Assembly: GCA_038215615.1 (NCBI GenBank)
Contig: JBBQQR010000006.1
Coordinates: forward strand, 32,001 to 96,000
DNA from: Vulcanimicrobiales bacterium
Lineage (GTDB): Bacteria; Vulcanimicrobiota; Vulcanimicrobiia; Vulcanimicrobiales; Vulcanimicrobiaceae
Length of the DNA: 64,000 nucleotides
Direction of reading: 5' to 3'
Part shown: positions 1-64,000 of the stretch, piece after piece
How the letters are laid out: each line of letters begins with the position of its first letter
Numbering within the stretch: position 1 is the first letter of the stretch
Position numbers and translations under genes: made by a program
The notes under the pieces: generated by a model
Databases searched by the model: none
What the model was told of the DNA's origin: nothing
The model's input: the letters and a program-made list of their open reading frames with translations, nothing else

Positions 1-2
1 AA

Positions 3-3233
<3,231 letters not shown>

Positions 3234-3235
3234 CC

Positions 3236-3265
3236 GAAAGGGCCCCTAGGCGGGGCCCTTTCTTT
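3236..3265 (+). terminator. Intrinsic terminator after rpoB
   Basis: Perfect 11-bp stem GAAAGGGCCCC-taggc-GGGGCCCTTTC followed by TTT, starting just after the stop codon. Confidence 0.85.
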
Positions 3266-3361
3266 AAAAAGGGATTAGAGAGCCCTGTGGGAATCAGCCA
3301 GACAGGCAGGCGTTGAGCCTACCATCAGCGGCGCTATTTGCAAAATCTGAAAGGGAAGCTT

Positions 3362-6300
3362 ATGAGCTCTTTTCATGGCAAGCAAAGTGCGCGGACGATT
3401 TTACATTTGTTCGCGGCACTTTTCATCACGAGTTTGTTGCTCGTACAAACATGCGCGCCGGCGTTTGCGGGAACCACGGGGATCCTGAGCGGAACCGCAA
3501 CGGATTCCGCAACGCAGGCACCATTAGCCGGTGTCCAAATCGTCGCACTCGCGCCGGTTGGACGCTACACGGCAACAACCAACAACAGTGGATTCTATTC
3601 CTTAGCGGGCCTTCCGCCCGACACATACTCCGTCTCGTTCAACCTTACGGGTTACGAGCCGGTGTCGATACCCGGGCAAAACGTCTTCGCCGATTTGACG
3701 ACGACGGTCAGCACGACGCTGGTGAAGTCGCTGCGCACGATTGCGCACGTGACGTCACGCAGTGCGGGCGGCGCGTTCCAGCCAAATCAGCCGGTGAACA
3801 CGTACAGCGTCACCCAGCATCAAGTACAGACGATACTGGGTACCTCGCTAAACCTGGCGGAATCGACGCTGATCACTTCGCTGCCGGGCGGCTCGGCCGA
3901 CTCGAGCGGCTATCCGGTTATCCGCGGCGGCCGCGAAAATGAAGAGAACTTCGAATTCGAAGGCATTCCGTTCACCGACGCGTTCACAAACCAATTCACG
4001 AACTCGCTGAGCGTTCCGGGCCTGGGCCTGCAGAGCGCGCAGTTGACGCCGGGGCTTGGGAACGCGTCACAGGATAACTACGGAACGGGCACGTTCAACC
4101 TGATTGCCAAGCGCGGAGCGTATCCGGGCTTTGCGACGGGACAGTTTGCCATCGGCGCACCGGCTTTCCGGCACCAGGCAAACCTGGAATGGGGTTTCGC
4201 ATCGCCCAACGGGCGGATTTCCGCCTACATGGCGCTGTCGGACAACAACCAGAACAGCGCGTTCAACACGACCTCCGCGAACTGCTTGACTATCGGAACC
4301 TGTTTCTCACGCTTGTATCAAACAAAGCGGGAGTTTTTAGGAAACCTGGTTTACAAGTTCGGTCGCAATAACAACCAAGCGCTCCAATTCTTCACGGATA
4401 TCGGCCAGTCGATCTTCTTCACGGGGAACGCCTTCGGCGGACCCAACAACAACTGGTTGTGCTACGCATCGTGCGATCCGTTCTCGATGCAGCAGGAAAT
4501 GGCGACTTCGGGGTTTTCGACAGCGGCAATCCCACTGAATGGGACGACGTGTCCGACACCTTTGAACTGCGCCGGATATACGGCGCCGCCGCTTGGGTGC
4601 TCGACTCCGCCGATTCCCGCCTCGTGCGCAGCGGCACTGCTGGCATATTCTCGCGTTCAAACGCTCCAGGGCCTATTACAGCTCTATCCGGGGCAGAGCT
4701 CCTTGAATCAAACGCTGAGTTCGACCGGCGCCATGCCATCAACTAATTTCCAGCCGAACGCCGCGTTCAAACTCGGCTACATTTGGAATATCAATCCCTC
4801 GAGTGTCCTCGAAATGATGGCCTACCATCTGGACTCCGTTACCACGTTCGACCTTGCTCTCTCAGGCGGATACGCTTCGTTTAGTACCGCTCGCAGACAG
4901 TTGCAAGGCGGCAGAACCAGCGGCTATAAGCTCGACTTCACCAAGCAGATGGGTGATAAGAACCTGCTCAAGGCGGGTGGAGAGTACAAATACCTGATTC
5001 CTGTGTTCGATGCTCCCGCGAACGTCTATGGTTTCTTTAACTTCGCGTTCGAACACGGCGAGCAGTTCGACTTCTTGACGGGAGCTCAGTGCAGCGCCAT
5101 TGGCGTCGCACCGGCTTCGTGCGGCTACATCTACGCCAACGGCGTGACCAGCCCGCAGACCCTTCCGAAGGCGTATGAAAATACGTCGGTCGAACGTCAC
5201 GACTACGCAGCCTACATCGACGACACGTGGTCGCCGAACGACAAACTCAAAGTCGAAGGCGGCATCCGCTTCGACGGAGCGAGCTTCGGCTATCCAAATG
5301 CCCAGATCGATCCCTATACGTGCACCTCGGTCTTTTTGCCGACATACTCAACTGACTCCACCGGAGCGCTGTTGACGACGCCGAGCACGAATTCGGGTGC
5401 GCAGACCACCTATCGTAATCCGATCACCGGTGTCGTCACGACGACGGCGCTGGGCACGTGCCCGGTTGCGACATTCCCGCAGTTGACCACCCTGTCGCGC
5501 CGTCCGCTCATCCCGGAGCCGATCTTCGCGGCAACGTACCGCCTCGGCGCAAACGACTCGGTTCGCGCGTCGTGGGGACGTTCGGTCAATTTCCCGACAT
5601 TGGGCCTGGTCGACACTTCCGCCAATATCGACTACTTTGGCGGGCCGAATCGCCAGTTCTTCAAAATCCCGGGATACACGAGTGACTGCGGAGTCTTGTC
5701 CGATCAGGCCTGTGCAAACTACGCCGAGCAACTCTATTGGGATAACGCCCGTGAGTGGGCCGGCGGCGTTCCGCTCGCGCCGGTCCGCCCAACGGTCTTC
5801 GTCAACGCGGACTTTTCATGGGAACACCAATTCACGCGCGGGTTCTTGAACGGCATTTCGTTCAAGCTCACGCCGTGGTATCGCAAGGCTCAAGATGAGA
5901 CCGCCCTGGTTTCAACCCCGAAGATCGTTGGCGGCGTCCCGCTGACCAATCCGATTACGGGCGCGATCATCTTCAACCCGCCGGTGGCTAACAACCTCGG
6001 CAAGAACCAGGCGACCGGCGTCGAGGCGCAGTTCACGAAAGAGCAAACCTACGGCCTCTCGGGTCAGGTGAGCTTCACGTATCAGAACGAACTCTCGAGC
6101 GTCATCCCCGGATCGAGCAGCGAGGACTTCTATCCGTCGATTCCCGCGCAGTCCGTATTGCTCGGAAACATCTACCGCGTCGGATTCCTCTCGCCGTTCG
6201 TGGCGTCGTTCGACTTCTCGTATCAGACACATAACGGTTGGAGAATCTCACCGCAAACGCAATGGAACATCGGTTATCCGATCGGTCCTGGCTTCATCAC

Positions 6301-6778
6301 GTCGGCGTTCGTCAACGGCCAGCCCTACAACGTGCCGTTCACGAACGCATGCCCCGGCTGCTCGACAACGGGCACGGGACAATTCGTGGATCCGATGAAC
6401 CCCGGTTCGTTCTTCGCACCGAACGTTGCGGCGAACAAAGGCATTCCGATGGGGAACGCCAACGGCGGCAAGCTTTCGCATCCGTCGTCGATCACGAACC
6501 TCACAATCGAATACAACGCTCCGAAGACATGGACCGCCGGCGTCGAGGTCTTCAATCTCTTCGGTGCACTGTACGGCGGCCCGTCATTGAACGGACGCTG
6601 GCAGCCGGTTGCTAACGGCATCGGCGGACCGCTTACCGGTCAAAACGCTACGGGATACAATTTCCCGCAGTACGGACAGATCGGAAACACCGGTTCGTTG
6701 CGGCATGGGGAGAACGCCTATATCGATACGCCCAGCGGCCTCCGGACCTTTGTATTCTACTTCCAAGTCAAGATGTAA
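3362..6778 (+). CDS. TonB-dependent receptor-like outer-membrane protein with N-terminal carboxypeptidase-regulatory-like domain
   Basis: Signal peptide ending AFA, GTTG.LSG..TDSAT.APL.GV..TNNSGFYS..GLPPDTYSV domain, plug-like IRGGRENE..FEGIP, C-terminal aromatic beta-signal FYFQVKM. ATG at 3362 chosen over the TTG at 3338. Confidence 0.8.
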   Translation: MSSFHGKQSARTILHLFAALFITSLLLVQTCAPAFAGTTGILSGTATDSATQAPLAGVQIVALAPVGRYTATTNNSGFYSLAGLPPDTYSVSFNLTGYEPVSIPGQNVFADLTTTVSTTLVKSLRTIAHVTSRSAGGAFQPNQPVNTYSVTQHQVQTILGTSLNLAESTLITSLPGGSADSSGYPVIRGGRENEENFEFEGIPFTDAFTNQFTNSLSVPGLGLQSAQLTPGLGNASQDNYGTGTFNLIAKRGAYPGFATGQFAIGAPAFRHQANLEWGFASPNGRISAYMALSDNNQNSAFNTTSANCLTIGTCFSRLYQTKREFLGNLVYKFGRNNNQALQFFTDIGQSIFFTGNAFGGPNNNWLCYASCDPFSMQQEMATSGFSTAAIPLNGTTCPTPLNCAGYTAPPLGCSTPPIPASCAAALLAYSRVQTLQGLLQLYPGQSSLNQTLSSTGAMPSTNFQPNAAFKLGYIWNINPSSVLEMMAYHLDSVTTFDLALSGGYASFSTARRQLQGGRTSGYKLDFTKQMGDKNLLKAGGEYKYLIPVFDAPANVYGFFNFAFEHGEQFDFLTGAQCSAIGVAPASCGYIYANGVTSPQTLPKAYENTSVERHDYAAYIDDTWSPNDKLKVEGGIRFDGASFGYPNAQIDPYTCTSVFLPTYSTDSTGALLTTPSTNSGAQTTYRNPITGVVTTTALGTCPVATFPQLTTLSRRPLIPEPIFAATYRLGANDSVRASWGRSVNFPTLGLVDTSANIDYFGGPNRQFFKIPGYTSDCGVLSDQACANYAEQLYWDNAREWAGGVPLAPVRPTVFVNADFSWEHQFTRGFLNGISFKLTPWYRKAQDETALVSTPKIVGGVPLTNPITGAIIFNPPVANNLGKNQATGVEAQFTKEQTYGLSGQVSFTYQNELSSVIPGSSSEDFYPSIPAQSVLLGNIYRVGFLSPFVASFDFSYQTHNGWRISPQTQWNIGYPIGPGFITSAFVNGQPYNVPFTNACPGCSTTGTGQFVDPMNPGSFFAPNVAANKGIPMGNANGGKLSHPSSITNLTIEYNAPKTWTAGVEVFNLFGALYGGPSLNGRWQPVANGIGGPLTGQNATGYNFPQYGQIGNTGSLRHGENAYIDTPSGLRTFVFYFQVKM

Positions 6779-6787
6779 GGAGCGACT

Positions 6788-7900
6788 TTGATCAACCACA
6801 AAATCATCGCGGCGGCTGTCGTCGCGGCGCTCCTTGCAGGGTGCTCCGCCAACGGCACCGCGAGCCCGCCGACCTCAGTCGTCAGCAATCTCGGAGCCAA
6901 CGTACTGCAGTTTGCGGTCGGTACGGCAAACATGGGGCAAACCGGAACGGTCGGCCTGAACACGGTCTCGACGTTCCGTCAGCCCAATGGATTGACGGCC
7001 ACGCTCGTCAACACACCGACGATCACGGCACCGGCGGGATTCGTCCCGCCGGCCTGTGGCGCCACGTGCGTTGACAATGCAGTGACCCACCAAATGAGTG
7101 GTGCGCCGCAAAACGTCAATCCGGCTGTCACCAACCCCGTCACGACGTTCGGACAAGCCGGGGGCGTCTTCTCATTCGGCATTGCGCCGGAAAATGAAGG
7201 CGCGACCGGTGCCGCAATTTATACGCGGTACGTCCAGCCCTTCACGGGATCGACGACGGCTTCGGCCACAAATCCGAACTACACTGGTGGACCGCCGGCC
7301 TATCCGTTCTTTAAAGACGGAACCTTCCCGGCGGCATTCTCTGGGTACTCGCAAGGGTTTGATATGTTCAACGCTACACCGGTCGCGGGCGCATACACGC
7401 TCTCGGTCGTCGTGGCCACGAGCAATGCGGGAACCACCACGTTTACGGCGTCCAGCACGCTTGCTAACCTCGTTGCGTTGCCGGCCCTTACCGTGCCGAC
7501 ATTCGTCAAAGACGGTTTGGGCGGCGGCGCCGGAGTAGTCACCGTTCCGGTCGACGCGCGCGTCGTGGAAACGATGGTCTACTTCCAGAATGTCTCGCAA
7601 GGTACGTTCTTTGCGGTCGGTCCGATTCGCGGCACCGGCGCGCAAGCGTACACGTTGCCGGATTTCCTGGGACCCTGCGGCGGAGCCGCGGGCACGGGTT
7701 GCCAGAACAACGCAGCCACACGTTCGGTCACGTTTGCAACCGGAAACACCGTCCGGATCTACGCGGCCACGTATGACTATCCGATGTTCGAAGCATCGCC
7801 GCCGGGAAATACGCAACAGTCCCCCGCCATCAACGGCGGAGCCGCTACGAGCAACCAAGCGGACCTCACCACGTCAGCGGTGACGTCAATAGTCTACTAA
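6788..7900 (+). CDS. Lipoprotein, probable partner of the upstream TonB-dependent receptor
   Basis: AAGGAG SD before TTG, lipobox LLAGC, Thr/Ala/Gly-rich beta-type sequence, 9 nt after the receptor stop. Confidence 0.8.
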   Translation: MINHKIIAAAVVAALLAGCSANGTASPPTSVVSNLGANVLQFAVGTANMGQTGTVGLNTVSTFRQPNGLTATLVNTPTITAPAGFVPPACGATCVDNAVTHQMSGAPQNVNPAVTNPVTTFGQAGGVFSFGIAPENEGATGAAIYTRYVQPFTGSTTASATNPNYTGGPPAYPFFKDGTFPAAFSGYSQGFDMFNATPVAGAYTLSVVVATSNAGTTTFTASSTLANLVALPALTVPTFVKDGLGGGAGVVTVPVDARVVETMVYFQNVSQGTFFAVGPIRGTGAQAYTLPDFLGPCGGAAGTGCQNNAATRSVTFATGNTVRIYAATYDYPMFEASPPGNTQQSPAINGGAATSNQADLTTSAVTSIVY

Positions 7901-7923
7901 CCGCTTAGCAGGGCTAAAGCAGC

Positions 7924-7965
7924 ACAAAGGGCCCGGAGAAATCCGGGCCCTTTGTTTTTTATTTT
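7924..7965 (+). terminator. Intrinsic terminator
   Basis: Perfect 14-bp stem ACAAAGGGCCCGGA-gaaa-TCCGGGCCCTTTGT followed by a T-run. Confidence 0.92.
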
Positions 7966-7996
7966 GCCTCGGCGTGCGTGCTCGCGTCGGGAGCCA

Positions 7997-8272
7997 TCAT
8001 CTGGGCTTGTTGGCTTGCGTGCTGCTCTTGTCCGGCGCGAGCTCGCCTCGAACGTTGCGCACTCGCCTCGCTTCGTCGGTCAGCTGCTGGAGCTCTCTAA
8101 CATAAAAAGCGATGAGGCGCCGGTCGATGTCGCGGCCAAGGTTTTCGTGGATGATCTTTTGCAGGTCGCGCTCCATCTGATCAACGAGCGGGGGCGCGGG
8201 CAAATGGGAGTACTCCGCAGCCAGATCCTTAATGCTACGCCAGACCCTATCGGGAGCGCCGGGACCGTCCAT
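7997..8272 (-). CDS. Small hypothetical helical protein
   Basis: 91-aa ORF with amphipathic helical composition and GGA-containing SD-like sequence upstream; fills the gap and converges on the terminator. Confidence 0.55.
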   Translation of the reverse strand: MDGPGAPDRVWRSIKDLAAEYSHLPAPPLVDQMERDLQKIIHENLGRDIDRRLIAFYVRELQQLTDEARRVRNVRGELAPDKSSTQANKPR

Positions 8273-8317
8273 TCAGGGTCCTATCCCCAACTTTGGTACA
8301 ACCAAAACGTAGCGCCG

Positions 8318-8416
8318 CTAGGCGCGGCGGTTCGACTCTGCGATCCCGCCCATGTACATTAAGAGAGTGACCACCATGCCAGCGGCGGCGATGAGCAGGA
8401 CGATCGTTTCGTTCAT
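8318..8416 (-). CDS. Small single-pass membrane peptide, 32 aa (MNETIVLLIAAAGMVVTLLMYMGGIAESNRRA)
   Basis: Translated manually (below the ORF-track cutoff); one clean hydrophobic helix followed by a basic C-terminus. Confidence 0.55.
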   Translation of the reverse strand: MNETIVLLIAAAGMVVTLLMYMGGIAESNRRA

Positions 8417-8511
8417 GCCGCCGAATTTAGCCGCCGGGGCCGGGCGTTACTGCGCAGCCCGCGCATCACAGCTTGGCAGGCGGCCGTCAGCTGAGCGCAA
8501 ATTCCTGGCCC

Positions 8512-9213
8512 GTGGTTCACACTGAAGAGCGCATTTCCCACGACGACGGCGCGCAGACGACCTTAGAGCGCTGGGGCGAAGGGGGTCCGGCAATTCTCGC
8601 GATTCACGGCATGACCGGCTCGCGCAAAGCGTGGGAGCAGCTGGCTGCCCACTATGGAGGCGAGGCTCGAATCTACGCGTACGACCAGCGCGGCCACGGT
8701 GACGGACCGCCCGATGGTCCGATGACCCTTCACCGGTCGCTGCTCGATCTTTACAACGTCATGTCCGCGATCCCCGAAGGCGTCGACACGCTAGTCGGGC
8801 ATTCGTGGGGCGGCGCCATTGCGATACTGGGCGGCCGCCGCTTTGACTGCAACCGAGTCATTGCGATCGACCCGATGATTCGCCAGGCCGAATCGTCGTG
8901 GTACGATGCGTTTTTGCGGGACTTAAAAAAGCAAAAACTTCCCGGGAAAACGATCAAAAAACTGCGTGATGAGAACCCGCCGGCGATGTGGGATCTGCGC
9001 GCAGATCTCGAGCGCTATCCCAAACCGTTGCTGCTGGCCGTCGGTGAAGGCCCGGAAAGCTTATTCGCGCTCGACGATATGAAGTTCGTTCGGGAGCGCG
9101 GCGGCCCGAATGTGGCGCTGCGCGTTTTCGAGGGACAGGGACACAACTTGCACCGCACGGACTTCGAGCGGTTCACGCGCGAATTCGATACGTTCCTGGC
9201 GCGCACACCGTAG
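8512..9213 (+). CDS. Alpha/beta-fold hydrolase
   Basis: IHGMTG oxyanion region, DQRGHG, nucleophile GHSWGG, C-terminal GH. Start GTG 8512 inferred. Confidence 0.9.
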   Translation: MVHTEERISHDDGAQTTLERWGEGGPAILAIHGMTGSRKAWEQLAAHYGGEARIYAYDQRGHGDGPPDGPMTLHRSLLDLYNVMSAIPEGVDTLVGHSWGGAIAILGGRRFDCNRVIAIDPMIRQAESSWYDAFLRDLKKQKLPGKTIKKLRDENPPAMWDLRADLERYPKPLLLAVGEGPESLFALDDMKFVRERGGPNVALRVFEGQGHNLHRTDFERFTREFDTFLARTP

Positions 9214-9217
9214 ATCT

Positions 9218-10216
9218 CTACGGCAGCTCCATGCCGGCGGTGCCGGGAGGTGCAGCCGGCGTCCAATCGGGAGAACACACGCGCATATAGTCGGCAGCCG
9301 GTGTGGCTTGGCAGGGCGGCGGAAGGTCTCCACCGGTCGGTTCGCTCAAGCCGCCCTCGCTGTGTGTCTGGGTGTCGAAGAGCGCCCACGTATAGCCGCG
9401 ATCGTAACTCTCGTAGTAACGCGACGTGGTCGTTTGCAACCAGTGGTATTTGGGCCACTCTGCGTTCGAGCAGTCAGCCCGGCTCGGACAATCTTGCCAA
9501 CGCCCGATGACTTGGGCGCGCACTATCGCCGCGGTGAAACGATTGCGCGCCGGCGAATTGGACGGCGCCGGTGTATAACGTAGCACGATCGTGAAACCGC
9601 CCGGCGCGGTTTGCGTGGAAAGCTGCAACTCTCGGGTGATGCGCGCAAATCGTATACGCGCGAACGTGATTTGATTGCCGCCCGCCACCCACGGACGCGT
9701 GCGATCAAAACGCACTTCCGCCGGGTGCAGTCCGGCGCCTCGATACAGGTCCGAATACACGGGTGAGCCGGGATCTTGCAGCGCCGTTACCGGATAGGTT
9801 CGCGCGAAGAATTCCTCGACCCCGGCCACCGGCGCGCCGTCCACCATTGGCGCTGCGCCCACTTGCGCATACAGCAGCCGCGCAATGTGATGCTCGGTCT
9901 TGTCGTAGGAATAGGCAGCGAAGTGAGCGCGATTCTGCGCGTCACGGAAGAAAAAATCCACTTCGTGTCCATCGGCGTTGGAGGAGCCGTACGCATCGAG
10001 CGGTGGCGTGAAGATCGCCCATGCGGAATCTCCGTCCGCCTCCAACCGATCCGCCACCCAACCGATTGCGGCCTCTCCCATGCGATGCTGCGCAAGTGAT
10101 GCATTCCAGCGCAACGCCTGAGCTATCGCAGACAAAGCGAAAAACCCGATGACGGTGACCACCGCCACGGCGACGACCGTTTCCAACAGCGTGAATCCGC
10201 GCTGCGGTCGCTTCAC
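9218..10216 (-). CDS. Prepilin-type N-terminal cleavage/methylation domain protein (minor pilin/pseudopilin)
   Basis: KRPQRG|FTLLE followed by a hydrophobic helix; C-terminal Cys pairs. Start is GTG 10216 or ATG 10237. Confidence 0.8.
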   Translation of the reverse strand: MKRPQRGFTLLETVVAVAVVTVIGFFALSAIAQALRWNASLAQHRMGEAAIGWVADRLEADGDSAWAIFTPPLDAYGSSNADGHEVDFFFRDAQNRAHFAAYSYDKTEHHIARLLYAQVGAAPMVDGAPVAGVEEFFARTYPVTALQDPGSPVYSDLYRGAGLHPAEVRFDRTRPWVAGGNQITFARIRFARITRELQLSTQTAPGGFTIVLRYTPAPSNSPARNRFTAAIVRAQVIGRWQDCPSRADCSNAEWPKYHWLQTTTSRYYESYDRGYTWALFDTQTHSEGGLSEPTGGDLPPPCQATPAADYMRVCSPDWTPAAPPGTAGMELP

Positions 10217-10259
10217 CCACCGAAGAGTGCCCTTCATCGCGCTGCCGAAGCCCTCCGGG

Positions 10260-11783
10260 ATGTCGGCATCGCTCGAAAAGCGAGGAACGCTCGTGATCGT
10301 AGCCGCCATTCTCGGTTCTGGGATGGCGCTGCTCGACGGCACGGCGGTAAACGTCATTCTACCGCTCGTCCAGCGCGATCTGCACGCGGGCGCGCAGTTT
10401 GTGCAATGGGTCGTCGAGGGGTACGCACTGTTCGCGTCTGCCTTGATCCTCGTTGGCGGTGCGCTCGGCGATGTTTACGGACGGCGCAGGATGTTCGTCG
10501 CAGGGACGGCACTTTTCGCCGCTGCTTCAATCGGCTGTGCCGTGGCGCAAACGATCGAAGAGCTCATCGTCGCGCGCTGCGTGCAGGGTGTCGGCGCCGC
10601 GCTGCTCGTCCCGGAAAGCTTGGCCCTCATCAGCGCGCAGTTCGATCCGAAAGCTCGCGGCAAGGCGATCGGAACCTGGGCGGCGTTTTCCGCGATCAGC
10701 GGGGCGGTAGGGCCGGTTCTCGGCGGCGTCATCGCGCAGAGTTTCTCGTGGCGCTGGGTGTTCTTGTTGAACGTGCCGATTGGTGCACTCGTTGTCTTCA
10801 TTTCCTCGCGCTGGATCAAAGAAAGCCGCGATGAGTCGGCCGGCCCGCATATCGATTTTAGCGGCGCTGCATTGGCGACTGCCGGCCTTGGAGGGCTCGT
10901 GTACGCGTTGATCAGTTTGCAGGGTGCGCACAACGCGTTTTCGCTCGCGATCGGCGTCGCATCGCTGGCCCTACTCGTGTTCTTCGTCATGTATGAGAAG
11001 CGCGCGCGCTCACCGATGATGCCGCTGCGTTTTTTTGGTTCGCGCGACTTTGCAGCCGCCAACGCGTACACGTTTCTGCTGTACGCTGGTCTAGGCGGCA
11101 GTTTGTTCTTCGTTCCCTTCGACCTGATCAATGTGCAGCATTACACGCCCGTGCAAGCCGGCGCATCGATGTTGCCCATGACGACGATCATCTTCTTGTT
11201 TTCGCGTTTCAGCGGCGCGCTGCAAGTGCGTTTCGGAGCGCGCGCGATGCTCTCGTCCGGCGCATTCGTGGCGGCTCTGGGATTCGTTTTGTTCGCGATC
11301 GCCGGCGAAGGGAAGAGCTACTGGGTGTCATTCTTCCCGGCGTCGGTCGTCTTGGGAATTGGCGCGGCACTTTTTGTCGCCCCGCTTACCGCTACCGTGA
11401 TGAACTCGCTGGAGACCGCTCATGCGGGCGTGGCGTCCGGAGTAAATAACGCGATTTCGCGAGCCGCCGGCCTGCTTGCGGTAGCAGCTCTCGGGCTGCT
11501 TCTAAGCGCGGCGTTCTATCGCGCTTATGACGCGGAGATCGGCCAGGCCGCGATTGCAGCGCAGACGCGGCAGGCGCTGTCGCGCGACCGCGCGCGGCTG
11601 CTGACCGGCTACGTGCCGGCCAATATCGCGCCGGCTGACCGGCCGGTGGTCCGTGCGATCGTCGACCGCGCGTTCGTCGGCGGGTTCGCCTGGGCTATGG
11701 TGAGCTCGGCGGCGCTCGCGTTCGCTGCCGCCGGGATTGCAAAATTTTCGTTCGGGCTTGCGCAAGCGGCTAGAACCGGCTGA
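10260..11783 (+). CDS. MFS transporter, DHA2 (EmrB/QacA-like) family
   Basis: LDGTAVNVILP, GALGDVYGRRR motif A, WRWVFLLNVPIG, about 14 TM segments. Confidence 0.93.
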   Translation: MSASLEKRGTLVIVAAILGSGMALLDGTAVNVILPLVQRDLHAGAQFVQWVVEGYALFASALILVGGALGDVYGRRRMFVAGTALFAAASIGCAVAQTIEELIVARCVQGVGAALLVPESLALISAQFDPKARGKAIGTWAAFSAISGAVGPVLGGVIAQSFSWRWVFLLNVPIGALVVFISSRWIKESRDESAGPHIDFSGAALATAGLGGLVYALISLQGAHNAFSLAIGVASLALLVFFVMYEKRARSPMMPLRFFGSRDFAAANAYTFLLYAGLGGSLFFVPFDLINVQHYTPVQAGASMLPMTTIIFLFSRFSGALQVRFGARAMLSSGAFVAALGFVLFAIAGEGKSYWVSFFPASVVLGIGAALFVAPLTATVMNSLETAHAGVASGVNNAISRAAGLLAVAALGLLLSAAFYRAYDAEIGQAAIAAQTRQALSRDRARLLTGYVPANIAPADRPVVRAIVDRAFVGGFAWAMVSSAALAFAAAGIAKFSFGLAQAARTG

Positions 11784-11838
11784 CCAGACATGCTAACTTT
11801 AGGGTGGTGCTGCTCCTTTTGAGCCGGCCGGTTTTTCA

Positions 11839-12168
11839 ATGTCGCAAACACAAACTCGGGTCGTTGTTCTCGACGGCGATTGGGATATCGCCCGGCGTGA
11901 CGAGCTCGAACGGTTGCTGACGCCCGCCTACGACTTCCTGGGCGGCCTGATTATCGACATGCAGGCCGTCAACTACGCCGACAGCACGACTCTGGCTGCC
12001 CTCATCGTGCTGCGGAACCGGCGCCGGAAAAAGGGCCTGGCCCTCCCGAGCCTGGTCATCGGCTCCCGCCAGGTCCGCCGGCTTCTGAGCATTGCCGGGC
12101 TGGGCGAGGCCTTTTCGCTCTACGAAAGCGTCGAAGAGGCCAAAGCCCGCGACGCCTTGACCCCTTAG
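11839..12168 (+). CDS. STAS domain protein (anti-sigma factor antagonist-like)
   Basis: LDGDWDI, IIDMQAVNYADST(T)L phospho-Ser motif, LLSIAGL..F.LYESVEEA. Confidence 0.85.
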   Translation: MSQTQTRVVVLDGDWDIARRDELERLLTPAYDFLGGLIIDMQAVNYADSTTLAALIVLRNRRRKKGLALPSLVIGSRQVRRLLSIAGLGEAFSLYESVEEAKARDALTP

Positions 12169-12185
12169 AGTCGGAGCCGTATAAT
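12157..12185 (+). promoter_or_regulatory. Sigma70-type promoter of rpoC
   Basis: TTGACC (12157-62), 17 nt, TATAAT (12180-85), about 115 nt upstream of rpoC. Confidence 0.85.
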
Positions 12186-12299
12186 AGCCCTCTGTGCCCG
12201 CCCTTGGCGGCCAGCGGCAACGGTGGGACTCCTTACGTGACCACGTGAGATGAGCGCCCTGCGTAAGCCCGGCCAACGCGCGATGGCTCCGGAGACTCC

Positions 12300-16115
<3,816 letters not shown>

Positions 16116-16121
16116 ATCGCA

Positions 16122-16745
16122 GTGAGGGGTCGCGCTGCCGTTTTTGTTCGTTACCTCAGCGGCGACGGCGCGGGACACGTCGGCTGGGCGTTCGAGTACG
16201 ATCCGCCTAAGCTGATTGATTCGGGATCGGTTGAGAATCACACGGGAGGCATCCATGCGGATGCCTCCCACATGGATTTTTGGAACGAACTGAGTTCCGA
16301 TCCCGTCGCGTGCATGCGCAAGAACCAGTACGACGACGTAAAGTTCGTCGACGTGGACGATCCCGACCCCGTAACCGCTTATGAGACGGTGCTCTGGATC
16401 GGGAAACACGCCTACATGGCCATTTTGCGCAATTGCCTCGACGACGCATACGACGTGCTGCGCGCGTACGGCGTCCCCGATCTCGAACCACCCTCCCACG
16501 ACTGGCTTCCGAGAAATTGGTTTGCCCATTTCAACGGTACGCAGCGGCCCGTGGCCGAGTTTGATTGGCACGAGGGTCTTACGGAACGAGCCGGAGGAAG
16601 CCAAACGCTGCCGGCCCCCGATTCACTCGAACCGAAAGCTCCGGATTGGCGCAACCCGTTGCGCACGGTCTTTTCCTTATTTCGGTTGGAACTTTTTCGC
16701 GATTTCTTTCGCGGGCTCGTTCACCGCCGCCGCCGCCGGGGTTAG
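16122..16745 (+). CDS. Hypothetical protein, possible permuted papain-like (NlpC/P60) hydrolase
   Basis: GHVGWAF His motif precedes YMAILRNC Cys motif; starts 6 nt after the rpoC stop. Confidence 0.6.
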   Translation: MRGRAAVFVRYLSGDGAGHVGWAFEYDPPKLIDSGSVENHTGGIHADASHMDFWNELSSDPVACMRKNQYDDVKFVDVDDPDPVTAYETVLWIGKHAYMAILRNCLDDAYDVLRAYGVPDLEPPSHDWLPRNWFAHFNGTQRPVAEFDWHEGLTERAGGSQTLPAPDSLEPKAPDWRNPLRTVFSLFRLELFRDFFRGLVHRRRRRG

Positions 16746-19700
16746 CTGTACGGCGCGCGCGGCTTCCTGATACGCGCAGAGCAAATTCACCAGCGCCATC
16801 TGTTCGGGCGTCTTGCACGGCGATTCCAATAGGCGGGGGCTGCAGACGATAATGCTCGCGCATTGAGCGCGCGATATCGCGACGTTGAATCGGTTTTTAT
16901 CAAAAAGGAAGGCTGCGTCGCGCGGCAACGTCTGCGAACTCGAAGTCGCCATGCTGTAAATCACGACGGCCGCTTCTTGACCCTGGAATTTATCCACCGT
17001 GCCGACGCGCACGCTGCCGTGTCCCTCCGACTCCAGCAACTCTTTGATGCGGATCCGCTGCAAGTTGTACGGCGCGACGATCAGGATGTCGGCTTGCGTC
17101 ACCGGTCGCGGCGGAGCCGCGCCTATCGTCACGCTGCCCTGCAATAACCGGCTGACCGCGCCGGTAATCCAGGTGGCTTCCTCGTCGGACTTGCGGCCGT
17201 TGCCATCGTGTACCACCGGCGCGAACAGCGGTCCGGCGGCCGCAAAATCCGGTGCGTCGATCGAGTTGGGTTCGGTCGTAGGCGAGTTGTGAAGCCGGCC
17301 TTCGTAGATGTTCTCTGAAATAAAACCGGTTAACGCGGGGTTCAATCGATAGGTCGTATCCAAAAAGACGCCGCGGTCGGGCGGAATCGTGCGGTCGCCC
17401 GCAAGTAAATGCTCTAAGATCGAAAGATCGGTCCCGGCGGGATGCGTCCCCTTCGTCACTTGCGGGAGCTGCAGCGGATCGCCCAGCAGTACGACGTTTT
17501 TTCCAGCCAAGGACGCGATCAAGGCGTCGGCCAGCGAAACTTGCCCGGCCTCATCGATGAAGATGTAGTCGAACTCCCGCACGAGGCTCTCATCCGCCCA
17601 TGCGTACGTCGTGCCGGCGGCCAGCAGGCACAGCTCGGACGTGAGCGCGCCGAGGTCGTCCTGGCTCTCCATCATCGGCCAATCGGTCAGCGCTTCGTAC
17701 CTCGATCCTTCGGTTGTCGCGCTTTCTTTGTGGCAGCCGTGAAAGCGAAACTCCCGTTCTCTTGCGACTTCCTCGACTTTTCGCAGCAAGTTGTGCACGG
17801 CTTTGTGACTTTGCGCGGCTACGCCGACGCGTTTGCCGGCCTGCAGCAGGTCGACGATCGCGTAAGCTCCGGCAGTCGTCTTCCCCGAACCGGGCGGACC
17901 CTGCACGAAGAGCGCGCTCCGACCGAGATTTCCAATGACGCTGGAAACGGAAGCCGGTGTAACGAGCGCGGGTTGAATCGGGGCCGAGCTTTTGAGCGCC
18001 GGCGCGCGCGCGAAGAGCATCTGCAGGGTCGCCGGGTAATCGGCTTGTAGCGTCCCTGCGGCGTACCCTTGCGCGATCCGTTCCATAGCAGCGCGTTTCT
18101 TGTGTTGCGGAATCGGCGTGCCGGGGATGAGCGCGCGCAAGGCGGCCGGCTCGATCGCCTTGGTGAGTTTTATTTTCAGTTCGCGTTTCGCGCCGTCGAT
18201 GGAGACAATTTCGCCGGCCCCTTTTTGCGAGTACGGGTCGTGACAGCCTTTGAACGGGAGTCTGTGCTCCTGCGGCGGGAACGTGTAGGTGTAGACCAGA
18301 TTGCGATCTTCGGGACTGCGCTTGTATGGCTCGATCTCCACGCGCAACGTGAGATTTCCGAGCGCCTCGTCATCATATTCTTGCAGATCTTGCGGGTTCG
18401 CGCAGCGGTCGAAATATTTCCACCACTCGGGTTTGTGTTCGCGCCTGTGATACTGCAGCAGATTGCCCAGTAGCCACCGGGCGCGAAGCTCATCGCTCCA
18501 GCCGCGCAGCTCGGCGGCCGAGTCCGGAGCCGGAAGGCCCTCGAGAAAGCCTTTCTCGAGATCGGTTTGACTGGTTTCCTCCGCGGGTTTGACCACCGGC
18601 GCGCCCCGCCACTCGAGCGGCTCTTCACGACCGGTGTTGAGCTCGTCGCGGAGAACGCGCAGCCATTCCCGCAGCTGGAACGTGGAGCGGCAGTCGTCTT
18701 CGTTATAAGCGCGGATGTCTTCTAAGATGGCGTCGTCGGGCTGGTCGAGCCACGATTCGAACATGACGATCGACTCGTCGCCGCCCTTGACTTGCGTCTC
18801 GCGCTGCAGGCCGTAAAATGCCTCAACTTTTTTGATCGAGTAAGACGGCTGAGAGATCACCAAGCCTTGCCGCACCACCGGGTAGAGATCGACGAAGATG
18901 CCTTGCCGCAGGAAATCGTCAACCTCGCGTTCACGCGACCCGTAACGGCCCATGAGTCGCTTGAGAACGGAAATCTCGTACGAAGCGTAATGGTAGACGT
19001 GCGCGTCCGGGTATTCTTCGCGACGCCGCACGACGAAATCGACAAACGCTTCAAAGGCCGCGCGTTCGAGTGCCGGATCGGTTCCCCAAAAGGCCTGATA
19101 CGTGTCTTCGGCCGGGAGATAGAACCCCCAGAGATATTCCAGGCCGCGGTCGGCGCGGTACAGCGGGTCGCCTTCGATATCGAAGAAGATGTCGCCGGGA
19201 TCGGGTTTGGGGAGCTTCGCGAACCCGCCAAGCTCGTCGCACGGGCGGAACTTGTAAAAGTGTTCGCCTTCCCCGTTTGCGCGGGACGTGCGGTGCAGAT
19301 GCTGCTGCTGCGCCTGATCTTTCAGTCGCTCGAACGCAGCTGCCGACATCTTGTTCGGCTTCTCGACGGCGGTAGCCAGTTGTGCGAGCGTATGGATTCC
19401 GCTCTTTTCGAGCTTGGCGATCTGATCGCGCCGGATGCCCGCGACCAAACTCAAGTGGTCGTCGTCATCGCGTCGCTTCGTGCACTGAGCGCTCCATGGA
19501 CAGATAACGCAGTGAGCGCATTCGAACGGGTAGACGTCGCCGCCGGTCTTGACGCTTTCCAAGAACGATTGTTTCAAGTGCCGGTAATACGCCGCAAAGT
19601 CGGCTAAGAGAAACGGTGCATCCTCGCCGCTCCCGAGCACGATGTGTCCGAACTTCGGGGCGGTGCCTTGCACGCGCTCGACGTGCTCGCTGTAATTACA

Positions 19701-20159
19701 GAGCTGAATGAGGAAATACGGTTTGGGATGCAGCGCGAGCTTCGTGTCGATGACTTCGTAGCTCCAGTCCCAGTGTGCCGATTTCGTCTCGGTGCGCCGC
19801 AAGAAATCCGCGTGGCCCACGAATGTGCCGTCGAAAAATGTGGCCTGGTAGATGTAGCGGACGCCTTGCTCCATGGCGCGTACCGTCCGGGCTTCGGCTT
19901 CGCGCAAGCCGGCGATCGTCTGTTCGGGGGGACGATCGAATATCTCGACCTCCGCTTGGAGTTCGGTCAGACGCCGTAGGTAATGCCGCTCGTGTTCCTC
20001 ACCCTTGCGGGCGATGAGCGCGGTCATGGGGTCGACTTGTGCCGGGCGCTCTTTCTGCCCCAGCGCGACCAGGCGGTCTAGCTCGGTGAGATGGCGGCAC
20101 TCCAGAAAGTTGTTGAGGTCGGAAGCCGAGTAGACGGGGGCGCGATCGATGCGCTGCAT
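16677..20159 (-). CDS. TM0106-family RecB-like nuclease + RNase H-like + SF1 (DNA2/NAM7-like) helicase fusion
   Basis: HADFL..YEVIDTKL..QLCNY (PD-(D/E)xK nuclease), FFDIEGD, GPPGSGKT, DEAGQ, GDPLQL, TVDKFQGQE, RFNVAISRA. Confidence 0.92.
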   Translation of the reverse strand: MQRIDRAPVYSASDLNNFLECRHLTELDRLVALGQKERPAQVDPMTALIARKGEEHERHYLRRLTELQAEVEIFDRPPEQTIAGLREAEARTVRAMEQGVRYIYQATFFDGTFVGHADFLRRTETKSAHWDWSYEVIDTKLALHPKPYFLIQLCNYSEHVERVQGTAPKFGHIVLGSGEDAPFLLADFAAYYRHLKQSFLESVKTGGDVYPFECAHCVICPWSAQCTKRRDDDDHLSLVAGIRRDQIAKLEKSGIHTLAQLATAVEKPNKMSAAAFERLKDQAQQQHLHRTSRANGEGEHFYKFRPCDELGGFAKLPKPDPGDIFFDIEGDPLYRADRGLEYLWGFYLPAEDTYQAFWGTDPALERAAFEAFVDFVVRRREEYPDAHVYHYASYEISVLKRLMGRYGSREREVDDFLRQGIFVDLYPVVRQGLVISQPSYSIKKVEAFYGLQRETQVKGGDESIVMFESWLDQPDDAILEDIRAYNEDDCRSTFQLREWLRVLRDELNTGREEPLEWRGAPVVKPAEETSQTDLEKGFLEGLPAPDSAAELRGWSDELRARWLLGNLLQYHRREHKPEWWKYFDRCANPQDLQEYDDEALGNLTLRVEIEPYKRSPEDRNLVYTYTFPPQEHRLPFKGCHDPYSQKGAGEIVSIDGAKRELKIKLTKAIEPAALRALIPGTPIPQHKKRAAMERIAQGYAAGTLQADYPATLQMLFARAPALKSSAPIQPALVTPASVSSVIGNLGRSALFVQGPPGSGKTTAGAYAIVDLLQAGKRVGVAAQSHKAVHNLLRKVEEVAREREFRFHGCHKESATTEGSRYEALTDWPMMESQDDLGALTSELCLLAAGTTYAWADESLVREFDYIFIDEAGQVSLADALIASLAGKNVVLLGDPLQLPQVTKGTHPAGTDLSILEHLLAGDRTIPPDRGVFLDTTYRLNPALTGFISENIYEGRLHNSPTTEPNSIDAPDFAAAGPLFAPVVHDGNGRKSDEEATWITGAVSRLLQGSVTIGAAPPRPVTQADILIVAPYNLQRIRIKELLESEGHGSVRVGTVDKFQGQEAAVVIYSMATSSSQTLPRDAAFLFDKNRFNVAISRAQCASIIVCSPRLLESPCKTPEQMALVNLLCAYQEAARAVQLTPAAAAVNEPAKEIAKKFQPK

Positions 20160-20200
20160 GGTTCGAGCTTACCGTGGCATTGTGCCATACGCCTGGCACA
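20160..20200 (-). promoter_or_regulatory. Palindrome TGTGCCA-N6-TGGCACA plus -10 box TAAGCT, leaderless start
   Basis: Minus strand reads GTGCCA-ggcgta-TGGCAC-N10-TAAGCT-cgaacc-ATG; no SD. Confidence 0.7.
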
Positions 20201-20228
20201 CGGGAGCTAAGGATGCGCGAAGAACAGC

Positions 20229-21086
20229 TTAGATCGGATGGGGCTTGCGGTCGGCGAGTCGCAGGCGGCGCCGCAACTCTTGGCTCGGGACTCGAACGCG
20301 ATCTGCCAGCCGGACCAGCCAGAGTAAGCGGATCGTCCACCAGGTCATATCGACCTCGTACCAAGCCATGCCATGGCGAGCCGAGTACGGAAATGCGTGA
20401 TGGTTGTTGTGCCAGCCCTCGCCGAAAGAGAGGAGGGCGACCCACCAAGAGTTGGTCGAGCGATCGCTCGTTTTGTAGGTCCGGTACCCGAACATATGCG
20501 TGGCGCTGTTGACCAGCCAGGTCGAGTGGTAGGCGAAAACCAGGCGTCCGAAGATGGCCCACACGACGAACGGCCAGCCTCCAAGCGCGAACATGATACC
20601 CGCGAACGCGAGTTGGATCGGAAAATTCAACCGGTAGAGCGCGCGGTAGAAAGGATCGCTCCACAAGTCCGGACAGTACTTCTGAAACTCCGGAATCGTG
20701 CGCGGCACGTCAGGATTCGGTTTGAAGATCCACTCGATGTGCGCCCAGCTGAAGCCGCGGCGAACGTCGTGCGGATCGCCGTTCTGATCGGCATGGGCGT
20801 GGTGCCGGCGGTGCGTCGCCACCCACGAAATCGGGTCGCCTTGCATAGCCAGCAATCCCATGATCGCCGTTGCGTATTCGACCGGCTTGACCAAGCGGAC
20901 GCTGCGGTGCGTCAACGTGCGATGGTAGCAAAGTGTCACGCCTAGCGCGCCCGTCGCGTATGCGACGCATGCTGCGGCGATAATCGCCGGCCAGGTGAAG
21001 AACAGCGGCACAAAAACTGCCAGGGCGCAGAGGTGAATGATTAAAAGGCCTATGCCGTTTGGCCAGTTTGGACGCGCGTCTACCAT
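20229..21086 (-). CDS. Delta-9-type fatty acid (acyl-CoA/acyl-lipid) desaturase
   Basis: Three His boxes HRTLTH, HRRHH and GEGWHNNHH; TM segments. Confidence 0.95.
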   Translation of the reverse strand: MVDARPNWPNGIGLLIIHLCALAVFVPLFFTWPAIIAAACVAYATGALGVTLCYHRTLTHRSVRLVKPVEYATAIMGLLAMQGDPISWVATHRRHHAHADQNGDPHDVRRGFSWAHIEWIFKPNPDVPRTIPEFQKYCPDLWSDPFYRALYRLNFPIQLAFAGIMFALGGWPFVVWAIFGRLVFAYHSTWLVNSATHMFGYRTYKTSDRSTNSWWVALLSFGEGWHNNHHAFPYSARHGMAWYEVDMTWWTIRLLWLVRLADRVRVPSQELRRRLRLADRKPHPI

Positions 21087-21128
21087 TTACAGAGCTTTCC
21101 CAATCCAGCTTCGCTTGAAGCGTGCCGG

Positions 21129-21563
21129 TCAGACTAATCCGGCACGGATGGCGTGTACGGCGACTTGAGTGCGCGCCGTCAGACTCATCTTCGCCAAGAC
21201 GTGCGAAATATGATTCTTCACGGTTTTGTCGCTGAGTTTGAGCCGGCTGGATATTTCCTTGTTCGAAAGCCCTTCGGCAACCAAGCGAACGACGTCTAGT
21301 TCGCGATCCGACAATGTTGAAAATGCACGGACGGCGGGCCCTGAAACTGCTTTCAGCGGCGGGGGTAACGCGTCGGGCGCCATTCGTCTGAGCGTATCGA
21401 TGGCCTCGGCGATGGTCATCGCCCGCAGCGTGGCTGCGAGCGAGGAAGTCTCACCTAGGTCGTCGATTTGGCGGTCCAGCTCGAGCAACCGGCCGAGGGT
21501 CCCGGAAATAGTGGGGTCTGGGCCGGAAAAGACTTCTCCGGCAGCTTCTTGAGAAACAGCCAT
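21129..21563 (-). CDS. LuxR-type HTH transcriptional regulator lacking a receiver domain
   Basis: LSDRELDVVRLVAEGLSNKEIS..L.LSDKTVKNHISHVLAKM. Confidence 0.9.
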   Translation of the reverse strand: MAVSQEAAGEVFSGPDPTISGTLGRLLELDRQIDDLGETSSLAATLRAMTIAEAIDTLRRMAPDALPPPLKAVSGPAVRAFSTLSDRELDVVRLVAEGLSNKEISSRLKLSDKTVKNHISHVLAKMSLTARTQVAVHAIRAGLV

Positions 21564-21609
21564 ATCCGAACAGGGTACCCGGCAGGCTTGTCCTGGGCCT
21601 TACGGACTA

Positions 21610-21638
21610 TAACAAGCTCCTTACAAAGTGCTTACAAG
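21610..21638. promoter_or_regulatory. Three direct heptamer repeats with 11-bp period (candidate SARP/OmpR-type binding site)
   Basis: TAACAAG-ctcc-TTACAAA-gtgc-TTACAAG in the divergent intergenic region. Confidence 0.55.
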
Positions 21639-21690
21639 AAAGGCCCCGTCCGAGGAGTCCGGGGCGGTCCGCCGTCGTAATGAGAGCGCG

Positions 21691-24561
21691 ATGGGGGCCG
21701 GTGTGAAGCCTGCCGGACTGGAGATCCGGCGCGACGCTCTGCTTGACCGGCTTGAGAGGGCCCGGCCGAAGATTTCGGCCTTGCTCGCCCCGGCAGGTTT
21801 CGGAAAATCGACGCTGGCTCGCCAGCTTCTCGCGGGCAAGACGAACGCGGCCATTTGCGACGCCAGCGAGGTTTCGGGCGAACTGGAGCTCGCGCGCCGG
21901 CTTATCCCCGCCCTGGCCGCCGAGAATCCGAAGCGTACGCAGACCCTTACCCAACGCGAGCTCATGATGGGCGACGCGGGGACGGCCGTCGCCGACCGCG
22001 TGAACCTCGCGCTGGAAGCGTGGAAGGAACCGATCGAAGACTCGACCTTCGTATTTGAAAATGCCGAACATTTGGTGCGCGATCCCGCAGCGCGTGATTT
22101 TTTTAGCCGCCTATTAGCCCAACGCCCGCCCGGTCGCGACGTCGTCATCTGTTCGCGCGAAAATCTGCGCGTGCATCTGACGAGGTTCGCGCCGCCGCAC
22201 GAGATCGTGACGTTGCGAGCCGAAGACTTGGCGCTCGATCGATCCGAGCTCGGCGACCTCTTCGAACCCTACAGTGACCGACCCGGATTCGTCGCGCGGA
22301 TCATGCAGCTCTCGCAAGGCTGGCCGATCGCGGTTTTTCTGCTCCGCCGGTTTGCCGGCGAAGGCCGGATCGACAGTTTGCTCGAGAGTTTGAATGACGT
22401 CGCGTTCGAAGAGCTGCACGACTATCTTGCGGATCAGGTGCTCGCTTCACTCGATCCGCCGCTGGTCGATGCGCTCTTCGCGTGCGCGTGCATCCCCAAC
22501 GCTCGCGTTGCCGACTTGCGTGCCGCACTCCCCAAAGAGCAAGCGGTCGTCGCGCTCCAAGAGTTTGCAAAAGGATCGCCGTTCATCACGCGTTCGGATG
22601 AGGCGTTCGTTCTGCATCCGCTGCTCAGCTCGTTGTTGACGGAGCGCCGGGGAGACGAGCGCGCGGATCTGTTGGCGCGGGTCGCCGGGGCTCATACCCA
22701 AGCCAAACGTTATCAGCGCGCCGCCGAGCTGCACTTGGCGCGGGATGATCAAGAAGCGGCGGCCGAAGTGCTGGCGCGCCACGAAGTGATCCGTGACCGC
22801 GCCCCATCGATGGAGTATGCGCGCGTCTTGGCGTCGCTCGACCATTCCCAGGTTCACCGCTACCCGCGGCTCTGGGCCGTGACCGCGATGTTGCGCATGT
22901 TCTGCATTGATTGCGAAGAACTGCTCGACGAAGCCGAATCGCTTTGGCGGACGCTCTCGCCCGAGGTAAGTGCCTCCGAGCGCGGTTACGTTTTGCTGTT
23001 CCGCATCATGCTCATGAGTTACATCGGCTTAATCGACGATGCTGAGAAGATGCTTGCGGAATTTCTATCCGGCCCGCGCGCAGCGGTTCAAAGCAAGGAC
23101 TACGTGGAAGCATACCTTGGATACGTCCTAGGCGTCATGCGATCGCGTGTGGGCCGCCTGGAACAAGCCGAGCGCGATTTAACCATTGCGCTTCCCAAAA
23201 TAGGCAGCACGGATATCGCCGGTTCGGGAGCGCTCCTGACGCTAGGCGCCGATATCGCGCGAGTGCGCGGCGAATTTGCCGTGGCGCGGCAATTTATCGA
23301 CCGCGCGCTGGAAAGCGCGCGCCGCTCGGGTCTATGGAACTTCATCGCGTTCGATTTGGCGGAAGCGTGTTTCGGAGCTTGGTTTGCCGGCGACGACGCG
23401 GCGTTCGTCCGGTACGGCATAGAACTCGACGACGTCGTCCACCGCAACGGTATTCGGTGCATCTCATTTTTTGCGGCGGCCGCACGCGGGCGGGCCGAAG
23501 AGCCGGCGGATGCCGACTTACTTAAATTCGTCGCTTGCGGGCGGATGATCGCGGCCGCCGCTTCGCACGACCGCAGAACGGCCGTTCGTCAGGCGCGCGC
23601 GGCCGTTACCGCCGCACAGCGGCTTCGCTCGCCGTTTACGCTTTGTTTGGCTTTCTTAACGCTGGCGGCTTACGACGACGCAAACACAGCGGAGCATTTT
23701 GAAAGAGCGGTTGAAGCGGCGGCGCGATGCGACTCGCCGCCATTGCACAATGCCGTTCGTGCCGTGGCCGAAGGCCGCGCCGACTACGGAATGCTCAATC
23801 CGTTCATGATGCGGCTGCAGCATGAACGAACGGGAACGGCGCCGCTGCTGGAGGTCGTACTCACGGCCGGCGTTGCGCGCGCGGCCGGAGAAGAAGTGGC
23901 GCTATCGGAACGAGAGTTTGCGCTGCTGGCGGCGCTCTCGATTCGCCGCGAGACCGTCCCGCGAGCGCGCCTAACCGATCTTCTGTGGCCGGAACTGGAT
24001 GAACGCGCGGCGCGGAATGCGCTCAGCGTTTGTCTACACCGTCTGCGGTTGCATCTGCGCATCGATCAGAGTGTCATACGCAAGAAGGACGGATACGCAC
24101 TGCACGACGACGTACGCGTCGATCTCTGGGAGATCGATCGCACGGTGACAGCCTTGCGATCGCGAACCGCGCTGGGGGACAGCGAGCGGGCACTCTTTTC
24201 CGGCATCTACGAACAGTTACGGCGCAAAAGACCCGAGCGGATGCTTCAGTGGGACTGGTTCGAACCGACTGAACGGCATATTCGCGAACTGCGCTTGGAA
24301 GTGGCGCACCGGCTTGCGGGGGATGCCCTAAGCCACGGACAAGTGCACCACGCGCTTGAGCTTGCCGAAGAAATGATCGGCTACGATCCTTGCGATGAGG
24401 CGGGCCGCGAGCTTGCAATCACCGCGCACTTGCGTCGCGGAGATCGGGCCGCCGCAATGCGCCAGTACCGGCAATACCGCGAGACGCTTCTCGCCGAATT
24501 GCAGTGCGAGCCGTCCGATGAAATCAAGGAACTCGTCGGCCTTGCGCAACACACGGCGTAG
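21691..24561 (+). CDS. MalT-like STAND ATPase regulator with C-terminal winged-helix + BTAD (SARP-like) module
   Basis: APAGFGKS P-loop, SQGWP, helical repeats, LLWPE..ARNALSVCLHRLR, DPCDE..RGDRAAAMRQY..L.AELQCEPS. Start is 21691 or 21703. Confidence 0.88.
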   Translation: MGAGVKPAGLEIRRDALLDRLERARPKISALLAPAGFGKSTLARQLLAGKTNAAICDASEVSGELELARRLIPALAAENPKRTQTLTQRELMMGDAGTAVADRVNLALEAWKEPIEDSTFVFENAEHLVRDPAARDFFSRLLAQRPPGRDVVICSRENLRVHLTRFAPPHEIVTLRAEDLALDRSELGDLFEPYSDRPGFVARIMQLSQGWPIAVFLLRRFAGEGRIDSLLESLNDVAFEELHDYLADQVLASLDPPLVDALFACACIPNARVADLRAALPKEQAVVALQEFAKGSPFITRSDEAFVLHPLLSSLLTERRGDERADLLARVAGAHTQAKRYQRAAELHLARDDQEAAAEVLARHEVIRDRAPSMEYARVLASLDHSQVHRYPRLWAVTAMLRMFCIDCEELLDEAESLWRTLSPEVSASERGYVLLFRIMLMSYIGLIDDAEKMLAEFLSGPRAAVQSKDYVEAYLGYVLGVMRSRVGRLEQAERDLTIALPKIGSTDIAGSGALLTLGADIARVRGEFAVARQFIDRALESARRSGLWNFIAFDLAEACFGAWFAGDDAAFVRYGIELDDVVHRNGIRCISFFAAAARGRAEEPADADLLKFVACGRMIAAAASHDRRTAVRQARAAVTAAQRLRSPFTLCLAFLTLAAYDDANTAEHFERAVEAAARCDSPPLHNAVRAVAEGRADYGMLNPFMMRLQHERTGTAPLLEVVLTAGVARAAGEEVALSEREFALLAALSIRRETVPRARLTDLLWPELDERAARNALSVCLHRLRLHLRIDQSVIRKKDGYALHDDVRVDLWEIDRTVTALRSRTALGDSERALFSGIYEQLRRKRPERMLQWDWFEPTERHIRELRLEVAHRLAGDALSHGQVHHALELAEEMIGYDPCDEAGRELAITAHLRRGDRAAAMRQYRQYRETLLAELQCEPSDEIKELVGLAQHTA

Positions 24562-24567
24562 CCTAAA

Positions 24568-25170
24568 ATGATCGCAATCATCTTGGCCGCGCTGACTGTG
24601 AAGCAGTCTCCGTCTCGACAACCATCCCCGGTCCGGCAGTACGACGTGCTCGTCTCCGCCGGTCACGAGGGCCGCCCAACGAGCTGCGCGCGGTTCCCGA
24701 AACGTCGTTGTAACTTAGGAGCTGCGGGCGAGCGGCAGTGGACTCCGATCGTCGCCGACGAAACCGCCCGCTCTCTGCGCGCCTCGGGATTCAGCGTCGC
24801 TCGCGAGCCGGCGGATTTCGATGGCTCCTTCAATGTCAAGGCTGCTGTGTTTATCCATTTCGATGGCAGCGATCGCCCGTGCTCGACGGGTGCATCCATC
24901 GGCTACCACGACAGCGGATCGAGCGCTGCGGCCAAGCTTTGGCGCGACATGTATTCGCGGTATTTTCCGTTCACGTTTATGGCAGATAACTTTACGGACA
25001 ATTTGCGCGACTACTACGGGTTCCGGCAAGTGCATGCGGCCGCCGGCGCGCTGGTGATCGAGCTAGGCGAAGTCTCGTGTCCGGCGCAGCGGCAGTGGCT
25101 GGCGGCGCGGCTGAAGCCGGCTGCGGACTTCATCGCGGACTTCATAAGGGAGCTGATCGCCAAGAAGTGA
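24568..25170 (+). CDS. Secreted N-acetylmuramoyl-L-alanine amidase (Amidase_3-like)
   Basis: SAGHEG, GER, IHFDG and IELG zinc/catalytic motifs; hydrophobic N-terminus. Confidence 0.75.
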   Translation: MIAIILAALTVKQSPSRQPSPVRQYDVLVSAGHEGRPTSCARFPKRRCNLGAAGERQWTPIVADETARSLRASGFSVAREPADFDGSFNVKAAVFIHFDGSDRPCSTGASIGYHDSGSSAAAKLWRDMYSRYFPFTFMADNFTDNLRDYYGFRQVHAAAGALVIELGEVSCPAQRQWLAARLKPAADFIADFIRELIAKK

Positions 25171-25199
25171 ATGCAACAACGCGCGGCTAAAGCGCCCGT

Positions 25200-28100
25200 A
25201 TGCGCCGATTGCTTCTTGCGTTTGCCCTACTAGCCGCGACACCGCAGCCTTCCCCTACTCCCGGGTTCTTCGATCAGATGCGTTTTCGCAGCGTCGGTCC
25301 GGCCGTTTCAGGCGGACGTCTGGGCGCCGTAGCGGGAACTGACGCCGACCCATCGCTCTACTATGTAGGCGCGGCCGGGGGCGGGGTCTGGCGCAGCACG
25401 AACGGCGGTCAGACGTTTTCGCCCGTTTTCGATTCGCAGCGCATCGGTTCGATCGGCGCGGTTGCAATCGATCCGCGCGATACGAAGATCGTTTGGGTGG
25501 GCACCGGAGAAGGCGCGCCGCGCAACGATGTTTCGCAAGGCGACGGCGTCTACCGCAGCGCGGACGGCGGCAGGACGTGGAGCCACGTCTTAGTTTTGGG
25601 AAATGCGCTTGTCGCGGCGATCCTTGTCGATCCGCGCGATTCCAATACGGTGCTCGTTGGGGTTCTGGGCGATCCGTTTGCGGACAACGAGGCGCGCGGA
25701 ATGTACCGCACTTCCGACGGCGGAAAAACTTGGCAGAAAACGTTGTACGTAGACGCGCGCACCGGCGCATCGGATATTGCAGCGTCCGTCAAAGAGCCTG
25801 GCGTTGTATACGGCGGAATGTGGCCGTACCGGCGAACCGGATGGAGTTCGGAGAGCGGCGGAACGCAAGGCGGGCTCTACAAATCTTCCGACTTCGGCGC
25901 AACCTGGCAAAAACTGACCGGCAATGGATTGCCGGAGGGTGAGACAGGACGTATAGGCGTCGCGGTGGCGCCGTCGGATCCGCAGCGCGTTTACGCGCTG
26001 ATCGAATCGAAGCAAGGTTTGCTTTGGCGCAGCGATGACGGCGGCGCGACTTGGAAACTCACGAGTTCGAACACGCTCATCAATGAGAGGCCTTTCTACT
26101 ACACCCACGTGTTTGTCGATCCGACCAACGAAAATCATCTTTGGGCGCTTTCCGTTCACGTGGCAGCGAGCAGCGATGGCGGCAAGACGTGGAGATTGGG
26201 AGCGCGCGGCGTGCACGGCGATAATCACGCGATGTGGATATCAAAGGACGCCAAACGCATCATTGAAGGTAATGACGGCGGCCCTTCGTTTTCATATGAC
26301 GATGGCACAACGTGGCAGATGCCGCACAATTTGGCAATCGCGCAACTCTACCACATCGGGTTCGACCGGCAGAATCCCTATCACGTGTGCGCTCCGCTGC
26401 AAGATAACGGCGTGTGGTGCGCGCCCAACGACGGGTTAAGCGGCGGCATCAGCTCGAGCCAGTGGCAGAGTATGGGAGGCGGCGACGGCACCTGGGTCGT
26501 TCCCGATCCGCTCCAGCCGAAAGTCGTGTGGCTGACGAGCGGTGGCGGCAATTTCGCCGGGGAAATCAGCGTCATCGATACGCGGACCAACGAGATTCGC
26601 ACCGTATCGCCGTTTCTGCACGATCAAAACGTTGTCGATCCGCGCAATCTAAAGTACCGCTTTAATTGGGAGACGCCGATTGCGTTCGATCCGTTCGATC
26701 CGCATACAGTCTACACGGCCGGCGACGTCGTGTTTAAGACGCGCGACGCCGGGCAGCACTGGCAGGCAATAAGCCCAGACTTGACCCGGAACGCCCGCAG
26801 CCACGAAACCCTTAGCGGCGGCATTACGCTCGACGGCACGGGAGCCGAAACGTCGGAGACCATCCTTTATATAGAGCCTTCTCGCGTGAAGCGCGGACTG
26901 CTGTGGATTGGGACCGACGACGGCTATGTTCAGCTGACGCAAGACGGCGGGAAGAGCTGGCGCAACGTTACGCCGACGGGCTTGCCTCCATTCGGACGAT
27001 TTGCGAGTCTTTCGGCGTCTGTGCATAATGCCGGAGTTCTGTATGCGGTCTACGATCTGCATATGGTGGGCGACCGTGCGCCGCACGTCTTCGTAACCGC
27101 AGATTACGGGCGGCACTGGCGCGACATCGCGGCCAACTTGCCTGCCGGGCAGGAAGTGCGCAGCGTTCGTGCCGATCCGCGAAATGCGCAACTCGTGTAC
27201 GCAGGACTGGAAAATAGCCTGTGGGCCACGTTCGATGGCGGCGCGCACTGGCGCGATATCAACCTCAATCTTCCGCCGAGCTCGGTGCGCGACATTGCCG
27301 TGCAGCCGGATCGCAACGACTTGCTGCTGGCAACGCACGGGCGCAGTGTTTGGATACTGGACGATATCTCGCCGCTTCAGAACCTTCGGACAGCGCAAAG
27401 CGCGGCTTCGGGCGTTTATCTTTTTCCGTCACGGCCTGCCACTCTGTGGAACGAGCACAGCTATTTTGGAACGCGTACCGATGGCGCGGGGCCTCCGTAC
27501 GGAACGATCGTCACATATTATTTGAAACGTCCGGCTGCGTTTGCTCCCACGGCGGAAATCATCGACTCGTCCGGACGCATCGTGCGCCATTTCAAGGCGA
27601 AAGATCTCTCCAATCAAGCCGGCTTGAATCGCTTTTCGTGGGATATCGCCGAAGACGCGCCGCCCATCTGGAAGTTCACGCCCACATGGAACCAAGGCGG
27701 CGCCTTCAGCCAAGAGAGCGTCACGGTCTTGCCCGGCAGGTACACACTCGTTCTGCACGCCGGTGTGCCGCTGCGACGGCCGATTGTTGTTGAACAGGAC
27801 CCGCGGACGCGATATCCCGCCGCGCAGTTACGCCAAAACTACGTCGCAATGAGTGAGGTCTTCGACGATTTCGGACGCGTGAACGTCGCGCTCAATGTGC
27901 TCTCTACGGTTTTAAATGAGGCACCCTTCCGCACGGCTGCGCTCAACCAAGCGCAGAACGGAACGCTTGCGTTGCAGGTTGCAGCAGTAGCCTCACAAGC
28001 CAGGCTCTTGTTGCTTTCGATCACGCAGAACCCCGTCAACGATCAGGACGACGATTTTTTCACCGACGTTTTGCGCGAACGCTTGCAAACGCAAATGGGC

Positions 28101-28334
28101 ACGTTCGGAGGTTCGGCGGGGCCGCCGACGGCCGTGCAGCTCACCGAAAATGCGGTGCTCCACGCGCTGGCCAACCAGCGCCTGCGCGCAGTGGCCGGCT
28201 TTGAAGCCGGCGCGCTGCGCCAGGTCGACGCGGCATTGCGTGCGGCGAAATTGCCTCTGCTGACGACGCTCACCCAACAGCCCAAGATTTACGACGAAGC
28301 TGTAGGCGGGCGCCGCGGAGACGACTCGCTTTAG
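25200..28334 (+). CDS. Secreted VPS10/BNR (Asp-box) beta-propeller glycosyl hydrolase-like protein
   Basis: Signal peptide, RSVGPAVSGGR, many S/TxDGGxTW Asp-boxes. Confidence 0.88.
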   Translation: MRRLLLAFALLAATPQPSPTPGFFDQMRFRSVGPAVSGGRLGAVAGTDADPSLYYVGAAGGGVWRSTNGGQTFSPVFDSQRIGSIGAVAIDPRDTKIVWVGTGEGAPRNDVSQGDGVYRSADGGRTWSHVLVLGNALVAAILVDPRDSNTVLVGVLGDPFADNEARGMYRTSDGGKTWQKTLYVDARTGASDIAASVKEPGVVYGGMWPYRRTGWSSESGGTQGGLYKSSDFGATWQKLTGNGLPEGETGRIGVAVAPSDPQRVYALIESKQGLLWRSDDGGATWKLTSSNTLINERPFYYTHVFVDPTNENHLWALSVHVAASSDGGKTWRLGARGVHGDNHAMWISKDAKRIIEGNDGGPSFSYDDGTTWQMPHNLAIAQLYHIGFDRQNPYHVCAPLQDNGVWCAPNDGLSGGISSSQWQSMGGGDGTWVVPDPLQPKVVWLTSGGGNFAGEISVIDTRTNEIRTVSPFLHDQNVVDPRNLKYRFNWETPIAFDPFDPHTVYTAGDVVFKTRDAGQHWQAISPDLTRNARSHETLSGGITLDGTGAETSETILYIEPSRVKRGLLWIGTDDGYVQLTQDGGKSWRNVTPTGLPPFGRFASLSASVHNAGVLYAVYDLHMVGDRAPHVFVTADYGRHWRDIAANLPAGQEVRSVRADPRNAQLVYAGLENSLWATFDGGAHWRDINLNLPPSSVRDIAVQPDRNDLLLATHGRSVWILDDISPLQNLRTAQSAASGVYLFPSRPATLWNEHSYFGTRTDGAGPPYGTIVTYYLKRPAAFAPTAEIIDSSGRIVRHFKAKDLSNQAGLNRFSWDIAEDAPPIWKFTPTWNQGGAFSQESVTVLPGRYTLVLHAGVPLRRPIVVEQDPRTRYPAAQLRQNYVAMSEVFDDFGRVNVALNVLSTVLNEAPFRTAALNQAQNGTLALQVAAVASQARLLLLSITQNPVNDQDDDFFTDVLRERLQTQMGTFGGSAGPPTAVQLTENAVLHALANQRLRAVAGFEAGALRQVDAALRAAKLPLLTTLTQQPKIYDEAVGGRRGDDSL

Positions 28335-28358
28335 GCGACAGCCGCCGGTACGACAGCG

Positions 28359-28392
28359 AGCATACGCTGCAAGGGTGGCAGCTGTATGGCAC
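28359..28392 (-). promoter_or_regulatory. Third copy of the GTGCCA-N6-TGGCAC-N10-(-10) architecture (one mismatch), no start codon downstream
   Basis: Minus strand reads GTGCCA-tacagc-TGCCAC-ccttgcagcg-TATGCT. Confidence 0.55.
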
Positions 28393-28522
28393 CGTGCGCG
28401 AACCGTACTGCAATTGCTGTATGGTTCAAATGTCACGGTGCCGCTTAATATCTTTACAGAGCCTCTCCCAGGTGTGGCCGTCGTCGCGGAGGGGCTCCAA
28501 AGTTTTCGTCGTAGGTCGCGGT

Positions 28523-31159
28523 GTGACGCGGCTGGCCGACGCTGCACGACCCGCCGGACCGGCAACATTTTCGCCGATCGTTCGTCCGCGAATATCGCAG
28601 CGCATCGACGCAGCCGCTGCCGGCCGAATCGTCCTGATTGTCGCCCCTGCCGGATACGGAAAATCCCTGGCGCTGTCGCATTGGCTGGAGTGCCAGCCGC
28701 GCCGGCCCGTGCGCTTCGACGTGCAAACCGAACACGATACGCTGCTCGGGTTTGTGCGCGGAATTGCGGATGCGTTCTTCCAGTTCCCCGCGTTGCGGAA
28801 GACCGTGGCGACCGCATTTCAAAACAGCGCGTCGGCTGCGGCGCCGGGAATTGAAATGGCTCGCTGGATGGCAGCCCATCTTGAGGCATTTGAGGGTACC
28901 GTCGCCATCGACGATTTTCACCGCGCGAGCGAGGATGTCGAGGTTTCGCGGTTCGTCGCCTCTCTGATCGCCCGAACGAAGCCGCGGGTACAGTGGGTGC
29001 TGGCCACGCGCTCGACATTAGATCTGCCGGTCGCGAGTTGGCTTGCTTACGGCGAAGCGCATTTCGTCATCGGCGATCGCGATCTGCGCTTCTTAGACGA
29101 CGAAGCGCTCGAGCTTTCCCAAGGCGCAGGGCAAGTCTGGTCGCCGCGGGCGCTTCGGGGCGTGATGGACGCGACGTCGGGTTGGCCCGTCGCATTGGGG
29201 CTTGCGCTGCGAAGCACGAGCGTATTGAACGGCGCCGATCTTTCACACTCTACGCGCGAGGTACTGTTCCAATACCTGGCGGAGCAAGTCTATGCCGACC
29301 TTTCGCCGGAAGAGCGCGAGCTGTTGCATTTTGCCGCATACTTACCGTCGATCGATATCGGCGTTCTCGAAGTTGCCGGCTATCGCACCAGTGCGAGAAT
29401 GTTGGAAACAGTCCGACGAAGAGCGACATTTCTTTCGCTCGAATCCCCGGGCAGATACAAGTGCCACGATCTATTTCGCGAATTCTTGCGAAGTCAGTTC
29501 GAACTGAATGATCCGGCGGAGGCGAAATGCTCACAGGAGAAGGCGGCCTCAGCTTTGGAGCGGAGCAGCGATGTTGTCGCAGCGTTGCGCCTCTACTCGA
29601 AGCTACATGCGACACCCGCGATTTTGCGGATCCTGCGCGAGCACGGCTTTAACCTAATGGATCACTCTCACGGTGATGTTGTAGAAAGCGCGCTGCAAGC
29701 GGTGCCGCCGAACGTGCGATCTGCCGACGCCATCATCCTCGGCTTGCGCGCCCAACGTGCCGCCGATGCCGGACACTTGGAGCGCGCCGAAGCGCTGTTC
29801 AGGCGTGCGCTAGACTCCACGAAGGATACCGACGCGCGCCTAACACTTGCGGTCTCTTTCGCGGTTTTGCAAAGGAACCAATCGCGCTCCGTTAATGAGA
29901 TTCTTGGTCCCCTAGACGCATCTGCGGGGCGACTTGAGTTGCGAGCCGAGATGGCTGCCTTGCTCGCGACCGACAGCGCGCTGTCAAACGAACAAAATAG
30001 CGCTAAGGAAAGGGTCGCGGCGGCAGAGCAGTTCTGCGCGCTTATTGAATCGCAGGAGGTTCGCGCCAAGCTACTTTTGCGAATCGGAATCGCTAAAATG
30101 ACGCTGGGCTACGCTGCTGACGAAGTGCTGTCAGGATTGTCAGAGGCCGCTACCTTAGCGGAAAGAATTGGGATGCTTGGCATCGCGGCTAGAGCATATA
30201 ATGTTCTGGGCATGGCGCAGTTGTTCTGTCTAAACGCGCCGGACAAAACACTAGAATCCGAAAAGAAAGGTGCAATTGCCGCCATAAAGAGCGCCGATCG
30301 CTTTGCCCTACAAGCTTCAATTACATGCTCAATTACGGCGGAAACAAACCTTGGAAATGCGCGGGCATTAGAACCGTTGCTATCGCGCCTTAGCGACGCT
30401 GCCATATCGGACGCGGAACGGCTGCGCTCCATTAGATCTTACACGCGAGCCACGATTTGTGCTTGGAATGGGCATCTTCAAGACGCCGTCGTGCTGATGG
30501 GCGACCTAGTGTCAAATAATTACGGTTATTATGATTTCGACCAACTGTTCAACATGGCAAGCCATGCTTTATTTGCGGCGGCATGCGACGATATTTCGGC
30601 GAGCAGGAAGCTGCTGGTTGCCGCGGCCGAAAAAAGCAGGCACTGTAAAGTTCCACATGCGTACGCCAAAGCGAAATGGGGCGTTGCAACCGTGTTTTGT
30701 GCAACCGCGGAATATCTAAACGGCCGTCGACAACGCGCTGGGGAATTACTGAAAACGTTACCGATGGACTCCCCTGCGTCCGTGATGCGCCTAAGCGAGA
30801 CGCTAAATGTATTTTTACAGGGAGGTAGCGATTGGAACGATGACGTGTCGACCTTAGTAAAATCAGTCGCGGGCGGATACACCGGTGCAGCTCGGACGCT
30901 TGAGGCGTGCATGAAGTATTGGGCGGCTCTACACGGTGTGGGCGCTCGGCCAAGTGGCGCCTTGACGCCGGCTGAACGACGCGTATTGTTTGATTTAGAA
31001 GCGGGGGAAAGTCCCAAGGAAATTGCTGCTCGCACGGGGCGGAGTATTCACACGATTCGAACGTTGATTCAGCGATCTATTCAGAAGCTTGGTTGTCAGG
31101 GACGTCATGAGGCTTTGGCGATGGCTCGACGGTCCGGAGTATTCACGATAGATCTCTAG
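28523..31159 (+). CDS. MalT-like STAND ATPase-helical repeat-LuxR HTH regulator
   Basis: VRPR, APAGYGKS, IDDFH, SGWP, CHDLFREFL, C-terminal LTPAERRVL..GESPKEIA..GRSIHTIR. Start GTG 28523 inferred from the paralog. Confidence 0.9.
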   Translation: MTRLADAARPAGPATFSPIVRPRISQRIDAAAAGRIVLIVAPAGYGKSLALSHWLECQPRRPVRFDVQTEHDTLLGFVRGIADAFFQFPALRKTVATAFQNSASAAAPGIEMARWMAAHLEAFEGTVAIDDFHRASEDVEVSRFVASLIARTKPRVQWVLATRSTLDLPVASWLAYGEAHFVIGDRDLRFLDDEALELSQGAGQVWSPRALRGVMDATSGWPVALGLALRSTSVLNGADLSHSTREVLFQYLAEQVYADLSPEERELLHFAAYLPSIDIGVLEVAGYRTSARMLETVRRRATFLSLESPGRYKCHDLFREFLRSQFELNDPAEAKCSQEKAASALERSSDVVAALRLYSKLHATPAILRILREHGFNLMDHSHGDVVESALQAVPPNVRSADAIILGLRAQRAADAGHLERAEALFRRALDSTKDTDARLTLAVSFAVLQRNQSRSVNEILGPLDASAGRLELRAEMAALLATDSALSNEQNSAKERVAAAEQFCALIESQEVRAKLLLRIGIAKMTLGYAADEVLSGLSEAATLAERIGMLGIAARAYNVLGMAQLFCLNAPDKTLESEKKGAIAAIKSADRFALQASITCSITAETNLGNARALEPLLSRLSDAAISDAERLRSIRSYTRATICAWNGHLQDAVVLMGDLVSNNYGYYDFDQLFNMASHALFAAACDDISASRKLLVAAAEKSRHCKVPHAYAKAKWGVATVFCATAEYLNGRRQRAGELLKTLPMDSPASVMRLSETLNVFLQGGSDWNDDVSTLVKSVAGGYTGAARTLEACMKYWAALHGVGARPSGALTPAERRVLFDLEAGESPKEIAARTGRSIHTIRTLIQRSIQKLGCQGRHEALAMARRSGVFTIDL

Positions 31160-31207
31160 CATGTTGCATCTGGAGGAGCAGACCAGAGCACGCCTAAGGC
31201 ATCCGTA

Positions 31208-33850
31208 ATGATTAGGCCAGTCAGGGCAGATGGCCACGTGGAGCGAGGCGGGATCTTTACTCCGGTTGTTCGGCCGCGAGTCATCGACAGAATTGCGTCC
31301 GCGGCCTCTCAGAGGGTTGTTCTGGTTGTTGCTCCCGCCGGCTACGGTAAATCACTTGCCGTCGGCCAATACCTGGACACCTCGAGTGAGCCCTACGTGC
31401 GTTTTGATGCTAAGCCTGAACACGCGCGTCTGTTAGGATTCCTTCGTGGTTTTGCCGATGCGCTGTCGACAGTTACTGTGGATGCGCGGCGAACGCTCAA
31501 GGCCGCCTACGAAGCAAGTTGCCCGTCAAGAACGCAGGGCGCGGATCTAGCGATGTGGATGCATTCGCACATCAAGAGCTATTCGGGGTTAATTGTAATC
31601 GATGATTTGCATGTTACTGAGGCAGATTGTGAAGTAACAGAGTTTTTATCCACCTTGGTCGCTCTCTCGCGTGGACGTACGAGATGGCTGCTCGCGTCAA
31701 GATCTACACTAGATTTACCGGTTGGTTCGTGGCTGGCATACGGCGACATGGATCTGACAATCGATGAGCATGATCTGCGATTCACGCTGGAAGAGGCGCG
31801 ACAGGCTGGGAAGGCCGCGCGCGTCACCGTCCGGGATGAAGAGCTTGAACAGCTATTGCTGATGACGCAAGGCTGGCCAACCGCGTTAAGTTTCGCTTTG
31901 CGTTCATCGACGAGATCCGTAGATCTCAAGAATATCCAGGCAAACACGTTGGAAATGGTGTACCGTTATCTCGCCGAGCAAGTATATCGGGGCCTAAATA
32001 GTGAAGAGCGAGATTTACTGCACTTTATCTCGTACCTCGACGAAATAGACATTCCTGTGCTTCGCAAAGCCGGCTATACGCACGCCAAGCGCATTATCGA
32101 GAGTCTCCGAGATCGGGTTGCGTTTATATATTCGGATAAGCCATCGATTTATGGTTGCCACGATTTGTTTCGTGGATTCCTTCGGCATCAGCTCGAGTTA
32201 AGTGGGGACGCAGCCGTTCTTGCCACTCAATTGAAGGCGGCGCGAGCGCTTGAAGCGGTTAACAATGTCCCGGCCGCGCTTCGAATATTCGCGCAAGCGC
32301 TTTCTGCAGATGACGTCTTGCGGTTGCTCGAAACCCATGGTTTGGAACTCGCGGAGCAGGGTCACGGCGATGTAGTACAAGTTGTCCTCACAATCGTACC
32401 TCATGACATACGTGCCAAAAATCCCTACGTGTTGGGTATTCGCGGAATCGTGATGGGAGATGCCGGTAGGCTTGATCGTGCCGAATCACTCCTGCAGCGA
32501 GCCATCGCAGGCGCTAAAGACGTAGCTTTAAGAGCAACGCTCGCCATAAAACTAGCTTTAATTCTCGCGAACCAGATGAAAGAAACAGCTAGCGTCCTGG
32601 AGCCTCTAAAGTCCGAACCACTTTCGAAGAATTTGCGTAGCGAGGTTCTCAGTCTTCTCGCGATTGCGTATGCGTACGCCGCTCGGCCAGAACAGGCGGA
32701 AGAGGCGGCACGTGAGGCGGAGCTTTTGGCGTCTGAGCTAGACAATGACCAAGATCGCGCGAAGGTGTTTCACCGTATCGCAATTGCGGAAGCTCGACTG
32801 GGCTTGCCTTTTGAGAAAGTGCTTGCTATGCAGGAACGAGCGGCTAGCCTTGCTTCAGAGCAGGGTTTGTTTGGTTTGGCAGGGCGTTGTTTTTCATCGT
32901 TGGCTAGCATCGCGCTTTTCTACGAAGGCGATATTACAAGAGAAATTTGGTATGCCCAGCAGGCATCTACGGCGTCGATGAAAGCCGGCGATCGAATAAA
33001 TTTGCAGACGGCCCTACTGCAGTTAATTGATATCGAGGGTCGGCGCGGCGATGCCGAGCGAATTCTGACGCTGGAAAAGCAGCTCGCCGCCGTAGCTACG
33101 ACAGACGCAAACCGGCTTGTGTACGTGGTTCCGGTTCGCGCTCTATTTGCCGCATGGCAGGGAAAGTTTGATGAAGCGCACCGTCTTATGGCGACTGTCG
33201 CCGGCAATGCCCGCTTCTTTGATTTCGATCGCGCCCTCAATGCTGCGATCGATGCCGTACTTTTATTGGCCGACGGTCGGCGCGAGGAGGCTCTCGCCGC
33301 CACTTCTCAGGCGCTGGCGGAGATCGAAAAGGGAGTATCGCCTTTGCCGCACGCAAGGCGTCAGAACGAAATAGCAAAACTGTTCTGTTGTATAGTAGAA
33401 AGCCTCGCAGGTCGTCAGTTAAATGCTCAGCGGCTTCTACGTGTTAAGCCACTGACTCACGGCCCGGCGGTTCAGGCTTTTCGAAATGCTGCAGCGGCCG
33501 TCTTGCGGATGAATAAAACCGATTGTGTAGACACGCTGACGGAACACTTCGAGGGTATCTCACTCGCTGGCTACGGCGGCTTCGCGCGTGTTCTGGGACT
33601 GGCAATAGAGAAGATTCTGAACTCTGGTGCGAGTGACGAGGAATTGACTCAGACCCAGATCCAGATCTTGGAGGCTTTAGCTTTGGGCCGGACCCCTAAA
33701 GAAATCGCCCGCGAGAGCGAGCGGAGCCTTTACACTATCCAAACACATATCCAGAACATCATAAAACGGCTCGGGTGCAGCGGTAGGCACGAAGCGCTTG
33801 TAATTGCTCGTGCGCGCGGTCTACTGAACGACGCCGGCGCACCATCCTGA
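31208..33850 (+). CDS. MalT-like STAND ATPase-helical repeat-LuxR HTH regulator (tandem paralog)
   Basis: VRPR, APAGYGKS, IDDLH, QGWP, CHDLFRGFL, C-terminal LTQTQIQIL..GRTPKEIA..RSLYTIQTH. Confidence 0.92.
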   Translation: MIRPVRADGHVERGGIFTPVVRPRVIDRIASAASQRVVLVVAPAGYGKSLAVGQYLDTSSEPYVRFDAKPEHARLLGFLRGFADALSTVTVDARRTLKAAYEASCPSRTQGADLAMWMHSHIKSYSGLIVIDDLHVTEADCEVTEFLSTLVALSRGRTRWLLASRSTLDLPVGSWLAYGDMDLTIDEHDLRFTLEEARQAGKAARVTVRDEELEQLLLMTQGWPTALSFALRSSTRSVDLKNIQANTLEMVYRYLAEQVYRGLNSEERDLLHFISYLDEIDIPVLRKAGYTHAKRIIESLRDRVAFIYSDKPSIYGCHDLFRGFLRHQLELSGDAAVLATQLKAARALEAVNNVPAALRIFAQALSADDVLRLLETHGLELAEQGHGDVVQVVLTIVPHDIRAKNPYVLGIRGIVMGDAGRLDRAESLLQRAIAGAKDVALRATLAIKLALILANQMKETASVLEPLKSEPLSKNLRSEVLSLLAIAYAYAARPEQAEEAAREAELLASELDNDQDRAKVFHRIAIAEARLGLPFEKVLAMQERAASLASEQGLFGLAGRCFSSLASIALFYEGDITREIWYAQQASTASMKAGDRINLQTALLQLIDIEGRRGDAERILTLEKQLAAVATTDANRLVYVVPVRALFAAWQGKFDEAHRLMATVAGNARFFDFDRALNAAIDAVLLLADGRREEALAATSQALAEIEKGVSPLPHARRQNEIAKLFCCIVESLAGRQLNAQRLLRVKPLTHGPAVQAFRNAAAAVLRMNKTDCVDTLTEHFEGISLAGYGGFARVLGLAIEKILNSGASDEELTQTQIQILEALALGRTPKEIARESERSLYTIQTHIQNIIKRLGCSGRHEALVIARARGLLNDAGAPS

Positions 33851-33945
33851 CGGCCAACGGCATACTGATCTTTAATTAGAGACCTAAAGCGCAGTCCGGG
33901 CTATTCTAAGAGCTAATCACACGAGTTTCTCAAGGAGCATTTGAA

Positions 33946-34011
33946 GTGGATTCTCTTGTCTTAGCTATAGAACTTATTTTTGTCGGTACCGTCCCCCCGA
34001 CAATCGGATAG
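33946..34011 (+). CDS. Putative 21-aa peptide MDSLVLAIELIFVGTVPPTIG
   Basis: AAGGAG (33932-37), 8 nt, GTG; hydrophobic N-part and Pro/Gly C-part; stop TAG at 34009-11. Confidence 0.6.
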   Translation: MDSLVLAIELIFVGTVPPTIG

Positions 34012-34083
34012 TCGGGCACCACCCTGACCGTATATACGCGAATTAGTTCGCTCGGATCGGACCTATCGCTGCTTACAAAGGCC

Positions 34084-34992
34084 GTGATCGAGCAGCTCCA
34101 AGATCCGACGTTGGTGGGAGATCCGGGCCTGGAAAGGTCGATTGAGGCGCTCCTCGATCGGCTTTGCATGTCGGTCAACCTCTCGAAACCCGTCGGTTTG
34201 AGCAATTGGGCGGTGCGCGAGGGGAACCGGTTGGGGACGGCACGCGCGAGCGAACTCGCGTCAGCTGCCCTTCATGTCGTGGCCGGCGAGGCCGCCCGTT
34301 TCGATCTCGACCACGGGCGGCTCTTGGCGTTCATGGAGGTGTTGCGCTCCGAGATCGTCTCGGAGTTAGCGTGGCACAAAAATGGAAAGCCTGAAGAACC
34401 GGCCGAATACTCCGAGAGCACTCGCGCGTTATTGGCAATGTTAGGCGAACGGGACTCGGCGACGTGCTGCCATTCCCGCGCAACGGGCGAATGGGCGCGC
34501 CGTCTGTGCGCCGCGATGGCAATTCTGCCTGAGAAAGCGGAATTGATAAAACTTTGCGCAGTATTGCACGACATCGGCAAAATTTCCACGCCCGAGGCCA
34601 TTCTTTTCAAACGCGGCACGTTTACGGAAGACGAGTGGGCGATCATGCGCGACCATTCGGCCGCCGGACAGCGCGTTCTGGATCAAATACCGACCCTGGC
34701 AAAATGCGCCCTGATCGTCAGAGCGCATCACGAGCGCTGGGACGGCACCGGCTATCCCGACGGCTTAGCGGGCGAAAACATTCCGTTTGAAGCGCGCGTC
34801 GTCGCCGTGGCGGACGCCTTTCATGCGATGATTAGTGAGCGTCCGTACCGCAAGGCTATACCTCCGCGTCAGGCCCTGGAGATATTGGAGGCGGGCCGCG
34901 GCACACAATGGGATGCCGGCGTTGTCGACGCGATGCTAGGCTTATTTCGAAAGTCACGTGAGCGCCACGAGGTCCGCGCTTCGAGCGCATAG
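34084..34992 (+). CDS. HD-GYP domain protein (cyclic-dinucleotide phosphodiesterase family) with unknown N-terminal domain
   Basis: HSRAT, LHDIGK, HHERWDGTGYPDGL, VADAFHAM..RPYR, GTQWD. Confidence 0.93.
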   Translation: MIEQLQDPTLVGDPGLERSIEALLDRLCMSVNLSKPVGLSNWAVREGNRLGTARASELASAALHVVAGEAARFDLDHGRLLAFMEVLRSEIVSELAWHKNGKPEEPAEYSESTRALLAMLGERDSATCCHSRATGEWARRLCAAMAILPEKAELIKLCAVLHDIGKISTPEAILFKRGTFTEDEWAIMRDHSAAGQRVLDQIPTLAKCALIVRAHHERWDGTGYPDGLAGENIPFEARVVAVADAFHAMISERPYRKAIPPRQALEILEAGRGTQWDAGVVDAMLGLFRKSRERHEVRASSA

Positions 34993-35017
34993 GCACCGCT
35001 ATTCCGGGTAGTGGGCT

Positions 35018-35050
35018 GGGCGCACCGAAAGGTGCGCCCTTCATTTTTTT
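35018..35050 (+). terminator. Intrinsic terminator
   Basis: GGGCGCACC-gaaa-GGTGCGCCC followed by TTCATTTTTTT. Confidence 0.9.
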
Positions 35051-35090
35051 GTGCCAACCAGTTGGCACTCAGATGCCCCATACTCGCACC
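35051..35090 (+). promoter_or_regulatory. Palindrome GTGCCA-N6-TGGCAC plus -10 box CATACT, leaderless start
   Basis: GTGCCA-accagt-TGGCAC-N10-CATACT-cgcacc-ATG(35091). Confidence 0.7.
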
Positions 35091-35540
35091 ATGGAGTACA
35101 TGATCGGCGCGGGAGCTATCCTGGAGGCGGGCGAGGGCGCCAAGGTTACGGCGGCAATGCTGCATGCCCGCGTCGACCCCATTCTAGCTCGCTCGGTTAA
35201 AGCTGCGGCGGTAGATTTCGACGGGAACTCGGCTGCCGCGCTGCGCCGGCTCCTGGTGTTGGTGCCCGGGTGGAACGCTGGGAGGTTCCGCTCGCGCGTG
35301 ACCCATCCGCTCATCGAGCGCGGGACATGCTCGCTGGCCGACGTGCTCTCCATGCTCGCCGCTGCCGCTCGGGCGCCGGAAATTCACTTGTTCGCACATT
35401 GGTTTCCCGACGATGCGACGTGCGCTGCCCTAAAGCAGCGCGGGATCGGATTGGTGGTGCATCCTTTGGAAGCCATTGAATCGGCCGCGGTCGTCGCGGG
35501 CCAGCGGCATACCCGGTGGAAGACCCGCCGGGCAGCCTAG
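35091..35540 (+). CDS. Hypothetical protein
   Basis: 149-aa ORF with a leaderless-type promoter directly upstream; no recognised family. Confidence 0.7.
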   Translation: MEYMIGAGAILEAGEGAKVTAAMLHARVDPILARSVKAAAVDFDGNSAAALRRLLVLVPGWNAGRFRSRVTHPLIERGTCSLADVLSMLAAAARAPEIHLFAHWFPDDATCAALKQRGIGLVVHPLEAIESAAVVAGQRHTRWKTRRAA

Positions 35541-35581
35541 TTCAGCCCCCTCTAAGGGTGAGGGTCGACCATCAGTCATAC

Positions 35582-36265
35582 ATGCCCGATATGCAACCGA
35601 CCCGCGTGGCGGTAGTCGACGATGACCGCTTCGTCCGCGAAATGCTCGAACTCGGCCTCTCCCGCGAGGGGTTCATCGTAAAAACCGCTGCCGACGGGGT
35701 CGCCGCGCTTCAGCTCGTGCGCGACTGGGCGCCGGAAGCGATCGTGCTCGACGTCATGATGCCGAAGATCGATGGGTTGGCCCTGCTGCCAAAATTGCGC
35801 GAGATCACGCAAGCTCCGATCCTGATGCTCACCGCCAAAGGTGAGACCGCCGACAAAGTCGCGACGCTGGGAGCAGGCGCCGACGATTATTTGGTCAAGC
35901 CGTTCATTTTCGAAGAACTCATCGCGCGGCTGCAAGCGAAGCTCCGGCGTCCGCAACTGATTGAAGAGCAAGTCTTTCGTTGGCACGACGTTGCCATCAA
36001 TCCCGATACGCGCGAAGCATGGCATGGCCGCGACGCCCTCGATCTCACACAGAGAGAATTCGATTTGCTCGCGGTCTTCATGCGCGAGCCGCGGCGAGTG
36101 TTTAGCAAAGACCACTTGCTCGAACTGGTCTGGGGTCACGACTTCGAAGGCGGCCCAAACATTGTAGAAACATACATTTCTTATTTGCGCGCGAAGATCG
36201 ATCAGCCCGATCAAGGTTCATTTTTCCGTACGGTGCGCGGCGTCGGCTACGGCCTGGCACAGTAG
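35582..36265 (+). CDS. OmpR/PhoB-family response regulator
   Basis: VVDDD, LDVMMP, LTAK, GADDYLVKPF, RTVRGVGY. Confidence 0.96.
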   Translation: MPDMQPTRVAVVDDDRFVREMLELGLSREGFIVKTAADGVAALQLVRDWAPEAIVLDVMMPKIDGLALLPKLREITQAPILMLTAKGETADKVATLGAGADDYLVKPFIFEELIARLQAKLRRPQLIEEQVFRWHDVAINPDTREAWHGRDALDLTQREFDLLAVFMREPRRVFSKDHLLELVWGHDFEGGPNIVETYISYLRAKIDQPDQGSFFRTVRGVGYGLAQ

Positions 36266-36268
36266 GGG

Positions 36269-37759
36269 GTGGTGCGGAGTTCGCTGGCCTCCCGCTTGGC
36301 GGGTCTGTACACGTTGCTTCTGGGAATTACGGTATTTCTGGTTATCGTCGCATCTTCAATCGCCCTGATTTATGAACTGACCGGTTTTAGCCGCGACATC
36401 ATCATCGCCAAGCACGACGAAGCGCGTACCTTGGCCGAGCAATATCACATGCAAGGCGTGAGCCTCAGTAAAGCTGCGCCCGACATTGCGCGCGAACTGA
36501 GCGGCATCGGGCTTCAGGTCGCGGTCTTCGACGAAAAAGGAAAATATTTGGCGGGCGATCGGACGTTGCGGCCGCCGCTGCTCACGCGGGTCCTGAACGG
36601 GCGTATCGAAATCGCGCAGCCGCCGGGATCGCGGGTCGGCGTTTTCGGGCCTTTTCCGCACCCGTTTCCGGCGGGGCGGACAATGCTGACGATCCGCCGC
36701 GGAACCGACTTCAGCGTCCCGGCGCGCGGCCCGGACTTCCGGTACTTAATCGCGGTCGATGGCGGCTTTGTGGCGTTCATGCCGTCGCCCTGGATCATTT
36801 TTGCAAATCTTGGGCCGTATTGGCTGATTATCGTGTCCATCGGCATCGCTGCCATTTTACTCTCCTGGTTTATCGGCCGCGTCTTTTCGCGTCACGCCCT
36901 AGCCCCGCTGACCGAAGTCACCGGTTCGTTGCAGGCGCTGGCGCTTGGTGATTACACGCAGCGCCGGTTCATCGCGGCAGGCGGAGACGAGATCGCGCAG
37001 TTGACGCAAGCCTACAACGACGCCGCTGCCAGCGTGGCCAGCGCGATGGACGAACGCAAAAATACCGAAGCGCGGATGCGCCAGTTTGTCGCCGACGCAG
37101 GTCACGAGCTGCGAACGCCGCTGACCGTTATCGCGGGCTACATAGACGTTCTACGCCGCGGCGCGATTGAAGAACCGAAAGTCGCCAAGCAGATCTTGGC
37201 GACGATGGCGCTTGAAAAAGAGCACATGCGCGGTTTGATCGATCGTCTGATGCGGTTGGCGCGCATGGATGCGGAAGCGCCTCCGGCACCGATGCCAATC
37301 GACGTACGCGAATTTCTTAGCGATCAGTCCGATGCGGCGCGCAGGTTCGACGAACAGCGCCACATCGACTATAGCGTCGAAGGCGTCAAGGAGATTTTCG
37401 CGGACCGGGCCGAGTTGGGCGAAGCGTTTTGGAATATTTTAGAAAATGCGCTGAAGTATGCGCCGGGGGCGCCGGTGCACTTGCGCGCGGAAGCCGACGG
37501 TGAAGAAGTCGTCTTGACCGTCAGCGACCAGGGACCCGGTATGACCGAGGGGGAACGGCTGCACGCCTTTGAGCGGTTCTATCGCGGCGACGCTCGCGGC
37601 GAGATGCCGGGCACCGGACTTGGCCTGGCGATTGCCAAACGGGCGGTCGACCGCGCCGGGGGCACGATTCGCTTAGATAGCGCGCCCGGGCACGGGACGA
37701 CCGTGACCATCCGCCTTCCTCAGGTATTTCCCAAGGGTGAAGTGGTACAAGAATCTTGA
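36269..37759 (+). CDS. HAMP-domain sensor histidine kinase
   Basis: Two TM segments, HAMP, DAGHELRTPL, NILENALKY, DQGPG, FERFYRG, GTGLGL. Confidence 0.96.
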   Translation: MVRSSLASRLAGLYTLLLGITVFLVIVASSIALIYELTGFSRDIIIAKHDEARTLAEQYHMQGVSLSKAAPDIARELSGIGLQVAVFDEKGKYLAGDRTLRPPLLTRVLNGRIEIAQPPGSRVGVFGPFPHPFPAGRTMLTIRRGTDFSVPARGPDFRYLIAVDGGFVAFMPSPWIIFANLGPYWLIIVSIGIAAILLSWFIGRVFSRHALAPLTEVTGSLQALALGDYTQRRFIAAGGDEIAQLTQAYNDAAASVASAMDERKNTEARMRQFVADAGHELRTPLTVIAGYIDVLRRGAIEEPKVAKQILATMALEKEHMRGLIDRLMRLARMDAEAPPAPMPIDVREFLSDQSDAARRFDEQRHIDYSVEGVKEIFADRAELGEAFWNILENALKYAPGAPVHLRAEADGEEVVLTVSDQGPGMTEGERLHAFERFYRGDARGEMPGTGLGLAIAKRAVDRAGGTIRLDSAPGHGTTVTIRLPQVFPKGEVVQES

Positions 37760-40700
37760 TGCAACGTCTTATTGCCTTTTTGTTGACCTTGACGCTCATT
37801 GCGAGTCTGACGCCGGCTGCGCGCGCACAGTCCGACACGGGCGAAATATGGATCACCGTCCAGGACGCGGGGACCAAGGCTCCGGTCATTTTGGCGCGGG
37901 TCTTGCTCGACGGTCCGGTCGTGACCAGCGAGTACACCGGCAACGACGGGAAAGTTCACTTCATCGACGTGCCGGACGGCATCTACCGCGCGCGCGTTTT
38001 TGCGCGCGGTTTCCAGGCGGTTACGTCTTCGAACTTTGAGGTTACCAACGGCCGCTCGGTCACCGTCGCCGTGGAATTAGCGCAGTCGCAGGCTCCGCTG
38101 CGCACGATTGCATCGGTAGTTGCAAAATCGACAGCCACAGTGTCGACCACGGCTATTTCGAATACGAGCGCCCAGCGCAAGCTCTCCGATACGCTTGCCG
38201 ACGCCCTTGGCAAGCTCTCCGGCGTGAACGTCACCACGTCGAGCAACGATAGCGACGCTACGCAAACCGTTTCGCTCGAGGGTCAGGACGCGAGCCAGAC
38301 GGCGATGTCGGTCAACGGCATTCCCCTCAACTCACCGGGCATGGCCGGCAACATGCGCGGAATCAATTCCGACCTTTTTACGGGCGCCAACGTTTCGTTC
38401 GGCCCGCAGGCCGGCGGTTTTGGCGGCGGCGGCGTCGGCTTCAATACGCTGCAGCCTTCGCTCTCATGGCAGAGCGCCTTCTCGTTCTCCGCGGGCAGCA
38501 ACGGGAAAAACAATTACTCCGCTTCGGAGAGCGGTTCGCTCGGCAAGCTCGGCATCGCGCTTACGCACACATTCCGCGCTACGCCCAGCCTGCTTGATGG
38601 CATGCAATACCTCGATGCAAGCGGGCTGTTCTATTCGCATAACGGCGATCGGAACTCGATCGGAACGTTGGCAAATCTGCGTTATCAGCTGACCGATTCA
38701 CAGACGCTCGGCGCGATGTATGTACACTCCGCGAACTCAGCGAACATGGTCTGCACGCAATTCACCGGCCCCGTTCCCTGCGGGTTCGGCCCGGACAACA
38801 CCAACAACACGACCTTCGATCTGTATTCTTTGACAGACAGCGCTCTTATCGGCGATACCCAGGTTTCCGCGTCGTTTTTCGGGACGCGCATGAACTCACT
38901 CAACGATTTGCTCAACCGCTACGTGAACGGGGTGGCGTCGCCGACGGGCACGCAATCGACCAATTATTCCAGCGGGTTTTCGGCTAACGCCACACTTCCG
39001 GCCAAAGAGCGGCACACGATCTCATTGAGCGGCTATGCGAACAATAGCCGCAGCTCTTTCACGCCACTCGTACCGCAGGCCGCACCGTACACGTTTAGTG
39101 CCGCGCCGACGAGCTACTGGCAATTGTCGGTGAACGATGCGATACGTTCGAATACGAAGCTGCGTTTTAACGATTCGATCGGAATCAGCCACTCGAGCAA
39201 CGCGCCGTCTTCATTGCTTTTGGGTTTCGGTGTGAACTGGCAGCCGACTACCTCGGATGGCTACGCGTTTAACTACAACATCGGAGGTCAAGGCGCGCGT
39301 TTCGGCCGGCAAGGCATTCTTACTGACCCCGCTCAGCTCCGCATCGATTGTAACGGCAACATCGCCTACGGCAGCGCACCCGGCGACCAGTCCGCGGCGA
39401 GTTCCTCGACTTCGGCGCGCCTGAGTTACACCCATAAGATGAACGGCGGCCTCATCAGCGCGCAGGTTTACCGGCAAGTGCAAAACGGCGTTCTGCTTCC
39501 CGTCGACGTGAACGGCGCGGCGCTGCTAGGCGGCGGTATTTTCCCGCCGAACTACTTCGCGACGGCGCACACGACGTTTGTCAATGCGTGCGGTGTACCC
39601 GTTGGAACTGCGTTTGGGCCGCAGAACACCTATTTCACAACGCCGATTGCGGGCGTGCAGCGCGTTTACGAAGGCTTCCATCTCAACGGATATTTCACGC
39701 TGGGCAATCTCGTCGTTCAACCGTTCTACGACACGCAAATCGCCAGAGCAAACAGCAACGACCCGCGTTTCACTAATCCCTATGCCATCACGATTTCGGG
39801 CGCTCAGTTGCCGAACGTGCCCCTGCATCGGGGCGGCTTAACCCTCGATTACAAGCCGCCGCGCTCGGTTTTCGAATACCTCGTGAACGCCAGTTACACG
39901 GGCAGCAATAACTCGCAGAACTTGCCGGCATACACGACGGTTGACGCCGGCGTGAATTATCAAACGTCACGGGGCGCGCTGACGTTTGCCGCGAGCAATA
40001 TTTTCAATACTTACGGCGGGATCTTCGCGACGTCGCAAGGTGCAGTTCCCTATGTTACTGCCAGCGGCGCGCTCGTTCCGACAGTTGCACGGCCCAACGC
40101 GCCCCGCCAATATTCGGTTACCTACGCGGTGCGCTTCGGCCAAAACGCTGGGCAGAATGCCGGAAACACGCCGAGCCTAGCCAACTCGGTCGGTGAGGGG
40201 GAGGGTGGCGGCGGCGGTCTTCGGATTGTCGGTGGCGGTCCGCAGGCTGCGCTTATTCGCCAGATGCTGGCGTTGCCCCAAAATCCGCCTACGAATCCGT
40301 TTGCGTTGAACACCTGGCCGGCTTGCACTGCGGACTCGCAAAAAACGATGGAGCCCATCTTAGGCGCGCTCAAAACATTTACGTCGAAGGTCGAGGCCGC
40401 CAAAACGTCGACCGGCTATCCGATGAACGGACCGGTTCCGCCCACGCTTCCCGGCGTGACGATCCAATACCACGGTCTGGGCCCGACGTATGCCGTCTCG
40501 GTCTCCACAAGCAAGACGGCACTATTGCGTCCGGTCTTTACGTGCGCGACGTTCCACATCGCGGATCAGCAATCCGCACAACAGCGCAATCTGTATGTCG
40601 AACCCAATACCGGCAGCATGTTCGCGCGGCCGACGCTCACGTTCATGCCTGCCGTGGGACTCTATATTGCGCGCCAGCCTCCCGCGGCCGGAACCGAGAC

Positions 40701-41259
40701 GATTCGTACCTACAAATTGCCTGCGACGCCTCCGAAGACGCCGTTTGCTTACAACCCGAAGAGTCCGACGTGCACGACTGCCGAGATGCGGAGCACGGCA
40801 CAAGCAGCGCTCAGCGAGTTGCAAACCCACTTTGCAAAGGGTTCGGCGACGCCGAATTGGACGATTACCGCGCACACAGCCAAAGCCGGTACGTGGTACT
40901 CGCTGCAGCCCGAAGATCTCACGTCGGCGCTCGCGTTAGTGAATTGCGGCCGCGTCAGTTCGGGCGTGCGCGATGATCTCACAAAACTCGGTTGGGATGG
41001 CGGCCCGCCGCCGTCGCTTAGCTACACGCCCGATCTCGGCTTGTACCTCGTTACGGGCGGCTTCCAATTCCGCGGCGGGCAAAACGGAACGCCGAATCCC
41101 AACGGTACGCCCAACCCCAATGCCCCGCGCGGGGGAGAGGGCGGCGGTTTCGGCGGCGGCTTCTTGATTCCGATATTTAGCGGCGGGCGTCGGGGCTCGG
41201 CGAGCCCATCTCCATCGCCCGCATCGCCGTCACCGGCGCCGAGCTCGACTCCGCACTAA
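37756..41259 (+). CDS. TonB-dependent receptor-like protein with long C-terminal extension
   Basis: Signal peptide ARA, carboxypeptidase-regulatory-like domain, plug-like LADALGKLSGV, LPNVPLHRG, LPAYTTVDAG, SNIFN, YSVTYAVRF, then about 370 extra residues. Confidence 0.75.
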   Translation: MMQRLIAFLLTLTLIASLTPAARAQSDTGEIWITVQDAGTKAPVILARVLLDGPVVTSEYTGNDGKVHFIDVPDGIYRARVFARGFQAVTSSNFEVTNGRSVTVAVELAQSQAPLRTIASVVAKSTATVSTTAISNTSAQRKLSDTLADALGKLSGVNVTTSSNDSDATQTVSLEGQDASQTAMSVNGIPLNSPGMAGNMRGINSDLFTGANVSFGPQAGGFGGGGVGFNTLQPSLSWQSAFSFSAGSNGKNNYSASESGSLGKLGIALTHTFRATPSLLDGMQYLDASGLFYSHNGDRNSIGTLANLRYQLTDSQTLGAMYVHSANSANMVCTQFTGPVPCGFGPDNTNNTTFDLYSLTDSALIGDTQVSASFFGTRMNSLNDLLNRYVNGVASPTGTQSTNYSSGFSANATLPAKERHTISLSGYANNSRSSFTPLVPQAAPYTFSAAPTSYWQLSVNDAIRSNTKLRFNDSIGISHSSNAPSSLLLGFGVNWQPTTSDGYAFNYNIGGQGARFGRQGILTDPAQLRIDCNGNIAYGSAPGDQSAASSSTSARLSYTHKMNGGLISAQVYRQVQNGVLLPVDVNGAALLGGGIFPPNYFATAHTTFVNACGVPVGTAFGPQNTYFTTPIAGVQRVYEGFHLNGYFTLGNLVVQPFYDTQIARANSNDPRFTNPYAITISGAQLPNVPLHRGGLTLDYKPPRSVFEYLVNASYTGSNNSQNLPAYTTVDAGVNYQTSRGALTFAASNIFNTYGGIFATSQGAVPYVTASGALVPTVARPNAPRQYSVTYAVRFGQNAGQNAGNTPSLANSVGEGEGGGGGLRIVGGGPQAALIRQMLALPQNPPTNPFALNTWPACTADSQKTMEPILGALKTFTSKVEAAKTSTGYPMNGPVPPTLPGVTIQYHGLGPTYAVSVSTSKTALLRPVFTCATFHIADQQSAQQRNLYVEPNTGSMFARPTLTFMPAVGLYIARQPPAAGTETIRTYKLPATPPKTPFAYNPKSPTCTTAEMRSTAQAALSELQTHFAKGSATPNWTITAHTAKAGTWYSLQPEDLTSALALVNCGRVSSGVRDDLTKLGWDGGPPPSLSYTPDLGLYLVTGGFQFRGGQNGTPNPNGTPNPNAPRGGEGGGFGGGFLIPIFSGGRRGSASPSPSPASPSPAPSSTPH
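41083..41118 (+). repeat. Imperfect 18-bp tandem duplication encoding NGTPNP x2
   Basis: aacggaacgccgaatccc / aacggtacgcccaacccc. Confidence 0.7.
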
Positions 41260-41774
41260 CGCTCGGTTGACGTGCCGGCGAGACGGGCGCGATCGACCAT
41301 CTCTTTCATACGCGGATGATCGCCGGGAATCGTGGTCACCCATTTTTCGAATTTGGGGACCGGCTGGCGAACCCGGAAGAGAAAATACCAGACGTTCATC
41401 TCGCCCATAAACTTGAATCTGCGTTTGATGTCGGCGCTGAGGCCGGCGTACGTCGGAAACGACTGCAGATATCTCTCGAAACCGCCGTGCGTCTTATCAA
41501 GCTCGAGCAGCGTCTGGGCGTTGTGGACGGTCGCACGAATTTTCCTGGCGCTGTGGAGAATACCGGGCGAGTGCAGTAGGCGGTCGACATCACCCTCGGT
41601 GTACGCCGCGACTTTTCCGGCGTCGAATGATTCAAAGGCCTCGCGAAACGATTCCCAGCGTTGGGCAATCGACGCCCAGCTCAGGCCTGCCTGAAAAACC
41701 GCGCGCGTAATGACTTCTAGGTAGTCGTTCAGCGCCGGAGATTCGACCTGTCCTGGGATCGTCGAATGCGCCAT
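41256..41774 (-). CDS. DNA-3-methyladenine glycosylase I-like protein
   Basis: FQAGLSW..I..RWESFREAF..FD..VA, GIL..RKI.ATVHNA, FKFMG. Confidence 0.85.
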   Translation of the reverse strand: MAHSTIPGQVESPALNDYLEVITRAVFQAGLSWASIAQRWESFREAFESFDAGKVAAYTEGDVDRLLHSPGILHSARKIRATVHNAQTLLELDKTHGGFERYLQSFPTYAGLSADIKRRFKFMGEMNVWYFLFRVRQPVPKFEKWVTTIPGDHPRMKEMVDRARLAGTSTER

Positions 41775-42952
41775 TACGGTGCGTGCGCCGGCGCGTCAAA
41801 GGCGAGTGCCGTCATCATCGCCACGCCGGCCGGCAGTGCAGCTTCATCGATATCGAACGTGCTGGAATGATGGGGATTCGCGGTTTCGCCGTTGCCGCGA
41901 GCTCCGAGCGTATAAAAACACGCCGGCACTCGTTGAGCGAAAAATGAGAAATCTTCGGCTCCCATCAGCTTATCCGCCGCGAATACTCGCCCGTCGCCGA
42001 AAATGTTGCGGGCCAGAGTTTCCGCGTAGTGCGATTGGTCGGGATCGTTGGCCGTGACGGGATAGCGCTTCAGATATTGGTAGTCGTAAGACGCGCCGGC
42101 CGCATCGCAGGACGCCTTGAGAATCCGCTCGATCCTCGCCGGCATAGAATCGCGTAATTCTTCGGAAAAGGCCCGCACGGTCCCCAACATGCGAACCGTG
42201 CGCGGGATGACGTTGTGTATCGTCCCACCATGGATCGAGCCGATCGTCACGACCGCAGGCTCAAGCGGATCGATATTACGGCTAACGATTTGCTGCAGCG
42301 ACGTGACGAAACCGGCCGCTGTCAGAATGGGGTCGATCGTATCGTGCGGAGCTGCGCCGTGTCCGCCTTTTCCAAGCACTTCAATTTCGATTGAGTCGCT
42401 CGACGCGTAAAATGGCCCACTGCGAAAACCGAGCGTTCCGGTTCTATACTTCGAACTTAAGTGCAAGCCGTAGGCGCGCTCGATTCCAAAGCGATCGATG
42501 AGGCCTTCATCGACCATGGCTTGCGCGCCGCCCTGACCCTCTTCAGCAGGCTGAAAAACGAGGCAGACAGTTCCCCGCAGCTGTTCGCGTCGTGTCGCGA
42601 TGAGTTCGGCAGCGCCGAGCAAAATGGCAACGTGGCCGTCGTGTCCGCATGCGTGCATGACGCCGTCGTTACCCGACCTGTACGGATGGGAGTTTTCCTC
42701 TTGTATCGGGAGCGCGTCCATGTCGGCGCGCAGCATGATCGTGCGTCCCGCTTTCGCTCCGCGAATGATGCCGACGACGCCGGTCCGCGCGATGCCGCTG
42801 TGCACGGTGTAGCCGAGGTCACCTAGGCGCGCTGCGATAATTCCGGCCGTGCGCTGTTCCTGAAAACCCAGCTCCGGATGCATGTGCAGGTCGCGGCGCG
42901 TGTCGACGACCTGGTCGACGAGCTTCGCGGGCACTTCAATCGTAGCAGTCAT
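41774..42952 (-). CDS. M20D-family amidohydrolase
   Basis: RRDLHMHPELGFQE, LRADMDAL, MHACGHDGH, FQPAEEG, GAEDFS. Confidence 0.95.
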   Translation of the reverse strand: MTATIEVPAKLVDQVVDTRRDLHMHPELGFQEQRTAGIIAARLGDLGYTVHSGIARTGVVGIIRGAKAGRTIMLRADMDALPIQEENSHPYRSGNDGVMHACGHDGHVAILLGAAELIATRREQLRGTVCLVFQPAEEGQGGAQAMVDEGLIDRFGIERAYGLHLSSKYRTGTLGFRSGPFYASSDSIEIEVLGKGGHGAAPHDTIDPILTAAGFVTSLQQIVSRNIDPLEPAVVTIGSIHGGTIHNVIPRTVRMLGTVRAFSEELRDSMPARIERILKASCDAAGASYDYQYLKRYPVTANDPDQSHYAETLARNIFGDGRVFAADKLMGAEDFSFFAQRVPACFYTLGARGNGETANPHHSSTFDIDEAALPAGVAMMTALAFDAPAHAP

Positions 42953-43084
42953 GGGGAAGCTTGTTCGCCCCCGGGGTGCGGCTGACCCCACGCGGCACGG
43001 AATCCTGTCGGCAGGGGTCTTCCTTTTCCGTAAACCGCGTGATAGGATTTCCCAACAAACCAAGTCAGTCAGGAGTTCCGATTA

Positions 43085-43399
43085 GTGTACGTCGATGAAA
43101 TGTTGAACTGTGTAGACTGTGGGCGTGAATTTGCGTTCACGGCCGGAGAGCAGCAGTTCTATGCCACCAAGGGTTTTCAGAATAAGCCAAACCGTTGTCC
43201 CGATTGCCGCCAGGCACGCAAGCAGATGCGCTCGCAAACCGGAGGCGGCGGTGCGGGCGGCGGCGGCCAGGGCACTCGCGAAATGTTCCAAGCGACGTGC
43301 AGTCAGTGCGGCGGCGTGGCCGAAGTGCCTTTCCAGCCGCGCGGTGATAAGCCGGTGTACTGCCGCGATTGCTTCGCCTCGCGCCCGAACTCTCGCTAA
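43085..43399 (+). CDS. Zinc-ribbon (zf-trcl + CxxC-x17-CxxC) protein
   Basis: CVDCG.EF.FTAGEQ.FY..KGF..P.RCPDCR and CSQCG..VPFQP..KPVYCRDCF; AGGAG SD. Confidence 0.92.
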   Translation: MYVDEMLNCVDCGREFAFTAGEQQFYATKGFQNKPNRCPDCRQARKQMRSQTGGGGAGGGGQGTREMFQATCSQCGGVAEVPFQPRGDKPVYCRDCFASRPNSR

Positions 43400-43413
43400 A
43401 TTCGCTTTTGAGA

Positions 43414-44868
43414 CTAGCCCGCCGGAACGCCGGCGGGCTTTTTCTTAATAGCGAGTGTTACCAGCACGCAAATCGCCGCATTAATGATAAGCGCATAGAA
43501 GCCGCCGTTTATTCCGCCCGGTGCGATTGCGAAGTGAACGAAAAGATATCCCAAGCACTCACCCGCGATCAGTCCTGCCGCCACCGCCCCGGCTCCAACT
43601 CTCGGCCATGAAATCGCGAAAATTACGCCGGGCGCCAGTTGCGTGACGCCGACATAATAAAACAGCAGCAAGTCGACGAGCGAGGTTTTAAAGAATATCC
43701 AGAGCGTCAGTGCCAAGAAAGCTACGACGAGCACGAGGGCGCGCGTCGCCATCGTGCGCTCGCGATCCCCGGTGGCCGCATTGAACCAATCGCCCAGGAC
43801 GTTCTTTGAAAAGACGCTGGCCGCGCCAAGTAGGAGTGTCGAAGCCGGCAGCAGCGCCGCAAGACACCCCGCACTCGCGACGATGCCGAGCGTGGCCGGC
43901 GAATAGTAGTGCTGCATCAGCAGCATGAACGACTGATCGGCGGCAGGCCCTTTCAGGCCCGGCACGACCGCCAGCGCCGTGAAGCCCGCAAAGAACACGA
44001 ACAGCAGCACCAGTTGATAGAGCGGCATGAAGATCATGTTCCGCCGCAGCGTCTCGCCATTTTTGGCGGAATAGATGGCCGGCGCGTTCGCGGGACCCAT
44101 AAAAAAGCCGACCCCTGACAGTAAAATCGTCGTGACGAACCACGGTACGGTGTAGGCGGCATTTGCGAGGCCGGGCGGCGGAAGTGTCATCCAATGCGGA
44201 TGGACTGCAAGCACATGATCGATCATGCCGAGGGGCGATCCAAAAAAACGGATAGGAATGGCAATTCCGGCAAACAGCACCGCTCCTAAGACGAGCGTGT
44301 CTTTTATAACGCTTGCCCATGCCGTGCCGCGCAGGCCGGCCGTGAAAACAAAGAGCGCCATTAAGACAAAGGCAATGCTCACGGCCGCCATCGCATTATA
44401 GTGGCCGTACCCCGCAATCGTCAGCAAGATTTGCAACCCGGTGAGTTGCAGCGTGACATAAGGCACGACCAGGAAAAATTGCAGAATCGCGACCGCTATT
44501 CCAAGCGGCTTACTCCCGTATCGATGGATAAAAAGGTCCGGAAGTGTTAGCAGCCCATGTTCTTTCCCGAGCCGCCAAATGGGCGGCAGCAAGAAAAAAC
44601 CAATACAATAGGCGACGGTCCCATACGCGAGGATATAAAATGTCGCGGCGCCTTTGCCGTAAGCCCATCCGGCCGCTCCCAGAAAGGTGAAGCTGGTATA
44701 AATTTCTCCGGCGAGCAATATCCACAAGAGCAGCGCACCGAACGAGCGGCTTCCGACGATGAATTCGCGCGGGTCCATCTTCAGCCGGCGCACGCTGAAC
44801 AGCGCAAAAACGATCGTTCCGAGGATGACGGCGGCGATAATGGTCAGCGCGAGCGTCTCGGGCCTCAT
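43414..44868 (-). CDS. Sodium:solute symporter (YhjB/MctP-like)
   Basis: FIVGSRSFG, AGEIYTSFTFLG, about 13 TM segments. Confidence 0.92.
   Translation of the reverse strand: MRPETLALTIIAAVILGTIVFALFSVRRLKMDPREFIVGSRSFGALLLWILLAGEIYTSFTFLGAAGWAYGKGAATFYILAYGTVAYCIGFFLLPPIWRLGKEHGLLTLPDLFIHRYGSKPLGIAVAILQFFLVVPYVTLQLTGLQILLTIAGYGHYNAMAAVSIAFVLMALFVFTAGLRGTAWASVIKDTLVLGAVLFAGIAIPIRFFGSPLGMIDHVLAVHPHWMTLPPPGLANAAYTVPWFVTTILLSGVGFFMGPANAPAIYSAKNGETLRRNMIFMPLYQLVLLFVFFAGFTALAVVPGLKGPAADQSFMLLMQHYYSPATLGIVASAGCLAALLPASTLLLGAASVFSKNVLGDWFNAATGDRERTMATRALVLVVAFLALTLWIFFKTSLVDLLLFYYVGVTQLAPGVIFAISWPRVGAGAVAAGLIAGECLGYLFVHFAIAPGGINGGFYALIINAAICVLVTLAIKKKPAGVPAG
43416..43443 (+). terminator. Intrinsic terminator overlapping the 3' end of the convergent symporter gene
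   Basis: AGCCCGCCGG-aacg-CCGGCGGGCT followed by TTTT. Confidence 0.75.
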
Positions 44869-45062
44869 CGCGCGCGCCGCAGGCGATCCGCGGCCAGCAA
44901 AAAGAGCGGTGTGACGGCTACCCAAAACACCATCCACGCCAGCAGGAACGGGAAGCCGAAAACTCGCGGCTCCTCCCGATTGACGAAGGGAATTGCCAGC
45001 GTCAGCATGATCGGCGGAATCGCCGCAAGAGCGACTTGCGTGAAGCGCGCGGCGGGTGTCAT
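44865..45062 (-). CDS. DUF3311 small membrane partner of the symporter
   Basis: PFVNREEPRVFGFPFLLAW; ATGA overlap with the symporter start. Confidence 0.88.
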   Translation of the reverse strand: MTPAARFTQVALAAIPPIMLTLAIPFVNREEPRVFGFPFLLAWMVFWVAVTPLFLLAADRLRRAR

Positions 45063-45091
45063 CTCAAAGATACTAGTAGTATAAGCGGCTT
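45063..45091. promoter_or_regulatory. Compact bidirectional promoter with back-to-back TAGTAT -10 boxes
   Basis: ATACTA-G-TAGTAT (45070-82) in a 29-bp divergent gap; neither gene has an SD. Confidence 0.55.
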
Positions 45092-46675
45092 GTGAAAACC
45101 TATGACGCGATCGTCGTCGGCGCTGGGCATAATGGCCTGGTCGCGGCATGCTACCTCGCGCGCGCCAAACGCAAGGTCCTTGTCCTGGAACGACGGTACA
45201 TTGTCGGCGGCGCATGTGTGACCGAAGAGCGAACGTTCCCCGGTTACAAAGTTTCGACTGCTGCCTACGTCAACAGCCTATTCCGCCCGGAGATCATTCG
45301 CGATCTTCGGTTGCGGGAGTACGGCTTCGAGTTGCTCGAACGCAGCCCGGCTTCGTTTTCGCCGTTTCTGGACGGGCGCTATTTGATACTCGGCTCAGAT
45401 AAGCAAAGCGAACTCACTGAAATAGCGAAATTCAGCCGTAAAGACGCGCAACGTTATCCCGAGTACGAACAGATGCTCGAACGCGTCGCGGCCGTCATCG
45501 AACCGACACTCGGACAAAAACCGCCCAACGTCGTGCGGCCGTCTGTTCCCGATCTTCTTGGATTGGCCAAGCTCGGACGCGGCCTACAAAAACTCGGTCC
45601 GCAGATGGGCGAAGCGGTCGAGATTCTGACGGGCGCGGCACGCCCGATTTTGGATCGCTGGTTCGAGTCGGAAGAACTGAAGGCGACGCTCGCGACGGAC
45701 GCCATTATCGGCGCATTCGCGCCGCCCTCGATGCCCGGCACCGCATACGTGTTGTTTCATCACGTGATGGGAGAGACCAACGGCAAACGCGGGGTCTGGG
45801 CTTACGTGCGGGGCGGCATGGGCGGTCTCACGCAGGCACTGGCGAAAGCGGCCGCGGATCTTGGCGTGGAGATAAAAACAGAAGCGGACGTCTCGCGGGT
45901 TCTTGTTTCCGGCGGCAGAGTTCGCGGCGTCGCGCTTTCGAACGGCGACGAATACGCCGCTCGAACCGTCGCGAGCAACGCCGACTGCAATGTCACGTTC
46001 AATAAGCTGCTCGGACGCGAATATCTACCGGGCGATTTTACAGACGCCATCGACCGGATCAGCTACGACAGCGCATCGGCGAAGATCAACGTGGCGCTCG
46101 AACATCTGCCGGACTTTACAGCGCTTCCGGGAACGAAAAGTGGCCCGCAACATCGCGGAACAGTGCATTTGTGCCCGGACCAAGATTTCATTGAGCGTGC
46201 CTACGACGATGCGAAATACGGGGAGCCGTCGCGCGAACCGGTTGTCGAATGCACGATACCGTCGGCGGTCGACGATACGGTTGCGCCGCCCGGAAAACAT
46301 CTGATGTCGATGTTCGTGCAGTATGCGCCATATGCGCCGAAAGGCTCGCCGTGGAACTCAGCCACAAGAGATGCGTTTGCGGACAGCTGTTTCGACGTCG
46401 TCGAACGCTATGCGCCCGGGTTCAAAAACAGCGTCATCGACCGCCAAGTTCTCACGCCGCCGGATATAGAAAATATTTTCGGTTTGACGGGCGGAAATAT
46501 TTTTCAAGGCGCGATGACGCTCGACAACCTTTTCATGTTCCGGCCCGCGCCTGGCTATGCCGGGTACAGAACGCCGATCGAAGGCTTATTTTTATGCGGA
46601 TCTGCCGCCCATCCCGGTGGTGGAGTTATGGGAGCCGCCGGGTTGAATGCTGCCAAGGAGATGCTGAAAAGATGA
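45092..46675 (+). CDS. Phytoene dehydrogenase-like NAD(P)/FAD-dependent oxidoreductase
   Basis: VVGAGHNGL Rossmann motif, GGMGG, GGNIFQG, GLFLCGS.AHPGGGV. Confidence 0.92.
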   Translation: MKTYDAIVVGAGHNGLVAACYLARAKRKVLVLERRYIVGGACVTEERTFPGYKVSTAAYVNSLFRPEIIRDLRLREYGFELLERSPASFSPFLDGRYLILGSDKQSELTEIAKFSRKDAQRYPEYEQMLERVAAVIEPTLGQKPPNVVRPSVPDLLGLAKLGRGLQKLGPQMGEAVEILTGAARPILDRWFESEELKATLATDAIIGAFAPPSMPGTAYVLFHHVMGETNGKRGVWAYVRGGMGGLTQALAKAAADLGVEIKTEADVSRVLVSGGRVRGVALSNGDEYAARTVASNADCNVTFNKLLGREYLPGDFTDAIDRISYDSASAKINVALEHLPDFTALPGTKSGPQHRGTVHLCPDQDFIERAYDDAKYGEPSREPVVECTIPSAVDDTVAPPGKHLMSMFVQYAPYAPKGSPWNSATRDAFADSCFDVVERYAPGFKNSVIDRQVLTPPDIENIFGLTGGNIFQGAMTLDNLFMFRPAPGYAGYRTPIEGLFLCGSAAHPGGGVMGAAGLNAAKEMLKR

Positions 46676-47328
46676 GCTCCAAATCGTTCCTGGTGCCCGA
46701 CGCGATCTATGAGTACATTCTCGAGACGGCGCTTCGAGAAACGGCGGTTCAGCGCGAACTGCGCGAACGCACGGCAACGATGCCGCAAGCACGCATGCAG
46801 ACCGGCCCCGATCAGTTACAATTCATGCAGGTGCTGGTCCGGGCGATTGGGGCGCGACGATGTATAGAGGTAGGAGTGTACACCGGCGCGAGCGCGCTCG
46901 CTGTCGCGTTGGCGCTTCCCGAAGATGGAAAGATTGTAGCGTGCGACGTCAGTGAAGAGTACACGGTGATCGCCAGAGAGTTTTGGAAGCGCGCCGGCGT
47001 GGCGAGCAAAATTGACCTGCGCCTGGCGCCCGGGGAAGAAACGTTGAAGGCGCTCTTAACGCAGCAAGACCGCTACGACTTTGCGTATATCGATGCCGAC
47101 AAGACGAACTACGACTCGTACTACGAACTCGTGCTGAGATTGCTTCGACCAGGCGGATTGATCGCAATCGATAACGTCTTATGGGGCGGTGATGTCGCCG
47201 ATCTCACGGAAACGGATGCCGATACGGTCGCGCTGCGGACGCTCAACGAAAAGATCGGCCACGACGAGCGCGTCGAGACGAGCTTGTTGACGATTGGCGA
47301 CGGACTCTCCATCGTCTATAAGCGGTAA
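46672..47328 (+). CDS. Class I SAM-dependent O-methyltransferase (caffeoyl-CoA OMT family)
   Basis: EVGVYTG, YIDADK.NY, LRPGGLIAIDNVLW, IGDGL. Confidence 0.93.
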   Translation: MSSKSFLVPDAIYEYILETALRETAVQRELRERTATMPQARMQTGPDQLQFMQVLVRAIGARRCIEVGVYTGASALAVALALPEDGKIVACDVSEEYTVIAREFWKRAGVASKIDLRLAPGEETLKALLTQQDRYDFAYIDADKTNYDSYYELVLRLLRPGGLIAIDNVLWGGDVADLTETDADTVALRTLNEKIGHDERVETSLLTIGDGLSIVYKR

Positions 47329-47333
47329 GGAGC

Positions 47334-47966
47334 ATGAGTACAAAGTTTACCGGCGGGAGCCTCGACAAAGCCCGGTTGGACACGCTGGTCGATGCGGTGT
47401 ACGCGATCGGATTGACGCTGCTCGTCTTGGATTTGAAATTGCCCGAGGGGTTAAGGACCTTTGAGGTTCCCGATCATTTGCGCGACATGCTGCCCAAGAT
47501 CGCCATCTACGCGATCGCGTTCTCGACGGTGGCCTTGCTCTGGGTCTGCCACCATTATTATTCCACGCTCGTGACCGGCACCGATTTCACGCACGTGATG
47601 CTCAATCTTTCGCCGCTCTTGCTCGTTGCGCTGGTCCCGTTTACCGCTGCGGCGATGGGCGCATATCATAACTCGTCGTGGGCGGTGGCGACATTTACGC
47701 TCAACGTCGCGGTTATCTGTTTTCTCTACGTCCTCAACTGGGCGCACTGCAGAAAGCGGCTCGTTCCGGCGAGCGTCGACCGGCGGTTGCTGGACACGAT
47801 GTCGGCAAATGCGTGGTATTCTCTGGCGGGCGAAATCCTCGCGACGATCTTGGCGTTCATCGTACCGGTACTCGGCATCGCCGTCGCGGCGGTCATGGTG
47901 CCGGCGGGATTTGCTGCGATGGCGCGACTGGAGCCGCGTATTATGGAGGCGGTGAAGGAGCGCTAA
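47334..47966 (+). CDS. TMEM175 (DUF1211) family membrane protein
   Basis: RLDTLVDAVYAIGLTLLVLDL, W..HH, LVPF; AAGGAG SD. Confidence 0.85.
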   Translation: MSTKFTGGSLDKARLDTLVDAVYAIGLTLLVLDLKLPEGLRTFEVPDHLRDMLPKIAIYAIAFSTVALLWVCHHYYSTLVTGTDFTHVMLNLSPLLLVALVPFTAAAMGAYHNSSWAVATFTLNVAVICFLYVLNWAHCRKRLVPASVDRRLLDTMSANAWYSLAGEILATILAFIVPVLGIAVAAVMVPAGFAAMARLEPRIMEAVKER

Positions 47967-49495
47967 GCGCCGTACCAGCGAAGCCGCGGCCAAAGCTCTT
48001 TCAATGCCGCGATGGGCTGCGTACAAAGAAAAATCGGCGTCGGGCCCTCGATAGCCCACCGGAGCGGATCTTCAAAAGTTCCTACTAGGACGACGTGCCG
48101 GAAGAGAACATGCAGCAGGCCGGCTTGTGACGCGCCGATCGCCAGCATCGAGCTTCCATCGTAACCACGAGTCCCCCACAGGTAGTACTGGTTCTGGGCA
48201 CTGATCGGTTGCGGAAGTCTATATCGTGGTCCATAAAACTCAATGGCGGCGGCGCCCGCGTACGTATCTGAGAAGATTGCGGTGCGCCGGCGCTGATCCG
48301 GCGGAAGCCGATCATAGACATCGGCGACGCGGCGCGCAAGTTCATTCCATCCGAATTCGTCGGCGAACAGCGGCTGGACCAGATGCGCGGGCTTTTCGTC
48401 GCGTCCGATGCCGAGAAGTTGCGAATACCCGATCAGACCTTGCACCGAAAGCGCCGGAATGGTGAAGGGGGCCAGGAGCGCGGCCGAGACCAGCACGGCG
48501 CCGGCGGCAAGCGCGCGCCACACAGGGCGCGAGTTCCCGGCGCGTTCGAGCGCGACCCATCCCGCGCAAATGAGCGGCGTGTACACTCCGGCGATGTAAT
48601 AGCCTTTTCCGTTGGAAAGGGCGGCAACGGCGAGCAGCAGCAGAAACGCGATCGCGATGAATCGATAAGAGCGAAACGGCAGAGCGAACCAAAGAGCGGC
48701 GGCTCCGGCGAGCCATACCGGAACGGCGACCGGGTTAAAAAAAGCCAGCTGTTCCAAAAAGAAAACGCCGGCGTTTACCAGCGGCTGCCGGAACTCGAAC
48801 TGCATACCGGAATTAAAGGCGTGCCGTCCCAGCACGTCACCGCGCAACACCGCAAGCATTGGAAAACCGTGCGCGGCCTGCCACCAAAGGTCAGGCGCGA
48901 GAACGAGCATCGTTCCGAGCGCGGCGATTGCAAACGCGCGCGATCGCAAGACGATCCGCTCGGGCGTAAACATCAGGCCGGCCAGGATGGCCGCGGCCAG
49001 CAAAAACATCGAATATTTCCCGTAGAGTCCGAACGTAACGGCGGCAGCCATCGCTATCCACCAGCGTGGATTGCGGGAATGCACCAAGCGCATCGTGGCA
49101 TAGATTGTCAGCGCCCAAGAGAGCGGTTCGTACGACGTTGTCGTCAGTGTGGTGCCCAGAAAAAGATATGCCGGCGTGAGCGCAACGGTTAACCCGGCGA
49201 GGCGCTGGGACCACATAGTGCCGCCGAGTTCGGCAGCGATCGCGCACGCGAGGTATACGGTCGCGCCCGCCGCGATTGCCACGGTGATACGCAGGGCCAC
49301 GAGTTCGTAATGCGCCGGCGCGGCCAGCCAGGCAACGAATGCCGTGAGGGGCGGCATGTCGACGTAACCCCACGCCAATCGTTTAGCGCAGGCGATGAAG
49401 TACAACTCGTCGCGATAGTAGCCGTAACGCCACGATACTGCGGCGTGCGCGGCAGTTGTCAAGAATCCGACCGCCGCAGCGAACCGCTTATCCAA
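47963..49495 (-). CDS. GT-C glycosyltransferase (PMT_2 / family 39-like)
   Basis: YGYYRDELYF..LAWGYVDMPP, GKY, P..WQA.HGFP, FADEFGW. Confidence 0.88.
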   Translation of the reverse strand: MDKRFAAAVGFLTTAAHAAVSWRYGYYRDELYFIACAKRLAWGYVDMPPLTAFVAWLAAPAHYELVALRITVAIAAGATVYLACAIAAELGGTMWSQRLAGLTVALTPAYLFLGTTLTTTSYEPLSWALTIYATMRLVHSRNPRWWIAMAAAVTFGLYGKYSMFLLAAAILAGLMFTPERIVLRSRAFAIAALGTMLVLAPDLWWQAAHGFPMLAVLRGDVLGRHAFNSGMQFEFRQPLVNAGVFFLEQLAFFNPVAVPVWLAGAAALWFALPFRSYRFIAIAFLLLLAVAALSNGKGYYIAGVYTPLICAGWVALERAGNSRPVWRALAAGAVLVSAALLAPFTIPALSVQGLIGYSQLLGIGRDEKPAHLVQPLFADEFGWNELARRVADVYDRLPPDQRRRTAIFSDTYAGAAAIEFYGPRYRLPQPISAQNQYYLWGTRGYDGSSMLAIGASQAGLLHVLFRHVVLVGTFEDPLRWAIEGPTPIFLCTQPIAALKELWPRLRWYGA

Positions 49496-49501
49496 CTGCG
49501 T

Positions 49502-50533
49502 TTAGGGCGCGTCCGGACGCGGCGGCATCGCCGACGCGACGAAACTCAGCAGCAGCGAAAAGAGTCCGGCGTAAAAAATGATCCCGGTCGCAAAAAGCGG
49601 ATCCCACCACGTGCCGCCCATGAACGCGATTGTGAAGAGCAGCAGCACGCCGGCGTAGATTGCGGGAACCGCAAATGCGAACGATCCAAACCAGCGGCGC
49701 GATGTGAAGTACGCCGGCGCGCGAGCGAGAAATGCATCGCCGGCGATTCCGGCTGTGGCGCTGGCCACGAGAACCGACGCAGCGTCGAGCCAGTTCAGCG
49801 AATGGGTTATTGCGATCAACCCGTTGCCGAGCACGAAGAGTATCGTGATCGCTCCGGGGCGCAACCGGAAGTTGCGCACGAGGTAAAATGCGGTGCCCAT
49901 CATGAGCAGGCTTTGTAAAACGATGGCTATGAGCGAGCCGCCCTGCTGATAGAAATGAATTGTCATCAGCGTGAGGGCGTTGGCCCCGAGTTTATGCGGC
50001 ACGATTGCTCCGAGCGCGCGCGCGGCATCGACGCGAAAGAAGACTTGCGTTCCCCAATGCATGAGCTCGAGGATAGCGGCAGCCGAAACGATAGTAGGTA
50101 TCTGCTGCACGAGCGTGGCCGGCCGCGGTATTTGGCAGACTGCCGAACGGATAGGCCCCGAGATGATGAGCAGCACGCCGGCGCCGATGATTTGGTGCGT
50201 CGGCGCCAAAAGCGCATCGAACCCGGCTTCAAAACCAAAGAAGACGTGATTGATCGTGTCGGCGACTCCGCCGACCAAGAACAGGAGCACACCCGCAGCC
50301 GACCACGAATACGCCGGGCCGAACGCTGCGGAGAGACTCTCGTTGCGACGCCGCGCGGCGAAGTAGCGCGACCCGATCAAATACAGCAAAAGAAGAAGCC
50401 CGGAATAGAGCAGCGCGTGCGCCCATGTAATAAACGTGTCGACGTCGTGGCGGATGTGCCACCCCGCGTCGGTATATAAGCCGGCGATGGTCCAGTAACC
50501 GGCGAACGCCATCGCCCAATCGAACCGCCTCAA
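49502..50533 (-). CDS. Polytopic membrane protein with two D-x3-H...H motifs
   Basis: DAGWHIRHDVDTFITWAH and DTINH..LLAPTH; about 9 TM segments. Start TTG 50533 inferred. Confidence 0.75.
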   Translation of the reverse strand: MRRFDWAMAFAGYWTIAGLYTDAGWHIRHDVDTFITWAHALLYSGLLLLLYLIGSRYFAARRRNESLSAAFGPAYSWSAAGVLLFLVGGVADTINHVFFGFEAGFDALLAPTHQIIGAGVLLIISGPIRSAVCQIPRPATLVQQIPTIVSAAAILELMHWGTQVFFRVDAARALGAIVPHKLGANALTLMTIHFYQQGGSLIAIVLQSLLMMGTAFYLVRNFRLRPGAITILFVLGNGLIAITHSLNWLDAASVLVASATAGIAGDAFLARAPAYFTSRRWFGSFAFAVPAIYAGVLLLFTIAFMGGTWWDPLFATGIIFYAGLFSLLLSFVASAMPPRPDAP

Positions 50534-50577
50534 GAGTCCAGGGTTCGCAGGGCCATCATTCGAACCTGCGCAGCTCG

Positions 50578-51003
50578 ATGCGCGTACAGTCGATCGCACT
50601 CGCGCCGGCGCTCGCCCTGTTGGCGGCGTGCGGAGCGCATCCCGAAATCGGCGCGCGCGCTGCCGTCACGATCGGCGTCATTACGCCCTGGCCCGCCACG
50701 GTGTACGTCCGCCAAAACGATCCGCCGCGCATCCTCGCCGCCCAGTTCTCGTCGTCGGTGATTCACCTCGGAGAATGGTGGTCGGGGAAAGTTGCGACCA
50801 CGAGCAACGTTGCCGTTGTGGAACTACGCTCCCCGTCGTTTTCATTCATATTGCACCGAACCGCTTTCGGGCAGTTTTCGTTCAAGACGCGCGTCTTGGC
50901 AGTGCCTTCGATCTACCTTCGCGGATTCACCGCGACACTGGTCGCGCGCGGGGCCGGCGGCGGGTTAACCGACGCGCGCAGCGCCGAGCTTGTTTTTCGA
51001 TAG
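50578..51003 (+). CDS. Hypothetical lipoprotein
   Basis: Lipobox LLAAC, beta-rich body. Confidence 0.65.
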   Translation: MRVQSIALAPALALLAACGAHPEIGARAAVTIGVITPWPATVYVRQNDPPRILAAQFSSSVIHLGEWWSGKVATTSNVAVVELRSPSFSFILHRTAFGQFSFKTRVLAVPSIYLRGFTATLVARGAGGGLTDARSAELVFR

Positions 51004-52455
51004 CCGCAAAAATAGCGTCGCGATCGCCGCGACGGCGAGATTGACCAGCAGGGCGTAAAGGGCGATGTATCCCGGAACGGTGATGCCGGCGTGGAGCGCG
51101 AAAATCGTCGTCGCGAACTTGGCTGACTGCGCCATGCAGATCGCGGCGGCAATTCCGACTGCCCAGCCCGCCAGCAAAGCGAAACGGTGGAACCACGTCG
51201 TGTACAATCCCAGGATGACGGCCGGGAATATTTGTAGGATCAAAGACCCACCGAGTAATTGAAATTCGATCGCGTAAAGTGGTTTGATGGTGAGCGCGAT
51301 TGCAAGTCCGCCCGCAAGGACCAGAAGCGCAATGAGGCGCGCAGTGCGCGTCTCCACAGCTGGGCGGGCGAGACGCGTGTGAAACGTTTGCAGGATGTTG
51401 CTGGCGAATAGGTTGGCTGCCCCAATCGCCATGATCGCCGCGGGGACAAGCGCTCCGATAACGATCGCCGCAAACGCGACGCCCGCAAACCAGTTCGGAA
51501 AAAAACGCGTGAATAGGTCGGGGATTGCGAAGTTCGGATCGCTGACGCGAATGTGCGCCGCGAGCGCGCAGTAACCGAGCAGCGCGATCAGGGTGAGCAA
51601 GATGCTGTAGAGGGGAAGCAGTGCGCAGTTACGGCGGATGACGTTGGCGCTGCGCGCGCTGAGCACGCTCGTGATCGAGTGCGGATAGATGAAGAGCGCG
51701 AGTGCCGAGCCCAGCGCCAGCGATGAATATGCGAAGTACAACGAGGGCGTGAGTATCGTCGAACCCGGTTTGGCTTTTGCTGCGAGTGCGGTTTGCGCCA
51801 CACTGAATATATGCGACCAGCCACCGAGGCTCTTTGGGATAATGATGATCGCGGCGATAACGGTGATGTAGATCAGCGTGTCTTTTACAAACGCGATCAT
51901 CGCGGGCGCGCGCAGACCACTGGTAAACGTGAAGGCTGCCAGCAGCGCGAAGGCGACGACCAGCATCGTCACGGCTGACCCATGCGTGGGTGCGATGCCG
52001 GAGCGTTCAAGGACGACCTGCACGCCGATCAGCTGCAATGCGATGTATGGCATCGTAGCCACGACGCCGGTGAGTGCGACTGCGAGCTCAAGCGGCCGGC
52101 TTCCGAAGCGATCGCGCACGAAATCAGCGGTCGTCACATAGCCCCGGGCTTTGGCGACGGTCCAAAAGCGGGCCATGACAATGAAGGCTAAAGGATAGGC
52201 TATGGTCGTGTACGGCACGGCGAAAAATGCAATTGCGCCCGATCCAAACGCGAAGGCTGGGACTGCGATGAACGTGTACGCGGTATACAGGTCTCCGCCC
52301 AAGAGGAACCACGTGACGATCGTTCCAAAGCGCCGTCCTCCCAGCGCCCATTCTTCGAGCGAAGAAAGGTTCGCGTGGCCCCAGCGTGCCGCGAGAAAGC
52401 CGAGCACAGCCACGCCGAAGATGAGCACGAGGAATATCGCCGCGCCGCTAGTCAC
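50965..52455 (-). CDS. Sodium:solute symporter, MctP-like monocarboxylate permease
   Basis: LEEWALGGRRFGT..WFLLGGDLYTAYTFIAVP, MPYIALQL. Confidence 0.93.
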   Translation of the reverse strand: MTSGAAIFLVLIFGVAVLGFLAARWGHANLSSLEEWALGGRRFGTIVTWFLLGGDLYTAYTFIAVPAFAFGSGAIAFFAVPYTTIAYPLAFIVMARFWTVAKARGYVTTADFVRDRFGSRPLELAVALTGVVATMPYIALQLIGVQVVLERSGIAPTHGSAVTMLVVAFALLAAFTFTSGLRAPAMIAFVKDTLIYITVIAAIIIIPKSLGGWSHIFSVAQTALAAKAKPGSTILTPSLYFAYSSLALGSALALFIYPHSITSVLSARSANVIRRNCALLPLYSILLTLIALLGYCALAAHIRVSDPNFAIPDLFTRFFPNWFAGVAFAAIVIGALVPAAIMAIGAANLFASNILQTFHTRLARPAVETRTARLIALLVLAGGLAIALTIKPLYAIEFQLLGGSLILQIFPAVILGLYTTWFHRFALLAGWAVGIAAAICMAQSAKFATTIFALHAGITVPGYIALYALLVNLAVAAIATLFLRLSKNKLGAARVG

Positions 52456-52642
52456 GTTCGCGTTCTCGCGTTGCGGCGTAGACGGTCCAGACGATCAGTG
52501 CCGAGAGCACGATCCAAAGAATTTGATACCAGTAGAAAAACGGAAACCCAAATAGCGCGGGCGTCGAACGTGCATACAGCGGCGGCACGAGCGTCGCCGC
52601 GAACGGTACGAGGAGCAGGCAGTACCACAAACGGCTCTTCAT
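52448..52642 (-). CDS. DUF3311 small membrane partner
   Basis: LLLVPF..LVPPLY...PALFGFPFFYWYQILW. Confidence 0.92.
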   Translation of the reverse strand: MKSRLWYCLLLVPFAATLVPPLYARSTPALFGFPFFYWYQILWIVLSALIVWTVYAATRERERD

Positions 52643-52643
52643 G

Positions 52644-53564
52644 TTATTTGAGCGACACGGTCCGTTCCGCCCAGATGTCGGTGAGCGAAAACTTTCCCAA
52701 CCATTGCGAAATAGCCATGCCTCCGATGCAGACCGCAGTGCCGGCAATTTGATGCGCTTCGATCCGGCTGTGGAGAATCACTATCGAAAGCAAGCCCGCG
52801 ATCACCGGCACGCTGAACTGAAAGAGCGAAGCGCGTCCGGCGCCCAGCACCGAGATACCCCAACTCCAGATTGGAAATGTGAGGACGATCGGGAAAATGA
52901 CCGAGAAAGCAAATATCCACCAGTCGGTGGCCGGAAGAGCTGCGTAATTTGTGTGCATCATCCTAGGAATCGCTCCGGGCAGAAGGATCAGCGTACCGAT
53001 CGTCATGGTCACCGCGACCAGCCCGAGCGGCGTGTAGCGGCCCAATAATTTCGCGCTCAAGACGTTAAATATGGCAAAAACCATCGCGGCGCAAAACGTC
53101 AGCGCGTCTCCTGGCCGGAACGTGATGTGGCCTGCGAAGGCGCCTTCGAAAACCGCGACGCCGAACAGCGCCACCGCCGCGCCCAGCCACCGTCCCGCAT
53201 GCACGCGTTCTTGTCGGGAAAAAGCGACGATCGCGAGCGTCAGCAGCGGTGAAAGGCTCGCCAGCAGCGACGATGCGAACGCGCTCGTGTTGGCTAATCC
53301 GAAGACCCAAAAATATTGATACAGACCATAACCACAGGCGCCGCAGGCGATCAGCAATGGTAAGTCGCGGACGCGCAGACGTATGGATTGATGCATGCCG
53401 CGCGCCAGCAAGAACGCCAGCGGGGTCATGGCGAGAAACCTCAGCCCCGTGAACGCCAGCGGATCGATCGACCCGAACGCGTATTTGACGAGCACGGTGT
53501 TCATCGCCCAGGAAAAGGCGACGAACATGAGTCCCGGATAGAGCAGCGGGCGGCGGACGCTCAC
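52644..53564 (-). CDS. DMT/EamA family transporter
   Basis: Ten TM segments with internal duplication (P..FTGLRF; LGAGRAS.F...VPV). Confidence 0.9.
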   Translation of the reverse strand: MSVRRPLLYPGLMFVAFSWAMNTVLVKYAFGSIDPLAFTGLRFLAMTPLAFLLARGMHQSIRLRVRDLPLLIACGACGYGLYQYFWVFGLANTSAFASSLLASLSPLLTLAIVAFSRQERVHAGRWLGAAVALFGVAVFEGAFAGHITFRPGDALTFCAAMVFAIFNVLSAKLLGRYTPLGLVAVTMTIGTLILLPGAIPRMMHTNYAALPATDWWIFAFSVIFPIVLTFPIWSWGISVLGAGRASLFQFSVPVIAGLLSIVILHSRIEAHQIAGTAVCIGGMAISQWLGKFSLTDIWAERTVSLK

Positions 53565-53574
53565 GCTTCGACCT

Positions 53575-54297
53575 CTACCGTGTCAGGTTGAAAGCTCCTC
53601 GGTTGGAATACGCCGGCGATCGCCACGTGCTGCCGTCGCTGCACGCACCGGTTTGCGTATTTTCGTACGCAACGCGCACGACGGTGTCGTCCGACGTTCC
53701 CGGCGAATCGGGCGCGCACGGATTAGCGGTTGCCGGAGGTCGGCCCGCGTCTTCGCCCGGCGGAAATCCGCTTGCGAGGACTGCGTCGCTCGTGCGATCG
53801 CGCGCGCCGGCGATCGCGACATAGGGTGGTGCGTTGAAGGTGCGAAGCGTGACGTCGGAATCGCGGGTTGCAAGGAAACTTCCGTCTCCGGCTTGCACGG
53901 CGACGGAGATTCGGGCGACGATGCGCCGTTCGGTGACATAGATGTTGCGTTGCTCGTTGTTTGCGCAGGCCCATGCAACATCGCACGGCGCCGGAGAGGA
54001 GTCCGAATCGACGATTTGCGCCGAAACTCTTGCGGAACCCGTAAAGCTGCACGGGCGGCGTTCATCGACGCAAGCCGGCGCAAACGTGAATGAGGGCAGC
54101 GAATCCGGGAATGAACCGCTGCGTGCAAACGGTGCAATCTCCGAAATCAGCGCCGCAGCGGCGTGCTGGTATTCGCGGTTCAGGTACGTTTGTGCGGCGC
54201 GGCGGACGGCGACGCGTTCGGAAATAAGCCCCGCGCTCAGTATCGTGTTTGCCGCGAGTGCTACCAGCGCGACACAGATCAACGCGTTTGCCAGCAC
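53575..54297 (-). CDS. Hypothetical protein with N-terminal TM helix (possible pilus-associated PilX-like)
   Basis: Hydrophobic N-terminus, Cys pairs, directly downstream of a prepilin gene. Confidence 0.55.
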   Translation of the reverse strand: MLANALICVALVALAANTILSAGLISERVAVRRAAQTYLNREYQHAAAALISEIAPFARSGSFPDSLPSFTFAPACVDERRPCSFTGSARVSAQIVDSDSSPAPCDVAWACANNEQRNIYVTERRIVARISVAVQAGDGSFLATRDSDVTLRTFNAPPYVAIAGARDRTSDAVLASGFPPGEDAGRPPATANPCAPDSPGTSDDTVVRVAYENTQTGACSDGSTWRSPAYSNRGAFNLTR

Positions 54298-54298
54298 G

Positions 54299-54760
54299 TC
54301 AAGGCGCGCTAGAAGGTTGCGGAATCAAACCCGGCCGCTCCACCCGAGCTCCGGGCAAAGGTGCCCTGACTCGTAACGCGCCCGTCACGCTTACTGCGCC
54401 GGAATCGCCTGCGGCTTGGCTCGGCGGATATGAAACGGTAATCGTTACCGCGGCGCCGTCCGCGGTTTGAGAAGAGATTGCGCTCGAGATGGTGACGGGA
54501 ACTGCGTCGCTGGATCCGGGGACCGGCATAGACGCGGGAACCGATCCGCTTGGTGCATCTCCGAGGGCCCCGTACTTCCACGCATTTTCAGCGGTGCGCA
54601 GCGTTTGCGCGGCTAGAATCGCCGCAGCGGTCCGGTTCCGCGATGAAGAGCCCAACGCGGCCGTTGCGGAGATCGAGATCAGCAGCGCGCCTGCGCAGAG
54701 CGAAATGATCGCGACGACGGCGATTGCTTCGAGCAAAGCAAACCCGCGCTGAAGCTCCAC
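54299..54760 (-). CDS. Prepilin-type (minor pilin/pseudopilin) protein
   Basis: QRG|FALLE followed by a hydrophobic helix. Confidence 0.8.
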   Translation of the reverse strand: MELQRGFALLEAIAVVAIISLCAGALLISISATAALGSSSRNRTAAAILAAQTLRTAENAWKYGALGDAPSGSVPASMPVPGSSDAVPVTISSAISSQTADGAAVTITVSYPPSQAAGDSGAVSVTGALRVRAPLPGARVERPGLIPQPSSAP

Positions 54761-54766
54761 GTCGGG

Positions 54767-56635
54767 CTAGGTGCCCGCTTCGGCCTCCGGGGAGCGCAGC
54801 GGCGGCGCGAAGCAAAACGCGACGAGCAAACCTGCAAAGCCCGCGATAAACGGCGAACCGGCAATCAGATTAGGCGGCCAGCCGAGTCCGCCGGGCAGCG
54901 TTCGTTGCGCGACGATAAGGTACAGCGTAAAAAGCACTGCCGGCATGCCGAACGCCAGCGCATAAAATCCGAGGCCCGCGCGTGCGCGCTCGCCGAGTAC
55001 CGCGATGGTGGTATCCACGAGCAGTCCCGTGAGAACGGCGGCCGTGATTTCATAGAACAGATCGCTCTGGAAAGCCATCCCGATGGCAAATATGCCGAGC
55101 AAAAACGTTATCGCGCCAAACGGCATGCGCCAGCGTCTGATCAGCATGAGCGCAAGTCCAGTGACGGCGATCGCTTCAATGATGTTTGCGTCTTCACTGT
55201 ATGCTAAACCCAAGAACGTTGTCGCAGCAACCGGCCGTCCGGTTGCGGTGAAGATGAGATCTCCGCTCGGCGTCCACGACGGATGCGAAGCGTCCAAGCC
55301 GGCCAGCTGAGAAACATTTGCCGTTCGCCCGGACGTAAGGTCGGTGACGAAAATTTGGGAGTCACCGGCGGCTTCGCGGATATATGCAACGCGCTTCGCG
55401 TCCGAAGACCAGGCCGGCATCTGCCCGCCACGAACCAGCGTTGCCCCAACACCGCTGTCCGGCGCGCCGTACATGTAGGTGGCAATGTTTCCATCGATCG
55501 TCACGAACGCGATCTGATTCGTCCCGGTTTTTCCTGTCCACGTGGGCTCTGTGCCCCCTTGCGTTCCGTTGAGCCATGCGGGCGTGCCGCCGCCGGCGGG
55601 AACGACGGCGATCTGTTGATGCAGGCCGTTACGCGATTGGTACGCGATCAATTTCCCATCGGACGACCACGCCGGAAACCGCATCTCGATGACGCTCGAA
55701 ACGATCGTCTTGACGGCCGATCCATCCGCGCCAATCGTTTGCAACAGAAAATCGCCGGACGTTCCGGCGGGTATGGAAATGAACGCTAACCGTTTTCCGT
55801 CCGGAGACCAGGACGGCTGGGTGTCGTGCAGGCCGCTGTGCGTTATCCGGCGCGCTTGCGTTCCATCAATGTTCGCTACGTAAATATCCGAAGCCGGATG
55901 TTTACTTGCGCCGACGCGAAAAACGACGCGGCTTCCGTCCGGCGAGACCGATGCGCCCCAAATGTCGCGGTCGGCGAGCGTAAGCAAACGCGTTTCGCGC
56001 GTGCCGTCGCCACGCACTGCGTAGAGGGCTCCGCCGGTCTGCGGTTCATGGCGGCCGATGACCAGGGACTCCTCCGTATCGCCGATGGGTTGCGCGTACT
56101 GCGTAAAAAAACCGACCAGCGTGAGCAGTGCAGCAGCGCTCAGAATCGCTGGACCGGTGATTCGCCAGCCGCCGCTTCGCGATCCGTAACGAGCAGCGAT
56201 CGAAATGAGCGGGCCCGAGAAGATGAGAGCCCCCGCGAGCGCCAGCCAGATGTGCGAAGGGCTTATCAGTGCGTTGATATCGGCTTCAATCCCGTAGCGC
56301 GTGTGCCACCAGAGATCGAAGGCTCCTCCGATGGCGAACATGATGACGCCGGCAAGTGAAGTCCCGTAACCAAATGGCAAAGCGGAGCGGGCGGAATATC
56401 CCCGTCTGACGTTGAGAGTCGCGATCGCGCCTAGCACAATTCCGTTGAGCACCATCGTTCCATAAAGAATCGCGTGCCATGGTGTGAAGAAGCTTTGGTC
56501 GACTAGACCGTGACCATGCGCCCAGCCGTCTTGGACGACGCCGGCCATGAGGACGAGCGCGAGTATCCCCATGATCCAATCGAACGTGAGTGACGGCGCC
56601 GGTGAATCGGAAATCGCAGAAGCAGAAGCTTGCAT
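54767..56635 (-). CDS. Membrane protein with D-x3-H...H motifs and an inserted TolB-like (PD40) beta-propeller
   Basis: DGWAHGH..FFTPWH, DLWWH..ISPSH, repeats SPDG/PSWSPDG/PAWSSDG/PSWTPSG. Start ATG 56635. Confidence 0.8.
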   Translation of the reverse strand: MQASASAISDSPAPSLTFDWIMGILALVLMAGVVQDGWAHGHGLVDQSFFTPWHAILYGTMVLNGIVLGAIATLNVRRGYSARSALPFGYGTSLAGVIMFAIGGAFDLWWHTRYGIEADINALISPSHIWLALAGALIFSGPLISIAARYGSRSGGWRITGPAILSAAALLTLVGFFTQYAQPIGDTEESLVIGRHEPQTGGALYAVRGDGTRETRLLTLADRDIWGASVSPDGSRVVFRVGASKHPASDIYVANIDGTQARRITHSGLHDTQPSWSPDGKRLAFISIPAGTSGDFLLQTIGADGSAVKTIVSSVIEMRFPAWSSDGKLIAYQSRNGLHQQIAVVPAGGGTPAWLNGTQGGTEPTWTGKTGTNQIAFVTIDGNIATYMYGAPDSGVGATLVRGGQMPAWSSDAKRVAYIREAAGDSQIFVTDLTSGRTANVSQLAGLDASHPSWTPSGDLIFTATGRPVAATTFLGLAYSEDANIIEAIAVTGLALMLIRRWRMPFGAITFLLGIFAIGMAFQSDLFYEITAAVLTGLLVDTTIAVLGERARAGLGFYALAFGMPAVLFTLYLIVAQRTLPGGLGWPPNLIAGSPFIAGFAGLLVAFCFAPPLRSPEAEAGT

Positions 56636-56736
56636 GCAGCGCTTGACCTTGCACGCTTGCTTTCGGGTGCCCTGGCGTGGGGCCGCTTGGGCTACCGCTC
56701 CGGCGGGAGCCCCCGGGGTCTCCGGCCTGTCCATTG

Positions 56737-56766
56737 TTGCCTGGGGCGACAGGGATGAGGTATACT
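56737..56766 (+). promoter_or_regulatory. Sigma70-type promoter of the str operon
   Basis: TTGCCT, 18 nt, TATACT upstream of rpsL. Confidence 0.65.
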
Positions 56767-56833
56767 CCCAAAGTTCGGTCCACCGGCGGTGCGGCCGACG
56801 TTTTAGTGCGCCCCACTCACAGTTAGGAAGATT

Positions 56834-57274
56834 TTGCCGACCATTAGCCAGTTGGTCCGTAAGGGCCGCAAAAAGGCCGAGAAAAAAGTGAAGACTCCGG
56901 CGTTCCGCGTCATTCAGACCGGACCGAAACCGGGCCACCCCGATCTGCCTTTGCGCGCCTTCGAAGTGACCGGAAATCCGCAGCGTCGCGGCGTCTGCAC
57001 GCAAGTGAAAACCGTCACTCCGAAAAAGCCCAATTCTGCGCTGCGCAAAGTTGCGCGCGTCCGCTTGACCAATGGCGAAGAAGTCACCGCATACATTCCC
57101 GGTATCGGCCACAACTTGCAAGAGCACTCCGTCGTGCTCGTGCGTGGCGGACGGGTGAAAGATCTGCCGGGCGTGCGGTATCACATCATTCGCGGTACGC
57201 TCGACACCTCGGGCGCGGCGAATCGTCAGCAAGGCCGCTCGAAATACGGCGCTAAGCGCTCAGCGAAGAAGTAG
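56834..57274 (+). CDS. rpsL: 30S ribosomal protein S12
   Basis: [22 protein letters not shown]. Confidence 0.99.
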
Positions 57275-57280
57275 AGCGCT

Positions 57281-57751
57281 ATGCCACGTAAAGGACCGGC
57301 GCCCAAGCGCCAGATTCTGCCCGATCCGCGTCACAACTCGAAAGTGCTCGCCCGCTTCATTAATAAGATCATGCTGCGCGGCAAGAAATCTTTGGCCGAG
57401 CGCATCGCTTACGGTGCGCTCGATATCGTCGCGGAGAAAACCGGGCGCGACCCGATGGACATTTTCTCACAAGCGCTCAGTAACGCGATGCCGCTGGTCG
57501 AAGTGCGTCCGCGCCGCGTCGGCGGGGCCACATATCAAGTTCCCATGGAAGTGCGTCCGGACCGGCGGCAGGCCATGGCCATGCGCTGGCTCATCGGATT
57601 CGCGCGTACGCGGCCGGGCCATTCTATGGAAGAGAAGCTCGCGGGCGAACTGATGGACGCCGCCAACAATCAAGGCGCGACCATCAAAAAGCGCGAGGAC
57701 ACGCACAAGATGGCCGAGGCCAATAAAGCCTTCGCGCATTACCGCTGGTAA
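57281..57751 (+). CDS. rpsG: 30S ribosomal protein S7
   Basis: [26 protein letters not shown]. Confidence 0.99.
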
Positions 57752-57756
57752 TCGCT

Positions 57757-59856
57757 ATGGCCCTCAACCGCGAATATCCGCTCGAGCGGACCCGTAACAT
57801 CGGCATTGCAGCCCACATCGACGCCGGCAAGACGACGTGCACCGAGCGTATTCTCTTTTACACCGGCCGCACGCATAAGATCGGCGAAGTCCACGACGGC
57901 GCCGCCACGATGGACTGGATGGTGCAAGAGCAGGAACGCGGCATCACGATTACGTCGGCGGCGACTGCATGCACCTGGCGCGACACCCGCATCAATATTA
58001 TCGATACGCCCGGGCACGTGGACTTCACCGTTGAAGTCGAACGTTCGTTGCGAGTGCTCGATGGTTTGGTCGCGCTTTTCGACTCGGTAGCCGCCGTGCA
58101 GCCGCAATCGGAAACCGTCTGGCGTCAGGCTAATAAATACCGCGTGCCGCGCATCATCTTCGTCAACAAGATGGACCGCGTCGGCGCCGATTTTTTCAAT
58201 GCCGTCGACAAAATTAAAGAGCGGCTGGGCGCCAATGCGACCCCGATTCAAGTCCCCATCGGCGCAGAAGACAAATTTGAAGGTGTTGTCGACCTGTTTT
58301 CGATGAAGAAGATCATTTACACTGACGACGCCGGATCGGCCATCGAAGAGTCAGAGGTGACGGGCGACCTGCGCGAGCAGGCACTGAAATGGCGCCTAAA
58401 CCTAGTTGAGAACATCGCGAGCGAAGACGAAGAGCTGCTCGAAATGTTTGTCGCGGGCCAAGAACTTCCGCTCGATCGCATGAAGGCGGCGCTTCGCAAG
58501 GCGACGATCGACGGCAGTGTGCTGCCGATGCTCTGCGGATCGGCTTTCAAAAATAAGGGCGTACAGCCCCTGCTGGACGCTATCGTTGACTATCTGCCCT
58601 CTCCGCTCGAAGCCAAGCCGATCGTCGGCAAGGATCCGCAAAGCGGCGAAGAGATGCGGCGCAAGCCCGAGGACTCGGAACCGTTCTGCGCACTGGCTTT
58701 CAAGATTGCCACCGACCCGTATGGCAACCTGACGTACTTCCGCGTCTACAGCGGAACGCTGAACAAAGGCACCTACCTCTACAACTCCCGTTCGGGGCGC
58801 AAAGAGCGGATCGGACGCATCCTGCGCATGCACGCCAACCATCGCGAAGATATCGATTCGATCGGCGCGGGCGATATTGCCGCAGCAGTCGGATTGACGG
58901 ACACACGCACGGGCGACACGCTCTGCGACGAGAAGCAGGCGATCACCCTGGAATCGATTACGTTTCCGGAGCCGGTGATTTCGCAGGCCATCGAACCGAA
59001 GACCAAGGGCGATCAGGACAAGCTCGGCACCGCGCTCACGCGGCTGGCGCAAGAAGATCCTACCTTTAAGATGCGCACCGATGAAGAGACCCAGCAGACG
59101 ATTATCTCCGGCATGGGCGAGCTCCACTTGGAGATCATCCTCGACCGGCTGCGCCGCGAGTTCAAAGTTGAAGCCAACGTCGGTAAACCGCAGGTCGCTT
59201 ACAAAGAAGCGATCACCAAGACTGTTGAAAAGGAAGGCAAGTTCATCCGGCAGTCCGGCGGCAAAGGCCAATTCGGTGACATTTGGCTCAGAGTGGAGCC
59301 GCAAGAGCCCGGCACGGGCTTTGTCTTTGAATGGAAGATCGTTGGCGGCAAGGTTCCAAAGGAGTATGCTAAGGCGGTTCAGGAAGGCATCCAGGAGGCG
59401 TCGCTGAGCGGTGTTCTGGCGGGATATCCGGTTATGGACTTCAAGGCGGTCGCCTTCGACGGCAAATACCACGATGTAGACTCGTCCGAGATTGCGTTCA
59501 AAATTGCTGCGTCGATGGGCTTCAAAGAAGCCAATCGCGCCGCCGGGCCGATCTTGCTCGAGCCGATCATGAAGGTCGAGGTTACGACGCCCAAAGACTA
59601 TATGGGCGCGATTACCGGGGATTTGAATCGCCGGCGCGGCATTATCCAGGTTACGGAAGAAGCCCCGGGCGGCGCGCAAGTGATCACAGCGAACGTACCG
59701 CTTTCCGAGATGTTTGGCTACGCGACCGACATGCGGTCGGCAACGCAGGGCCGGGCGACCTATACGATGGAGTTCGCGCACTACGAGAAGGCTCCGAAAT
59801 TCATCGAAGAAGAAATCGTCGCGAAGGCCGCGGGCAAGAAAAGCTCAGCCGCCTAA
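57757..59856 (+). CDS. fusA: Elongation factor G
   Basis: [35 protein letters not shown]. Confidence 0.99.
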
Positions 59857-59906
59857 GTGACGCGATTGCAAAACACTAGAGTTCTATGAGGAAGACGACT
59901 TAAAAA

Positions 59907-61417
<1,511 letters not shown>

Positions 61418-61466
61418 CCGCCGCGCTTCGCGCGGACAAGCAGGCGGCCCCGGCGAATCTGGGGTC

Positions 61467-61892
61467 ATGCCGATTCCGCTGCACGAGGTTCGCGAGCGCA
61501 CATTTTCCGGAACCCGCCGTCGCATTTTCCAGCTCTTCGTCGATATGGGGACGTCTAACGACATCATCTGGCCGTTCGCCGCGCAGCCGTTCATGCGTTC
61601 GCCAGGGCCGATGGTTGTCGGCCGCACGGAAGAATGGCATAACGGGTTCCACGCCGTGCTGGAAGAGGTTGTGCCCGAGGAAAAAATCGTGTGGCGGATT
61701 CAGAACGACGGTGTTGACGGCACGCACGGGTTTTATCTCAGCGGCGACGCCAAGAAGACAACGGTGCAGCACCGCACCGATGCGATACTGAACGATACCG
61801 AGGGCCGAATGCTGTGGCGACGCCTGGAAGATCAGCAAGAGCGCTCTATCGAAGCGCTCTTCGATAAGATCGCCCGCGTTCTCAAGCGGTAG
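61467..61892 (+). CDS. Hypothetical protein, SRPBCC/START-like
   Basis: About 140 aa, beta-strand pattern (EVVPEEKIVW) and C-terminal helix. Confidence 0.6.
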   Translation: MPIPLHEVRERTFSGTRRRIFQLFVDMGTSNDIIWPFAAQPFMRSPGPMVVGRTEEWHNGFHAVLEEVVPEEKIVWRIQNDGVDGTHGFYLSGDAKKTTVQHRTDAILNDTEGRMLWRRLEDQQERSIEALFDKIARVLKR

Positions 61893-61899
61893 AGATTCA

Positions 61900-63069
61900 A
61901 TGGCAGCGTCGCCGGGCGCGCTCGACTTCCTGGGAATCGACGCGTTGCTCGACGATGAAGAACGCATGGTGCGCGACACGGTTCGCGCGTTCGTGCGCGA
62001 TCGAATTTTGCCCAATATCGCGCAATGGTTCGAAAGCCACACGTTTCCGCGCGAACTTTCGCGAGAACTCGGAACGCTCGGCGTTCTCGGAATGCACTTA
62101 CACGGTTACGGCTGTCCCGGCGCGAGTGCGGTTTCCTACGGCTTGGCGTGTTTGGAGCTGGAGGCGGGTGATTCGGGAATTCGCAGCTTTGCATCGGTGC
62201 AAGGCTCGCTGGCCATGTTCGCGATCAACCGTTGGGGCAGCGACGATCAAAAAGAAACGTGGCTTCCCCGCATGGCTAGGGGCGAACTGATAGGCTGTTT
62301 CGGATTAACAGAGCCCGATTTCGGCAGCGATCCTTCGGGGATACGCACCGCCGCCCGGCGTGACGGCTCAGATTGGATTATCGACGGGACCAAGGCGTGG
62401 ATCACCAGCGGCGGCATTGCGGATGTCGCCATCGTGTGGGCGCAGACCGATGAAGGCATTCGCGGGTTTATCGTTCCGTCAAAGACAAAAGGCTTTGCCG
62501 CGCATGCCATCGAGCGCAAAATTTCACTGCGGGCGTCGGTAACTTCAGAGCTCGTTTTCGAGAATTGCCGGGTTCCCGACGATGCGGCCTTTCCCGAAGT
62601 GCGCGGTTTACGCGGCCCGCTGGCATGTTTGAATGAAGCCCGCTACGGCGTGCTTTGGGGCGCGATGGGCGCCGCGCGCAGCTGTTATGAAACGGCACTT
62701 GAATACGCCAAGTCGCGCCAACAGTTCGGCCGACCGATTGCCGGCTTCCAATTAACGCAGCAAAAGCTGGTCAAGATGTTGCTCGAATTGAACAAGGGTA
62801 CGTTGCTGGCTTTGCACATCGGACGCATGAAGGACGCCGGAAATGCGCATCCCGCGCATATCAGTTTCGGGAAACTGAACAACGTTCGCGAAGCGCTGGC
62901 GATCGCGCGCGAAGCACGCAGCGTCCTAGGAGCCAACGGCGTCACGCTTGAGTATCCCGTGATTCGTCATATGAACAATCTGGAGTCGGTATTCACCTAC
63001 GAAGGCACCAACGAAATCCACACGTTAATTCTCGGTCAAGCAATCACGGGCTTGAACGCTTTTACCTAA
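61900..63069 (+). CDS. Acyl-CoA dehydrogenase, glutaryl-CoA dehydrogenase-like
   Basis: IGCFGLTEPDFGSDP, GTKAWIT, LNEARYG, RQQFGRP, TYEGTNEIH. Confidence 0.93.
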   Translation: MAASPGALDFLGIDALLDDEERMVRDTVRAFVRDRILPNIAQWFESHTFPRELSRELGTLGVLGMHLHGYGCPGASAVSYGLACLELEAGDSGIRSFASVQGSLAMFAINRWGSDDQKETWLPRMARGELIGCFGLTEPDFGSDPSGIRTAARRDGSDWIIDGTKAWITSGGIADVAIVWAQTDEGIRGFIVPSKTKGFAAHAIERKISLRASVTSELVFENCRVPDDAAFPEVRGLRGPLACLNEARYGVLWGAMGAARSCYETALEYAKSRQQFGRPIAGFQLTQQKLVKMLLELNKGTLLALHIGRMKDAGNAHPAHISFGKLNNVREALAIAREARSVLGANGVTLEYPVIRHMNNLESVFTYEGTNEIHTLILGQAITGLNAFT

Positions 63070-63235
63070 GCGAGGTTCTGGTCAACAAACGCTCTTGCGC
63101 TGTGGATTAGCCTGCCCCGAAGGGGCCCCCGGCCGTCGGGCGGCTTGTGACTGCTTACGGGGTCTACGATTGCAAATTCGTTCGAAGCGACCGCCCTTCA
63201 ATAGAAGAGAGACAGTCGGCCGCGTCCCGTTCCGC

Positions 63236-63264
63236 TTGACGGGCGGGGCACCACCTGTTACTAT
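63236..63264 (+). promoter_or_regulatory. Sigma70-type promoter (extended -10) of rplC
   Basis: TTGACG, 17 nt, TACTAT preceded by TGn. Confidence 0.8.
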
Positions 63265-63351
63265 CCCGAGGTTGCCCTCGCCGGCGGCTGCTTTTTGCGC
63301 GCCGGACGGGAATATAACCAATACGCCAGGGTCCGTGGAGACTAACTGCTG

Positions 63352-63984
63352 ATGAAGAACATCCTCGGCCGCAAGGTTGGGATGACGAGCGTGTTCACCG
63401 ACGATGGCCGCTACGTGCCGGTTACGGTGATTGCGGCCGGTCCTTGCACCGTCGTAGAACGCCGGTCAAAAGATACGCACGGCTACGAAGCCGTCGCGCT
63501 TGCGTTCGGCGACGTGAAGAAGTCTCGCGTGAACCGCGCCATGACCGGACACTATAAGAAGGCGGGCGTCGAACCGCGACGGTGGACTCGCGAGTTCCGC
63601 CAGGACATCGACGGCGTGGAAGCCGGTCAAACGATCACGGTTTCGCAGTTCGAAGCCGGCGACCGCGTCGACGTCGTCGGCGTTTCGAAAGGTCACGGTT
63701 TTTCGGGCGGCATCAAACGGCATAACTTTCGGGGCGGCGGCGCGAGCCACGGCTCCATGATCCATCGTCAGCCTGGCTCCAACGGCGACACCAACGCCGG
63801 ACGTACCGTCAAAGGCAGCCGGCGTCCCGGGCATTACGGCGTCGACCGCACGACGCATCAAAATTTGGAAATCGTGCGTACGGACGCGGAGCGGAATTTG
63901 TTGCTCGTGCGCGGTCCGGTGCCGGGGCCCAAAAACGCGCTTGTGATCGTCACGCGTACGACCAAAGCGAAAGCGGCCAGCTAA
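63352..63984 (+). CDS. rplC: 50S ribosomal protein L3
   Basis: ILGRKVGMT, SKGHGFSGGIKRHNF, GPVPGP. Confidence 0.98.
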   Translation: MKNILGRKVGMTSVFTDDGRYVPVTVIAAGPCTVVERRSKDTHGYEAVALAFGDVKKSRVNRAMTGHYKKAGVEPRRWTREFRQDIDGVEAGQTITVSQFEAGDRVDVVGVSKGHGFSGGIKRHNFRGGGASHGSMIHRQPGSNGDTNAGRTVKGSRRPGHYGVDRTTHQNLEIVRTDAERNLLLVRGPVPGPKNALVIVTRTTKAKAAS

Positions 63985-64000
63985 TGCCGCACGTGATCGA
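63984..64000 (+). CDS. rplD: Start of next gene, probably 50S ribosomal protein L4 (3'-partial)
   Basis: TAATG overlap with the rplC stop; identity inferred from S10-operon synteny only. Confidence 0.6.

Follow-up and report, generated by a model that had tools for sequence, protein, structure and literature searches.

In this paper we propose that a MalT-type STAND activator, here called R2, senses a processed peptide that is encoded beside it and drives both the peptide gene and an HD-GYP gene. We hold this reading to be rather likely; its logic would be RRNPP-like, with an unrelated receptor and in a diderm phylum. As judged by comparison between genomes, R2, an operator, a promoter, the peptide gene and the HD-GYP gene form a single conserved unit, which would probably be a new architecture of peptide signalling.

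The locus lies in a window of 64,000 nucleotides, by which we mean the whole stretch of DNA that was analyzed. Its source is an uncultured soil bacterium with a genome of 2.2 Mb. The genome encodes both LpxC and Omp85, and the host is therefore diderm; the named records nearest by relation to the HD-GYP protein are Vulcanimicrobiota/Eremiobacterota. All genes of the cassette are on the + strand. R1, a STAND-TPR-LuxR accessory paralogue (28523..31159, start set by alignment to R2, the longest ORF opening at 28394), stands upstream of R2 (31208..33850), the proposed peptide receptor. R2 is followed by a gap with a G+C content of 45-48%, against 60% for the whole window, then by the gene of a 21-amino acid pro-peptide (33946..34011) and by the HD-GYP gene (34024..34992). 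A preliminary description of this DNA had rightly recognized two paralogous MalT-like regulators, the AT-rich gap and the small ORF within it, but it presented them as tandem receptors with a peptide cassette. The cassette stands and the peptide belongs to R2; the tandem pair is no defining trait of it, since R1 is found directly upstream of R2 in 8/108 loci with enough flanking sequence. R1 forms an old sister clade of R2, none of the R1-type genes examined has a box or peptide of its own, and one genome (G003) carries R1 without R2 and without a matching peptide. This suggests that R1 is an accessory paralogue, possibly an orphan or an eavesdropping one.

R1 and R2 share 37% identity, both have a C-terminal GerE/LuxR match, and by tblastn they are the only such genes in the genome. 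Against the NCBIfam MalT equivalog (PRK04841) they score 122-124 bits (R2, 124), far below the cut-off of 537. R2 is an 880 amino acid protein with an NBD-HD-WHD-arm region, about nine TPR helix pairs and a C-terminal LuxR HTH. The NOD motifs Walker A, Walker B, sensor-I Arg, GxP and WHD His are found at positions 42, 130, 163, 221 and 317 and are invariant or almost so in A1/A2; the TPR repeats give a TPR_2 match at 479-507 that is below the cut-off (E 3.6e-5). The predicted model has a pLDDT of 83, and its top Foldseek matches are 6MFV and 8BOB (PH0952 and MalT). Alignment of the sensor gives Z 21.6 for MalT domain III (rmsd 4.4, 328 residues) and Z 19.7-21.8 for the Rap and NprR peptide complexes (Rap 21.8 and NprR 19.9, against 21.6 for MalT), and with eukaryotic TPR proteins included the sensor is about equally close to all of them (Z 19.7-22.9). 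Since the fold is as near to sugar-binding as to peptide-binding TPR proteins, it names no ligand.

The R2 orthologues share 54-60% identity in the NOD and HTH, and 26-37% in the sensor. At E 1e-40 the R2 profile matches 271/296 genomes of the family and 4/5 of the sister family, with no match in the other sampled families; in these tallies two candidates were scored per genome and six unpublished genomes are included. From the 150 matches listed, 80 further regions were taken, spread over genera and skipping unpublished genomes. The resulting orthologue set holds 118 distinct sequences of at least 900 bits, each with 300 nt of downstream DNA; one of them (L017, from the unpublished G030) is counted among the 118 and excluded from the trees. 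A phage link amounts to one weak match in viral contigs.

The 21-codon ORF is, on comparative grounds, a real gene. It was read as the preliminary description had given it: AAGGAG at 33932..33937 (+ strand; most orthologues have an SD-like word), 8 nt, GTG at 33946, 21 residues and TAG at 34009-34011. The product has a hydrophobic N-part without charge, and roughly its last seven residues (33988-34008) form a Pro/Gly core. That description had also proposed a search for small ORFs downstream of homologues of 31208..33850, and the outcome bears it out. With a rule that ignores the SD and takes a start 30-170 nt past the stop, a length of 15-50 amino acids and a hydrophobic N-part, an ORF is found downstream of 102/118 R2 orthologues, compared with 33/1,099 ends of long ORFs in the own genome (spurious frames included) and 6% of shuffles. 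When an SD and a Pro tail are added to the rule, the counts become 95/118 and 1/1,099. By the same rule, 0/41 distant STAND-LuxR genes and 0/9 R1-type genes have such an ORF. The 16 misses consist of a triple-repeat peptide (L035), two peptides that are weaker yet present, one frameshifted, one degenerate, and 11 cassette-less loci in which the box, the peptide and the HD-GYP gene are all absent.

Pooled peptide dN/dS is 0.19 in the own genus and 0.10, 0.37 and 0.48 in three other clades, compared with 0.85-4 for shifted frames; in a fifth clade (g25) it is 0.87, no better than the shifted-frame control, so that by the suggested dN/dS check four of the five clades show selection of the coding type. 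The stop codons interchange freely (45 TAG, 44 TAA, 13 TGA), the length ranges from 20 to 45 amino acids over 102 loci, and 80/102 peptides have Pro at -5. A hydrophobic stretch is present, and a lipobox-like Cys is found in 11/102. None of the 102 has a basic n-region (Lys/Arg in the first six residues) and 1/102 has any Lys or Arg at all, which makes Sec export doubtful. Searches of the peptides, the two-core precursor of G162 included, against Pfam and NCBIfam returned no family.

The preliminary account of the gap had missed an operator and a promoter. The operator is an 18-bp palindrome at 33862..33879 (no strand assigned) with the motif CTA(C/G)T-N8-A(C/G)TAG, and a -10 element, TATTCT, lies 22 bp past it (33902..33907, + strand). 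The palindrome stands upstream of the peptide in 90/102 loci, against 2.5% of shuffles, and TAnnnT follows 22 or 23 bp past the box in 89/90 loci, against 11/2,767 at other offsets. The box is thus centred at about -43.5, which is the position of class II activators. It is present in 84/85 loci with HD-GYP, in 11/22 with a peptide and without HD-GYP, and in 0/11 cassette-less loci. The combination of box and -10 element occurs once in this genome; the other box matches in the genome lie within or between coding genes, have no -10 element and are not above shuffles. Among the distal box matches of genus g39, 2 of 6 examined have the full promoter spacing, with no clear ORF. Where R2 has Lys at position 849, in the recognition helix, the box is C5/G14 in 12/12 loci, compared with 0/77 for other residues, and this position ranks at the top of 851 columns for box bases 5 and 14. 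Residue and box each change four times on the tree, and 3/3 independent pairs agree (p 0.25), three pairs being a number at which a sign test is out of reach of significance. The palindrome and this co-variation together indicate that R2 most likely binds 33862-33879.

The strongest evidence for the peptide as the ligand of R2 is indirect and comes from the co-variation of the core with the sensor, a check that the preliminary description had suggested for the tail and the repeat domain. In TPR proteins helix A lines the concave face. We compared every disjoint sister pair that the R2 tree offers, 32 in number; the core differs in 23 of them and is identical in 9. With A and B helices assigned from predicted helices, in a register taken from the one sub-cut-off TPR_2 match (479-507), the A-helix share of substitutions is 0.220 where the core changed (n=23) and 0.136 where it stayed the same (n=9; few pairs, mostly from two clades), p 1e-4, with two exceptions at 0.13-0.15. 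The B-helix share is 0.207 vs 0.208, and the arm shows no difference between core-changed and core-same pairs among the 32. All nine A helices are raised, by factors of 1.1 to 3.0 and most strongly at 555-573, 439-455 and 514-530, and the contrast is matched by 0.4% of 48,620 alternative nine-helix sets. Neither a change in the leader nor total distance predicts the A-helix share in the sister pairs. The idea arose when 14 close pairs were explored first, which cover 12 of the 32 test pairs; the 20 pairs not inspected beforehand agree (3 vs 17, p 0.013). Over all pairs, the correlation between core and receptor domains is weak (partial rho 0.12-0.20). The literature describes the peptide as bound on the concave TPR face of RRNPPA proteins (PMC9765709), and the inducer of MalT as contacting sensor and arm (PMC10427625, PMC6468293).

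The activation mechanism that we propose would start with synthesis of the pro-peptide, which would then exit the cytoplasm and be trimmed to a C-terminal Pro/Gly core of 6-8 residues. The core would re-enter by Opp/Dpp-type uptake and bind the concave TPR groove and the arm of R2; the genome encodes nine peptide-binding proteins of family 5 and one protease of the M50 family. As in MalT, binding may lift autoinhibition, followed by ADP/ATP exchange and oligomerization, and the LuxR HTH, seated on the palindrome, would then activate the peptide/HD-GYP transcript, with positive feedback and a decrease in c-di-GMP as the outcome. Such a fall might act as a switch of the sessile-to-motile type. 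Core and groove would diverge jointly and create pherotypes. Within this reading we lean clearly toward activation by the peptide, with inhibition the lesser but still sizeable chance.

One alternative, which we regard as unlikely but worth attention, is that the peptide binds R2 within the producing cell, at the inner membrane or in the cytoplasm, and tethers, inhibits or times it, much as MalK and MalY restrain MalT; the result would be a cell-autonomous loop with no cell-to-cell signal. Binding inside the cell accounts equally well for the groove co-variation and fits the missing charged n-region, and MalT is itself under the control of protein inhibitors (PMC10427625). However, the fast diversification of the core among close relatives favours a released, strain-specific signal, and so do two of the forms that the core takes elsewhere. 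In 4/4 genomes of the sister family the box and spacing are as here and a pro-peptide with a lipoprotein signal follows, ending in a PP-N core. Multi-core precursors that have no membrane segment also favour release: in L035 a core of 8 residues stands in three tandem copies with no long hydrophobic segment, and G162 carries two AVTPPDPF copies after an acidic leader. This leader may resemble double-glycine leaders; a C39 exporter domain is found in 3/5 genomes tested and is absent from the present one. The two-core locus is the place where three relatives (G148, G161 and G201) keep an ordinary peptide, unlinked from R2. Other genomes of the genus, but not this one, have a paralogous receptor clade, and the lipoproteins that come after it carry xxLPG repeats in tandem. 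Across the genomes compared, the core is the unit retained through leader swaps and duplication.

The released-signal reading can be extended further, to an architecture of peptide quorum sensing in bacteria that would be the third next to two-component and RRNPP systems, a claim that we consider evenly balanced. An NLR-like STAND ATPase transcription factor would read secreted strain-specific peptides in a diderm phylum, autoinduce and reset c-di-GMP, and the cores would come from hydrophobic mini-peptides, lipoprotein-signal peptides, multi-core precursors or lipoprotein-tethered repeats.

Less probable than binding within the producing cell is that the peptide serves as an output or modulates, as a small membrane peptide, some other protein (the histidine kinase encoded downstream at 36269-37759, the HD-GYP protein or another receptor), and that R2 senses an unrelated small molecule, in the way MalT does with maltotriose. 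The tie of the sensor fold with MalT domain III speaks for this option, and so do genomes in which peptide and receptor are parted. Three genomes (G119, G150 and G298, 94-97% complete) keep the peptide gene intact at its native locus, still ahead of two-component genes, with unrelated genes in the place of R2; R2 was not found elsewhere in these three of the four receptor-less g39 genomes. They may reflect recent R2 loss, signal-only cells or a second target. R0 was considered as a stand-in receptor in them and rejected, as a relative is found in just 1 of 3 (30% identity). Conversely, ten genomes have a peptide-less R2: three hold an intact copy elsewhere, one the two-core form and one a remnant, and in the other five, where R2 is conserved, a pattern search with a sensitivity of 7/8 known positives found no match to the peptide. 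Yet the modulator option leaves unexplained that core changes follow the A helices and not the B helices or the leader. The peptide also persists without HD-GYP (22/33 loci), without two-component neighbours (g25 loci) and without the operator (11 of the 22 loci lacking HD-GYP), and is therefore no plain output of the HD-GYP or two-component genes.

The gene after the peptide gives an HD_5 match, the single one in the genome beside 10 GGDEF and 6 EAL matches. Its product carries the HD dyad, HHE, GYP, distal Asp and RPY motifs, and among 79 full-length orthologues HD is retained in 72, HHE in 78 and GYP in 78. The structure matches 4MCW (Z 23.1), 4R8Z and 5Z7C, and the N-terminal globin-like helical domain tentatively resembles non-haem sensor globins (Z 12.4); a structure-atlas search with this N-terminus gave no usable match. 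Intact motifs usually, not always, mean an active enzyme (PMC4212101), and we predict a cyclic-dinucleotide phosphodiesterase acting on c-di-GMP or cGAMP. The HD-GYP assignment of the preliminary description thus holds; the GTG start at 34084 given by the ORF finder is not conserved in the genus. A CTG, ATT or TTG codon lies 4-6 codons past the peptide stop in 7/8 genus members, the added residues are predicted to fold well, and a start near CTG 34024 is probable. The strong terminator described after it is also present (35018..35049, + strand, intrinsic, a 9-bp stem with a U-tract) and closes the peptide/HD-GYP transcript, but the overall terminator count is at the level of shuffles (12 vs 8.2, no excess). 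The proposed coupling to HD-GYP is common, this being the next gene in 85/118 loci, but not obligate, as it is absent in genus g39. A read-through fusion of peptide and HD-GYP is ruled out, with frames 0/1/2 used in 32/20/28 of 80 loci. Last, we give very little credence to the idea that the small ORF acts in cis as a leader of HD-GYP, be it an attenuator or a translational coupler, and that its peptide is inert: the weak HD-GYP start so near the peptide stop in this genus means that coupling may contribute, but the leader is unstructured (z -0.38) with no Rfam match, and the peptide is under selection at the amino acid level and is retained in trans and without HD-GYP.

On the whole, the interpretation in the preliminary description, a peptide/STAND-LuxR system coupled to cyclic-dinucleotide turnover, is partly supported; those of its suggested checks at the sequence level that were run all gave favourable results. 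In listings from the open-access full-text literature we found no peptide-induced STAND activator and no such cassette in the phylum; two papers describe quorum sensing by peptides that act on a cytoplasmic receptor as typical of Bacillota (PMC10075063, PMC9765709). If our reading is true, a STAND transcription factor gains a peptide ligand that can be named and that the cell makes itself, together with an operator and a reporter output, and synthetic 7-mers would allow a direct test of how a defined peptide activates a protein of the NLR type. Signalling between cells would also be placed in a soil phylum that is widespread and barely cultured, where about 100 natural receptor/peptide/operator sets would serve as a specificity code. 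Tools that limit receptors to 500 amino acids miss systems of the R2 type.

Among known systems, the HD-GYP proteins PmGH (4MCW), PA4781 (4R8Z) and V-cGAP3 (5Z7C) share the HD, HHE, GYP and RPY motifs with the protein described here, which differs in its N-terminal domain, tentatively non-haem sensor globin-like. In the lux box a LuxR-type HTH sits on a palindrome near -43 and drives the signal gene. LuxR/LuxI has this arrangement ahead of the signal gene in common with our cassette, which differs in its ribosomal peptide signal, in the ATPase-gated TPR superhelix as sensor and in having no autoinducer synthase. MalT, PH0952 and LAL have the same domain order and motifs as R2, which shows the features of a MalT-type STAND protein (NOD motifs, TPR/SUPR sensor and C-terminal LuxR HTH). 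MalT boxes are asymmetric, unlike the symmetric 18-bp palindrome proposed for R2. MalT responds to maltotriose and has folded inhibitor proteins as partners, whereas R2 has an adjoining tiny peptide; MalT is a STAND activator with a documented inducer (PMC10427625, PMC6468293).

The RRNPP(A) systems (Rgg/SHP, PlcR/PapR, NprR/NprX, Rap/Phr and AimR/AimP) share with R2 a cytoplasmic TPR receptor beside a tiny pro-peptide with a C-terminal core. The pro-peptide, at 21 amino acids, is within the 10-100 given for these systems (PMC10075063), its gene adjoins the receptor gene, and the receptor has TPRs. Orphan receptors, unlinked peptides and duplicated cores occur in RRNPPA as well (PMC9765709, PMC11343458). 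However, RRNPP receptors are 250-500 amino acids long, lack an ATPase and carry an N-terminal effector, whereas R2, with its 880 amino acids, has the STAND NOD at the N-terminal and the LuxR HTH at the C-terminal. Their hosts are Bacillota, and here the host is diderm, the peptide has no basic n-region and the output is HD-GYP. The R2 system as proposed thus works like RRNPP yet falls outside that family in size and architecture; its receptor is a MalT-type STAND protein and not MalT.

The hydrophobic pro-peptide proposed as the ligand of R2, the MalT-type STAND-TPR-LuxR regulator, is replaced in genome G162 by a 63-amino acid precursor with an acidic leader and two identical cores (L312:8022-8210). 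A remnant of the same precursor type is seen in G310 (L309). In G161, where the ordinary peptide is unlinked from R2, a second hydrophobic small ORF with a PPVG-like tail lies 5' of the peptide in L299, roughly 330-210 nt before the stop codon of the latter. In three genomes (L315, L316, and L301) unrelated, defence-like genes occupy the native site of R2, and the peptide gene is still intact.

Upstream of the cassette, the window encodes a third STAND regulator (21628-24561) with the domain order ATPase-TPR-wHTH-BTAD. Many loci keep R0 and an amidase-like gene, often with the VPS10/BNR gene as well, in synteny with the cassette. On the other side of HD-GYP there is a conserved gene (35049-35540) that belongs to no Pfam or NCBIfam family; it is preceded by a conserved element, GCCACCCAG(T/G)TGGCACT, and a response regulator/kinase pair always comes next. 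The HD-GYP start itself is apparently non-canonical in the window's genus (CTG, ATT, or TTG, just 3' of the peptide stop; window 34024-34084), and in other genera it is an ATG with a Shine-Dalgarno sequence.

Distal copies of the operator and its -10 were found in two genomes of genus g39 (L344:1501-1620 and L343:1501-1620), with no clear ORF behind them in either one. In L344 a hairpin with a U-rich tail follows about 60 nt further on, and the target of this copy is possibly a small RNA.

A paralogous STAND-LuxR clade is followed by lipoproteins with 3-5 tandem Pro/Gly repeats (L321:8089-9345, L322:8323-9564, L323:2395-3639, L325, L327, and L331). More distant receptors are followed by short ORFs with a lipoprotein signal and then by HD-GYP (the L317:3621-3881 and L318:7646-7873 regions, and L124 after 8592); one of these ORFs contains a duplicated 9-residue word. 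In genus g25 a 493-amino acid STAND-LuxR-like gene on the strand opposite the main cassette (L289, L285, and L041) faces it with its own hydrophobic, Pro-tailed small ORF and a second HD-GYP.
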